Assembly (NCBI RefSeq): GCF_004010195.1
Contig: NC_057719.1
Coordinates: forward strand, 22,762,193 to 22,826,192
From: Chiloscyllium plagiosum
Lineage: Eukaryota
DNA: 64,000 nucleotides
Direction: 5' to 3'
Of this stretch, positions 1 to 64,000 are shown one piece after another. The number at the start of each line of letters is the position of its first letter. Position 1 is the first letter of the stretch. The notes under the pieces are model-generated. The model was not told the origin of the DNA, searched no databases, and saw only the letters and a list, made by a program, of their open reading frames with translations. The position numbers were made by a program, and so were the translations under genes.

Positions 1-1740
1 GAAAATGGGAAGCCTTCAGAAATGAGATAACAAGAATCCAGAGAAAGTATGTTCCTGTCAGGGTGAAAGGGAAGGCTGGTAGGTATAGGGAATGCTGGCT
101 GACTAAAGAAATTGAGGGTTTGGTTAAGAAAAAGAAGGAATCATGTGTCAGGTACAGACAGGACAGATCGAGTGAATCCTTAGAAGAGTATAAAGGAAGT
201 AAGAGTATACTTGAGGGAAATCAGGAGGGCAAAAAGGGGACATGAGATAGCGTTGGCAAATAGAATTAAAGAGAATCCAAAGGGTTTTTACAAATATATT
301 CAGAACAAAAGGGTAACTAGGGAGAGAATAGGGCCCCTCAAAGATCAGCAAGGTGGCCTTTGTGTGGAGCCACAGAAAATGGGAGAGATACTAAATGAAT
401 ATTTTGCATCAGTATTTACTGTGGAAAAGGATATAGAAGATATAGACTGTAGGGAAATAGATGGTGACATCTTGCAAAATGTCCAGATTACAGAGGAGAA
501 AGTGCTGGGTGTCTTGAAACGGTTAAAGGTGGATAAATCCTCAGCACCTGATCAGGTGTACCCCAGAACTCTGTGGGAAGCTATAGACGTGATTGCTGGG
601 CCTCTTGCTGAGATATTTGTATCATCGATAGTCACAGGTGAGGTGCCAGAAGACTAGAGGTTGGCAAACGTGGTGCCACTGTTTAAGAAGGGTGGTAAAG
701 ACAAGCCAGGGAACTATAGACTGGTGAGCCTGACCTCAATGGTGGGCAAGTTGTTGGAGGAAATCCTGAGGGACTGGATGTACATGTATTTGGAAAGACA
801 AGGACTGATTCAGGATAGTCAATATGGCTTTGTGCATGGGAAATCTTGTGTCACAAACTTGATTGAGTTTTTTGATGAAGTAGCAAAGAAGATTGATGAG
901 GGCAGAGCAGTAGATGTGATCTATATGGACTTCAGTAAGGCATTCGACAAGGTTCACATGGGAGATTGGTTAGCAAGGTTAGATCTCACGGAATAAAGGG
1001 AGAACTAGCCATTTGGATAGAGAACTGGCTCAAAGGTAGAAGACAGAGGGCGGTGGTGGAGGGTTGTTTTTCAGACTGGAGGCTTGTGACCAGTGGAGTG
1101 CCACAAGGATCGGTGCTGTGTCCTCTACTTTTTGTCATTTACATAAATGATTTGGATGNNNNNNNNNNNNNNNNNNNNNNNNNNNNNNNNNNNNNNNNNN
1201 NNNNNNNNNNNNNNNNNNNNNNNNNNNNNNNNNNNNNNNNNNNNNNNNNNNNNNNNNNNNNNNNNNNNNNNNNNNNNNNNNNNNNNNNNNNNNNNNNNNN
1301 NNNNNNNNNNNNNNNNNNNNNNNNNNNNNNNNNNNNNNNNNNNNNNNNNNNNNNNNNNNNNNNNNNNNNNNNNNNNNNNNNNNNNNNNNNNNNNNNNNNN
1401 NNNNNNNNNNNNNNNNNNNNNNNNNNNNNNNNNNNNNNNNNNNNNNNNNNNNNNNNNNNNNNNNNNNNNNNNNNNNNNNNNNNNNNNTTGGAGGATCTGA
1501 GCTATAGGGAGAGACTGAACTGGCTGGGGTTGTTTTCCCTGGAGCGTCGGAGGCTGAGGGGTGACCTTATAGAGGTTTACAAAATTATGAGGGGCATGGA
1601 TAGGATAAATAGACAAAGTCTTTTCCTTGGGATCAGGGAGTCCAGAACTAGAGGGCATAGGTTTAAGATGAGAGGGGAAAGACATAAAAGAGACCTCAGG
1701 GGCAACGTTTTCACGCAGAGCGTGCTACGTGTATGGAATG
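1..1740 (+). mobile_element. CR1-clade LINE (HER1-like) ORF2 fragment, degraded, gap inside
   Basis: Translations give CR1 ORF2 motifs ([69 protein letters not shown]) broken by stops and frameshifts. N gap 1159-1487. The 3' end is cut off by a PLE fragment. Confidence 0.95.
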
Positions 1741-2006
1741 AAGATGGTGCTGAGCTGGAAGGTATGGAACTAAAGTAAGGTGGGGGGAGGGGAAATGAGG
1801 AAACTGGTGAAATCCACATGATGCCTTGGGGTTGAAGTGTTCTGAGGCGGAAGATGAGGCATTCTTCCTCCAGGCGTCAGGTGCTAAGGGAGTGGCGATA
1901 AAGGAGGCCCAGGACCTGCATGTCCTCAGCATAGTTCGGCCATGGGGCAGTGGGTTGATTATTGCAGGTGTCCTGGAGATGTTCTCTGAAGCGCTCTGCG
2001 AGTAGG
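1741..2006 (-). mobile_element. Penelope-like element, 3' end of GIY-YIG ORF and start of 3' UTR
   Basis: The reverse complement aligns by eye to 22310-22510 and 22645-22710 of the long PLE copy (gcagagcgcttcag...cttccgcctcagaacacttcaacccc...ccagtttcctcatttcccctcc). Confidence 0.9.
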
Positions 2007-2184
2007 ATCAATTTGAGGTTCAAGTCCTTCCTGCTCCAGTGGTGGATCAGGACATCTCTGCGAAGGTTGAATAGAAATATCTAGGAAATGCTTTTTGGAC
2101 AATCAAGTCTGCACAGATGAAAAATAAAACTGCTTTAAATCTACAGTTGTCCTACTTTCCAGCACTTGGACTTGAATTCTCACA

Positions 2185-2410
2185 GATTCATAGAATCCCC
2201 ACATTGCAGATAGAAGCTATTGGGTGTGCACCAACCCTCCAACACAGCAACCCCATATGAACCATGGTGAATCCATCTTGCCTGAATATCCCTGGATGCT
2301 ACGGGGCAGTTTAGTACAGCCAACCCACCTACTCTGCACATCTTTTGATTGTGGGACGAAAGCAGAGCAACCAGTGGAAACCCACACAGACACAGGGAGA
2401 ACATTCAAAC
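2185..2410 (-). mobile_element. HE1-type V-SINE, degenerate, head missing
   Basis: Contains a degenerate V-domain (ctgcacatcttttgattgtggga...cccacacagacacagggagaac) matching the other HE1 copies. Confidence 0.75.
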
Positions 2411-2451
2411 ATTCTGACATTCAAGTGCTCAAGCAAGTATGTTTTTAAAGG

Positions 2452-2985
2452 TTTAAATAAAAATCTGGCAAACTTATTCCAATTAATATTGAGTGCTGTA
2501 AAAACCCATCAAGTTTACTAATGCCCATTAGAAAAAGGAAATCTGCTGACTTTACCTGAGATTCCATAGCCACAGTTGGTTAGATTAGGTTCTCTACAGT
2601 ATGGAAACAGGTCATTTGGCCCAACAAGTCCACACCAGCCCTCTGAAGAGTAACCCACCTAGACCCATTCCCCTCCCCTATATTAATTCCTGACTAATGA
2701 AACCTAATGCTACAGGGAACTTAGCTTGGCCAATTTACCTAACCTGCACATCTTTGGATTGAGGGAGGGAACCCACACAGACTTGGGGAGAACGTGCAAA
2801 CTCCACACAGTCACCTGAGGCAGGAATCAAACCCAGGTCCCTGGTGCTGTGAGACACCAATGCTAACCACTGAGCCACCATGCTACTCATAAATGTAATG
2901 TGGTAATGTGGTAATGTGATTGACATTGTGGATGCCCTCTGGGGATGGGGACAAATGCTGACTTAACCTAAAATGAATGAATTAT
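2452..2985 (+). mobile_element. tRNA-headed SINE family 'B' fragment, interrupted by an HE1 SINE
   Basis: aaaacccatc...ctaatgccc...aaggaaatctgc...ccacag on the left of the HE1 insertion and aatgtgattgac...tgccctctg...gggatggg...aaatgctg...atgaatgaa on the right. Same as 8212-8640 and 43093-43440. Confidence 0.6.
2580..2886 (-). mobile_element. HE1-type V-SINE
   Basis: tRNA-like head (rc of ctaaccactgagccacc and ggaatcaaacccagg), V-domain, CR1-like tail ending in (aatct)n. Confidence 0.9.
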
Positions 2986-3328
2986 ATATAAAAATGGGAA
3001 AGTTATGAGCATTCTTCAGGTTTGTAGTAGACATTTCTCAGGGGTTAGTCATGGGATTGTTGCTTTTCCTGATATATATAAACAGTCCAGACAGTAGGTA
3101 TTGAGCAGTGAACAGTTTCAAAGGCTGAGAAAGGCTCAAACCCTGGGAGAATTCTAAACTGCAAAGAGGACAGAATAGAACTTAAAAATGATCCTGACAT
3201 GTTGGTGGAGCAGGTCAATATGTGGCAGCTAAAATTCAATGAGGAGAAGTGTGAAGCAATGCACTTTGGTACGAAAGACATGGAGAGACAGGATACAAAG
3301 AAGAGTATTGTTCCAAAGAGGTGTACAG

Positions 3329-3540
3329 GAATCCGTTTAGCTCAGTTAGCTGGATCATTGGTTTACAGAGCAGTGTCATGCTAAAAGCGTGGTTTCAATT
3401 CCCATCACTGGTTTGAGGTTACCATGAAGGAGTCATTCTCAACTTCTTCCCTTACCTGAGGTCCAATAGCCCTCAGGTTAAAGTACCACCTGTCTCTAAT
3501 GAGAGAGCAGCCCTTACGGTTTGGTAAGACTATGGTGACA
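3329..3540 (+). mobile_element. tRNA-derived SINE family 'C'
   Basis: A-box-like tagctcagttag, B-box-like ggtttcaattccc, and body ctcaggttaaa..ccacc..tctctaatgagagagcagccct..gactatgg. Homologous copies on the minus strand at ~14190-14330 and ~43712-43886. Confidence 0.7.
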
Positions 3541-4138
3541 CAACAACATAAGCACACAAAGAGAAAGATCTAAGTGTTTATGTACCTAAGTTGTTGAAAC
3601 AGCAGGACAGATGGAGAGAGCTGTTAATAAAGCATACCGTATTTGAGACTTCAAAACTGCAAACACAGAATATAAAAGCAGAGAGGTCATGACAAAATTA
3701 TATTAGACCCCTGATGAGATCTCAGCTGGAGTATTGTGTACAGTTCTGGGCACCACACTATTGGAAGGCAGTGAATGCATACAAGAGTGTTTATTAAAGG
3801 TTTACAAACACCAAGACACTTCAGTTATAAGGAAATACCGGAGAAGTTGGGAAGTTCCTTGAAGAAGAGATGGCTAAGAGGAGTTTTGGAAAATGTTGTC
3901 AAAATTGTGTGAGGTTTGGTCAGAGTGAATTGGGGAAAAAAAATGGTCCCATACATAAATGGATCAAGCACCAGAGGGCAGAGTTTAAAAGTGTTTTGCA
4001 AAATAAGCAAATGCAAAATGAAAAAAAGAAAATAACACAGTGAGTGGTTAGGGCATGGAATGGACTGCCTGGAATTTTGGTTGACTGAATTTGGTTGAAT
4101 GTTCAACTGTAGCATTCAGGAGGGCTTTGGAGAGGTAA

Positions 4139-4675
4139 AGAGTCAAAGAGATTTACAACACGGAAACAGACCCTTCAGTCCAACTCAGCCATGATGAACA
4201 TATATATTAAATAAATCTAGTCCCATTTGCCAGCATTTGGCCCATATCCCTCTAAATCCTTCCTATTCATATACACATCTAGATGCCTTTTAAATATTGT
4301 AATTGTACCAGCCTCCACCACTTCCTCTGGCAATCCATTCCATACACACACCACCCTCTGCATGAAAACATTGCCCCTTGGGTCTCTTTTAAATCTTTTC
4401 CCTGTCACCTTAAACTTGTGCCTTCTAATTTTGGGCTCTCCTAAACTGGGAAAAAATACCTTAACTATTTACCCTATCCATGCTCCTCATGATTTTATAA
4501 ACCTCTATGAGATCACCCCTCAGCCTCGGACACCTCAGGGAATACAGCCCCAGCCTATTCAGTCTGTCCCTATAGCTCAAACCCTCCAAACCTGGCAACA
4601 TCCTTATAAAATGTTTCTGATCCCTTTCAAGTTTCACAACATCCTTCCTACAGCAAGGAGACCAGTATTGAACAA
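4139..4675 (-). mobile_element. CR1 (HER1-like) 3' end
   Basis: RVVCVWNGLPEEVVEAGTITIFKRHLD..MNRK.LEGYGPNAGKWD* followed by the 3' UTR and gactct tail. Confidence 0.92.
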
Positions 4676-5249
4676 ATGTTCAGAGAGCCAGCGCACACAA
4701 GATAGGCCGAATGTCTTCCTTCTGCTCTGTAACAATTCTGTGATTCTGTAAAGGGGTGAATGTATTAATGGTCATCTTATCTCCCTACTGTTTTATCCAG
4801 TGGCATTGAGACCTGTTGTAGCTCAGATTACAAACCACCGTCTTCCACAATCAATTTCAGGCAGTCTCAAATGTGTAAAATGTCTGGTTTTTTTCAGGGC
4901 AAGAAGAAACTAACAACCCTTAACTAACAATTTTTTTTTTTCAAACTTTGATTTCGATGGAAAAGAAAAGTTCTGATATATAATTATCCTGCAGTGAATA
5001 TAAAAGGTTCATTTCTGGAGCTTGACTGTTGAAATCATTAACAGGATAGTGCAGAAGGTGTTGGTGGAATCAATAGCTCCTACATTATTCACAATTTGAA
5101 TCAATTTTCTTCACATTTTACGCTGTCAATCATGACATTGTGGTAGACATTAGGGGATCAGAATGAGCATTCACACTTTATTTCCTGGTGAATGCAGTTC
5201 TTGAACATTGCAGCGATTACCTCACCCTTAGCCACTACCTCTTGCTCAT

Positions 5250-5680
5250 GGACAGTAGATTAGAAGCACACTGACCTCTGAGTCAAGAGGTTTAAGTTAC
5301 AGCCCAAAGCATTGAGTATAAAATCCAAGGTGACACCCCAGTGTATTATTGAGCCACTGCAGCACTGTTGAAGGTGCTGCCTTTCACACCAACCCCATAT
5401 TTGCCACAGTTGGCAGTGTGCAAGAATCCTTGGCATAATTTGAAGGACAGCAGTATGGTCCATCACTGTGTCCCAGCCAATATTTATCTTTTTATATAGC
5501 AACTCCTGAAAACAGATTTTCTGATTATTATAGCATTGCTGCTTGTAGGACTTAGCTGTACATAAATTGGCTGCTCCATTTCCTATGTTATAGCAGTGTT
5601 TTGTTTTTCAAGTGCTGTGTAATATTTGGTCTGCCCCGAAGTTGTGAAAGGTGCAATATAAAGGCCCATTCTTCCATTCC
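5250..5680 (+). mobile_element. Deu-domain SINE (SacSINE1/AmnSINE1-like), old
   Basis: tgtcccagccaatatttat...aaaacagattttctgattattatagcattgctgcttgtagga...aaattggctgc...gtgaaaggtgcaatataaa resembles the recalled Deu-domain/tail consensus. A second copy lies at 17870-18215. Confidence 0.7.
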
Positions 5681-6769
5681 TTCAAAAATTTGGGCTATCC
5701 ATTTTTTGGAAATATCAGAAAATTGTAAGCTGTGCATGCCTTAATTTGTACCCTAATTTTTGCTGTTGTAAATGTATTCAGCAAAGCTCAAGAAAGTAAA
5801 AGAAGATTTTAGATCTCAAAGAAAGGTAACCTTAATATGAATTCATGAGCCATTAAAATATTTCGCTTTAAGTCTGATGTTAATTGTGATTCAGACAAAG
5901 ACATCTTTGGTGCTTCTCTGTTTAATATGAAAGTAAATTAGAACTAGTTTAGCTTGGGGCCCAAACATCAGAAAGAAAAAACTCCCAAACTACCTCTGCA
6001 CCTCTTCCAATTCCACCTGAATTTAGCAATACAGATGAGGCATTTAGAAACACACGTGGGGGAGAGAAAAAGTCAGTTATATCCAAGTGTGATGCTGCAT
6101 TAAGTTCAGTATGTTATCTCATCCATGTTATACATCTGCTGAATTTGGAGCTCTGGTGGCCCTGGCAATGAAAACAGGAGGAAGCAGCTTTTCAGTCCAT
6201 CTCATACTGGTTTCCTGCCACTTTACCATTACACTCGGTGCTACTGTTAAGTTTATCTCGGTTGCTTGAATAGGCAAGATGCTCAACCTCAGGGGTGAAT
6301 TAAAGCTTATGTAACCATTTATAGAACTGTCGAGGTTGATGGCCAGATCCTGGTGTAACTAATAATGTAGTCAGCACTTGGTGATTGATGAATAAGATAA
6401 TATATACCAAAGAGTTACTCTAGAAGCCAAGCTAAGATTCCCCCAATTCCAACAACAAAAAAAACAATCACCAGGGAGAGATTGTGCGCTCTTAAGGTGT
6501 CTTCAGCAGTTCTATCCAGACATAGTTATATATAAGACTCATGACTTATACTCTTCATGTTACCATCAGCATCATGTATGGTGGAACCAATTTCCTCTTC
6601 TGCTGGGATTTATTTGTAGTTCATTCTTGACCACAAATGTCTATAAATCCCACAGACTATTACAGGAAGTAGGATTGGCGGCACATTCTCTGCAAAGGTT
6701 AATCAGGCTTTATCATCAGTGACCAAGTCGGGTATGTACTGTGCCCTGAAATCCATCACTGAATTAATT

Positions 6770-7022
6770 GTCAGCAAGAAAGCAAGATGAGGAGAAACTT
6801 CTTTACTTAGAGAGTATTTAGGATATGGAATGCATTGCCTGCGAATGTGGTGAAGACAGATTCCATAGGAGCTTTCAGAAGAGAACTAGATACATATTTG
6901 AAGTGATGAATTTAAAGGGTTATGGAGATGAGGTTGGAGAATGGGACTATCCGATTAGCTCTTTTGGAAGCTGGTACAAACACAATTGGTCGAATGGCCT
7001 CCTTCTGTACTGTAAAATTCTA
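6770..7022 (+). mobile_element. Old CR1 3' fragment
   Basis: aggagaaacttctttact.agagagt...tggaatgcattgcct...aagggttatgga...gaatggcctccttctgtactgtaa tail. Confidence 0.75.
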
Positions 7023-7639
7023 CTTTTCCATAATTATTACAGTGCAGAAGAATCAATTCCATGACATGGTTGTATCCCAAGGTGAAGAAAGGAAAAATCC
7101 TGAACTTGGTAAGTCTAAATTTATCTTCAATTTTGTACCTAGATATTGTGCTTTCTGGCTTGGGGAGATGTAGAGATGATCCTTACTGGGTTCTATATGA
7201 AAACAGGAGCTTTATTGCAAATGCTTAATGTATATGTTCTCATAACAACTGCTTATTGAGTTTTTCCATAGACATATCCATAGTGCTGATTCAGAGCATA
7301 GAGAGCAGTCAACAGACACACACAACCATGTGTGAAACAATTGAATACTATACATTCATCATTAGAATACCGACATATGTCATCCTAACCATAACATCAT
7401 ATTGTTTCTCGGGCAATATTTTACTTGACAGAAGAGTTGAAAAAAATCAGTTATTGTGAAAGAATTGCTGATGATTAAATGACTCAATCATGTCAATGAT
7501 TAAATTATGTGAAGACCTGTCTGGTGATTGTCAAGGTTGTGAGTTTGTCTGGACTAAATCACAACCTTCCAGGAGTTTTGTCGTCAGGGACATTTTAGCT
7601 TAAGCAAGTGTGGCAGGGCATTGCATAGTCATTATTATC

Positions 7640-7765
7640 GATTTGGAGATGCCGGTGTTGAACTGGGGTGTACAAAGTTAAAAATCACACAACACCAGGT
7701 TATAGTCCAACAGGTTTAATTGGAAGCACTCTAGCTTTTGGAGTGTCGCTCCTTCATCAGGTGAT
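7640..7765 (-). mobile_element. PLE pseudo-LTR 3' fragment with decayed hammerhead motif
   Basis: Homologous to 55745-55868. The reverse complement reads cacCTGATGAaggagcgacactccAAAAgctagagtg. Confidence 0.8.
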
Positions 7766-8211
7766 TATCAAGAGGACGTTGTTTCTTCTGAGGAAGCTGT
7801 TTGTCCCAAATTATAGATAGATCAACCTTTTCATTGAGATTTTCAAGAGCAGATTCACGCCTCCAGGATTGGACAGTTAGGCCACAGTCACTATCGGAAA
7901 AACTCTGATGACTTAAAGTCCCATACCTTCACTCGAAGATTTACGACAGCCTCAGAGCTCAGGATTCCAAAATTGCAGCTGGTGACACCGTCGGAGATTG
8001 TGACCCACTGTTTGGAAAGCCATAATTTAGATATTTGGCCTTTCACTTCCAAATTTACATATGTGCATGAGCAAATACTGATGAGGCAGGGGAATCTGTG
8101 TTGGAGAGCTACAATCCCCTTCAAGTTCTAATTCACCGGACCTAATAGTTGTATCTCATATGCTATTGTTAAAAATAAAAATATTAGCAGCACAGCAGTA
8201 TAATGATAATA

Positions 8212-8640
8212 GTGCAATGGTAATGTTTTTGGATTTGTATATCTGAAAGCACAATATAGACCCAGGTTTAAATCTCATCATGGCAGCTGATGGAATTTAC
8301 ATTCAATGAATTAATCAATCTAGGATCGAAAACTCATCCCTGTAATGGTGACAATGAAGCTATCAATGATTGTTAAAAAAGCTATGAGTTTTCAAGTGCC
8401 TTTTAGGGAAAAAAATCTGCCATCCTTTTCTGGTCTGGCCTACATGTGAATCCAGATGTATAGCAATGTGATTGGTTCTTAAGTGCCAGCTAAAACAACT
8501 TAGCAAGTCATTCAGTCATATGAAACAGCCACTAAAACATCAATAGCAGATGTACTGCAATGGTTTAAGTCATTGTCTCAAAGGTAATTAGTAATGGGCA
8601 ACAACTTTGCCAGTGACACTTATCTCTTGATTGAGTAAAA
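8212..8640 (+). mobile_element. tRNA-headed SINE family 'B', near complete
   Basis: Head tggtaatg...ggtttaaatctc, body ttagggaa..aaatctgccatcctt..ctggtctggcctacatgtga.tccaga, tail ggtaattagtaatgggcaa...tgccagtgac. Confidence 0.75.
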
Positions 8641-8928
8641 GAGAGTACCACAGCCAGGAGGTGACAAATGAACTGTGCCCATACAATAACCGAGATGGAA
8701 GAGGAACCTAAATTGATTGCTATGGGAATTATGGAGTAGGCAAATGCAAGAATATCACTGGGGATAGAGAGTATGCTTCCATGAAATTCATATAAGTCTC
8801 TCAAAAGATGTCCACGCAAGCTGTAATCAGGATTGTGCAGTCATTGGATACTGCTGTAACAAGATGACAGATATAGCAAACTGTGCCATAACAGGACTGA
8901 GTATGGAGTGTGAAAAGAAACATGGGAG

Positions 8929-9800
8929 GATGGAATCAGGCTGTAAAATTATTGAGCTTGATGTTGAGTTCTAGAGTCTGTGGTGTACCCAAGTGGAAAA
9001 TGAGATGTTGTTTTTTGAGCTTGCTATGAGGCTTGCTGGAACACTGCAGCAGGTCTGAGATTGAAATGGTGGGAACATGGTGGTGTGTTGAAGTGGCAGG
9101 AAACTGGAAACTCAAGGTCATTTTTGCAGACAGAATGTGGCTGTTCAGCAAAGCTGTTTCGCTTCACCTGAAAGGTTATGTCTGGGGCCCTTGATGGTGA
9201 GGAGGAAGGAGGTAAACAAGCAGGTATTACCCCTTCTGCAATTGCATGGGAAGATGCCGTGGGGTGTGACAAGATGTGAGGAATGGTGGAGGAATGAACC
9301 AAAGTGCCCCAGAGAAAATTGTCCCTGCAGAATGCTGACAAGGAAAGGGAAGGGAATATGTGCCGAGTTGTGGCATCCCACTAGAAGTGACGGAAATGGC
9401 AGCTTCCATTCATTTAGATATGGAGACTGGTGGGGTGATAAGTGAGGACCAAGAGGATTAGATCATTGTTGCAGTAGGGAAGAGAAGGGATGAGGGCAGA
9501 ATTAAGGGGAATGGATCAGACATGGCTAAGGCCCTGTCAATCACAGTAACAGGGAATTCTTAGTTGAGGCCATTTTCCACTTGGGGACCCTGCAGCCTCT
9601 AGAACTCAACATTGAGTTCAATAACTTTAGAGCCTGATTCCATCAGTCTATGTGTTTTACCCACTCTCATACCTGGTCCTGTTATGATATGAATTTCTTT
9701 TAGCACAATCACCCATTCTCACTTAGGCCCATCGTCACATTATATGTCACATCATCACATTAAGTCACCTACCTCGACTTGATTTTTTTTTTCTCCCCTT
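8929..9800. mobile_element. Penelope-like element fragment with inverted end duplication
   Basis: The minus strand of 8929-9570 encodes the PLE C-terminus (KLKKQHLIFHLGTPQ..LNIKLNNF). 9571-9644 on the plus strand is an inverted copy of 8929-9002. Confidence 0.8.
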
Positions 9801-9839
9801 ATCCGGTCCCTTCCCACTTAAATCTGGGATTGCTCCAAT

Positions 9840-11952
9840 GCTTTACTAACTCTATCTACATGTTCACTGATGACTCCACAATTGTAGGCCAAATTTCAAT
9901 CAATGACAAGTCAGAATATAGGAACGAGATAGCAAGCTTGGTGGCATGGTGTAAAGATAACACTCTCTCCCTTAAAATCAGCAAAACAAAAGAACTGGCC
10001 ATTGACTTCAAGAAGCAAGGTAGAGGACACACCCCTAGCTACATCAATGGAACTGAGGTGGAGATAGTTGAAAGCGTCAACTTCCCAGGAGTAATGATCA
10101 CCACCAATCTGCCCTGGTCCACCCACATTGATGTGACAATCAAGAAAACACAACAATACCTCTACTTCCTCAAGACGCTAAGGAAATTCGGTATAACCAG
10201 AAAGACTCTGACCAATTTTTATAGATGTACATAGAAAACATTCTATTGGATGAAACACAGCTTACTACGGCAACTGTTCTGCCCAGGACAATAAGAAACT
10301 ACAGAGAGTTGTGAACACAGCCCAGTCCATCTTCAAGCCAACTTTCCATCCACTGACTCCATCTATACTTTGCACTGCCTCAGAAAGGCAGCCATGTCTT
10401 ATAAAAATGGTCTGTTGTGTGGTGCACCATGTTTGTAAAAAATTTCCAAGGGAATGTGCTCCATAACTAATTTCTGCCATCCCAGCAAGCCCGGCCAGTT
10501 CTCAGACATCCAATTCATCAGAATATTCTTCCGTGCACTGTATGCAAGAATATTAAATAGTTTCTTCCCATGCCCGTCTAAAGATGGTAAATTCGGTAGA
10601 CCTAAGAGGAGAGATATCGAGTTTACTTTGACTTCAGTCCTCAAAACCCTCCCTATTTCTCCTGTGGCATGTCCAGAAGCAATGGGTAAGAGTACCTACA
10701 CTTATTTTACATTTGGGGCACACTGAAGATGCCCCTTTTTTAAACTTCACCAGACGGTCCGGTGCCAGATGAAACTGTGCAGAACTTTTAACTGCGGAGC
10801 ACATGTCCTATTACAGATTGAGGTCTTACGAGCATTCTCCCATATGTTCTCCCATGTTTCAGAAGAGATCTCCACTCCTAGCTCTTGCTCCCGGGCCTCA
10901 CATAACTGGTTAATATCCTGCCAGGCCCTGCCACCCAGCAGATGATAGAGGGCACTAACAGAAAGGGTGCTTGTGGAAAGTAGCAACAACCTCTCTGTAT
11001 TGGGCTTATAGGGCTTAGTGAGAAGCATAGTCCTCTTCTGAATGAAATCCCTAACCTGAAAAAAATGGAACAAATCTCTGCTGGGCAGCCTATATTTGCG
11101 GCTCAGTTGCTCAAAAGACATCATAACCACCCCCTCAAACAACTCTCTCAAACTAGAAATTCGTCTCATGGCAGCACTTGAGTTATTTGGATATAGATTG
11201 GTCAGTTATCTTAACTAGGCTGTTTGTTTAACCAGGATGGTTCGGTTTCTCAAGCCCTGGGCCCTGGAGAGTGTCTCCTGAGTTAATACGGGTATATATA
11301 CAATGCTCCCGTTCCTTTGTTTGGGAACTTTGCGCCGAGCATAGCTGTTCTGTATTGTGTGTTTTCTTTTGTTTTTTTTTAATTTTCTTTCTTTTTTTTG
11401 ATCTATTAGTTATTTACTTATTTATTGGGGTTGCTTTGCACAGTGCTAGGGTTTGTTTTGTTTTATGGGTTAGGTTAGTAGTTAGTAGGCAGTAGTTGTA
11501 TTGTAATTTGTGTTTTTTTTTTCTTTTTATTACACTGATATTTGTTATTGATTGTACTTTTTAATAATTTTATATGTTTGTAAAGTTTTACAAAATGCTA
11601 ATAAATATATTTACAAAAAAAAACACAGGCAGCCAACATCATCAAAGACCCTTCCCACCCCGATTATGATCTGTCCCTACCCCTTCTGCTGTGTAGAAGA
11701 CAAAAAAGCTTAAAGATACATACTAACATATTCAAGAATAGCTTCTTCCCTGCTGTTATTAGACTTCTGAATGGACCTCACAAATTTCAAATTTAAAGCT
11801 GTCCTTGTTCCTTGTGGACCTTCACAGCTGTAACATTGTATTCTTTGCGTTGTTCTGTTACCCTTATGCAGTTTGTATGTTCTGCCTGTACTGCACACAA
11901 AACCAAACTATACCGAGGAACATGTGACAATAATAAATCAAATCCAATCAAA
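9840..11952 (+). mobile_element. Rex1/Babar-clade LINE 3' part, split by an L1 insertion (10395-11626)
   Basis: SIYMFTDDSTIVGQI..NDKSEYRNEI..LVAWCKDNTLSL..SKTKEL.IDFKK and KKTQQYLYFL..LRKFG. It resumes at 11627 (IIKDPSHP...NSFFPAVIRLLN) and ends in an aatcaaatccaatcaaa tail. Confidence 0.85.
10395..11626 (+). mobile_element. 5'-truncated, 5'-inverted L1/Tx1-clade LINE with poly(A) tail and TSD
   Basis: 10395-11169 (minus) encodes the ORF2 C-terminus including the CCHC knuckle CPKCKISVGTLTHCFWTC. 11168-11623 (plus) carries the ORF end, a T-rich 3' UTR, AATAAA (11600-11605) and an A-tail. Flanked by aggcagcca at 10386-10394 and 11627-11635. Confidence 0.9.
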
Positions 11953-11989
11953 CAAGGTCAATTTCAGAATTCCCAGTTTGTTGGCTCCA

Positions 11990-13660
11990 GCTGCCTTCTC
12001 TTTACCATGGATATTCAATTCCTTTACATGTTCATCCCCCATTAGGATGGTGTCAGATCTCACCACTCCTTCCTGGAAAACAGGAGGCCTGAATTGTCCC
12101 CATCTACCAACGCCCTCCTCCACCTGGCTGAGCTAGTCTTCACTCTGAACAACTCTTTTAACTCCTCGCATTTTCTTCAGGTCAGTGGAGTGGCCATGGG
12201 TACCCATATGGGCACCAGTTATGCCTGTCTCTTTTTTGAGAATGTGGAACATTTCTTGTTCCAGTCATAATCCAGCACCCTCCCACAACTCTTTCTCCAG
12301 TATATCATTGATATTATCAGTGCTGCTTCCGTCTCTCATCCCAAATTGGAAAAGTTCATCAATTTTGATTCCTAATCCCACCCTGCTCTCATCTTCACCT
12401 GGTCAATCTCTGACTCCTCCCTTCCCTTCCTTGACATTTCTGTTTCCATTTCTACGGATAGACTGGCCACCACTATAAACCTGGTAAAAACAATGACTGC
12501 AGATGCTGGAAACCAGATTCTGGATCAGTAGTGCTGGAAGAGCACAGCAATTCAGGCAGCATACGAGGACAGGCAAAATCGACGTTTCGGGCAAAAGCCC
12601 TTTATCATAAACCTACTATAAACCTACTAACTCCTACGGTTACGTCGATTACACATCCTCACAACCTGCTTCCTGTAAAACTCTATTCCATTCTCCTAGT
12701 TCCTCCATCCCCATTGCATCTGTTTTGATGATGCAAAGGGGCCTCGAAAATGTCCACCTTCTTCCTCAACCAAGAAATCCCCAGCACCGTAATTGAGAGG
12801 ACCTTCAGCCAGTCCAACCCATTTCCTGCACTTCGGCTCTCATGCTCTTTCCTCTCTCCCATAACAGCAATAGGGTCTCCCTTGTCCTCACCTACCATCC
12901 CACCAGCATCTACATCTGGAGGATCATTTCCACCACCTCCAGCAGGATGCCACCACCAGACACATATTGCCCTCCCCTCCCTGTTCCCACCTGGTGCACT
13001 CCTCCTTCGCTCCCAACAACCTCCCACAACCCCACAGCATTTTTCCCTGCAACGACAAAAGGTGTAAAATCTGCTTGTTTACTTTCTCTCTCCTTAGTGT
13101 CCAAGAGCCCAATCATACCTTCCAGGTGAAACAGCACTTCACTCAATGTAGTCTACTGTATTTACTGCTCACAATGCTATACTCTGAGGAATCAAAGCAT
13201 AGCCTGAGTGACAGCTTCACAGAACACCGATGTTCTGTTAGCAAAAAAGAATCTGAGCTTCCAGTATGCCTCCCACTCTAACACCCCATCCTGTTCCCTG
13301 GCCAACATCTCTGTCTTAGGCTTGCTACAGTATTCCAGCAAAACTCAGTGCAAGTTAGAAGAACAACACCTTATTTTCCACTTGGGAACTGTACCCTCTT
13401 GTGGATTTAATATCGAGTTCAATAATTTTAGGCACCTTCTCATGTGTCCTTAGCCCATACCTCACAGATCAGACCTTGTTATCATGTAGTCTGCTATTAC
13501 ACACAATTCATTGTTATCCACTAATCATCCCCATTCGTTGCTATTAATTCTCCTAGGCTGGACACTTTATCTGTCCGTCTTTCATTTGACTGTATCTCCA
13601 CCTATCATTCACTCCCTTCTATCCTATTTTCTGTATAAAAAATAACATTTTCCTAGCTAC
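11990..13660 (+). mobile_element. Penelope-like element RT + GIY-YIG region, degraded
   Basis: FTMDIQ.LY, GVAMGTHM..SYACL, KLEEQHLIFHLGT motifs across frameshifts. Homologous to 21140-22510. Confidence 0.88.
12483..12614 (-). mobile_element. Short PLE pseudo-LTR insertion with 11-bp TSD
   Basis: ctgcagatgctgga...gtgctggaagagcacagc...gacgtttcgggcaaaagccc, flanked by actataaacct at 12472-12482 and 12615-12625. Confidence 0.8.
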
Positions 13661-13667
13661 TATTTTT

Positions 13668-14182
13668 ATAGAGTCATAGAAAGCACTGAAACAGACCTTT
13701 CAGTCCAACTCGACCAAGCTGACCAAGTTTCCCAAACTAAGCTAGGCCTGTTTGCCTGCGTTTGATCCGTAACTTTCTAAACCTTTCTTATTCATATACC
13801 AGTCCAAGTGTATTTAAAAGTGTCAGTTATTTTTTTTTTAAATGTACCTGCATCTGTCACTTCTTCTAGCAGTTTATTCCAAATACGTACCACCCTCTAT
13901 GTGAAAATGTTACCCAGGAGATCCTTTTTAAATCTTTCTCCCGCCCCCCCCTTAAAACTGTGCCCTTTTGTTTTGAACTTAACCCTCGGGAAAAGACCTT
14001 TGCCATTCGCCTTATCTATGCCCCTCATGATTTTATAATCCTCTGTAAGGTCGCCCCTCAACCTCCTGTGGTCCATGGAAAAGTGTACCAGCTTATCCAG
14101 GCTCTCCTAATGACTCAAACCCTCCATTCCAGGTATAATCTTCCCATGGCAGGGGGACCAGAACTGAATGCAGTATTTCAAA
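13668..14182 (-). mobile_element. CR1 3' end
   Basis: tagagtcatag tail, ccctcatgattttata.. and aggtcgcccctcaacct motifs as in the other HER1-like copies. Confidence 0.85.
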
Positions 14183-14189
14183 AATCGAG

Positions 14190-14365
14190 AAAGATGGTGT
14201 GTGGTGAGTTTAACCTGAGTGTCACCACACCTCAGATGATCTCAAGGTTAGAAAAGTGGAATCTACATGGTCACCTCAATCAGTGTGAGAATTGACTGAT
14301 AGTCAATTAGTCACTGTTAGTCTCCCTCTGCTTCACAAGCCAGCTGGCCAACTACTGAGCTAACT
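14190..14365 (-). mobile_element. SINE family 'C' fragment
   Basis: tttaacctgagtgtcaccacacctcag...catggtcacctca is homologous to 3400-3490 and 43780-43880. Confidence 0.6.
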
Positions 14366-14827
14366 AGCCCTCTTTCACTTTCATGCTGGTCAAACAAACA
14401 ATACTTTGAACTGACCCTTCCATGGAAGAGAGCCATTTTATTGAAACAGAGTGAGATGAAAGCAGAGTATGTATGCTTTTAGAAATTTAGTTCAGAGTAG
14501 GAATTTGGTGCAAATGGGGACAGAAATTCTTTCACTAAGGTTTACTGCAAGAAGTAAACTTTCCAGGGAAGAGGCGGGTGGGAAAGGATAGAGGCATGAC
14601 ATAGGAGCTGGGGTATTCACTGGTGAATATTTCCAGCTTTTTAATTAAAAGATCTTCATAGTACTTAGGTTTCCAGTGTCTCTTTTCTTTAAAAAAATCA
14701 TTTAAGTCTAAAGATTGATACTTGTTTTTTTTACTTTAAATATTATTAGAACAAAATGTTGAAGTAAAACATAAAGGGCAGGAAATCTCAAATTATTAAT
14801 TTATAAATTAAATCAAATATGATATTG

Positions 14828-15420
14828 ATGGCTAGACAGGGGAAATGTTGCTACTGCAACATGTGGAAGTTGCTGGACACTAATGTGATACAGAGTGAAA
14901 ATGTTTGCAGCTTGAGGAATTTAGGACTCAGATGAGGAGCTGAAATCTGAGCAGCAGATACTGTGCCACATCAAGAAACAAGAAAGTTACCTAAGACTGT
15001 GGTCACAGGTAAAATGGTTTGACTGCAGGTGAGGCAGGTATGATGATCCAGAGGGTTGCAAATGAGAAATCTCAGCCCCTGCAATTTTCTCATAGTTACG
15101 GAGGTTCTTGTAAGCTGAAGGGAAGACAGTGAGGACTACAGGGCTGATGACTGAACTGGTGATGGCACATTAGTACAGGAACCCATTCAAATGGTGGTTG
15201 GAACTAAGAAAGTAATTGTGGCAAGGGACAGTTTAATTAGGGGGTTAGATACTGTACTCTATAGCAGGAACCCAATGGTGGTGGTGCCAGGATTAAGAAC
15301 ATCTCCTCAAGCTGACAAATAACTTGGAATGGGAGTGACAGAATGTCATTCTTGTTAGTACCAATGACATTGATAGTAGAAAGGAAGTTCCACTGAAAGA
15401 TTTTGAACAATTAGAAGCTA
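14828..15420 (+). mobile_element. Degraded CR1 ORF1 (zinc finger/coiled coil + SGNH esterase)
   Basis: tgctactgcaacatgtgg (CxxC.W), aaatgtttgcagcttgagga (KCLQLEE), gggacagtttaattagggg (GDS-like) and gtaccaatgacatt (GTND-like), in the same order as 47082-48150. Confidence 0.65.
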
Positions 15421-16149
15421 CAATTCTATCACTCTCAATCATCTCCCTATTTCCCTGTCCTTTACTCATACGTCACATTAGTCCCCTCACACACCTCGCT
15501 CCCTAATCCCACACTTACCACACATATTTATCTTTTCACAAGAGGTGTTAAAGTGGCTGGCTGTGTTTCAGGACATTTCTATAACAGAACATAGTGCATT
15601 GGCAGCTACAAAAGAAGGCAAGGTGTCTTCGTTGCTGGATTCCTGCAATGGGCATAAATAGAGGCACCTATTTGGGAATCTCCAGTGCAGGAGAACGATA
15701 ATAGTAAGTGGATAATTTTTAATCCTTTTAGGGTCAGAAATTGGTACAATCAGGGTTACACTTTCTGAAGAATTGGGGAGCAGGAAACACTCTGGAACTA
15801 ATTATTGTGAGAAGTTGTATTAAGAACCCAACAGCAGCAGAAACGTTAAATAGTTCCTAACTTATTGCAAGCCATACTTTTTTTAAATGTAAAAGTAATT
15901 GGAAGATTCTTTTTGTTTTAATCAAAAGACACAGGCTTATAAAACAAGACTTTCTAAGACTTAGTTTGCATTTTCGCACAATGGTTAACAAACATCAAGT
16001 CAAAATGGAATTCCAAAAATGTCATGGTCTTCCGTCTCAAGTTATTTCACTTTTTACACATTTTTTTATGTCACTCACGACCAGGCAAGTTTTGTACTGC
16101 TTATTAAATTGTGCAATCACATCTCTGTTGCAACTGTATAAAGATTGGA

Positions 16150-16545
16150 AGTGCTGAGAAATTCAGCAGATCTGGCAGGGTCTGTGGAAACAGAAACAAC
16201 GTTAACATTTTGTGTTCCATGATTCTTCTCCAGAACCTTCTGGATGCTGCCAGAATTATTGATTTCCTTCAGCACTTTCCACTTATATTTCACATCTCCA
16301 GCATCCTCTGTATTTTTATTTTCATCTCTTTGGCAGTGATTGCTCTGCATAACAGTGTTCTGAAAGAAAAAGAATTAATTTAGAGTCTGTGCCAACCACC
16401 TCTCCAAAAACAACAAAAACTAAAGAACTGCAATGACTCAGAAATGAGAACAAAAATAGCTGGAAAAACTCAACAGGTCTGGCAGCATCTGTGGAGAGAG
16501 AAAACAGAGTAAATATTTTGGATCCAGGGACTCTTCTTCAGAAAC
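16150..16545. mobile_element. Two PLE pseudo-LTR-derived short elements, the first quasi-palindromic
   Basis: gctgagaaattcagcagatctggcag...ctgccagaattattgatttccttcagc (inverted arms), and aaatagctggaaaaactcaacaggtctggcagcatctgtggagaga..cagagt..ctcttcttcag. Related copies at 22822-22935 and 51442-51568. Confidence 0.6.
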
Positions 16546-16656
16546 CTCCAAAAGCACAATGTGTTGGGTTTAATGGATTTAAGATTTGTAAGGGAATCCA
16601 ATTCTGCTCCAGATTTAACAGCTATTTGGCTTTCAATTGAATTGAGGTGGGATTAG

Positions 16657-16985
16657 GAGAAAGTGAGGACTGCAGATGCTGGAGATCAGAGTGAAAAGTG
16701 TCGTGCTGGAAAGCCACAACAGATCAGGCAGCATCTGAGGAGCAGGAGAATCGATATTTGAGGCATAAGCCCTTCATCAGGAATGAGGCTTGTGAGCCAG
16801 AGGGCTGAGAGATAAATGAGAGGAGGGTGGGGCTAGGGGGGAAAGGTAGCTGGGAAATCTGAATGTAGTCTGGAGTCCATGCGGGATCAGTTGGTTCCGT
16901 AGGCAGGCACTGAGGAAGGAGATGTGGCTGTGGTAGCGAGTCTGCTTCAGGACGTGGCTGCAGAGTTTCAGGGCAGAGAGGACTC
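16657..16985 (-). mobile_element. Internally deleted (non-autonomous) PLE: ORF N-terminus fused to 3' pseudo-LTR
   Basis: SALKLCSHVLKQTRYHSHISFLSACLRNQLIPHGLQTTF matches 19735-19853. It is followed directly by the pLTR (ttcCTGATGAagggcttatgcc...cagcatctgcagtcctcacttt). Confidence 0.85.
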
Positions 16986-17097
16986 TGAATGTATCAAAGC
17001 TCAGCAATAGGACATCCCACTTCAAAGGCTGGCAGATCTTCAGTATTTGCTGTGTCACTGGGAGTAATGACCCCATCGGTACTTCAGTGAGGCCTGT

Positions 17098-17404
17098 ATT
17101 AGATTACTTTACAGTGTGGAAACAGGCCCTTCGGCCCAACAAGTCCACACCGCCCCGTCGAAGCGCAAACCACCCATACCCCTACATTTACCCCTTACCT
17201 AACACTACGGGCAATTTAGCATGGCCAATTCACCTGACCTGCACATCTTTAGACTGTGGGAGGAAACCGGAGCACCCGGAGGAAACCCACGCAGACACGG
17301 GGAGAATGTGCAAACTCCACACAGTCAGTCGCCTGAGATGGGAATTGAACTCGGGTCTCTGGCGCTGTGAGGCAGCAGTGCTAACCACTGTGCCACCCTG
17401 CCGT
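17098..17404 (-). mobile_element. HE1-type V-SINE, young, full length
   Basis: Head, V-domain (gtgtggagtttgcacattctccccgtgtctgcgtgggtttcctccgggtgctccggtttcctcccacag on the minus strand) and taatctaa tail. Confidence 0.95.
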
Positions 17405-17869
17405 CCACAGCTGATTGCAGCTGTATTGTAGCTGGGCCTGGGGATCTCATCAGAGGCCAGGTTGGCAGGAGAATGGATGGCTGGGTTAGGAAGGCCAAGT
17501 CGTAGAGAAACCTGATTAGATTTGCTTCACATTGTGGAGCCTCACAAATGAGCCTAAGGGATCTGCTAAGGATGGATGATCTCCTGCCTGTCTTCAGATT
17601 GTGTAAGGAGATTTATTGACTGTTTGCTTGTCAAGAGGTGGACTCGTAAGTGGACATGAACTGACTAGTTAATGGCTTCAAATTGTCCAGAAATAGATAG
17701 GTCACTCAGTGTTCCTGCTCATCATTGAATTTAATATGCAGCTTATCTTTAATCCCAACAGCAGTTGTATTTATCCAATTTGATTTTGTTTCCTTTTCAA
17801 TCATAATCAAACTAATTAAGCAGAAGAGAAAAACTATTTTATGTTATGTCAACCATAGTTTATCTTATA

Positions 17870-18215
17870 TCACTCTCACTTTTGACTAAATAGGTTATGA
17901 GAGTCACAATCCAGTGACTTAAGTACAAAGGTCTATCCTGTCACTCTTGCAGTACTAAGGGAGTCTTTCATTGCCATAGCTAACTTATTTTGGAAGATGC
18001 ATTTCTGGTAACTCAGGAGATTTAAAGCTCCCACAGCTCTGTATTGTTACAATGACAGATTATCTGTTCATTATCACATTTTAGTTCATGAGAGCTTTCT
18101 ATGTGCAGATTGGTGCTGCACTTCCTGCATTACAACATGTTCAAAAAAAGATAATTAATTGGCTGTAAGCACTTCGGAAGGTTCTCAGATTGGGAAGGCC
18201 TTACATAAATGTAAT
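17870..18215 (+). mobile_element. Deu-domain SINE, old
   Basis: acagattatctgttcattatcacatt...gtgcagattgg...ttcctgcattacaaca...attggctgtaagcactt...ataaatgtaa. Homologous to 5250-5680. Confidence 0.65.
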
Positions 18216-18479
18216 TACTGCCTGCAGGTATTAAATGAAAATATGTGAGGCAATTATCAAACTGGCCACAAAACACAACTCTGAACAGTGAACCTGATGA
18301 ATGGAAATATATTGGATGATAGGTAATTTGCCAAGCTAAAGGGAACCTGAAGAATTAAAACCTGAGAGACAAGATATAAAGAATTTATATCTTTCACATG
18401 AGACCACCTCAGAGGCCAAGCACATTTTTAAAGCAATGATTAACAATTTATGATCATTGTAGTAAAGCGAACCTCCCAG

Positions 18480-19630
18480 GAGTGATGTAAAGTGGATGCT
18501 GCTAAAGATAACAATGCATGGCATTAGAAGCAATGTACCAGCATAGATAGAGGATTGGTTAATTAACAAGAAGCAAAGTGTGGGGAGAAATGAGTGCTTT
18601 TCTGGTTGGCAATCAATGACTAATGGTGTGCCTCAGGGATGAGTGTTAGGACCGCTGTTGCTCACAACTTGCTCAGATGGTTTCGAGTTGGGGACCACGT
18701 ATAGTGTGTCAAAGTTTGCGGATGATACTAAGACGAATGATAGAACAGAGTGTGCCGAGGACTGTGAAACTTTGCAAAGGAACGTAGATAGTTTAAGTGA
18801 GTGGGCATATGTCTGGCAGATGGAGTACAATGTTAATAAATGCAAAGTCATCCATTTTGGTGGGAATAACAGAAAAAAAGGACTATTACTTGAATGGTAA
18901 AAGAATTGCACCATCCTGCTGTGCCGAGGAACCTGGGTGTCCTTGTGCATAAATCACAAAAGGTTGATCTGCAGGTAAAACAGTAATTAAGAAGGCAAAT
19001 AAAATTTTGTTCTTCAATGCTAAAGGGATTGAGTTTAAAAGCAGGAAGGTTATGTTGCAGCTGTATAGGGTGCTGGTGGGGCCATACCTGGAGTATTGCA
19101 TGCAATTTTAGTCTCCTAACTTGAGAAAGGATGTACTGACACTGCAGGGGGCGCAGAGGAAGTTCACTAGGTTGATTTTTCAAGTTGAGGGAGTTGGCTG
19201 ATGAGAACAGACTGAGTAGACAGGGATTGTATTCATTGGAATTTAGAATAATGAGGGGGCATGTTACAGAAACATATATAATTATGCAGAGAATAGGTAA
19301 GATAGAAGTAGAGAGGATGTTTCCAATTGGAGGGTGAAACTAGGACAAGAGGGCATAGCCTCAAAGTAATGGGGAGTAGATTTTGGACTGAATGGAGAAG
19401 GAAGTTCTTCACCCTGAGGGGTGTGAATCTGTGGAATTCCCTGCCCAGTGAAGTAATTGAGGATTCCTCAGTAAATGCTTTTAAAGCTAAGGTAGATCAT
19501 TGTTTGAGCAGTAAAGGAATTAAGGGTTATGGTGAGAGGGTGGGTAAGTGGAGCTGAGGCCACAAAATGATCAGCCATGATCTTATTGAATGGCAGAGCA
19601 GGCTTGATGGGTCAGATGGCCTACTCCTGC
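18480..19630 (+). mobile_element. CR1 LINE RT to 3' end (second subfamily); terminal tail resumes at 22797-22818
   Basis: GVPQG.VLGPLL, SKFADDTK, WQMEYNVNKCKVIHFG, TRGHSLKV..SRF.TE.RRKFFT.R.VNLWNSLP, GIKGYGERVGKWS*. Confidence 0.92.
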
Positions 19631-21950
19631 AAGGAACCCTCTAGCAAGGATGCCTACCTTGAAGAAGTTCTCCTCCTCTCTCCACAAGAATCTCAGTGAG
19701 TCTCTCTCTCTCACTGCAACCCAGAGGTTATCTCCTCTGCCATGTAGCTCATCAACCATGTACTGAAACAGACTCGCTACCACAATCACATTTGCTTCCT
19801 CAGTGTCTGCCTCCATAACCAACTTATCCCGCATGGACTACGGACTACATTCAGCCCAGCGCAGTTTGGATCCGAACAGGACAACCAGTACAGACTGCAG
19901 ATTCAAAGCCACCAGAAACAGGTCTCCTTCCGGATCCTCCTCTCCACGCTCGCAGCAATGCGCCAGCACCTAACCTCTCTACAGTCAGCCCTGCCTCAGC
20001 TGAGGGCCACACTCTCTCAGAACTGCAAAGGACCCACTCTGTACTATATTCTAAGAAGAATTCATAGTCTCAACAAACACTATTTCAACACCATCTCAAA
20101 CATCAAAAACTGTAAGTACAACAAACTTTTACACACCCACCTCCATAACCAGCGCTCCTCAACCATTCCAGAAGATTACCCGGCCTCTGGAACTGCTTGG
20201 AAGCCATTAGCCATATGGCTGGTACAGCTACCATCCTCACGGTGATCGATGACATCACTTCCGCCCCTATTATGGCCACTTCCACGGTCCCTTCCGCCCC
20301 TCACAATTCCTCATGCACCACATGTGACATCACTTCCGCACCCCACATCATCGCTGACGTAACGCGTTCAGCGACTTCCGCCCCCTCTACTGCTGTGTTC
20401 ACCACCACTTCCGCCCCCACCAATGCCACTCACCTGCATTCTGCTGACACGCTCCCCCACAGACCCCACTGTCACCATCCTCNNNNNNNNNNNNNNNNNN
20501 NNNNNNNNNNNNNNNNNNNNNNNNNNNNNNNNNNNNNNNNNNNNNNNNNNNNNNNNNNNNNNNNNNNNNNNNNNNNNNNNNNNNNNNNNNNNNNNNNNNN
20601 NNNNNNNNNNNNNNNNNNNNNNNNNNNNNNNNNNNNNNNNNNNNNNNNNNNNNNNNNNNNNNNNNNNNNNNNNNNNNNNNNNNNNNNNNNNNNNNNNNNN
20701 NNNNNNNNNNNNNNNNNNNNNNNNNNNNNNNNNNNNNNNNNNNNNNNNNNNNNNNNNNNNNNNNNNNNNNNNNNNNNNNNNNNNNNNNNNNNNNNNNNNN
20801 NNNNNNNNNNNNNNNNNNNNNNNNNNNNNNNNNNNNNNNNNNNNNNNNNNNNNNNNNNNNNNNNNNNNNNNNNNNNNNNNNNNNNNNNNNNNNNNNNNNN
20901 NNNNNNNNNNNNNNNNNNNNNNNNNNNNNNNNNNNNNNNNNNNNNNNNNNNNNNNNNNNNNNNNNNNNNNNNNNNNNNNNNNNNNNNNNNNNNNNNNNNN
21001 NNNNNNNNNNNNNNNNNNNNNNNNNNNNNNNNNNNNNNNNNCCCCCAGTCCAGGAACTCCCCACATACGTTCGAGACATCACCCATGCCCTCCACCTCCT
21101 CCAAGACTTCCGTTTCCCCGGCTCCCATGGCCTCATCTTCACCATGGATATCCAATCCCTCTACACCTCCATCCGCCATGACCAGGGCCTAGAAGCCCTC
21201 AATTTCTTCCTCTCCCGATGTCCCCAACAGTACCCTCCCACTGACACTCTAATTCGTTTGGCTGAACTGGTACTCACCCTTCACAATTTCTCCTTCCAAT
21301 CCTCCCACTTCCTCCAGACCAAAGGGCTAGCCATGAGCACCTGTATGGGCCCCAGCTATGCCTGTCTCTTTGTTGGCTGTGTAGAACAGTCCATCTTCCA
21401 TAATTACACTGGCACGACTCCCCACCTCTTCCTCCGTTACATTGATGACTGTATCGGCGCCACCTCGTGCTCCCGCGAGGAAGTTGAGCAGTTCATCAAC
21501 TTCACCAACACATTCCACCCTGACCTTAAATTCACCTGGACCATCTCTGACACCTCTCTCCCTTTGCTGGACCTCTCCATCTCTCCATTAATGACGACCA
21601 AGTTGACACTGACATTTTTTACAAACCCAGTGACTCCCACAGCTACCTGGATTACAACTCTTCCCACCCCACCTCCTGCAAAAATGCCATCCCGTATTCC
21701 CAATTCCTCCGCCCCCACTGTACCTGCTCCCAGAAGGACCAGTTCTATCACAGAACACACCAGATGTCCTCCTTCTTTAGAGACCTCAATTTCCCTTCTC
21801 ATGTGGTTGAAGATGCCCTCCAACACATCTCATCCACATCCCACACCTCCGCCATCAAACCCCACCCCTTCAACCGTAACAAGGGCAGAACCCCCTTTGT
21901 CCTCACTTTCCACCCTACCAAACTTTGCATTAACCATACCATCCGCCGAC

Positions 21951-22030
21951 ATTTCTGCTACTTCCAAACGGACCCCACCACCAGGGATATATTTCTGCCA
22001 CTTCCAAACAGACCCCACCACCAGGGATAT
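21951..22030 (+). repeat. 40-bp tandem duplication inside the PLE ORF
   Basis: atttctgctacttccaaacggaccccaccaccagggatat followed by atttctgccacttccaaacagaccccaccaccagggatat (2 mismatches). Confidence 0.95.
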
Positions 22031-22510
22031 ATTTCTCTCCCCACCCCATCCGCTTTCCACAAAGACTGTTCATTCCGTGACTACCTGGTCAGGTCCACAC
22101 CCTCCAACATATCACCCTCCCATCCTGGCACCCTCCCCTGCCACCACAGGAATTGCAAACTTGTGCCCTCACCTTCCCCCTCACCTTTATCCAAGGCCCC
22201 AAAGGAGCCTTCCACATCCATTAAAGTTTCACCTGCACATCCATAATGTCATTTATTATATCCGTTGCTCCCGATGTGATCTCCTCTACATTGGGGAGAC
22301 TGGACACCTCCTTGCAGAGCGCTTCAGGGAACATCTCTGTGACACCTGCACCAATCAACCCCACTGCCCTGTGGCCCAATATTTCAACTCCCACTCCCAC
22401 TCAGCAAAGGACATGCAGGTCCTGGGCCTTCTCCACCGCCGCTGCCTCACCATCCGACGCCTGGAGGAAGAACACTTCATCTTCCGCCTCGGAACACTTC
22501 AGCCCTAGGG

Positions 22511-22645
22511 CTGATTGTGCTGGCCATGAAAGAAACTCGAATATCAGAAGAGGAAGCTCAGAAGAAAATATTGATGTTTGACAAATATGGCTTACTTTAT
22601 CATGGTCGATCACAGCCAACTGACAAGCACCAACAACCATATGCC
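22511..22645 (+). pseudogene. ME2: Fragment of NAD-dependent mitochondrial malic enzyme coding sequence inserted in the PLE
   Basis: Translates [45 protein letters not shown]. This closely matches the recalled vertebrate ME2 segment [44 protein letters not shown]. The segment is absent from the PLE paralog at 1741-2006. Confidence 0.85.
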
Positions 22646-23393
22646 CAGTTTCCTCATTTCCCCTCCCTCCACCTTACCTCAGTTCCAACCTTCCATCTCA
22701 GCACTGTCCTCATGACCTGTCTTGACCTGCTGTGCTTTTCCAGCACCACTCTGATCTAAACTCTGGTTTCAAGCATCTGCAGTCCTCACTTTTGCCTGGC
22801 CTACTTCTTATGTTCTTAGGAGATATCACTGACCTAAAACATTAACTATGTTTCTTTATCCACAGAAGCTGCCTGACCAGCTGCCTAGTATCTCCAGTAT
22901 TTTCTGTTTTAATTTCAGATTTTCAGCATCTTTAATAGTTTTTCCTTCGTGTTGCCCATTAGAAATGGTCTGGAAGAAAAACACCAAAAGTAGCACGTAA
23001 TTCTTTGTTAACCTTCTGGTAAAATCGCTCCCAATTCCCAAACTCAATCATTGCAGAGAGAATTAGACAGGGTAATGGATTTTCTAAAACCTCTGCAGTA
23101 TTACCTGCTGGCTAAAGCATAGAATTCTACACCTTTATACAGCATCACTAAATGTCTCATTGAGAAAGTCTGACTGCTTTTGATTTTACTTACTGGATAA
23201 TCCAGTAGGGAATTGTCAACAACTATGAAATACAAACATCAAGGTATACTTTCTTCCTACAATCTGAATATGTTGCCCTTTGGCCAATATCTTACCCGGC
23301 CTGGCCAAGCTTCTTTATCTACTTTGGTGATATCCTGCTCCATTACCCCTCTCTCCATCACCATCGCTATTGTCATTTCAGAAGTGGTATACT

Positions 23394-23777
23394 ATAGAAT
23401 CCCCACAGTGCTCAACAGGCCATTTGACCCAACAAGTCCACACTGACGATCCAAAGAATATCCCACCCAGACCCATCCCTACATCCCTACGTTTTGCATG
23501 AATAATGCACGTCACCTACACACCTCTGAACACTATAGGCAACTTAGCATAGCCAATCCACATCACCTGCACATCTTTGAAGTGTGGGAAGAGACCAGAG
23601 CACGCAGAGAAAACCCACTCAGACATGAGGGGAATGTGCAAACTCCACACAGAGAGTCTCCCAAGGTTGGAATTGAACCTGGGTTGCTGGCACTGTGAGG
23701 TAGCAGTGATACCCACTGAGCCATCGTGTCACCACTCACCGAGCCATCATGCAGCCACCCACTGAGCCACCGTGTCG
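23394..23777 (-). mobile_element. HE1-type V-SINE with reiterated 5' head
   Basis: V-domain and tail present. The ccactgagccaccgtg-like motif occurs three times in 23712-23777. Confidence 0.88.
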
Positions 23778-24020
23778 TTATAACAGAAAGTCTGAGATAA
23801 GTCAGAAACAGAGACCAAAACCATGTTTCTTTGTCAGTAATATCATACCCACTTAAACGATTTTTACACAGGTTAAATAACATCAAGAGTAAACCAGAGT
23901 TTTGTTTCACTTTGAGCTCAACTTTGCAGCTCATGTCCCTCTCTGTCTCACAATATTGCCTGCCTGAACCCTGACCTCAGTACCTGAACCACTGAATCAT
24001 ATTTCCACAACATTTGGCAC

Positions 24021-25513
24021 TCTGGTCCCCTTGTTGAGATATTTGTATCATCGATAGTCACAGGTGAGGTGCCACAAGACTGGACGTTGGCTAAAGTGGT
24101 GCGACTGTTTAAGAAAGCTGGTAAGGACAAGCCAGGGTCTATAAACTGGTGAGCTTGATGTTGGTGGTGGGCAAGTTGTTGGAGGGAATCCTAAGGGATA
24201 GGATTTACACATATTTGGAAAGGTAAGGACTGATTAGGGATAGTCAATGTGGCTTTGTGGTGGGAAAACATGTTTCACAAACTTAATTGAGTTTTTTAAA
24301 GAAGGAACAAAGAGGATTGATGAGGGCAGAGTGGTGGATGTGATCTATATGGACTTTAGTAAGGTGTTTGACAAGGTTCCCCATGGGAGGCTGGTTAGCA
24401 AGGTTAGATCTCATGGAATACAGGGAGAGCTAGCCATTTGGATACAGAATTGGCTAGAAGACAGAGGGTGGTGGTGGAGGGTTGTTTTTCAGACTGGAGG
24501 CACGTGACCAGTGGAGTGCCACAAGGATCGGTGTTGGGTCCACTACCTCTTGTGATTTATATAAATGATTTGGATGTGAACATAGGAGATATAGTCAGTA
24601 AGTTTGCAGATGACACCAAAATTGGAGGTGTAGTGGACAGCGAAGAAGGTTACCTCACATTACAACAGGATGTTGATCAGATGGGCCAATGGGCTAAGTA
24701 GTGCCAGATGGGGTTTAATTCAGACAAATGCGAGGTGCTGCATTTTGGAGAGCAAATCTTAGCAGGACTTAATGGTCAGGTCGTCGGGAGCATTGCTGAA
24801 CAAAGAGACCTTGGAGTGCGATTCATAGCTCCTTGAAAGTAGAGTCGCAGGTAGATAGAATAGTGAGAAAGACGTTTGGTATGCTTTCCTTTATTGGTCA
24901 GGGCATTGAGTGCAGAAGTTGGGTGGTCATGTTACAGCTGTACAGGATGCTGGTTGGGCCACTTTGGAATATTGGATGCAATTCTGGTCTCCTTCCTATT
25001 GGAAGGTTGTTATGAAACTTGAAAGGGTTCAGAAAAGATTTTCAATGATGTTGCCAGGGTTGCAGGATTTGAGCTATATGGAGAGGATGAATAGTCTGGA
25101 TCTGTTTTCCCTGGAGCATCCGAGGCTGAGGGGCATGGAGGTTATAGAGGTTTATAAAATCATGAGGGGCATGGATAGGATAAATATTTAAAGTCTTCTC
25201 CTTGGGGTGGGGGAGTCCAGAACTAGAGGGCATAGGTTTCAGCTGAAAGGGGAAAGATGTAAAAGGGACCTAAGGGGCAACTTTTTCACACATGGAATGT
25301 ACATGTATGGAATGCTCTGCCAGAGGAAGTGGTGGAGGCTGGTACAATTACAGCATTTAAAAGGCATCTGGATAGGTATATGAGTAGGAAGGGTTTAGAG
25401 GGATATGGGCCAAGTGCTGGCAAAAGGGGCTAGATTCATTTCAGATATCTGATCCTCATGGACGGGTTGGACTGAAGGGTTTGTTTCCGTGCTGTATATC
25501 TCTATGACTCTAT
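24021..25513 (+). mobile_element. CR1 (HER1-like) RT to 3' end
   Basis: [49 protein letters not shown]; ends ctctatgactctatg. Confidence 0.95.
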
Positions 25514-25954
25514 GCCTCTAAAATAGGAGAAGTTAGGCAATTTGACCCTTCCAGCCTGCTCCATCCTTTAATAAGATTTATGTCTTTCATCCAATTCTAT
25601 CAACCTGTTCCTACTTTCTCCAGATATCCTTTGATCTTTTTAGATCTTAGAACAATGTCTAACTCTTTCTTGAAAATATTCAATTTGGCCTCAACTGCTT
25701 TCTGTGGCGAAAAACTCCACTTCTGTGGCACTCCACTGGTCACTGGCCTCCAGTCTGGCTCACCACTCTCTAGATGAAGAAAGTTCTTTTAATCTTAGTC
25801 CTATGTGGCTTAACCCATATCCTTAAACCATGACCCCACACTCAGAACTTCACTTTCATTGGGAACTTCCTTCCTGCGTTTATCCCATCTGGTCCTATTA
25901 GAATTTTATACGTCTCTGAGGTCTCTCTTCACTCTTCGAAACTCGAATGAATAT

Positions 25955-27746
25955 TGTTATGGACCAGGCCAGACTGTCTCAAAACATTTCAAGAAGATAG
26001 CCCTGACCCTAACTTTTCTAGTTATTTTGAGCAGATGTAATGTGAATATTCCAGGACTGATGCAGCTAGTCAAAACTCAGCCGTTTAAAAAAAACAAAAT
26101 TTATTTACAGATTACCAAATGACAAACAAACAAAAGAGAACAGAATACAGAATAACTTAGAGTCATAGAGATGTACAGCATGGAAACAGACCCTTCGGTC
26201 CAACCTGTCCATGCCAACCAGATATCCCAACCCAATTTAGTCCCACCTGCCAGCACCCGGCCCATATCCCTCTAAACCCTTCCTATTCATGCACACATTC
26301 AAATGCCTTTCAAATGTTACAATTGTACCGGCCTCCACCACTTCCTCTGGCAGCTCATTCCATACCCGTACCACACTCTGTGTGAAAAAGTTGCCCCTTA
26401 GGTCTCTTTTATATCTTTCCCCTCTCAACCTAAACCTATGCCCTCTAGTTCTGGACTCCCCCACCCCAGGAAAAAGACTTTGTCTATTTATCCTATCCAT
26501 GCACCTCATGATTTTGTAAACCTCTATAAGGTCGCCCCTCAGCCTCCGACACTCCAGGGAAAACAGACCCAGCCTGTTCAGTCTCTCCCTGTAGCTCAAA
26601 TCCTCCAACCCTGGCAACNNNNNNNNNNNNNNNNNNNNNNNNNNNNNNNNNNNNNNNNNNNNNNNNNNNNNNNNNNNNNNNNNNNNNNNNNNNNNNNNNN
26701 NNNNNNNNNNNNNNNNNNNNNNNNNNNNNNNNNNNNNNNNNNNNNNNNNNNNNNNNNNNNNNNNNNNNNNNNNNNNNNNNNNNNNNNNNNNNNNNNNNNN
26801 NNNNNNNNNNNNNNNNNNNNNNNNNNNNNNNNNNNNNNNNNNNNNNNNNNNNNNNNNNNNNNNNNNNNNNNNNNNNNNNNNNNNNNNNNNNNNNNNNNNN
26901 NNNNNNNNNNNNNNNNNNNNNNNNNNNNNNNNNNNNNNNNNNNNNNNNNNNNNNNNNNNNNNNNNNNNNNNNNNNNNNNNNNNNNNNNNNNNNNNNNNNN
27001 NNNNNNNNNNNNNNNNNNNNNNNNNNNNNNNNNNNNNNNNNNNNNNNNNNNNNNNNNNNNNNNNNNNNNNNNNNNNNNNNNNNNNNNNNNNNNNNNNNNN
27101 NNNNNNNNNNNNNNNNNNNNNNNNNNNNNNNNNNNNNNNNNNNNNNNNNNNNAAGTCCATATAGATCACATCTACTGCTCTGCCCTCATCAATCCTCTTT
27201 GTTACTTCTTCAAAAAAACTCAATCAAGTTTGTGAGACATGATTTCCCACGCACAAAGCCATGTTGACTATCCCGAATCAGTCTTTGCCTTTCCAAATAC
27301 ATGTACATCCTGTCCCTCAGGATTCCCTCCAACAACTTGCCCAACACCAACAACCCAACAGATTATCCCATCGTAATGATGCTGGTCCAAATTCCGGCAA
27401 CAATCCCCATAAACAGACTAAAAAGGTAAAATCAAACACAGGGTCTTGCAGGAGAGAGAGAGAGAGAAAGAGAGAGATGGCAGAGAGATTCAGCGTGGAA
27501 CACTTTCGTCCATGTAGCTGTTTCTTTGACCAGCAGCCTCAAACAACTGACTGCTTGCTAAAAACAAACCAAAGTAAAGCTGAGCTGGAAGAGCTGGCCA
27601 CTCCCCTTTCATTGTACAAGTGTTTGTTTAAAAACTTAAAAGCTTCTTCAAATAGATAAATCCAGACATTTCAGAATCTATGTGTCTTGTGACCCCTATG
27701 GGAAAAAAAGGATAATCTAACCTTGTTCAAGAGAAGTATTGTCACA
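25955..27746 (-). mobile_element. Solo LTR (~600 bp net, Gypsy/ERV-type), interrupted by a CR1 insertion
   Basis: TGT...ACA termini (tgttatgg at 25955, gtcaca ending 27746), 4-bp TSD atat (25951-25954 and 27747-27750), AATAAA on the minus strand near 26100. Confidence 0.8.
26158..27349 (-). mobile_element. Young CR1 (HER1-like) 3' part nested in the LTR
   Basis: FFEEVTKRIDEGRAVDVIYMD...LPGLEDLSYRERLNRLGLFSLE...GLEGYGPGAGRWD*, gactct tail, N gap 26619-27152. Confidence 0.95.
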
Positions 27747-29064
27747 ATATTGTCCTCACTGATCTCTCTTTATATAACTGGGCTGCCAATCCAGGAATCA
27801 GTCTTGTATTTGATTGAAATCTCCTTTGCACCAGTCCCTTCCTTTACCCTATCATTGGCATTTTCATTTGCTCCAGCCTCACTCTTTGCAGGACTCATAA
27901 GCTACTTTACTTATTTATTTCTCCATCATCCTTTAGTAACCTTCTCAAAACTCATCTTTCAAATGCAGTCTCCAGTCAACCCTTCTAACCTCATTCCTGT
28001 GCTTCAGTGACTGCTCCATTTAATAGTTTTCTGTAAACTATCGTGCAACATCAAGCGTGTTACAAGTGCTGCATAAATGTTAGTTGTTGTTCTGAATGAG
28101 TGTAACCTCCCAAAAGAAAGACATTGCAATGGAACATGTCAGCCCTCGACATTTCTGCAGCAACCTGTATATCACAAGTGAAGCAAATGATCAGCTGGAG
28201 TTATCACCACAGAAATAATTCTCTCCTCAGAATTTAATCTGTCACAGAGCTACACTGCGAAAGCAAACTGTCTCAGGTCTGCCTTCAATAAGCAGCATGT
28301 ATCAGAGCTCCCTTTAAAAATCAATACTTTATTGCCATCTTTGACAGAAACCTCACAAACTTACTTTTAACATTGACATTGTCCTGTAATCCTGTCAGCA
28401 CACTATCGTTTCCAATGTACTTTTTGCAAAGTCATTATGAAAACATTTACTGCACACATCTTTCAGAAAATAATAGCTGACTAAATGACCTGAGTACTGA
28501 AAATATCTTTGATATTCTGGAAAGTGACGATTTTTCAGAGCTTAAGGTTAAGCAAGACTGAACCGTTTCTCTGCAACACTGAGTAAATAGACAATGGAAT
28601 ATCACCAAACTAAATGATGTGGCATTCTACTTAGGGCATCAGCAAAGTTGCTTGGCTTGCTGTCAAACCAGGACTATCCCACCGGTAGCCATAAAGGTGG
28701 AGAGAATGTAATCATTTTACGGGCCAGATTGAACTTATTTGTAGAGACCAACTTTAAAATGGCCAATTTACACTGTACAATGGATAAATGTTTAACTTTT
28801 TTGTATTAACAGTTATGCACCATTCGATATTTTTACCTGCCTCGCAATAAGTTTGATTGAATATGGTTATTAAAAAAAAATCACCCATTGCAGTATTAAC
28901 ATAAAGAGATTAGTGCCCATTCAACATGTCCAGTTGAAAAAGGATGATAGTGGCCCAAAGCCCACAATGGTTGATCAAAGTATTTTTTTGTTTGGCAATC
29001 ACATATCATATGCATTATAATAATAATGTTAGTATCACATACAGTAATAGCATACTTAGATTGA

Positions 29065-29560
29065 TGGTAAGAGACAGAGAACAATGGTGGATGGTTGTTT
29101 TTTGAACTGAAGGCCTGTGACCAGCAGTGTTACACAGAGATCCACACTAGCTCCACTGTTGTTTGTCATTTAAACAACTGATTTGGATGAGATTTTAGGA
29201 GGCAGGTTTAGTAAGTTTGCAGATGACAGCAAAATTGGTGGCATAGTGGACGGTGAAGAAGGTTATCGAAGATTTCAGAGGGATCTTGGTAATTGGGCCA
29301 ATGGGCTGAGTGGCAGATGGAATTTAATTTGGATAAATGTGAGGTATTGCATTTTGGTGAAATGAACAAAGGCATCGCTTGGGAGCAAATTATTGCAGAT
29401 GCTGGAATCCGTACTGAAAACAAGAAATGCTGGAGAGCACAGCAGGTCAGACAGCATTCATGGAGAGAGAGCAAGCTAACGTTTCGAGTCCAGATAACTC
29501 TTCATCAGAGTAGGATTGTACAGTTAGTGGTAGGGTCCTAGGTAGTGTTGTCGAGCAAAG
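29065..29560 (+). mobile_element. CR1 RT fragment with nested PLE pseudo-LTR (~29372-29510, minus)
   Basis: SKFADDSKIGG and WQMEFNLDKCEVLHFG. The insert tgcagatgctggaatc...aaatgctggagagcacagcaggtcag...gtttcgagtccagataactcttcatcag is pLTR-like. Confidence 0.85.
29475..29511 (-). ncRNA. Minimal type I hammerhead ribozyme motif (PLE-associated)
   Basis: The reverse complement reads ct-CTGATGA-a-gagt-tatctgg-actc-GAAA-cgtt-agc: both conserved boxes intact, 4-bp stem II, palindromic aacgtt in place of stem III, only 2 bp of stem I retained. Confidence 0.6.
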
Positions 29561-29564
29561 AGAC

Positions 29565-30082
29565 CATTGACTGACTGCCTACAGATTGTATGCTTTTTGA
29601 ACAAAATCAATATGTATTTGCAGATACATTCTATTTTGTTCAAAAAGCACACAGTCAATATGACATTTTATCAATTCCTACTTTGGAAGTAGAACAAGTC
29701 TGATTCAAGGTTGGAATACAGACAAACTCTAACCTCACACCTTTAATGCATTGTCAGAGCTGAGATGTCACCTTTCTTTTATACACTGATAAAACTTTAA
29801 GTTATCTCAGGGCTGTGACTTGAAAGAAATTCAGGGATTTACATACTAAACCTGCATCCCCATTCTAAGTGATTAAACACTTAAAAGCAATCTAAGTTTG
29901 TTCAAACAATAGTGTGTGACAGGATTACTGGGCAATGTTCAATACATTGCATCAGTTGTATGACACTTTGATCTTTTGCCATAAATTCTGTTTCCTATGA
30001 TCCTGTCCCACTAGCTACCTGACAAAGGAGCAGTGCTCCGAAAGTTTGTACGCTCAAAAAAGCCTGCTGGCTTATAACCCAG
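29565..30082 (+). mobile_element. PLE 3' UTR/pseudo-LTR with hairpin at its 5' edge
   Basis: Homologous to 55625-55810 (cttttgccataaattctg..tcctatgatcct..acctga..aaggagcagtgctccgaaag..cctg.tgg..tataacc). Palindrome at 29591-29649. Confidence 0.8.
30016..30050 (+). ncRNA. Minimal hammerhead ribozyme motif, one core substitution
   Basis: tac-CTGACAA-a-ggagc-agt-gctcc-GAAA-gttt-gta: perfect stem I (tac/gta) and stem II (ggagc/gctcc). CUGANGA has G to A at position 6. Confidence 0.5.
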
Positions 30083-31111
30083 TAGAAACAGGCAGTTCAG
30101 TCCAACTAAATTCTGCTGTGAAAGAATCATCAATAGTTGGATGTAGTTGAGAGCATATATCAAGGTTTTCCAACACTGCACTGAAGGTCTTAATCCAAGA
30201 GATAGAAAGGACAGACGCACTTAGTCTGGAGAGGGAAAAATATAACTAAATTGACCCTCTAAGGCATCCAGTACTCCAGGCCAGTGTTGATGTGTTTCTC
30301 TGCATGTCCGACATCTAGCTGACTGAAAAGTAAATATCACTGATGACAGAATAAAGTGAACAAAAATGCTCTTAAGACACTATGCCATGGAGTTATTGAT
30401 CCATTAAGCAGTCGATGGGTTTTCCTTATTGATTTGTTGAAAAATGATGGCTCAGTTGACTTTGGACAGTGTTACTATTAAGGATGTCTTATCTGCCTCC
30501 CCAGTTTCATGATTCTCTGAACATAATTTTTGGCTATTGCTGATTTTCAGGTTGAAATTTATTCAGTAAACACTAACCAGTGGCAATTACTGAAAACAAA
30601 TGAAATTGAAAGAACTGTGATTCCAGGTTTTCCTCTTCAAGTAAAGAAAGGCTCTCTGTCTCAGCAAACACTTTTACACCCAGATACATCTTTCATTTCT
30701 GACAATAGTTTTGTCAAAAGCAATGACAAATCAGGAGAAGGCACTTGCAAAAAAAAAAAGAATGAAACTGGATTTCTGTAAAGCCACAGGAATTTTGTTT
30801 AACTAAAGATACATCAATCTTTTTAGTATGTGCCACATGATCAAGAAGTGAAAATGGTTCCTTCAAAAATTCTTTTCTTATGAGACTGCTGATGTTAAAA
30901 TCACTGATGCAAGAAACTTTGTTAGAGTATGTTCTTCCTACCATTGATAATGTAACGGTGTTAACCAACAATGTTGAAGACATCACATCATGATCTAATC
31001 ATACCAGCTATTAATTGAATCACTCTGACCATCACCAGTAGCTGGGATATTGAATTCCAGTTCTATTTCTTACAGGAACGATATGGATGTGCAAATTTTA
31101 ATTGTCCAACT

Positions 31112-31482
31112 CATAGAGCCATTGAATTCCTAAATTATGGAAGCAGACCATTCAACCTATCGAGTCCACACTGACCTTCTGAAGAGAAGCCCGCCATACC
31201 AATCTCCCCCAACTCTATTCTTGTAACCCTGCATTTCCCATGGCTAATCCACCTAGCCTGCACATCTCTAAACACTACTGGCAATTTTTGGCATGGCCAA
31301 TCTACCTAAACTGCACATCTTTGGACTGTGGATGGAAGTCCAAGCACCTGGCAGAAACCCATGCAGACATGGGGAGAATGTGCAAACTCCACACAGACAA
31401 TCAGCCAAGAGTAGAGTCGAGCTCACGTCCTTGGTATTATCAGGCAGCAGTGCTAACCACTGAGCCACCACTGTGCCACCCC
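31112..31482 (-). mobile_element. HE1-type V-SINE, diverged
   Basis: ctgcacatctttggactgtgga..gcacctggcagaaacccatgcagacatggggagaatgtgcaaactccacacag...gcagcagtgctaaccactgagccacc. Confidence 0.85.
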
Positions 31483-31984
31483 ATGTAAAGTGTTAGCAGT
31501 AATGGAATTTCAACTTGCTTTTAATCCAAATTCCAGTGGCTCAGAATTAAGAGAAGGATTTTCAATTTATGTAGGTTGTAGGAAAATGAAGAATGTTTTA
31601 CCTCTTTTGTGGTAGCATTATAATTTGATACCTCATTAGTGCTTTGTTTGAAACAAAAATTAGGAGTGATGTACAACAGGCATCAGATACGTATCACCAT
31701 GTTACACTAGTGTCGCATGGTAAAGTTATCTCCAGGATGTCTTCCGAGAAGAACATATTCATAGCCAAAGGATATGGCAGGATCACCACAGAACAAATAG
31801 AACTAGGAAGCAGGTGATGGTCATGTGATACTTAAGGGATAATTCAGTCAATACTTAACTGGATATAGATATGAAGGGAGAATAAGAAATACATGTTGTT
31901 GGAAATTGTGGACTGAAAGTAGAAATAAAGCTCAGACTAGAAAAGCATAGAGGTACAACCTGTTCAGGTGGGTAAAGACACGTC

Positions 31985-32365
31985 ACTGGAAAACATGGGA
32001 CTTGAAGTCAGGCCTTCTGGCTTCGAAACAGGAACACCACATCTGTGCCGTAACAGACCTACTAGAGCAGTATATGTCTAGACTCTATTTAAATAACCTT
32101 CTTTAATTAAACTATCGAGACATGTCATGACACAGCTCTGCAGTTAGTGGGATTTGAACTTATGCCTTCTGACTCAAACATCAGAAGTAAGAACACCACC
32201 ACTATGTCACAAGAGCTTTCCTAGAATCGATCTGAAATCTGTCTAACCAGAATTTGTATTTTCTAATCAATAGCTTCAGAGACAGAGCCCTGGAATAGAT
32301 GTGACTTGAATTTGGGTCACCTAGCTCAGAAGTAGGGACAATAACACTGCACCACAAGAGACTCT
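31985..32365 (-). repeat. Three degenerate tandem copies of a tRNA-like SINE head
   Basis: Units gggacttgaa..ggccttctggct..aggaacacca..ctgtgcc..aa.agac, gtgggatttgaac..gccttctgactca..aagaacaccaccactatgtcacaagagc and gtgacttgaa..ggtcacctagctcaga.gtagggacaataacactgcaccacaagag, spaced ~150 bp. Confidence 0.6.
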
Positions 32366-32518
32366 CACTAAACCCCCCCAATGTAATGAATTCAATCTAC
32401 ATTTGAGTTTCTATTTAAGATGACAATTCATCTGATTTATCACACATTTTGCAGGAATTAGGTTATATAGCTCTTAATTCTGTTTTTTATTAAATGTTTT
32501 ATGTAAGCTCTGGTCCTG

Positions 32519-34108
32519 GAGCTAAGAGCAGCAAGGAGGGGACATGAAAGGTCCTTAGTCGGTAGGATTAGGGAAAACCCTAAGGCTTTCTATAGGTATG
32601 TTAGGAATAAAAGAATGACTAGGGTAGGAATAGGTCCAGTCAAGGATAGTAGTGGGAAGTTGCGTGTGGAGGCGGAAGAGATTGGGGAGACACTGAATGA
32701 ATACTTTTCTTCAGTATTTACTCAGGAACAGGGCATTGTCGTCGATGTGAATACTGAGTCACAAATAAGTAGAATGGATGGCTTTGAGGTATGTAGAGAA
32801 GAGGTGTTGGAAATCCTGGAAAAGGTGAAAAAAGATAAGTCCCCTGGGCCTGATGGCATTTATCCTAGGATTCTCTGGGAAGCAAGGGAGGAGATTGCAG
32901 AGCCACTGGCCTTGATTTTTATGTCCTCTTTGTCTACAGGAGTAGTCCCAGAAGACTGGAGGATAGCAAATGTGGTTCCCTTGTTCAAAAAGGGGAGTAG
33001 GGATAGCCCTAATAACTATAGGCCGGTGAGTCTCACTTCCGTTGTGGGCAAAGTCTTAGAGAGAATTGTAAGGGATAGGATTTATGCACATCTGGATAGG
33101 AATAATGTGATCAAAGATAGTCAGCATGGTTTTGTGAAGGGCAAGTCGTGCCTCACAAACCTTATTGAATTCTTTGAAAAGGTGACGAAGGAGGTTGATG
33201 AGGGGAAAGCGGTAGATGTGGTATATATGGATTTTAGTAAGGCGTTTGATAAGGTTCCCCATAGTAGGCTACTGCAGAAAATACGGAGATATGGCATTGA
33301 GGGTGAGTTGGAGGTTTGGATTAGGAATTGGCTGGATGGAAGAAGACAGAGGGTAGTAGTTGATGGCAAAGTTTCTTCATGGAGTGCCGTCACTAGCGGT
33401 GTTCCGCAAGGATCTGTTTTGGGACCATTGCTGTTTGTCATTTTTATAAATGACCAGGAAGAGGGGTTAGAAGGTTGGGTGAGCAAGTTTGCGGATGACA
33501 CAAAAGTCGGAGGAGTTGTTGACAGTGAGGAAGCATGTGGCAGGTTACAGCAGGATATAGAGAAGCTGCAGAGCTGGGCAGAAAGGTGGCAAATGGAATT
33601 CAATCTGGAAAAGTGTGAAGTGATTCATTCTGGAAGGTCGAATTTGAATACAGAATACAGGGTGAAAGGCAAGGATGTTGCCTGGTATGGAAGGAAAATC
33701 GTATGAGGAAAGACTGAGGCACTTGGGGCTGTTTTCATTAGAGAAAAGACGGTTTAGGGGTGACTTGATTGAGGTGTACAAGATGATTAGGGGGTTAGAT
33801 AGGGTTGACAGTGTGAACCTTTTCCCGCTTATGGAGTCGGGTATTACAAGGGGGCATAGCTTTAAATTAAGGGGGGGTAGATATAGGACTGAAGTTGGGG
33901 TAGGTTCTTCACTCAGCGAGTCGTAAGTTCATGGAATGCCCTGCCAGTAGCAGTGGTGGACTCTCCCTCTTTATGGGCATTTAAGCGGGCATTGGATAGG
34001 TATACGGAGGACAGTGGGTTAGTATAGGTTAGGTGGGCTTGGATCGGCGCAACATCGAGGGCCAAAGGGCCTGTACTGCGCTGTATTCTTCTATGTTCTA
34101 TGTTCTAT
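32519..34108 (+). mobile_element. Young CR1 LINE (third subfamily), 5'-truncated, with internal deletion
   Basis: An uninterrupted ~350-aa ORF2 stretch (KSPGPDGIYPRIL...[12 protein letters not shown]...[13 protein letters not shown]...SKFADDTK) jumps at ~33672 into the MLPGMEG region. (ttctatg)n tail. Confidence 0.95.
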
Positions 34109-34519
34109 AATATCTGGCACACACCTGAATTTGCAATCTTTGTCACAATCTGCCAGACTCTAATTAACATTTGTTTTATTGTTACCTTGTTATATTTCCT
34201 CTCAATTTTCCTTAATTTACTAAATCTTCCTCCAATATGAGCCATTATTGTCTCTATTTAATTTAAAGCCCTTTCTAATAATATGGCTCATTAAAACATT
34301 AGTCCCAGCATGGTTCAGCTTCAGTCTATCCCAATGAAATACTTTCCCCAAAACTAATGCCAATGCCCCATATATCAAAACTGATTTCTGCCACACAGTC
34401 TTAGAGTCACACGCTTATCTCTCTAATCTTCTTTACTTTATGTTAATTTGTATATGTTTCAGGTAATAATTTACAGATCAATATCTTTGATTTCTTTTTT
34501 TATTTAGTATCTAGATCCT

Positions 34520-34958
34520 CATACTGACCAGAAACTGAATTGGACTAACCATGTAATTATGAAGGTACAAGAGTAGGTCAGAGATGAGGAATCTTGCAAC
34601 AATCACCTCACTTCCTGTCTCCCCAAAGCCTCCTCTTCATCCGCAAGCCGCAAATCAGGAGGGTGATGGAATACTCCCCACTTGCCTGGGTGGTGCAACT
34701 CCAGCACCACTCAAGAAGTTTGATAACATCCAGGTCAAAGCAGTCTGCTTGATTGGTATCACATCCACAAGCATTCACTCTTTCCACAGTCACAGCTCAG
34801 TCACTGCAGTGTGTACTACTTCTAAGATGCACTGTAGAAATTCACCAAAGATCCCTAGGTAGCACTTTCAAAATCTATGACTAGTTCCATCTAGAAGGAC
34901 AAGGATAACAGATATTTGGCAGTACCATTTTCAAGCTCCCATCCAAGCCACTCACCAT
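34520..34958 (+). mobile_element. CR1/L2-type LINE post-RT fragment (family of 38270-41035)
   Basis: gtgatggaatactccccacttgcctgg (MEYSPLAW), LKKFDNIQVKAVCLIG, SLHS-type C-terminal motifs. Confidence 0.7.
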
Positions 34959-35340
34959 GGAACATAAAGCAGTACAGCACAGGAGCAGGCTCTCTGGTCC
35001 ATCATGTCTGCCTCAGCGACGATGCTATTCTAAACTAATCCCATCTGCCTGCATGTGAGTCATATCCCTCTATTCTCTAACTGTTCACATATCTGTCTAA
35101 ATGCCTCTTAAACATTGCTATTGTATCTGCCTCTATCACCTCCCCTCGCAGCACGTTCTAGGCACCTACCACCCTCTGTGTAAAAAACTTGACTCACACT
35201 CACACCTCTTTTAAACTTTCCTGTCTCAATTAAAATCTGTGTCCCCTAGGATTTGACAGTTTCACCCAGAGAAAAAGACAACCTGTCCATACTTCTCACA
35301 GTTTTGGTATATCTCTATCAGGTCATCCCTCAACCTCTGA
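34958..35340 (-). mobile_element. CR1 3' end
   Basis: gaacataaagcagtacagcacagga tail, catatccctctattc, gcctct.tcacctccc, accaccctctgtgtaaaaaactt. Confidence 0.8.
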
Positions 35341-35814
35341 AACAATTAAAGTATAATTGCAAGGCCCAATGCTCTTCCACTCTCACCCGTTAAAATCTTC
35401 GTATCTGCCTGATTCAGTCACATTCTCCTGTCCCTGACCAAATCAGATGACACAAACTAAAGGGGTACGACTATCTTCTGGAATAAAGTGTCTAGGTCAT
35501 CTCCCCACTGCCTGATGAATGTCTATAGCTCAGCCCCCAGACACAAAACTCTGAGCTGAAACTACTCTGATCTGAAATTAGGTAAGTTGCAGACACTTGC
35601 TATAGACATGGTTGTCATGGATTGAAATAACAACTAGGAGCCATCACCGTGATCTATCATCTTTATTTGTTTATTTCTTCCAATTAATTCATAGAACACC
35701 TTCTTAGAGAAGTTCCCCTTACTCATCCAACTCATTGCTTCATACTCAGAACATGCGAGATATCTCCATCATCAACAATCACTCACTAATGAGTATAATT
35801 GTCCAGCTAGGAAA

Positions 35815-36552
35815 TTCCATGTCACTGGTCATGGTTCTATGGGCCCCTGTGTGGCTGATGAGTCCAATCCTACAACCATATCTCCAATTACACATTTGGA
35901 AGGTGTTTCCAGTTTGTGGACTTGGTCCTTGACCTTGAAATCATTCAAAATTTTCCTTCTGGACCCATGCCAATGGGTGTTCAAGAAAAATTGGGTCCAC
36001 TTATTAAAGAGATTCCACCAAGTTGTTTTTTTCTGAGTACGGGTCTCACAGGCATTAACATCTATGTTGCATTTCTTGAGGTAAGCTTTCAGGGAGGCTT
36101 TGAAAACAAGTTCCCTGACCTGGGAGCCATCTAAGATTGACATCGATGTGGAGATCCAACATTGAATCCAATCTCCAAGTGCTGCCCTCAGACACATAAG
36201 GATGAGAGCTTTTGATGACAGTTACACCATGCTGACATCAAGACTCTTGTGTATAAGGCAGTGATTGTTCCTTTTCTTTTATGTGGCTTCAAAATGTGAC
36301 CTATGTACAGATGCCACTTCAAGCCCTTAGAGAAGTAACATCAATGCTGATTGAGATTGATTCTTCGCATCAGCTGGGAGGACAAGTGTCAGCGTTCTTG
36401 AAGGAGCTAACAACATTAGGATTGAGGCCATGATCATCTGAGCCTAACTCTGCTGGGCTGGCCGAGTCCTTACAATGCCTGAGCCCTGACTATCAAAGCA
36501 TGTCTTCTTCACCCAGCTCAAGGAAGGCACTTAAATGAGGACCAAGGAAGCA
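35815..36552. mobile_element. RTE-clade LINE 3' fragment with internal inversion
   Basis: 36110-36552 plus: FPDLGSHL, IDVEIQH.IQ, LLVYKAVI, LRLILRISWEDK, LCWAG, GPRK. 35815-36108 minus: FKASLKAYLKKCNIDVNA.ET and the terminal RIGLISH...H motif. Confidence 0.8.
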
Positions 36553-38404
36553 AGATATCTATTGAGCTTGTGATTTGTTACTTTCTGTGTTGCACTACAG
36601 TAAAATTATAAAGAACTGACAAAGCAGAAATGTTCAAATTTTGTTTTTAGCTTTTGAGCCCATGGACCTGATGGGAAGCCTTACCTTTTTAGATCCTGTT
36701 TTGGAATTGTATAGATTGTAATTTCAATTTATGTTATATATTAGATGAACATCCACAGGAGTGAACACCTTTAAAATTACCCCTGTAATTGTTTTGTCAG
36801 ATAATTGATGCATGTTTAGTATTGCCAACATGAGAGTCATTATTTCTGTCAATTTAGATATGTATTTGTTCCTTTCTGACATCCTATTTTCAGTATAGTA
36901 CAACCAACTTCTTCATATGCAGGAGCGAAAGCCAAATTGAGAATGGAAGCATCTTTCAAAGAAAACTTTTTATTTAAGCATCATAACTGTGAGACACAAA
37001 TTAAATTAAAACTGATCTGTGTAGACAGAGAGGAGGAGATAACTATTATAAAAACATATTAATGTGTTTTCTTAGGGGAATTTTAGAAGCAAACCATCAC
37101 AAAATTAGAAAAAGTACATTGTGGAATCACTTGGAGTGCAAAAACCTTTTTCTTAACCTTTAAAGCTTCTGTTGAGTCCTCGACTTAGCTCTCTTGTCAA
37201 TAAGGATCCATCTGATGGAGAGAGATTGTTAGTTGGATTAGATTAATTTGATGGCCATTTTACTAGCTGGGTTTTACCAGAATCTTCAATGTACACATAT
37301 CCTGTTCCAATAAATCTACCTGGAGGATATGTTTCCCTCAGATATATTTCTCCATACATGGACACAGAATGAATTAATACTGAAGTGTTCAGCACAGTAT
37401 TAAAAGACCTGGACACCTCATCTGACTGTTGTGGATATGTCCTTCGATTCCAATAGTTTCCCAGACTCTATACTTTGTGTGTGACTTCAATTCTCTAAAC
37501 CAGCGGTCTCACAGAATAAGTCACAACGCTATTAGCTTTTTCTACACTTCTTTTAATATAAGGTCTTTCTCATCAGCCCCTGGTTGAATTACCTGCCTGT
37601 CTGGCTGTCTAATCTATTGTTTTGCTGTAGGTGGGATATAATGTGTGGGGTTCTGACACGTGTAAAATGATTTTTCACAAATGATGTACAGTGAACGGGA
37701 TAGTTCACAGCAAAAAAACTGCTCATTTTTGAAATTCAATTAAATTGTTTCATCTTTTAAATTCAGATGATGAAGAGATTCTAAAACAGAAAATCACACT
37801 TGCCTGTTAATGGTCTTGTATAGATCTGGACTGACAAGCAACTTGCTAATTTTATTTCAATGAAGCTCGATAAACTGAATTTCTCATCCTAGGAGCAAAG
37901 GACAGCGAGTGCATTTGCTCTGTCCAATCTCCTCTGCCTGCTTGATATATGGTCAAAATTTAAATTATCTAAAAGATCTGTTTCCCTCAGGGACATTCTC
38001 ATCAAGGTTGAAGTTCTGCGTTCTTCTCACTGATTTACCTTGTAGTGCCACAGGAATCAGTGTTGGGGCCTCAACAAATTGCAATTTAAGTCAATGACTT
38101 GGTTGAATGGTTCAAATGTATGTCTGCGAGATTTCCTGAAAATACTAAGTTTGGTCAGAAAATAATTGGTGCAAAGGACCCAAGGATTATGAGAAAATAA
38201 TTGGTGCAGTGGATTCAAGGAATAAATAGGTTACATGAATGGGCAAGAGCTTTGAATGTGGAGGATAATGTTATTGGACACGGTCATTGTCTGGCATTTA
38301 TGTATGCAAATGTTACTTGTTACTTGTCAGCCAAAGCCTGGATATTGTCCAGATACTTCTGCATTTGAACATGGACTGCTTCAGTATCTGAAGAGTCATG
38401 AATG

Positions 38405-38728
38405 ATTAGATTAGATTCCCTACAGTATGGAAACAGGCCACTTGGGCCAACAAGTCCACACCAACCCTCTGAGGAATAATGCACCCAGACCAATTCTCCT
38501 ACCCTATATTTACCCCTAACTAGTGCACCTAACACTATGGGCAATTGAGCATAGCCAATTCACCTGACTTGGAAATCTTTGGATAGTGGGAGAAAATCAA
38601 CGCACCCCCCCCCCAAAGACTCAGTGAGAACATGCAAACTCCACACAGAGTTACCCAAGGTGGGAATTGAACCCAGGTCCCTGGTGCTGTGAGACAGCAG
38701 CACTAATCACTGAGCCACTGTGCCGCAC
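38405..38728 (-). mobile_element. HE1-type V-SINE
   Basis: ttagattagattccctacagtatggaaacaggcc tail, partial V-domain, ggaattgaacccagg..ccactgtgccgc head. Confidence 0.9.
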
Positions 38729-40028
38729 CAATGATGCTGAGCATTGTGAAATCTTTGCCGAACATCCCCCCACTTTTGACTTTATGAAAGAGGGAAAGTC
38801 ATTGATGAAGGAGCTGAAGATGGTTGGGCCCAGATCACTCCCATGAGGAACTCAGGCAAAGATGTCCTGAAGCTGAGATGACTGACCTCCAACAACCACC
38901 ACCATCTTCCAATGTGCCAGGTATGACTCCAAACATTGAAGAGATTTCCTCTGAATTCCTATTGATTCCAGTTTTGCCAGGGGTCCTTGATGCCACACTC
39001 AGTCAAATGCAGCCTTGCCATCAAGGACTGTCAACTCTCCCCATACCTCTGGAGTTCAGCTGTTTTGTCCATGTTTGAAGCAAGACTGTAAAGAGGTCAG
39101 GTGCTGAGTGGCCTTGTGGAACCCAAACTGGGCATCACTGAGCAGGTTATTGCTTAGCAGGTGCTGCTTGATAGCACTGTTGATGACACCTTCCATCACT
39201 TTATTAATGATTGAGAGTAGACTGATAGGGCGGTAATTGACAGCTTAGATTTGTCCTGCCTTTTTTGTGTACAGGATATACCTGGGCAATTTTTTATATT
39301 TTTGGGAATATGCCAGAGTTGTAACTGTGCAAGAAGAATTTGCCCCGGAGAGTTCTGGAGCACAAGTCTTCTGTACTATTACCAGAATGTTGTCATGACC
39401 CATAGCCTTTGCAGTAACCAGTATTTCCAACCATTTTTTGACATCGTATGAAGTGAATTGAATTGTCTGAAGACTGGTATCTGTACTGTTGAGGACCACT
39501 GGAGGAGGCCGAGATGGATCATCCACTTGGGGCATTTCTGTTGAAGATTATTGCAAATGCTTCAATCTTTTGCACTGCTGTACTGGGTTCTTACATCATT
39601 GGGGATGGTGGTATGTGTGGAACCTCCTCATCCAATGAGTTGTTTAATTGTCCACCACCATTCATGATTGGATGTAGTAAGACTGCCGAACTGAGATCTG
39701 ATCCATTAGTTGTAGCATCGCTTAGCTCTATTTATCACTTGCTGTTTATGCTGTCTGGCATGCAAGTAAGTCCTTTTTGGTGGCTTCACCAGGTTAACAC
39801 CTCATTTTTAGATATGCCTGGTGTTACTCCAGGCATGCCTTCTTGCACTCTCTATTGAACCAGGGTTCATCCCTTGGCTGGGTGATAATGGTTGAGCAAG
39901 GCAAATACCAGACCATGAAGTTGCAGATTGTGCTGTAATATAATTCTGTTACTGTTGATGACCCACCACGTTGTATGGTGCCCAGTTTTGAGTTACAAAT
40001 CTGTTCAAAGTCTACCCCATTTAGCATG

Positions 40029-40118
40029 AAGTTAAAATCACAACAACGCTGCATTATAGTTCAACAGGTTTATTTGGAAACATTATGTTTTGAGGTGCTG
40101 CTCTCTCATCAGGTGATT
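40029..40118 (-). mobile_element. PLE pseudo-LTR fragment
   Basis: aagttaaaatcacaacaac..ttatagttcaacaggtttatttggaa..tcatcaggtg is homologous to 7676-7763 and 55077-55163. Confidence 0.75.
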
Positions 40119-41389
40119 GTCAACCATTTAGCACTAAGACAATGCTACACAATACGATGAAGATTATTCTCCATGTGAAGGAAGGAATGGTCTCCACAAG
40201 GACTGTGCCATGGTCACTCTTACCAATACTGTCAATAACAGATGCATCTGCAGCCAACGGATCAGTAAGGATGAGGTCAAGTATGTTTTTCCCTCTTGTT
40301 GGTTCCCTCACCATCTGCCACAGATGTAGCAAAACTGCTCTATCCTTTTCAACCTGACCAGCTTGATCAGTAGTGCTGCTGCTGAGCCACTCTTGGTGGT
40401 GGACATTGAAATTTACCACCCAGAGTGCACTTGCAATCCTCAGTGCTTCCTCCAAGTGTTTTTCAACGTGGACGAGCACCGATTCACCAGCCATAGGAAC
40501 ACAGTTCACAGTAATCAGCAGGAGGTTTCCTTGTCCATGTTTAACCTGAAGACATAAGACTTTATGGGATTCAGAGTCAATGTTGAAGACTCCTTGGGCA
40601 ACTCCCTACTGACTATAAACCACTCTGCTACCATTTCTGCTGAGTCTGTCTTGCCAGGGATGGTGATGACAGTATCTGGGACATTGGTTGTGAGGTATGA
40701 TTCTATGAGTATGACGATGTCAGGCTGTTGCTTGAAAAACTATGCAATGGCTCTCCCAATTTTGGCACTAGGCCTCAGATGTCAGTGAGGAGGACTTTGT
40801 CGTGCCAACAGGACTGCTCCTGCCATTGACATTTCCGGTACCTAGGTCGATGCCATCTGTTGAGTTCATTTTCTTTTTGTTGGGACTTTGTAGTGATTGA
40901 TAACACTGAGTATATTCTAGGCTATTTCGCAGGGCAGTTGATAGTCAACCACTATGCTGTAAATCTGGAATCACATGTCGGCCAGACCAGGCGAGGATAA
41001 CAGATTTCCTTCCCTGAAGGACGCTAATGAACCATCTCCCTTTGTTGCTTACTGGTGTTACCACCATTGAATCTCCCACATTGAGACTCTAGTGGTTAAT
41101 GCTGGTCAGAAACTTAACTGGATCAGTCTGACTTTTTATGATTAAAAAGAACAGAGAGAATTAAATGGAGTATGAAAAACTAACATTTTGAAGTGATGAA
41201 ATTCCAAAATACTCCAAAAAGAGAGAATGTTTGCTTACTATTTGTGGACCTCCATCATGTACATTGACGACATGCATTGTTCTTTTCATCAACTTGCTCT
41301 TTCACATTCGATTAATTAACTAAGATATTTCCCCCTTACTACAGATTCTAAATCTTTACTCATCCCTGAGTTAAAATAGCTAGAACTGA

Positions 41390-42520
41390 CCTACCACCCT
41401 TTATTGAATAAGGTTGTCACATTTGCCTTTCTCTAATCATCTAACAGCTTCACTGTATCTCATGGGATCGAAACATCTTGATAAACCCTTCTGCTACCTG
41501 CACCCCCACTTCCTTTAGCAATCTGAAGCATAAGCAATCTGGAACAGATGAGCTCTCCATTCTAAACATAGGCAACATTTCCAGTCCCTTGCCACTGTCA
41601 ATTTTCATCCTGTCCACTACCATTGGCATTTCTATTTTTTCTAATATTTTGTGATTCCTTCTTCCTTAGTAAATACCAATACAAGTGCTCATTAAGTTGT
41701 CTAGACTTGCTCTGTGCTTCTGACCATATATCACATTCGTTGTCCCTAATTGGACACCCACTCCACCACTTACAACTTATTTACTATTTACATGCTGTTT
41801 GGATAACTTGAGGTTTACTTTTATGTTGACTACAATTCCTTTCTGACACTCTGTCTTCACCAGTCATACTTGCATTTACTGCAGATGCTAGAATCTGAAC
41901 TGACAACAACAAATGTTGGAGATCACTACAGGTCAAACATCGTCCGTGGAGAGAGCAAGCTTAACATTTCAAGTCTAGGTGACTCTTCATCATGCATCAT
42001 GAACCATTTCGTTTCATACTATTCTCTCCAACCCTCATCATCCAAGGAGTTCTGTCCTTGGTCTCCTACCTTACACACTTATTGGAATAAATCTACTTTG
42101 TACCGGAAGCATTTCCTCAACAGATCATTCAACGTTAGATTAAAATTTGTCCTATCCATCATTGGTTGCATTTTGCACTGTTGAGATCTCTTTTCATCCC
42201 ATTGAAGCTCTTCTAATTTAGACAGTTAACTGTCATTCTACTTTTGGTTGTTCTTCTGTTTCTCCCCATTACTATTTGAAACTTTATGATATGATTATCA
42301 CTCTTGGTCAAGAGTTTCCTCACCAACATGTTGTTCAATTGGTCCTTCTCCTTTCTCAAACTATGATTAGTATTGGTACCCTTCCAGTTGGGCAGAAGAT
42401 GCTGATCAAGGAAGTGCTTCTGAACACATTCCAGAAATTCCTCCTCTTCCTCATCTTTTACTCTAACATTATCCAGATCGATGATTGTATAATTAAAATC
42501 TCTAATATCATCATTAAATA
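41390..42520 (-). mobile_element. Highly degraded CR1 ORF2 with nested PLE pLTR (~41876-41991)
   Basis: ccttttattgaataaggttgtcacatttgcc, atatgattatcactct and cattccagaaattcctc resemble CR1 ORF2 antisense. The pLTR gcagatgctagaatctgaactgacaac..ggagagagcaagct..gactcttcatca matches 29395-29507. Confidence 0.6.
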
Positions 42521-43092
42521 GGTTGTGAATATAGCTAAATGTTTAAAATTGCTAATTAATTCTTCTATCTATTGGTTATGTCAGTAGTGCTTACTTAGAA
42601 AGCCCTGCAGAAAATCTGTAATGAGTGTGCTTATTTGAGCATTGTATGGCATAACAAGATGGTATAATTGAAGGAAGATTTGAAAAGGCCAAGTTTTTTT
42701 TGTGAAATTGATACTTGCAATCCCTAAAAGATCTGAAAGACACACAAGAGGGAGCCCACAATTCCTTGAGGCCTGCTAGAAGTCAACACCAGCAACAGGC
42801 AGTTAACCCTGTGATTTAAATTACACAGATTGAAACAGAGGAATCTTAATTTTAAAATTCACCACACAGAAAAGCAGTTTATTTTGGTCATGCATACCCG
42901 CATTTTCTTTATAAGTATTTGCAACACTACTACAACAATGTAATAGGTTTAATTGATTTTTAACTTTGTACACCCCAGTCCAACACCGGCATCTCCCAAT
43001 CATGACAATAATGTAACACGATCTTGAACAATATCTTATATTTACGTTTGTGTCATTTGTCAGCTGTTTAATTTCAGGAGATGGAGGAGACA

Positions 43093-43440
43093 CAGTGGTA
43101 ATGTCACTGCACTCACAATCCATAGTTCTAGGCTAATGTTCTGAGAAGAAGGATTCAAATTCTGCCAGAGTAGGTGGTGAAATTTAAATTCAATGAGAAG
43201 TGGAATTAAAAGCCAGCCTAATGGTAAACATATAACCATTGTCATAAGATGCCATTTGGCTTCCTAACGTTCTTAAGTGAAGGAAATCTGTCATCCTTAC
43301 TTGGTCTGGCCTACATGTGACTCCGGACCACAGGAATGTGACTAACACCCTTAAAACAGACTTTAGAACCCGTCAGCTTCACAGCAATTAGAAAAGGTTA
43401 GCCTTTGCCAACAGTACCCAAATCCTGTACAAGAATAAAA
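43093..43440 (+). mobile_element. SINE family 'B'
   Basis: cagtggtaatgtcactg head, ggattcaaattctgcca B-box-like, gaaggaaatctgtcatccttacttggtctggcctacatgtgactccggaccacag body. Confidence 0.75.
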
Positions 43441-43711
43441 TCAATCATGAATGTACACTATAAAAAACTTTAGCCAGGACTACGTTGAATGCTTAATATG
43501 ATATGTAGACACTTTATTGCTATTTTGTTGTGGATGCTAAACTCTTTATTTTAAATAAACTGTTAATTGTAATTGAAATAACAATCAAAGGAATCTGCTA
43601 CAACATTGCTGCAACACCTAGAAGCTTCTTCGATAGTATTTCATACAACTGCATTGCCATAGTCATCTTTACAATCTGAAATTGAAATAAAATGAATAAT
43701 TTTATTTTAGG

Positions 43712-43886
43712 TTAAAGGTAAAGTTGACATAGCCTAGAGGACCATAGGGCTGCTCTCTCATTAAAGAGAGATAATAGATGGTGGTTGAACCTAAGGGTCA
43801 CCACATCACAGGCAGGGGGAGAGGTTGAGCAGAAGGTAACTTCATGGTAATCTCAGACAGTACAGGAATTGAACCTGCACTATTGG
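43712..43886 (-). mobile_element. SINE family 'C'
   Basis: accatagggctgctctctcatta..ggtggttgaacctaagggtcacc..ttcatggtaatctca..ggaattgaacc is the reverse complement of 3390-3540. Confidence 0.7.
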
Positions 43887-43974
43887 TCTCAATAGCTACT
43901 GGCATTGGCCTTGTCGTTTGTACTGAACGCACCTCGCACTAGTTAAGCCATCTTCAAAAGTGTCTCGTAAACCC

Positions 43975-44212
43975 ATGAGCTCTACCATCAAGAAGTACAT
44001 GGTTACTGAGAAGGAGGACATTATGATGTGGAAACTCTCCACCAAATCACACACCATCCTGACATGGAACTTTCATGTAGAAGTACCATGGAGTCCCTTC
44101 ATCAGATGGACTGCAGCAGTTCACTGCCATCCTTTCAGGGGTAATAAGAGATGGGCAAGAAAAGCTAAAATATTCTAGCAATGGCCATAACCTAAAAATG
44201 AATTTAAAGAAA
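43975..44212 (+). mobile_element. LINE 3' terminal fragment sharing its tail with SINE family B
   Basis: Overlaps the end of 34520-34958 (ccatc.agaag.aca.gg; ctc.cca.c.aa..cac.caccat), then gatggactgcagcagtt..ggtaataagagatgggcaa. Confidence 0.55.
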
Positions 44213-44739
44213 GATGTAAAGTGTTACAGGTTATCCATTGGTATGGCTAATCATAATTTATATACCAAGATATTGAAATCAATTTATAAAGTGCTCTCGG
44301 TATTATAGTCAACATAAATTTATGTGAGTACATGTGGTCAAATTTTAATAACAAAATGTACTTATGCATATCCACTTAAATAATCATCACTGTTAATGTT
44401 GACAAAAAAAGAGAACATGGGCCCAAATTTGGCTTGCTCAAAACATTATCGCATAGATGGAGTTAAAATCAGGCCCTACCATATTACTCAATTAAACACA
44501 TGCTCTCTAATGTCAAAGTACTTTTGGCCTACAATTGATCACTGTTGATTTTCATGGATGTAGCAAAATTATTGCTTTTAGCTTTAGCAGAGTATCAAAG
44601 TGGTGATTGAATACATTTGTAATAAATATCAACAGGAATCCATCTTTTATAATTCCACGTATGATATCTTAAACATATTCAATTCTTGTTAATTTATGCA
44701 GAAGTTAAAACTTTAAACCACCAATATTTTTTTACTTCC

Positions 44740-44986
44740 AGTGTGGAAACAAGCCCTTCAGCCCAACAAGTCCACACCGACCTGCAACTCACCCATACAT
44801 TTACCCCTTCACCTAACACTACGAGCACTTTAGCATGGCCAATTCTTTGGACTGTGGGAGGAAACCCACACAGACACGGGGAGAATGTGCAAATTCCACA
44901 CAGTCAGTCGCCTGAGGCAAGGATTGAACCCAGGTCTCTGGTGCTGTGAGGCAGCAGTGCTAACCACTGTGCCACCATACCGCCGT
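44740..44986 (-). mobile_element. HE1-type V-SINE with internal deletions
   Basis: cagtgtggaaacaagcccttcagcccaacaagtccacacc ... gcaaattccacacagtcagtcgcctgagg ... gtgctaaccactgtgccacc. Confidence 0.9.
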
Positions 44987-45516
44987 GTCTCTGTAACCTC
45001 AGTGCAGGATTGGTAAAAACCCTGGAAAAACAGCAAGAATGACTAATTCACAAGAGTTTCTGACAAGTTTCCACTGAAGTTATAATAGGATACCAGAACA
45101 GTCCCTATGGAAATTTAACCTCTTTATCTTGAAGTCAATTTTGATTTATTTGCAATCTGAGATTCAAATAAACTTAATAACACTTCTATGGTTTAAAAAT
45201 TACATTATAGAGCACCATTTAAGCCATTGGCAACACAATTTCATCTTCATTGTTTTGACCAGAGTGGGTTATTTCAAAATGGTTGCTTATCTATATCTTG
45301 TAACATATTAATAAGGAATGTCTTCAATTTGGAAACACGAATTACAATTAAATATTGAAAAGAAAATCTGAAAATTCTCAAACCACATCATAACAGTGAT
45401 TATTGCACAGGATTTCCTGTCCTTCATATGGACTGAAACTTGCCTGTTATCATAGAGCAATGTACTTGGCAGTTCTAATATTCCCTTCACCCTCTGAAGG
45501 CATAGGTGTCAGCCTA

Positions 45517-45778
45517 ATGGTGTTAGTGCTGGATGTCTCATCCAGAGACTCAGGTTCAAATTCTGCTACTGAAAGATGGAGGAATTTGAATTCAATAAAA
45601 ATCTGGAATTAAAAGTATATGGTTGGGGAAAACTCATCTGGATCATTAATGCCCTTTTAGGACTGAATCTGCCAACTTACCTATACATGACTCCAGATCC
45701 AGAGCAATATGGTTGACTTTTAACTGCACTCTGAGTAATTGGATTTAACCAGTGACACCCTCATCCTGTGAATGACTC
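45517..45778 (+). mobile_element. SINE family 'B', deleted form
   Basis: tggtgttagtgctgga..tccagagactcaggttcaaattc..ggaatttgaattcaataaaaatctggaatt..tacatgactccagatccagagcaatatggttgact..taactgc. Confidence 0.7.
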
Positions 45779-47424
45779 CTTTAAAAAAAAAACATAAATT
45801 TCCATTATTAAACTGTAATGGTGCCAATCCATACCTCACACATGACTGAGCAAGTGGAAATAAGACTCACAGTGATATTAATGTACTGAGAAATGAAGGA
45901 GTACTTTTGTACCCAAGCCCTTGACTGCGTCTGTAATGAAATGCTGATGAACTACTTACAAGCTCAGCACATGCAGCAGCCAAGAGCTTATACATGACAG
46001 AATGTATAAAGGGGTTGATGCTAACTGCTCATGTGAAGAAATTCAGTAAACACTTGGGAATCCATTGAGAACCATTTCATGATACAATTTCACCTGGTGA
46101 CCAGTTAGTATCATGAGAACCTCTTTAGTGGCACATTTTGCATCTTTTTCTTGGTTGTCTGAAACATTGCTGGTCATTCAAAGCCAACGCAATCTGACAA
46201 TGCCTTGTCTCAGTGAACTCCTATGAGTGATCAACATTTCCTGCTTGATGAAATTTGCATTAATGCACAGCCAAAATAGTTTCACATTGACAGGAAGTGC
46301 AATACAACAGGCTAAATATTTTTGACGTATTCCTTACAGGTGGTTTATCCATTGGGAAAATAGAAAATTGATTGGGTGGTGGCAACATCCTCAGTCACTT
46401 AAAAGGGAGACGCAATTGCCAAAGGTCCAGAAAGTTAGGTTGGAAATCATGTTCTCATTGAGAGCTGGAACAAGGATTCTGGGTAATCCAAGATGGAGGA
46501 CAGGAAAAATTTCTGACTGTAACAGCTGCTCCTTTATTGAGGTATTTTAGGTGTTGGAGGTGATTTCCTCGAATTCCAGGAGCAGCAATTACTGTTTTAC
46601 ATGCTGTTGCATTGTTTTGGAACTTTGGAAAAAAAAGTCAAAACAACAGCAGTTTTAAAGGGAGAAGAACAGACAAAGGAAGCACATGGTGAAGTCAATG
46701 CAGGAGAGAGAGAGAAAGAAATTGACACAGCAGTGAAGCTGCACAGTTACTGCCTTTGCTGTTTGAATTCATGTATCGCTGGAGATTGGAGTGCGTCTGG
46801 GAAAATTAACTAACAGTGAAATTCACAACTAATCTTGGAGGAACTGTTTGGGCAAAGTTCACAGCACAGAAGCAGATAAGAGTATTGTTTTTAAGTGGGA
46901 CCTACAGAAAGTCCGCAGTAGTGAGTAGAGTGGGTTCTTTCTTGATTATATGTTTTTTGTGATATGTCCCTTGATTAAACTTAAAATATAAGCCATAACT
47001 ATTAATTTAAGTTGGGGCAGTGTTTTGTAGAGGAATAAGACAGTGTTATTTTTTGGGTTTGGAGATTGTGAAGGAGCAAAAATGGCCTTTAGTAGAGTGA
47101 TTTGTGCTTCATGTCAGATATGGGAGTTTAAAGAGAGTTTAAGGGTTACTGCAGATTATATCTGCAATAAATGCTGTTGGTTGTGAATCTTATCAGACCG
47201 AATGGATCGGTTGGAGAAGCAGTTAGAAGCAATGAGGAATTTGCAACAGCAACAGTATGGGATGGATGACAGTAAAAGAAAGAGGGTAAAGTCCCAAATA
47301 CAGTCACATAGATGGGTTAACTCCAGGAAAGGTAAGAGAGGTAGGAAGCTAGTGCAGGAGACTTCTGTGGTTATACCCATTTCAAACAAGTATGCTATTT
47401 TGGAAAACAAGTATACTGTTTACA

Positions 47425-47742
47425 GGTGGCACGGTGGCACAATGGTTAGCACTGCTGCCTCACAGCGCCAGAGACCTGGGTTCAATTCCTGCCTCTGGTG
47501 ACTAACTGTGTGGAGTTTGCACATTCTCCCCGTGTCTGCATGCGTTTCCTCTGGCTGTTCCGGTTTCCTCCCACAGTCCAAAAATGTGGTGGTTAGGTGA
47601 ATTGGCCAAGCTAAATTGCCCGGAGTGTTAGGTGCATGGGTAAATGTAGGGGAATGGGTCTGGGTGGGTTGCGCTTTGGTGGGTCGGTGTGGACTTGTTG
47701 GGCCGAAGGGCCTGTTTCCACACTGCAAGTAATCTAATCTAA
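47425..47742 (+). mobile_element. HE1-type V-SINE, full length, inserted in CR1 ORF1
   Basis: ggtggcacggtggcacaatggttagc (A box), gggttcaattcc (B box), V-domain, gtaatctaatctaaa tail. Confidence 0.95.
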
Positions 47743-48720
47743 AAAAAATGTGGGGGGGTGATGGATTCTCAGGGGAATGTAGCATGAACAGCCAAGTTTC
47801 TGTTATTGAGGCTGGCTCTAATGGAATGAGGGGTACGTCGGGTTCCAAGAGACCAATTGTGTTATGGGATTCTGTAGTCCGTGGTACAGACAGACGTTTC
47901 TGTGGCCAGCAGCGAAAAATCAGAATGGTGATTGCTTCCCTGATGCCAGGATCAAGGATGTCTCAGAGAGGATACAAAATGTTCTCAAGGGGGAGAGGGG
48001 CCAGCAAGAGGTCATTGCCCACATTGGAACCAACGATATAGGAAGGGAAAAGGTTGAGATTCTGAAGGGAGATTGCAGAGAGTTCGGCAGGAATTTAAAA
48101 CGAAGGTCCTCGAGCGTAGTAATATCTGGATTACTCCCGGTGCTATGAGCTAGTGAGGGCAGGAATGAGATTGTGAGGAAAGAGATCAATTTGAGATTGG
48201 TACAGGTGAGAACAGAAGCGAGACAAATAGTCAGGGACAATGTAGGACTAATAAATTAAACTTCATTTACTTCAATGCAAGCGGCCTTAACAGGGAAGGC
48301 AGATGAACTCAGGGCATGGTTAGGAACATGGGACTGGGATATCATAGCAATTACAGAAACATGGCTCAGGGATGGGCAGGACTGGCAGCTTAATGTTCCA
48401 GGATACAAATGCTACAGGAAGGATAGAAAGGGAGGCAAGAGAGAAGGGGGAGTGGTGTTTTTGACAAGGGATAGCATTACAGCTGTGCTGAGGGAGGGTA
48501 TTCCTGGAAATACATCCAGGGAAGTTATTTGGGTGGAACTGAGAAATAAGAAAGGGATGATCACCTTATTGGGATTGTATTATAAACCCCCTAATAGGAA
48601 ATTGAGAAACAAACTTGTAAGGAGATCTCAGCTATCTGTAAGAATAATAGGGCAGTTATGGTTGGGGATTTTAACTTTCCCAACATAGATTGGGACTGCC
48701 ATAGTGTTAAGGGTTTAGAT

Positions 48721-49031
48721 TAGATTAGATCACTTACAGTGTGGAAACAGACCCTACAGCCCAACAAGTCCACACTGACGCGCAACCCACCCAGACCCAT
48801 TCCCCTACATTTGTCCCTTCACCTAACACTACGGGCAATTTAGCATGGCCAATTCACCTGACCTGCACATTTTTGGACTGTGGGAGGAAACCGGAGCACC
48901 CGAAGGAAACCCACGCAGACACGAGAAGAATGTGCAAACTCCACACAGTCAGTCGCCTGAGGCAGGAATTGAACGTGGGTCTCTGGCGCTATGAGGCAGC
49001 AGTGCTAACCACTGTGCCACCATGCCACCCA
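48721..49031 (-). mobile_element. HE1-type V-SINE, full length, inserted in CR1 ORF2 with 7-bp TSD
   Basis: tttagat at 48714-48720 and 49032-49038. Removing the insert restores aagggtttagatggagaggaattt. Confidence 0.95.
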
Positions 49032-51441
49032 TTTAGATGGAGAGGAATTTGTTAAGTTGTACAAGAAAATTTTCTGATTCAGTATATGGATGTACTTACT
49101 ACAGAAGGTGGAAAGCTTGACCTACTCTTGGGAAATAAGTTAGGGCAGGTGACTGAGGTGTCAGTGGGGGAGCACTTTGGGGCCAGTGACCATAATTCTA
49201 TTAGCTTTTAAATAGTGATGGAAAATGATAGTCCAGATCTAAAAGTTGAAGTTCTAAATTGGAGAAAGGCCAATTTCACAGTATTAGGCAAGAACTTTCA
49301 AAAGCTGATTGGGGGTAAAGGGACGGCTGGAAAATGGGAAGCCTTCAGAAATGAACTAACAAGAATCCAGAGAAAGTGTATTCCTGTTATGGTGAAAGGA
49401 AAGGCTGGTAGGTATAGGGAATGCTGGATGACTAAAGAAATTGAGGGTTTGGTTCAGAAAAAGGAGGAAGCATATGTAAGGTCTAGACAGAATAGATCGA
49501 GTGAATATTTAGAAGAGTATAAAGGCAGTAGAAAAATACTTAAGAGGGAAATCGGGAGGGCAAAAAGAGGACATGAGATAGCTTTGGCAAATAGAATTAA
49601 GGAGAATCCAAAGAGTTTTTTTACAAATACATTAAGGACAAAAGGATAACTAGGGAGAGAATAGGGCCCCTCAAAGATCAGCAAGGCAGCCTTTGTGTGG
49701 AGCTGCAGAAAATGTGGGAGATACTAAATGAATATTTTGCATCAGTATTTACTGTGGAAAAGGATATGGAAGATATAGAAAGTAGCAAAATAGAAGGTGA
49801 CACCTTGCAAAATGTCCATATTATAGAGAAGGAAGTGTTGGATGTCTTGAAACGCATAAAGGTGAATAAATCCCCAGGACCTGATCAGGTGTACCCTAGA
49901 ACTCTGTGGGAAGCTAGAGAAGTGATTGATGGGCCTCTTGCTGAGATATTTGTATTATCGATAGTCAGAGATGAGGTGCCGGAAGACTGGAGGTTGGCGA
50001 ATGTGGTGCCACTGTTTAAGAAGGGTGGTAAGGACAAGCCAGGGAACTNNNNNNNNNNNNNNNNNNNNNNNNNNNNNNNNNNNNNNNNNNNNNNNNNNNN
50101 NNNNNNNNNNNNNNNNNNNNNNNNNNNNNNNNNNNNNNNNNNNNNNNNNNNNNNNNNNNNNNNNNNNNNNNNNNNNNNNNNNNNNNNNNNNNNNNNNNNN
50201 NNNNNNNNNNNNNNNNNNNNNNNNNNNNNNNNNNNNNNNNNNNNNNNNNNNNNNNNNNNNNNNNNNNNNNNNNNNNNNNNNNNNNNNNNNNNNNNNNNNN
50301 NNNNNNNNNNNNNNNNNNNNNNNNNNNNNNNNNNNNNNNNNNNNNNNNNNNNNNNNNNNNNNNNNNNNNNNNNNNNNNNNNNNNNNNNNNNNNNNNNNNN
50401 NNNNNNNNNNNNNNNNNNNNNNNNNNNNNNNNNNNNNNNNNNNNNNNNNNNNNNNNNNNNNNNNNNNNNNNNNNNNNNNNNNNNNNNNNNNNNNNNNNNN
50501 NNNNNNNNNNNNNNNNNNNNNNNNNNNNNNNNNNNNNNNNNNNNNNNNNNNNNNNNNNNNNNNNNNNNNNNNNNNNNNNNNNNNNNNNNNNNNNNNNNNN
50601 NNNNNNNNNNNNNNNNTGGCAGATGGAGTTTAATTCAGATAAATGCGAGGTGCTGCATTTTGGAAAAGCAAATGTTAGCAGGACTTATACACTTAATGGT
50701 AAGGTCCGAGAGAGTGTTGCTGAACAAAGAGACCTTGGAGTGCAGGTTCATAGTTCCTTGAAAGTGGAGTCGTAGGTAGATAGGTTAGTGAAGAAGCCGT
50801 TTGGTATGCTTTCCTTTACTGGTCAGAGTATTGAGTACAGGAGTTGGCAGACCATTTTGCAGCATGTACAGGACATTAGTTAGGCCACTGTTGGAATATT
50901 GCATGCAGTTCTGGTATCCTTCCTATCGGAAAGATATTGTGAAACTTGAAAGGGTTCAGAAAAGATTTACAAGGATGCTGTTAGGGTTGGAGGATTTGAG
51001 CTATAGGGAGAGGCTGAACATGTTCGGGCCGTTTTCTCTGGAGCATCGGAGGCTGAGGGGTGACCTTACCGAGGTTTAAAAGATTATGAGGGGCATGGAT
51101 AGGATAAATAGACAATGTCTTTTCCCTGGGGTGGAGGAGTCCAGAACTAATGGACAAAGGTTTAGGGTGAGAGGGAAAAGATATAAAAGAGACCTAAGGG
51201 GCAACTTTTTCACACAGAGGGTGGTATGTGTATGGAATGAGCTGCCAGAGGATGTGGTGGAGGCTAGTGCAATTGCAACATTTCAAAGGCATTTAGATGG
51301 GAATATGAATAGGAAGGGTTTGGAGGGATATGGGCCGGGTGCTGGCAGGTGGGACTAGATTGGGTTGGGATATCTGGTCGGCATGGACTGGTTGGACCGA
51401 ATGGTCTGTTTCCGTGCTGTACATCTCTATGACTCTATCTG

Positions 51442-51568
51442 AAACAGAAAACCAAAATTACTGGAGAAATTCTAGTGAAGGCTCCCTGGACTCAAAACAT
51501 TAGCGTTGTTTACTTCCTACAGCTGCTGCCAGACCTGCTGAGTTCCTCCCACCATTTCTGTTTTTGTT
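51442..51568. mobile_element. Quasi-palindromic PLE pLTR-derived short element
   Basis: aaacagaaa..aaattactggagaaa ... ctgctgagttcctcccaccatttctgttttt (inverted arms). Related to 16150-16545. Confidence 0.55.
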
Positions 51569-51589
51569 AGTGATGATCATTTGCTACTT

Positions 51590-51840
51590 CATTTCTCAGG
51601 GCAGTGTTTTAACCAATCAGATTCAAGCTGCCTGGTTTAAAATTGACTGTCAATCATTCTTGTTTGGCACATTCACGGTTGCAATATCTTACCAATCAGA
51701 TTTCAGTTGCAAACCAATCAACTCTTTCCTCTCATACAGTATAAAAATGGGTTTTCCCCTTTAACTGGTATTCTTGAAGAACGTCCTGATGATTGCAAGC
51801 TGAAAATCTATAATAAATATGTCTTTCTTCAGAAATACTC
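51590..51840 (+). promoter_or_regulatory. Compact promoter-like module (3x CCAAT, TATA) followed by a degenerate hammerhead-like core and AATAAA; probably a retroelement pLTR
   Basis: ACCAATCA with CCAAT at 51613, 51692 and 51714; TATAAAA 51740-51746; CTGATGA 51786-51792; GAAA 51802-51805; aataaa ~51812. Confidence 0.35.
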
Positions 51841-53386
51841 ATCGTAAGATGTCCCAACTATGGCAATTATCATTGGATCATCATAGTATCTGTCCTTTAT
51901 GACACAGTAAATGGCATTGCATAAAACCAATGTTCATAGTTAAATTTATTACTGAACAGCTATTACCCTTGGAATCCCAATTTGTATGGTTAGAACAATT
52001 TAGGATGTTGCTAGAATAATTGGAATCTGCATCTGTTTTATCACAAAGCAGCTGAATATTGCAGAATTGAAGCTATTTTTCTTTAAATATAGATATTTCA
52101 ATCCCACACAGGTGCAAAAATAAAGCCCAGTACGATTAGAGAAAGGAACATTGATGAAGATTCTATTTTTGTTCATTTTTGCCACTGTCAGAATGTTGTG
52201 CAGTTACTGGTAATCGTGTTTGCAAGTCTGTAGAGTTCAAGTTTGGAGGCTGATTTGGAAAGATGCCATCAGGACAAGTTTCCAAAGTGTACTCTCGTTG
52301 ATAGTGAGGGTCACTGGCAGATTCGGCATTAATCTGGCTGGTGTAGCAACAGAAACCAATTAAGGCTGGCAATGAGCCACTTACCTGCAATTCTTCATGT
52401 TGATGCATTCCCCCAGAGATGCAGAAACGTTTTTTCTTGACAGAGGGAGGTCCATATTGCAGTTCATTTGGAGGTTTCAATCAATTTGCTGGCAGTAATT
52501 CACAAAAGGGCCTCTATCCCCAGTTATCCTACAGCTTCTTGTTGGAGACTTTATAATTGCTGAAGGTATCTGCAAGGCAATGATGCTGCTGGCTCTGCAT
52601 TGTCCACACTGCAGGATAAGCTCCAATAGACTGAGCTCTCAGTGCTGAAACCTGACTGCACCCATCTCCAAAACTAGTTCTGTATAAATATGAATGTGTC
52701 TAACATAGCAAAATGTAGCTGTACCTACAATATGGAAAATGCATAACCCACGTTAAATGTACAATGTGGGGCAAAGCCATCAAGAACACACAGTGAAAAT
52801 TATTTAATCAGAATGAGCATTGTAGTTTAAGCACAGAATAGAATCTACACTACATGGCCTCAGTGATCAAGCCAAGTGTACAGCATCTGCAGTATGCAAT
52901 GCAGCATGTCTGAAACTTTCAGGGGAGTTACCTGCAATTAAGTCCATTGGGGCACCCGTTGGTCACGGTATCCAGTGTGGTTAGTCAAGAGCAGTCTTCT
53001 AACCCATCCTAGGCTTCAGTTATAGTCTGAGTGACTTTCAACAGGAATATCATGGTCAGGGACATGTGCGCCCGCTAGCTGGGCATCTGGATGTGCAAGG
53101 GTCTGGCAGTTCAAGTCACTTGAGGAGATATGCTACTGTTATCCTCTTACCTCCATTCATAGAAAGTAAGGGAAAAGGAGGACTAGGGGGAGGGGAGATA
53201 GGTAGTCAGTTGTAATCCCATGTACACAGCTTGTGTGATGACCAGGAGAAGTGTGAAGTCCATGGGTTTGATGGAATGGGCACCGAGGTCAGAGAGAGTG
53301 ATGCTGGGGTCTCATTGGCACATCAGCTCTGAAGCTGAATGCTGCTGGCACAGGACCATTCACTGTAATCTCAACATGAAGAACAT

Positions 53387-53634
53387 GGATTCGATTCCCT
53401 ACAGTATGGAAACAGGCCCTTCAACCCAACAAGTCTACACCGACCCTCCGAAAAGCAACCCACCCAACCCATTCCCCTATCCTGTATTTACCCCTGACTA
53501 ATGTACCTAACACAATGGGCAATTTAGCATGGCAATTCACCTGACCTGCACATCTATGGATTATGGGAGGAAACCAGAGCACCCAGAGGAAACCCTCGCA
53601 GACTCAGGGAGAATGTACAAACTCCATACAGACA
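53387..53634 (-). mobile_element. HE1-type V-SINE, 5'-truncated
   Basis: gattccctacagtatggaaacaggccct tail and V-domain, no head. Confidence 0.88.
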
Positions 53635-53789
53635 GGGTAGTGCACAGTGTTGAAGAGAATGTGTCCAAAAAGATTAACAAATGGTGGGATAAGTGAGATG
53701 ACTTGTGATGGAGTGGGACTGCACCTGCAACCTGTCTTTGGACACGTACTTGAGAACAAATTTGTCCTCAAATACAGAGGTACACACTT

Positions 53790-54745
53790 TAGTTTGTCAT
53801 TTATTTGAATGATTTAGATGGGAATATAGGAGTCATGGTTGGTAAGTTTGCAGATGACATCAAAATTGGTGGTATAGTGCACAGTGAAGAAGGTTATCTA
53901 AGATTACAAAGAGATCTTGATCAACTGGGTCAATAGGCTGAGGAGTGACAGATGAAGTTTAATTTGGATAAATGGGGGTATTGCATTTTGGTAAAACAAA
54001 CAAGGACAGGACTTTTGTAATTAATGGTAGGGCCCGAGATAACGTAATCAGACAGAGAGATAGGAGTTTAGGCACATAATGCTTTGAAATTTGTGTCACA
54101 GGTAGACAGGGTGGTGAAGAAGGAATTTAGTTTGCTTTCGTTGCTCAGACCATTGAGTATAGGAGTTGGGATGTAATGTTGAGTTTAAAGAGGATATTGG
54201 TGAGGCCTCTTCTGGAGTACTGTGTGCAGATCTGGTTGCCCTGCTCTAGTAAAGATATGATTAAATTGGAGAGGATTCAGAAAAGATTTACAAAGATGTT
54301 ACTGGGAATGGTCGGTTTAAGATATAAAGCTACATTGAAACGACTGGGATTTTTTTTCACTGGAGCATAGAAGGTTGAGGGGTGACCTTATAGAGGTTTA
54401 TAAAATCACGATGGGCTCAGTTAAGGTGATTGGCAAGGGTCTTTTCCCGAGGTTTGCAGAGTTCAAAACTAGGGGCATATTTTTACAGTGAGAGGAGAAA
54501 GATTTAAGGACATGAGATGCATCTTTTTCTTGCAGAGAGTGGTTTGTGTGTGGAATAAATTGCCAGAGAAAGTGGTATATCCAGGTCCAAACACAACATT
54601 TGGATAAGTTCTTGAATAGGAAAAATTTGGAGGGATATGTGCCAAGTGCAGGCAGATGGGACTAGTTCAGTTTGGGAGCATGGTCAGTATGGACTGGTTG
54701 AACCAAAGGTTCTATTTCCATGCTGTATGACTCTATGACACTATG
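53790..54745 (+). mobile_element. CR1 RT to 3' end
   Basis: aagtttgcagatgac (KFADD), LVRPLLEYCVQIW.P, LERIQKRFTKM; tail gactctatgacactatg. Confidence 0.9.
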
Positions 54746-55409
54746 GCATGCAGTTGCCCTACTCCCTTGGCGTCCTGCGGCATTGATGGTCTCAATTGCA
54801 CATCCCTGTCACTATCACTGCTGAGGAACTCTCTGAGTAATACACACAGAGTACACACAGCCAAACAAACAGTAGGCAATGATGAGGGACATGGGGTGGG
54901 GCATAAAGTCTTGGAATGAGCTGATGCCATGCTCACTCAGTGCTACTCCTGCTGTTAGATGTGTACGTGTGGTGCTTGTCGTACAGCCTAATCATTACAG
55001 CTTGTTAATGGCCAAGAGGTGATAGCACAGGTTGCAATGCAACATCAACATTTCCTTCAGTATCCCTTTCAGGTCAAAGTTGAAAATCACACAACACCAG
55101 GTTATAGTCCAACAGGTTTATTTGGAAGCATTAGCTTTCAGAGCGCTATTTCTTCATCAAGTGCTTGTGGAGTATAAGATTGTAGGACACAGAATTTATA
55201 GCAATGGTATGATGTAACTCAATTATATATTGAAAAAGACCTGGATTGTTTGTTAAGTCTCTCATCTTTTAGATTGGGTATGTTGGTTTCAGTTCTTTCA
55301 TATGTAAATTCCAGAACTTTCTTAAAGTTACATTCTCAAGTGAACTTTAACAACAGGTGGCCTCAACCAGGACCTTGAGTTCATGCCACACTACAGGTGA
55401 CACCACTGC

Positions 55410-55608
55410 TCTACACACACACACTCTTTCATACACAATCTCTCTCTCATACGCTCACACGTATACTCCTACATTCGCACACGCACCCTCTCACAGACGT
55501 ATACTCTTTACACTCACACTCACACACACATATATACACACACTGTCCCATAGACACTCATACCTCCCTGCACACACACACACCGACAAGCACCTACACG
55601 CACACACA
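55410..55608. repeat. Degenerate (CA)n-rich microsatellite in PLE 3' UTR
   Basis: Interrupted acacac/ctctct runs. Confidence 0.85.
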
Positions 55609-55743
55609 GGTTTGTGGAGTGAACTTGTACTTGCAGAATTACATTTTATTTTGCTCAAAAACTGCATGTTTTATAATTTCAGTTACATCGCACTGTAAAC
55701 TTTTGCTATAAATTCTGTGACCTACGATCTTATACTCCATAAC

Positions 55744-55778
55744 CACCTGATGAAGGAGCAGTGCTTTGAAAGCTAGTG
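55744..55778 (+). ncRNA. Minimal type I hammerhead ribozyme motif (best copy in window)
   Basis: cac-CTGATGA-a-ggagc-agt-gcttt-GAAA-gcta-gtg: stem I cac/gtg, stem II ggagc/gcttt (2 G-U pairs), palindromic agct in place of stem III, CUA cleavage triplet. Confidence 0.7.
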
Positions 55779-57004
55779 CTTCCAAATAAACCTGTTGGAC
55801 TATAACCTGGTGTTGTGTGATTTTCAACTTTGTCCACTCCAGTCCAACACTGGCACCTTCAAATCATGACTACCTTTCTGGTCACTCTGTGTGACTCTAA
55901 AAGTGAAATTTCTAAAACGAGCTTTCCTTATGATTTCTAATTCTCTCTCAAAGACAGATGGAGTTGTTAGGATGATTCAAGCATTCGCTAAAGCTTGAAA
56001 CATTTCACTTTAAATAAAATGATTCAATTCCTGAATTTACAGAATGCTTCAGATTGTCTTCTTACTTCTCCACAGTTTGAATGAAGATTCTCTGGCTTTC
56101 TTCAACAACCCAGTGGGAGAAAGGTTACGAGTAGCAAAGAAAGAGATACTCAGGTGAAAATCACAAGCACGTGCTTTATATTTCAACTGCTTTAAAAAGT
56201 GGCAATGATCAGTTGCCATCTTCCATTCTGGGAAACTCCTGGAAAATCTCAAAGTTGACAATTGTAGTAACTTCACACTGTGTGTGATGCAATTGCCGTT
56301 AACTTTACTGCCCAAAATTATTTTTAAAAGGCACATTGACAAATTTGGAGTTTTTTTCTTTGTGTTCTTTCCAAGTAAATTACCCTCATGATTTGATAAA
56401 CCTCTATAAGGTCACCCCTTAGCCTCCTATGCTCGAGTGATAAAAAATCCCAGTCATTTCAATCTCTTTTTATATCTTAAACTGTCCATTCCCAGTAACG
56501 TCTTTGTAAATCTTTTCTGAATATTCTCCCATTTAGTTGGGGCTTGGAAGGAGGGCACACTAACCCCGTTGGCTCTAACCATCCAATCTCACAGACAAAT
56601 CTCACCTTTTAGTATCCCAATGCTAAGATATAAAGATCATCACTTCAATGTATTGGTCAGCTTACTGTGGAATTTCCCAGGTATTTAGATGCTTATGCTT
56701 CTACCTCAGTGGTTTGGGTTTCGCTGACTAATATGCATTTTCCCCTGAAATCTTTATGGATGGCAGCAGCTGAGATTGATCTGCTCAGATGGTTGTCTTG
56801 ATCATGAAGATTGAAATAATCTCAAGGTGGAGTGTTGAAGACTTCAAATTATTGGACTTAGACTATTTTCATTGGTGGCTTGTTGCATTGTAGGATTGTC
56901 CTTGGAATGAAAGATTGTGGATAATTTTGGAAACAAATGATCTTCATAATTTCTATGCATGTTTCTTCATTGTTGCAGAGCATGTTTTTACCATTTTGTT
57001 TTGA

Positions 57005-60000
57005 TTTAGTAGATTGATTGATTGATTGATTGATTACTGTCATATGTACTAAGATACAGTGAAAAGTGTTGCTTTGGGGTCATAGAGTCATAGAGATGTA
57101 AAGCACAGAAACAGACCCTTGGGTCCAACATCCATACGGACCAGATATCCCAATCTAATCTAGTCCCATTTGCCAGCACTTGGCCCTCTAAACCCTTCCT
57201 ATTCATATGCCCATCTCGATGCCTTTTAAATGTTGCAATTGTACCAGCCTCCAATACTTCTTCTGGCAGCTCATTCCATACATGCACCACCCTCTGTGTG
57301 AAAGATTTGTCCCTTAGGTCTCTTTTATGTCTTTCCCCTCTCACACTAAACATATGCCCTCTAGTTCTGGACTCACCAAACCCAGGGAAAAGACTTTGTC
57401 TATTTATCCTATCCATGCCCCTCATGATTTTGTAAACCTCTATGAGGTCACCCCTCAACCTTCTACACTCCAGGGAAAACAGCCCCAGCCTGTTCAGCAT
57501 CTCCCTATAGCTCAAATCCTTCAACCCTGGCAACGTCTTTGTAAATCTTTTCTGAACCCTTTCAAGTTTCACAGCATCTTTCCGATAGGAAGGAGACCAA
57601 AATTGCACGTAATATTCCAACAGTGGCCTAACCAATGTCCTGTACATGCTGCAACATGACGTCCCAAATCCTGTACTCAATACTCTGACCAATAAAGGAA
57701 AGCATAAAAAACACCTTCTTCACTCCTATCTACCTGTGACTCCAGTTTCAAGGAACTATGAACCTGCACTTGAAGGTCTCTTTGTTCAGCAACACTCCCT
57801 AGGACTTTACCATTATGTATATAAGACCTGCTAAGATCTGCTTTCCCAAAATGCAGCACCTCGAATAATCTAAATTAAACTCCATTTGCTACTTCTCAGG
57901 CCATTGGCCCATCTGCTCAAGATCCCATTGTAATCTGAGGTAACCTTCTTCGCTGTCCACTACACCTCCAATTTTGGTGTCATCTGCAAACTTACAAAAT
58001 ATATCGCCTATGGTCATATCCAAATCATTTACATAAATGATGAAAAGCACCGATCCTTGTGGCACTCCTTGTGGCCTAGTCACAGGCCTCCAATCTAAAA
58101 AACAACCCTTCACCATCACCCTCTGTCTTCTACCTTTGAGCCAGTTCTGTATCCAAATGTCTAGTTCTTCCTGTATTCCATGAGATCTAACCTTGCCAAT
58201 CAATCTCCCATGGGGAACCTTGTCAAATACCTTACTGAAGTCCTTATAGATCACGTCCAACTCTCTGCCCTCATTAATCCTCTTTGCTACTTCTTCAAAA
58301 AACTCAATCAAGTTTGTGAGACATGATTTCTCACACACAAAGCCATGTTGACTATCCCTAATCAGTCGTTGCCTTTCCAAGTACGTGTAAATCCTGCCCC
58401 TCAGGATTCCTTCCAACAACTTGCTCAGCACCAACATCAGGCTTACCAGTCTATAGTTCCCTGGCTTGTCCTTACCACCTTTCTTAAATAATGGCACCAC
58501 GTTAGCCAACCTCCAGTCTTCTGGCACTTCACCTGTGACTATCTATCTACAAATATCTCAGACAGGGCCCAGCAATCACTTTCCTAGCTTCCCACAAAAT
58601 TCTCAGGTACACCTGATCAGGTCCTGGGGGATTTATCCAGCTTTATGCATTTTAAGACATCCAGCACCTCCTCCTCTGTAATATGGACATTTTTCAAGAT
58701 GTCAACATCTATTTCACACATTCTGTATCTTCCATGACAATAAACCCTGATGCAAAATACTCATTTAGTATCTCCCCATCTCCAACGGCTCCACACAAAG
58801 GCAGCCTTACTGATCTTTGAGGGGGCCCTATTTGCTCCCTAGTTACCCTTTTGTCCTTAATGTATTTACAAAAACCCTTTGGATTCTTGTTAACCCTATT
58901 TGCCAAAGCTATCTCATGTCCCCTTTTTGCCCTCCTGATTTCACTCTTAAGTAGACCCCAACTGCCTTTATACTCTTCTACAGATTCTCTTGATTGCTCC
59001 TGTCTATACCTGACATATGCTTCCTTCTTTTTCTTAATCAAACCCTCAAATTCTCTAGTCATCTAGCATTCCCTAAACCTACCAGCCTTTCCTTTCACCC
59101 TAACAGGAATATATTGTCTCTGGACTCTCGTTATCTCATTTCTGAAGGCTTCACATTTTCCAGCCATCCCTTTACTTGCGAACATCTGTCCCCAATCAGC
59201 TTTTGAAAGTTCTTACCTAACACCGTCAAAATTAGCCTTCCTCCAATTTAAAACTTCAACTGTTAGATCTGGTCTTTTCCATCACTATTTTAAAATTGAA
59301 AGAATTATGTTTGCTGACCCCAAAATGCTTGCCACTGACACCTCAGTCACCTGCCCTGCCTTATTTCCCAAGGGTAGATCATGTTTTGCACCTTCTCTCG
59401 TAGGTACATTTACACACTGACTCAGAAAATGTTCCTGTATACTCTTAACAAATTCCTTTCTATCTAAACTCTTAACACTCTGGCAGTCCCAGTCTGTGTT
59501 TTGTGTACAAGCAGATTGTACCCTACAAAGTGCATCAAGGTAATAGAACAGAGTGGAGATTACAATGTCACAGCTGCAGAGAAGGTCCAGAGAGAGAGAT
59601 CAACATTAACATTTCAGAGGTCTGTTCAAAATACTTGAAAACAGCTGGCAGAAGCTGTTCTTGAATCTGTTTGTATGTGTATTCAAACCTTTATATCTTC
59701 TGCCTGATGGAAGAGGGTGGATGAGAGTATAACCAGGGTGAGAGGGGCCTTTCATTCTGTTGGCTGCTTTCCTGAGGCAATGGGAGTTATAGATAGAGTC
59801 AATAGATGGAAGGCTGGCTTGTGTGATGGTCTGGGCTGTGTTCATAACTCTCTCCGGTTTCTTGCAGTCTTGGGAAAAGCTGGTGCCATACCACACAGTG
59901 ATGCATCTAGATAGGATGCTTTCCATGGTGCAAAAGTTGGTAAGAGTCTTTATGGACACACCGAATTTTCTTAGCTCTCTGAGAAAGTCGAAGCATTATT

Positions 60001-60555
60001 GTGCTTTCTTGACTGTAATAACGACGTAGGTGAACCAGAACAGATTGTTGGTAATCATCACTCCCAGGAACATGACGGTCTCAACCATCTCCACCTCAGC
60101 ACCTTTGATGCAGATAGGAGTGTGCCCTCCACTCCACTTCCTGAAGTCAATGACCAGCTCCTTCATTTTGCTGACATTGAATGAGAGACTGTTGCCTTTA
60201 CGCCTTACTGCTAAGCACTTGACCTCTTTCCTGTATTCTGTCTCATTGTTGTCTGAGATCTGATCTACGATGGTGGTATCATTAGCAAACTTGTAAATGG
60301 TGTTGGAGCAGAACTTGGCCACGCAATTGTGATTGAGTATTGTTGGGGGCCAAGTAGACAGCCTTGCAGAGCACTGGTGTTGTGGATGACTGTGGTGGAG
60401 GTAATGTCACCTATTCTTGCTATTGCAGCCTGTGGATCAGGAAGTCGGGGATCCAGTTACAGAGAGGAGAGCAGAGGCTTAGGTCTCAGAGTTTAGAGAT
60501 GAGTTTGTTTGGGATCATGGTGTTGAAAGTGGAGCTGTAATCGATAAGTAGCATT
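57005..60555 (-). mobile_element. Rex1/Babar-clade LINE 3' part, split near its tail by a CR1 (57078-59500)
   Basis: IYKFANDTTIV.QISDNNETEYRKEV, SKMKELVIDFRK, TLTNF..ESILS.CITVWYG, HPLPSGRRY, RFKNSF. The (attg)n tail at 57012-57034 continues the 3' UTR cut at ~59500. Confidence 0.85.
57078..59500 (-). mobile_element. CR1 (HER1-like) ORF2 and 3' end
   Basis: AKRGHEIALANR, PEDWRLANVVPLFKKG, DFSKVFDKVPH, KFADDTK, LVRPLLEY.VQFWSP, gactctatgac tail. Confidence 0.95.
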
Positions 60556-62015
60556 TCCATCAGTCCTTTCCACAGTTCTTCGAATATGGCATATGTATTT
60601 TTACTTTCAAATTCTCAGCAAACTTGAAATGAATGGACTACAGTTCATTTTTTCATGATAATTATGAGTATGTCAAACAAGTGATGGTTGGAATATTTTG
60701 TAAATTAACCACGTCAAATTACATGGTTCTCTGGCAGTGTCACATATGGCATTTGAGATCTAACAGTATTTCAGCTTCAAGAAGCTCAATTCCATGACTT
60801 ATTTGGAAGTTTGATTGCAGGTAAGTGAATTAGTGCACATTCCCTTACATTCAAATCCTCCTGAGAATATAGATACAACTCGACAGAGCCCAGACAAGCA
60901 CATCAGGTTACTGGAATAATGTTAATGGGTATGAATTTACCTTGAGTAAAGAATCAGAATGGAATTTAGATTTACCCTTCTCTGACAAAGCAGCAGAACA
61001 ATTGAGATGTAATTAAAGCTGCTCTGTACTCTTCAGCAATTGTTCATGTATGCCCTCGGCTGAAACAGAACATGAGTGTGTGTATAGTTCGTTGGCTTTG
61101 TAAAATGAAAAGGTGACATAGATTTGGTTTCAACGTGCAAACTACACAGTTATCAATTGAAACTGTTGCCTGTTTAATCCATTTTATAAAAAGTAATTTG
61201 GACTCTGATTAAATTGCAACACACTGTAATGTAATATATTTACCTTTTCAACTCTAATCAGGATAAGAAGCTGTCGTGTTTCAATACTCCAGGCCTTGGT
61301 ACATTAGGAACCAGAATAAATGATCCAACCCCTTGTGTTGCTATTCAGATAGATTTCCTTTTATCTGTTCTATTTAATTAAATTTACCTGGCTCTGGTTC
61401 ATATCTGTTGATGTCGTTGACTAGTAAAATTAATCAATTTCATTGGTGTAAAAATTCCAGATTTCTGTGTGAAAAAATACTTTCTGATTTCATTCCAGGA
61501 TTAGTCAAATAGAGTGTACTACCACATTGCAAAGCACTAGAAGGACACAATACTGAGGGCACACAGAGAAGATTCCTTTGTTTAATTCAGACCACAAGTG
61601 ACGTGATCTCTTTATACAGTGATTTGTTTAAAATTGCTGAATTGGTTTATTGTAGTAGCACCTTTATTTATGGGGTCAAATATTTGACATTTAAGCTCCA
61701 GTTTCGATTTGAGCTCACAATCTATAAACAGAAGTAGAGCTTCAATGCTGGAGACACCAGACTGAATCTTACCATAATTTTGGCTAAGTTCAAGTTGCAT
61801 TGAGTCTATTCGAGACTTTGTTACTACAAGACCTAATGAGTTTTCTCATTGCAGCTTACCAATTACTGTCCATGCCCCTGTCACCTTATCTATCTGCGTT
61901 CAAGCCCATCATACCACACACCATTTCCAGAACAATTCACCAATCAGCAGATACACACTATCTTTGGTGCCGAAGCTCCTCCCGCGAGCTAGCAGTGTAG
62001 GTGCTGACACTAGAC

Positions 62016-62123
62016 CATGCCTGGTCTGTGGTTGCCACTTGGGTCAGTACAGCCTCAGCTATCTGGAGGAGTCCCCAGCACTATAGGGAGATGGTCAACA
62101 TCCTTCTCCATGCCTTCACCAGG
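62016..62123 (+). mobile_element. Possible PIF/Harbinger-associated Myb/SANT-like exon remnant
   Basis: HAWSVVATWVSTASAIWRSPQHYREMVNILLHAFTR followed by gtaact resembles the AW..VA..V.......R...Q.RK..NDL pattern. Recognised by eye only. Confidence 0.3.
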
Positions 62124-62559
62124 GTAACTTGACTGAAGCCTGCTGACAACCATACTAAGCTTGCTCTCTTTTGTATGTGGTAAACTGCAAGGGAAGACAC
62201 CAGTAATATCAGCCAAGTATCTTCCGACTGAGATCAAAAATCAGAAAGAGACAAAGCAAGGCAATAAGAGGCAAGGATACTGTGAACATCTAGGTTGACT
62301 GAGTGAGTAGAACCTGGAGATGCAGCCTGGCCTAGTCCATAAACTGGTTCATGTCGCTGAGCACAAAGTTCCTTTGCAACAGCATTACAATGCAAGTTAG
62401 CTGTGCAGCACTGAAGTGCAGAAATGTCTTGTAAGTGGATGAGAAATGTGCCATGAGTGTTCATAGAGGTTGGAATTAATTTAATGTCGATGTCCATGGT
62501 TGTGCAGTGCAGTGCATGTGGTTGGTGGTCACGGAGTGTGGCCTAAGATGTTGCTGCCT

Positions 62560-63945
62560 GAATACCAACTTGAATATCATTAGGAGCAAGCTGCAAGCTG
62601 AATCTGCCACTGGAAAGGAAATAAATAACTTCCCAACAATAGCTGTAAATCAGGAATTGAAAGGGAGAAAGGAACTCAAAAAATTACAGCTACCAAGGAA
62701 GTAGAACTGAGTAAATTGTTGGAATTGTGAGTTGACAAATCCCCAATTCCTGACATAGTGTCTTAAAAGAAGCAGCCAGTGAAATAGTTGATTCATTAGT
62801 TTTAATTTTCCAAAAACTCATGAGATTCAGTGAAGGCACCTTTAAAGTGGAAAATAGCCAATGTACTTCCTTAATTCAAAAAGGGAGGGAGGCAGAAAAC
62901 AAGAAGCCTCAAGCCAGTTATTGTATCTGTCATAGGGAAAATGTCAGCGGTTAGTATTAAACACATTATAACAGAGTACTTGGCTATGTTCCAAGCAATC
63001 AGGCAGAGTGAACATAGTTTTGTCAAAGGGGAATCATATTTAACTAATTAATTGGAGTTCTTTGAAAATGTAACATGTAGATAAAGGAGAACCAGCAAGT
63101 ATTTTGTATTTGGATTCTCAGAAGGCATTTGATAAGATGCCATATCAAATGTTTTTGCAGAAAATAAAAGCTCATGATATCAGGGGACCATATTGACATG
63201 ATAGAAGATTAGCTTGCTAACAGGAAGCAAAGAGTTGGAATACGGAGGAATCTCGATTATTCAGCATTTATTGACCGGAATTCAATTAACCAAATGAAAT
63301 ACTCCCCACCCATGTCCTTTGGATAATCGAGGTTCCTGTGTATGTGGGTCTTTTTCAGGCTGGCCAATGTTATAAGCAGTGAGGTACAGGAGTTAGTGCT
63401 GGGGTCTCAACTCTTTACAATTACACAAATAATTTAGATGAAGGAATCAAATGTAAATTTTCTGATGACAAAGTTAGATAGGAAGGTAAATTATGAAGAG
63501 AACATAAGGAGCATAAAAAGGGATATAGCTGGCTTAACTGTGTGGGCAAAGATCTGGAAAATTCCACAATGCAGAAAAGTGTGAAATAGTCTATTTTGGA
63601 AGAAAGAATATAAAAGAAGAAAATTATCTAAATGGAGAGAATTTACAGAGCTCTGAGATTCAGAGAAAACTAGCTGTCCTAGAATGGCAGAAAGTTGGTA
63701 TGCAGGTACAGCAAGTAATCAGGAAAGTTAATGGAGTATTAAGCTATATTGTGGGGGAAATTGAATGCAAGATTTGGGAGGTTTTGGTTCAGTTAAACAG
63801 AGCATTGGAGACACCACATCTGAAGTAATGTGTACAGTCCAGGTCACCATACATATGGAAAGAGGTTAATGCATTGGGAGCCGTTCAAGGAAGGTTACCG
63901 CCTGGAATGTATAAATTGCTTTATGAGAAAAGGCTGGACAGATGT
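62560..63945 (+). mobile_element. Old, degraded CR1 ORF2
   Basis: tggaaaatagccaatgta..cc.taattcaaaaagggagg, attggagttctttgaa, ttggattctcagaaggcatttgataag, tttctgatgacaaa, aagtgtgaaatagtctattttgg. Confidence 0.8.
63243..63340. mobile_element. 98-bp pogo/Tigger-like (Tc1-mariner) MITE
   Basis: 18-bp imperfect TIRs cggaggaatctcgattat / ataatcgaggttcctgtg, TA duplication at 63241-63242 and 63341-63342, interrupting CR1 sequence. Confidence 0.8.
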
Positions 63946-64000
63946 TCAATGAAACATTGTTTACTTCAAAACTTTCGTGGGTAAAGATTTCACTCATTGA

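What the first reader, a model, noticed from the sequence alone, without database searches (positions are those of the whole stretch)
22500..22660. Host metabolic-gene (ME2) mRNA-like fragment patched into a Penelope element, replacing ~18 nt
Seen: the intact PLE paralog (rc of 1741-1860) reads cttcaaccccaagg-catcatgtggatttca-ccagtttcctcatttcccc. Here the middle ~16-19 nt are gone and ~135 nt of unrelated sequence sit between cttcagccctaggg and ccagtttcctcatttcccc, with no poly(A), TSD or splice signals. Established knowledge (recalled): the insert translates to [45 protein letters not shown], the [17 protein letters not shown] segment of mitochondrial malic enzyme ME2. Inference: I recall an intron in vertebrate malic enzyme genes just before the GR. 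If so, the insert is spliced cDNA captured either by a double template switch of the PLE RT or as an RNA-templated break-repair patch. It is in the same sense as the PLE ORF but out of frame with it, and carries likely decay changes (W to L, G to R).
Basis: partly seen in the sequence, partly recalled or inferred. Interest (0 to 1): 0.8.

Follow-up and report, generated by a model that had tools for sequence, protein, structure and literature searches.

The report
Spliced ME2 fragment inside shark Penelope
A 133-base piece of the spliced message of a shark's malic enzyme gene (ME2) sits inside one dead Penelope-type jumping gene in place of 16 bases, likely copied in by a reverse transcriptase that switched templates; it is a one-off fossil with no predicted function.

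Summary
Window 22512-22644 (133 nt) replaces 16 nt at the endonuclease end of a decayed, near full-length Penelope-like element (PLE, ~19631-22797, + strand). It is ME2: 40 of 45 residues match Chiloscyllium ME2. It is mRNA-derived. A 3,758-nt contig from a probable RNA run matches 22512-22647 in one ungapped piece, while contigs from three runs taken as genomic DNA break at 22603/22604. The insert is in the PLE's sense, out of frame, blunt on the left, with a 3-nt CCA microhomology on the right and no poly(A), duplication or splice signal. Depth over it is single-copy, so no amplified family is seen. Its divergence (4-5 of 133) is compatible with the PLE's own (~5%). No public contig bridged the junctions, so they rest on the assembly alone. 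The mechanism is not settled: a double template switch by the PLE's reverse transcriptase (0.5) only narrowly beats a later mRNA-templated break patch (0.38). Both kinds are known from other elements. My searches found no case of a spliced mRNA inside a PLE body. It is a clean but functionless fossil.

The parts
19631..22797 (+). Decayed, near full-length endonuclease-positive Penelope-like element (contains assembly gap 20483-21041), sitting in the 3' tail of an older LINE (CR1-type by recalled tail motif)
   Evidence: RT and GIY-YIG hits; 3' end at 22796/22797, where 100-217 contigs per run go on into unrelated flanks (table 7); the 5' limit is read by eye from the LINE tail
21144..21581 (+). 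PLE reverse transcriptase core (with YIDD motif)
   Evidence: Pfam RVT_1 E 4.9e-5, 23.6 bits, below its 29.6 cut-off; 123 of 146 residues identical to shark PLE protein P0008
22236..22511 (+). PLE GIY-YIG endonuclease, cut off by a TAG at 22506-22508 and by the insert
   Evidence: Pfam GIY-YIG 24.6 bits, cut-off 22.6; ORF list; P0008 80% identical
22512..22603 (+). ME2 insert, 3' part of the upstream exon (codons L322-Q352)
   Evidence: Contigs of 921, 680 and 657 nt in three runs match only 22512-22602, inside the contig, with 2, 2 and 3 differences at single-copy depth (table 8)
22604..22644 (+). ME2 insert, 5' part of the next exon (G353-V366); exon junction at 22603|22604, uncertain by 1 nt
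   Evidence: A second contig per DNA run starts 10 letters before 22613; 22603 has zero DNA depth; RNA contig runs through unbroken (tables 2, 3, 8)
22645..22647 (+). CCA microhomology shared by ME2 mRNA and the resuming PLE
   Evidence: RNA contig aligns to 22647; PLE contigs start at 22645
22645..22797 (+). PLE 3' part: ORF end (stop 22713-22715) and 3' repeat, with an internal deletion at 22721|22723
   Evidence: Frames; loose ends behind 22721 and before 22723 in all runs (table 7)

Best explanation
The insert is 133 bases of spliced ME2 mRNA that replace 16 bases near the end of one Penelope-like element's reading frame, and it was likely copied in when the element's own reverse transcriptase switched onto the mRNA and back during this copy's insertion. 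Shown: the ME2 identity, the missing intron, the same sense, the limits, the CCA overlap on the right, the blunt left joint, single-copy depth. Inferred: copying the element RNA from 3' to 5', the enzyme stopped at 22645; the new DNA end paired with ME2 mRNA through CCA; it copied 133 nt across the exon junction, then rejoined the element RNA 16 nt beyond where it had left, without homology. The product lost the end of its endonuclease and reads into stops, so it would be dead in cis, and it has decayed since.
For: Exon junction spanned. The insert lies inside a PLE and in its sense: PLE-like DNA is about 8% of the window, so a random patch would land so about 4% of the time. The microhomology is at the mRNA-3' junction, where synthesis onto the mRNA must start. 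Ages are compatible: insert 4-5 of 133 (95% interval 0.8-8.6%); PLE 4 private changes in about 88 evaluable nt (from, table 3; Fisher p 0.74) and about 80% amino-acid identity to a paralog, which a simulation puts near 5% per copy. Double switches are documented for LINEs (PMC2104539) and, with element-mRNA-element structure, for LTR elements (PMC5131818). A purified PLE enzyme starts on RNA not homologous to the cut DNA (PMC11167929).
Against: Only 16 nt are lost, so the element looks nearly continuous. Tan et al. treat an interrupted continuous element as not the template-switch pattern. Size, small deletion, one-sided 3-nt microhomology and no poly(A) or duplication all match break patches. 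A 3-nt overlap at one of two junctions has about 0.10 chance probability. The age match is weak: the interval also allows a much younger insert, and 4 of the 5 differences are G to C/T on the mRNA strand with at most one transition; if these arose during capture, the insert would be younger than the PLE. I found no paper showing template switching by a PLE enzyme. No contig bridges the junctions (contigs show presence only).
Confidence: 0.5

Rival explanations
1. Later mRNA-templated repair of a germline double-strand break in the already inserted PLE. A broken end lost 16 nt, paired with ME2 mRNA (or a cDNA scrap of it) through CCA, a cellular or retroelement reverse transcriptase copied 133 nt, and the other end was joined bluntly. 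The break might have been made by a PLE endonuclease working in trans near the end of the reading frame.
For: Junction anatomy matches class 2 templated insertions: microdeletion, microhomology, no duplication or poly(A); experimental sizes 73-414 bp, median 191 (PMC5110952). It also matches spliced-mRNA capture at CRISPR breaks in mouse zygotes, including a 3-bp microhomology and a single-microhomology class (PMC4516963). The element resumes only 16 nt away. The anole PLE protein cuts both strands of a target made from its ORF-pLTR junction in vitro.
Against: It needs chance for both the place (about 8% PLE) and the sense (one half). The insert is not detectably younger than the PLE.
Confidence: 0.38
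2. DNA-templated patch copied from an existing ME2 processed pseudogene elsewhere in the genome, so that no RNA was involved at this site.
For: It would give the same intron-less sequence, and some of the 4-5 differences could have been inherited from a decayed donor.
Against: In three runs taken as DNA, position 22603 has zero depth and bin 22600-22619 is fully explained by the two exon contigs, so no intron-less ME2 contig was seen (84, 85 and 62% of each run read; contigs cannot prove absence).
Confidence: 0.05
3. Assembly or library artefact, such as a chimeric cDNA-derived read built into the scaffold.
For: The assembly is gapped (4 N gaps in the window). No contig in the 4 runs bridges either junction. 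The G to C/T bias could be read damage.
Against: The insert differs from ME2 at residues invariant in 124 of 124 sequences, which contaminating cDNA would not. The nearest gap is 1.47 kb away. Both flanks are colinear parts of one PLE copy. The tool states that contigs drop rare variants; by my recall of graph simplification, a short single-copy path between very deep repeat nodes is the kind that is removed.
Confidence: 0.05

Closest known systems
LTR-mediated retrocopies by double template switch (Tan et al. 2016, PMC5131818; passages read)
   Same: Element-mRNA fragment-element structure, spliced partial mRNA, no poly(A) or L1 hallmarks, short similarity at a junction.
   Different: The carrier here is a Penelope-like element without LTRs. 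Only 16 nt are replaced, the overlap is 3 nt on one side (their median is 6), and there is no sign of further spread.
Class 2 templated sequence insertions and RT-product-mediated break repair (Onozawa and Aplan 2016, PMC5110952, parts 1-2 of 4 read; Ono et al. 2015, PMC4516963, passages read)
   Same: Size, small deletion at the site, one-sided microhomology, no duplication, no poly(A), spliced mRNA as template.
   Different: Here the target is itself a retroelement with its own reverse transcriptase and the insert is in its sense, which a patch does not require. The case is an old germline fossil in a shark.
Tripartite LINE chimeras (Gogvadze et al. 2007, PMC2104539; abstract, background and passages read) and mRNA-L1 chimeras (bioRxiv 2025.02.02.635956; passages read)
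   Same: Co-oriented RNA copies joined in one insertion, ascribed to template switches of a non-LTR enzyme.
   Different: Those join different RNAs in series, or put the foreign RNA at the 5' end. Here the sequence returns to the same element almost where it left. A clean target duplication, their key proof, is not established here.
Penelope-mediated mobilisation of host genes in Adineta vaga (Arkhipova et al. 2013, PMC3846280; passages read)
   Same: Host gene sequence associated with a Penelope element.
   Different: There whole intron-containing genes lie between terminal repeats. Here a short intron-less fragment lies inside the coding body.

Membership tests
ME2 mRNA-derived sequence (retrocopy fragment) | Homology to ME2 rather than ME1/ME3 | tested here: met
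   PDB ME2 E 2.6e-10 against ME1/ME3-type chains at 0.002 or worse; 40 of 45 residues with Chiloscyllium ME2
ME2 mRNA-derived sequence (retrocopy fragment) | Loss of an intron present in the gene | tested here: met
   One ungapped RNA-type contig 22512-22647; contigs of three DNA-type runs break at 22602/22604. Run kinds are the tool's guesses; X9 is unlabelled and behaves like DNA.
Classical L1-type processed pseudogene / class 1 TSIP | Poly(A) tail and target-site duplication around the insert | tested here: not met
   Neither is present; 16 nt are lost instead
Canonical EN+ Penelope-like element (host) | RT followed by C-terminal GIY-YIG endonuclease | tested here: met
   RVT_1 E 4.9e-5 (below cut-off) then GIY-YIG above cut-off; colinear with P0008
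Canonical EN+ Penelope-like element (host) | [quoted passage not shown] | tested here: met
   CxxC lies between the two core motifs. Which histidines complete the motif is my reading by eye; one candidate H of P0008 reads Y in this decayed copy.
Canonical EN+ Penelope-like element (host) | Pseudo-LTR or partial tandem, with hammerhead | tested here: inconclusive
   No second copy of the 3' end at the 5' end. The 3' repeat is deleted at 22721|22723 where a paralog at ~12.6 kb carries a degenerate hammerhead-like core. No Rfam hammerhead hit in 11900-23500.
Neptune clade of PLEs | CX2-5CxxC motif in the RT-EN linker; placement in an RT tree | tested here: inconclusive
   A C-x4-C-x2-C motif is intact in P0008 and split by a frameshift in the window. 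Nematis shares the motif. No tree was built.
Double-template-switch chimera | All parts in the same transcriptional sense | tested here: met
   PLE ORF and ME2 both on +
Double-template-switch chimera | One integration event: target duplication round the whole unit and no insert-free orthologous copy | tested here: inconclusive
   Possible 11-nt repeat 19618-19628 / 22798-22808 with one mismatch, which may instead be the LINE tail continuing. Orthologous copies could not be resolved in contigs.
Double-template-switch chimera | Junction similarity beyond chance | tested here: not met
   3 nt on one side, none on the other; chance about 0.10
Class 2 templated sequence insertion | Microdeletion and microhomology, no duplication, no poly(A), distant donor | tested here: met
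   16-nt loss, CCA overlap; no other ME2 exon in the window
Class 2 templated sequence insertion | A pre-insertion allele exists (same locus, no insert) | not testable with these tools
   No genome is held for this window and contigs fragment inside the repeat
Amplified cargo-carrying PLE subfamily | Many copies with the same junctions | tested here: not met
   Depth over 22520-22539 equals the single ME2 exon contig (13.2, 12.1, 8.11) against about 1e5 to 5e6 on the PLE flanks; no look-alike among earlier windows. A few copies cannot be excluded.

The most novel reading that the evidence does not exclude
This is an in vivo record of a Penelope-like reverse transcriptase leaving its own sense RNA, copying a spliced host mRNA and returning to the same RNA. 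PLEs, known for keeping introns, would then also make intron-less internal retrocopies, and shark genomes rich in PLEs would hold many such sense-biased mRNA scraps. The G to C/T bias might record copying of a damaged mRNA fragment.
Probability: 0.45. Interest if true: 0.58.

Novelty: new variant of a known kind. Interest (0 to 1): 0.38.

Why it matters
The PLE replication cycle is poorly known. Arkhipova et al. 2013 left open whether the template is sense or antisense RNA, and the one in vitro system shows initiation without homology. A spliced mRNA piece in PLE sense, if made during insertion, would be natural evidence for a sense RNA template and for template jumping by this enzyme, and it suggests a simple genome-wide orientation test. 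If it is a later patch, it is one more germline example of mRNA-templated break repair, here in a shark. Either way the locus itself codes for nothing: the insert reads into stops in the PLE frame and the ME2 frame has no start of its own and two changes at invariant residues.

Tried and rejected
No genome is held for the window, so no copy count in the assembly was possible. The run search listed 24 runs, none holding half of the 57 sampled words (best 0.46) and no RNA holder on record; 4 of the 24 were laid. No listed piece spans the stretch or either junction. This is not used as evidence of absence. Small extra depth at about 22540-22587 in the DNA runs carries the window's T at 22572; most of it fits ~19-nt chance matches, one run (X7) may hold a longer piece, and it could not be resolved, so it is not used. 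Trans-splicing or exon capture with splice sites was rejected: the insert starts and ends inside exons by the contigs, and neither joint has GT/AG on the needed side. In-frame fusion was rejected: the net change is +117 nt, but the PLE frame meets TAG at 22506 and three stops in the insert. The idea that Q at ME2 position 356 is an ancestral state dating the insert was weakened: most outgroup sharks and rays have E, only Stegostoma and Rhincodon among the 15 cartilaginous fishes shown have Q. Folding of three paralog stretches gave nothing above shuffles (z -0.22, 0.55, -1.08). A 4-way DNA alignment was poor for two of the paralogs and is not relied on. My note of a 24-nt deletion before the GIY-YIG core was wrong; it is a 1-nt frameshift, and three residues were double-counted (337 of 422 instead of 340 of 425). 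The paper search for ME2 gene structure returned only plant papers. Literature searches listed no report of a spliced mRNA fragment inside a PLE body, judged from listings and abstract starts plus passages of four PLE papers; subscription papers and all supplements (for example the junction tables of Tan et al.) were not seen.

Full report
Observation. The paralog at 1738-2006 on the minus strand aligns to 22307-22511 and to 22645-22713 and lacks what lies between. The stretch between is A-rich (41% GC against 59% and 50% in the flanks). They hit human ME2 in the PDB at E 2.6e-10, with other malic enzymes at E 0.002 or worse, and Pfam Malic_M above its cut-off. The best relatives are carpet-shark ME2 proteins: 40 of 45 identical to two Chiloscyllium species, 39 to Hemiscyllium, 38 to Stegostoma and Rhincodon, 26-31 to other cartilaginous fishes. 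The host is therefore most likely a bamboo or epaulette shark (inference). No other ME2 exon lies in the window.

The host element. The insert lies in a decayed, near full-length Penelope-like element on the plus strand, about 19631-22797. It has an RT core (RVT_1 E 4.9e-5, below cut-off) followed by a GIY-YIG domain (above cut-off) and is colinear with a predicted shark PLE protein at about 80% identity. Its 3' end is fixed at 22796/22797 by 100-217 contigs per run that run on into unrelated flanks. It interrupts the tail of an older LINE; an 11-nt flanking repeat with one mismatch may be a target duplication or the LINE tail continuing. A linker cysteine motif suggests Neptune or Nematis type; no tree was built.

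mRNA origin. No genome is held, so I laid contigs of four public runs from related animals on 22400-22980 at 87% likeness (4 of 24 listed runs). A 3,758-nt contig of a probable RNA run matches 22512-22647 in one piece with 5 differences and no gaps, on the plus strand. Its offset would leave about 160 nt of leader before the start codon, as expected of a full mRNA (my arithmetic). In each of the other three runs (two guessed DNA, one unlabelled) a contig of 657-921 nt matches only 22512-22602, in its interior, at single-copy depth. A second contig begins 10 letters before 22613. Position 22603 has no depth in any of the three. The gene therefore has an intron at 22603|22604, uncertain by one base because 22603 is mutated. 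That the human gene has a phase-0 intron at the same place is recalled, not checked (one search found nothing). The insert lacks the intron, so it comes from spliced RNA.

Junctions. Other PLE copies continue after 22511 with 16 nt and then rejoin at 22645 (tables 5 and 7). The ME2 match starts at 22512, so the left joint is blunt. On the right, ME2 matches to 22647 and the PLE starts at 22645, so CCA is shared; 22644 differs from the PLE and, by inference from the protein and the count of differences, from ME2. There is no poly(A), duplication or splice signal. The insert is one base out of frame with the PLE ORF, which already stops at 22506-22508 and meets three more stops in the insert.

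Copy number and reality. Depth over 22520-22539 equals the ME2 exon contig alone (13.2, 12.1, 8.11) while the PLE flanks reach 1e5 to 5e6, so no amplified chimeric family is seen. No contig bridges a junction. The tool warns that contigs drop rare variants, only 62-85% of each DNA run was read, and none of the runs is shown to be the window's own animal, so this is no evidence of absence. It does leave the junctions resting on the assembly. Against an artefact: two differences hit residues invariant in 124 of 124 ME2 sequences, and the nearest gap is 1.47 kb away.

Age. Three differences are listed directly (22572, 22603, 22613). Two more (22538, 22644) are inferred from the proteins and the per-contig counts. 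That is 4-5 of 133 (interval 0.8-8.6%). The PLE copy has 4 private changes in about 88 evaluable bases, by my reading of table 3 (Fisher p 0.74), and its identity to the paralog fits about 5% per copy in a simple simulation that also absorbs subfamily difference. A 40-nt tandem duplication in the same copy differs at 2 positions. The ages are compatible, but a younger insert is not excluded. All five changes are non-synonymous (chance 0.30). Four are G to C or T on the mRNA strand (post hoc p 0.0003 for that strand, 0.003 for both strands, 0.09 for transversions alone). This is unexplained. If it records copying of damaged RNA, the insert would be younger than it looks.

Mechanism. Both serious models start the same way: a DNA 3' end inside the PLE sequence pairs with ME2 mRNA at CCA and is extended for 133 nt, then is joined without homology 16 nt further along the PLE. 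They differ in what that end was. In the switch model it was the growing cDNA of this insertion. That explains the place and the sense, which a random patch would meet about 4% of the time, and it has precedents in LINE and LTR elements. In the patch model it was a broken chromosome end in a resident copy. That explains the very short deletion and matches published patches in size and junction form. These two arguments roughly cancel. I put the switch at 0.5 and the patch at 0.38, with 0.05 each for a retrocopy donor and an artefact. Unchecked earlier notes on this genome report several PLE insertions holding nearby host DNA or an R2 fragment, and one exon patch in an old PLE. They are leads, not support, and they point both ways.

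Comparison and novelty. It works like an LTR-type internal retrocopy or a class 2 templated insertion. It is not a classical processed pseudogene and not an amplified cargo family. Papers seen: PMC2104539 (abstract, background, passages), PMC5110952 (parts 1-2 of 4), PMC11167929 (parts 1-2 of 4), and passages only of PMC5131818, PMC4516963, PMC8557442, PMC3846280, PMC4209133, PMC8857657, bioRxiv 2025.02.02.635956 and 2024.08.27.596794; no supplements. Searches listed no spliced mRNA fragment inside a PLE body. The library lacks most subscription papers, so that blank is limited.

Verdict. A real-looking, well-defined, single, functionless fossil of host mRNA copied into a Penelope-like element. 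The mechanism stays nearly even between two known kinds. Interest 0.38; 0.58 if capture by the PLE enzyme is shown.

Noticed in passing
window 22721-22723: A second break in the same PLE copy, 75 nt after the insert: part of the 3' repeat is deleted, including the stretch where a paralog has a hammerhead-like core; the two sides share a short imperfect repeat (loose ends).
   Followed up: partly
window 21953-22033: A 40-nt tandem duplication inside the PLE, the copies differing at 2 positions.
   Followed up: partly
window 22538, 22572, 22603, 22613: Four of the five differences from ME2 are G to C or G to T on the mRNA strand, an odd spectrum for neutral decay. Unexplained.
   Followed up: partly
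window 12478-12617: In an older PLE copy (11993-13300, +), an inverted piece of a PLE 3' end with a degenerate hammerhead-like core interrupts the RT region; a short stretch appears on both sides of it.
   Followed up: no
window 16660-16978 (-): A short PLE derivative in which a 5' ORF piece is joined directly to the 3' end.
   Followed up: no
window 19618-19630 and 22798-22820: The PLE is nested in the 3' tail of an older LINE (about 18400-19630), with a possible 11-nt duplication; a contig of run X7 spans 22772-22909, so this 3' junction exists in that animal too.
   Followed up: partly
window 22884-22886: All three DNA-type runs have a contig lacking 3 nt here, and X7 has a second contig with extra letters, so this flank varies or is duplicated among relatives (table 4).
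   Followed up: no
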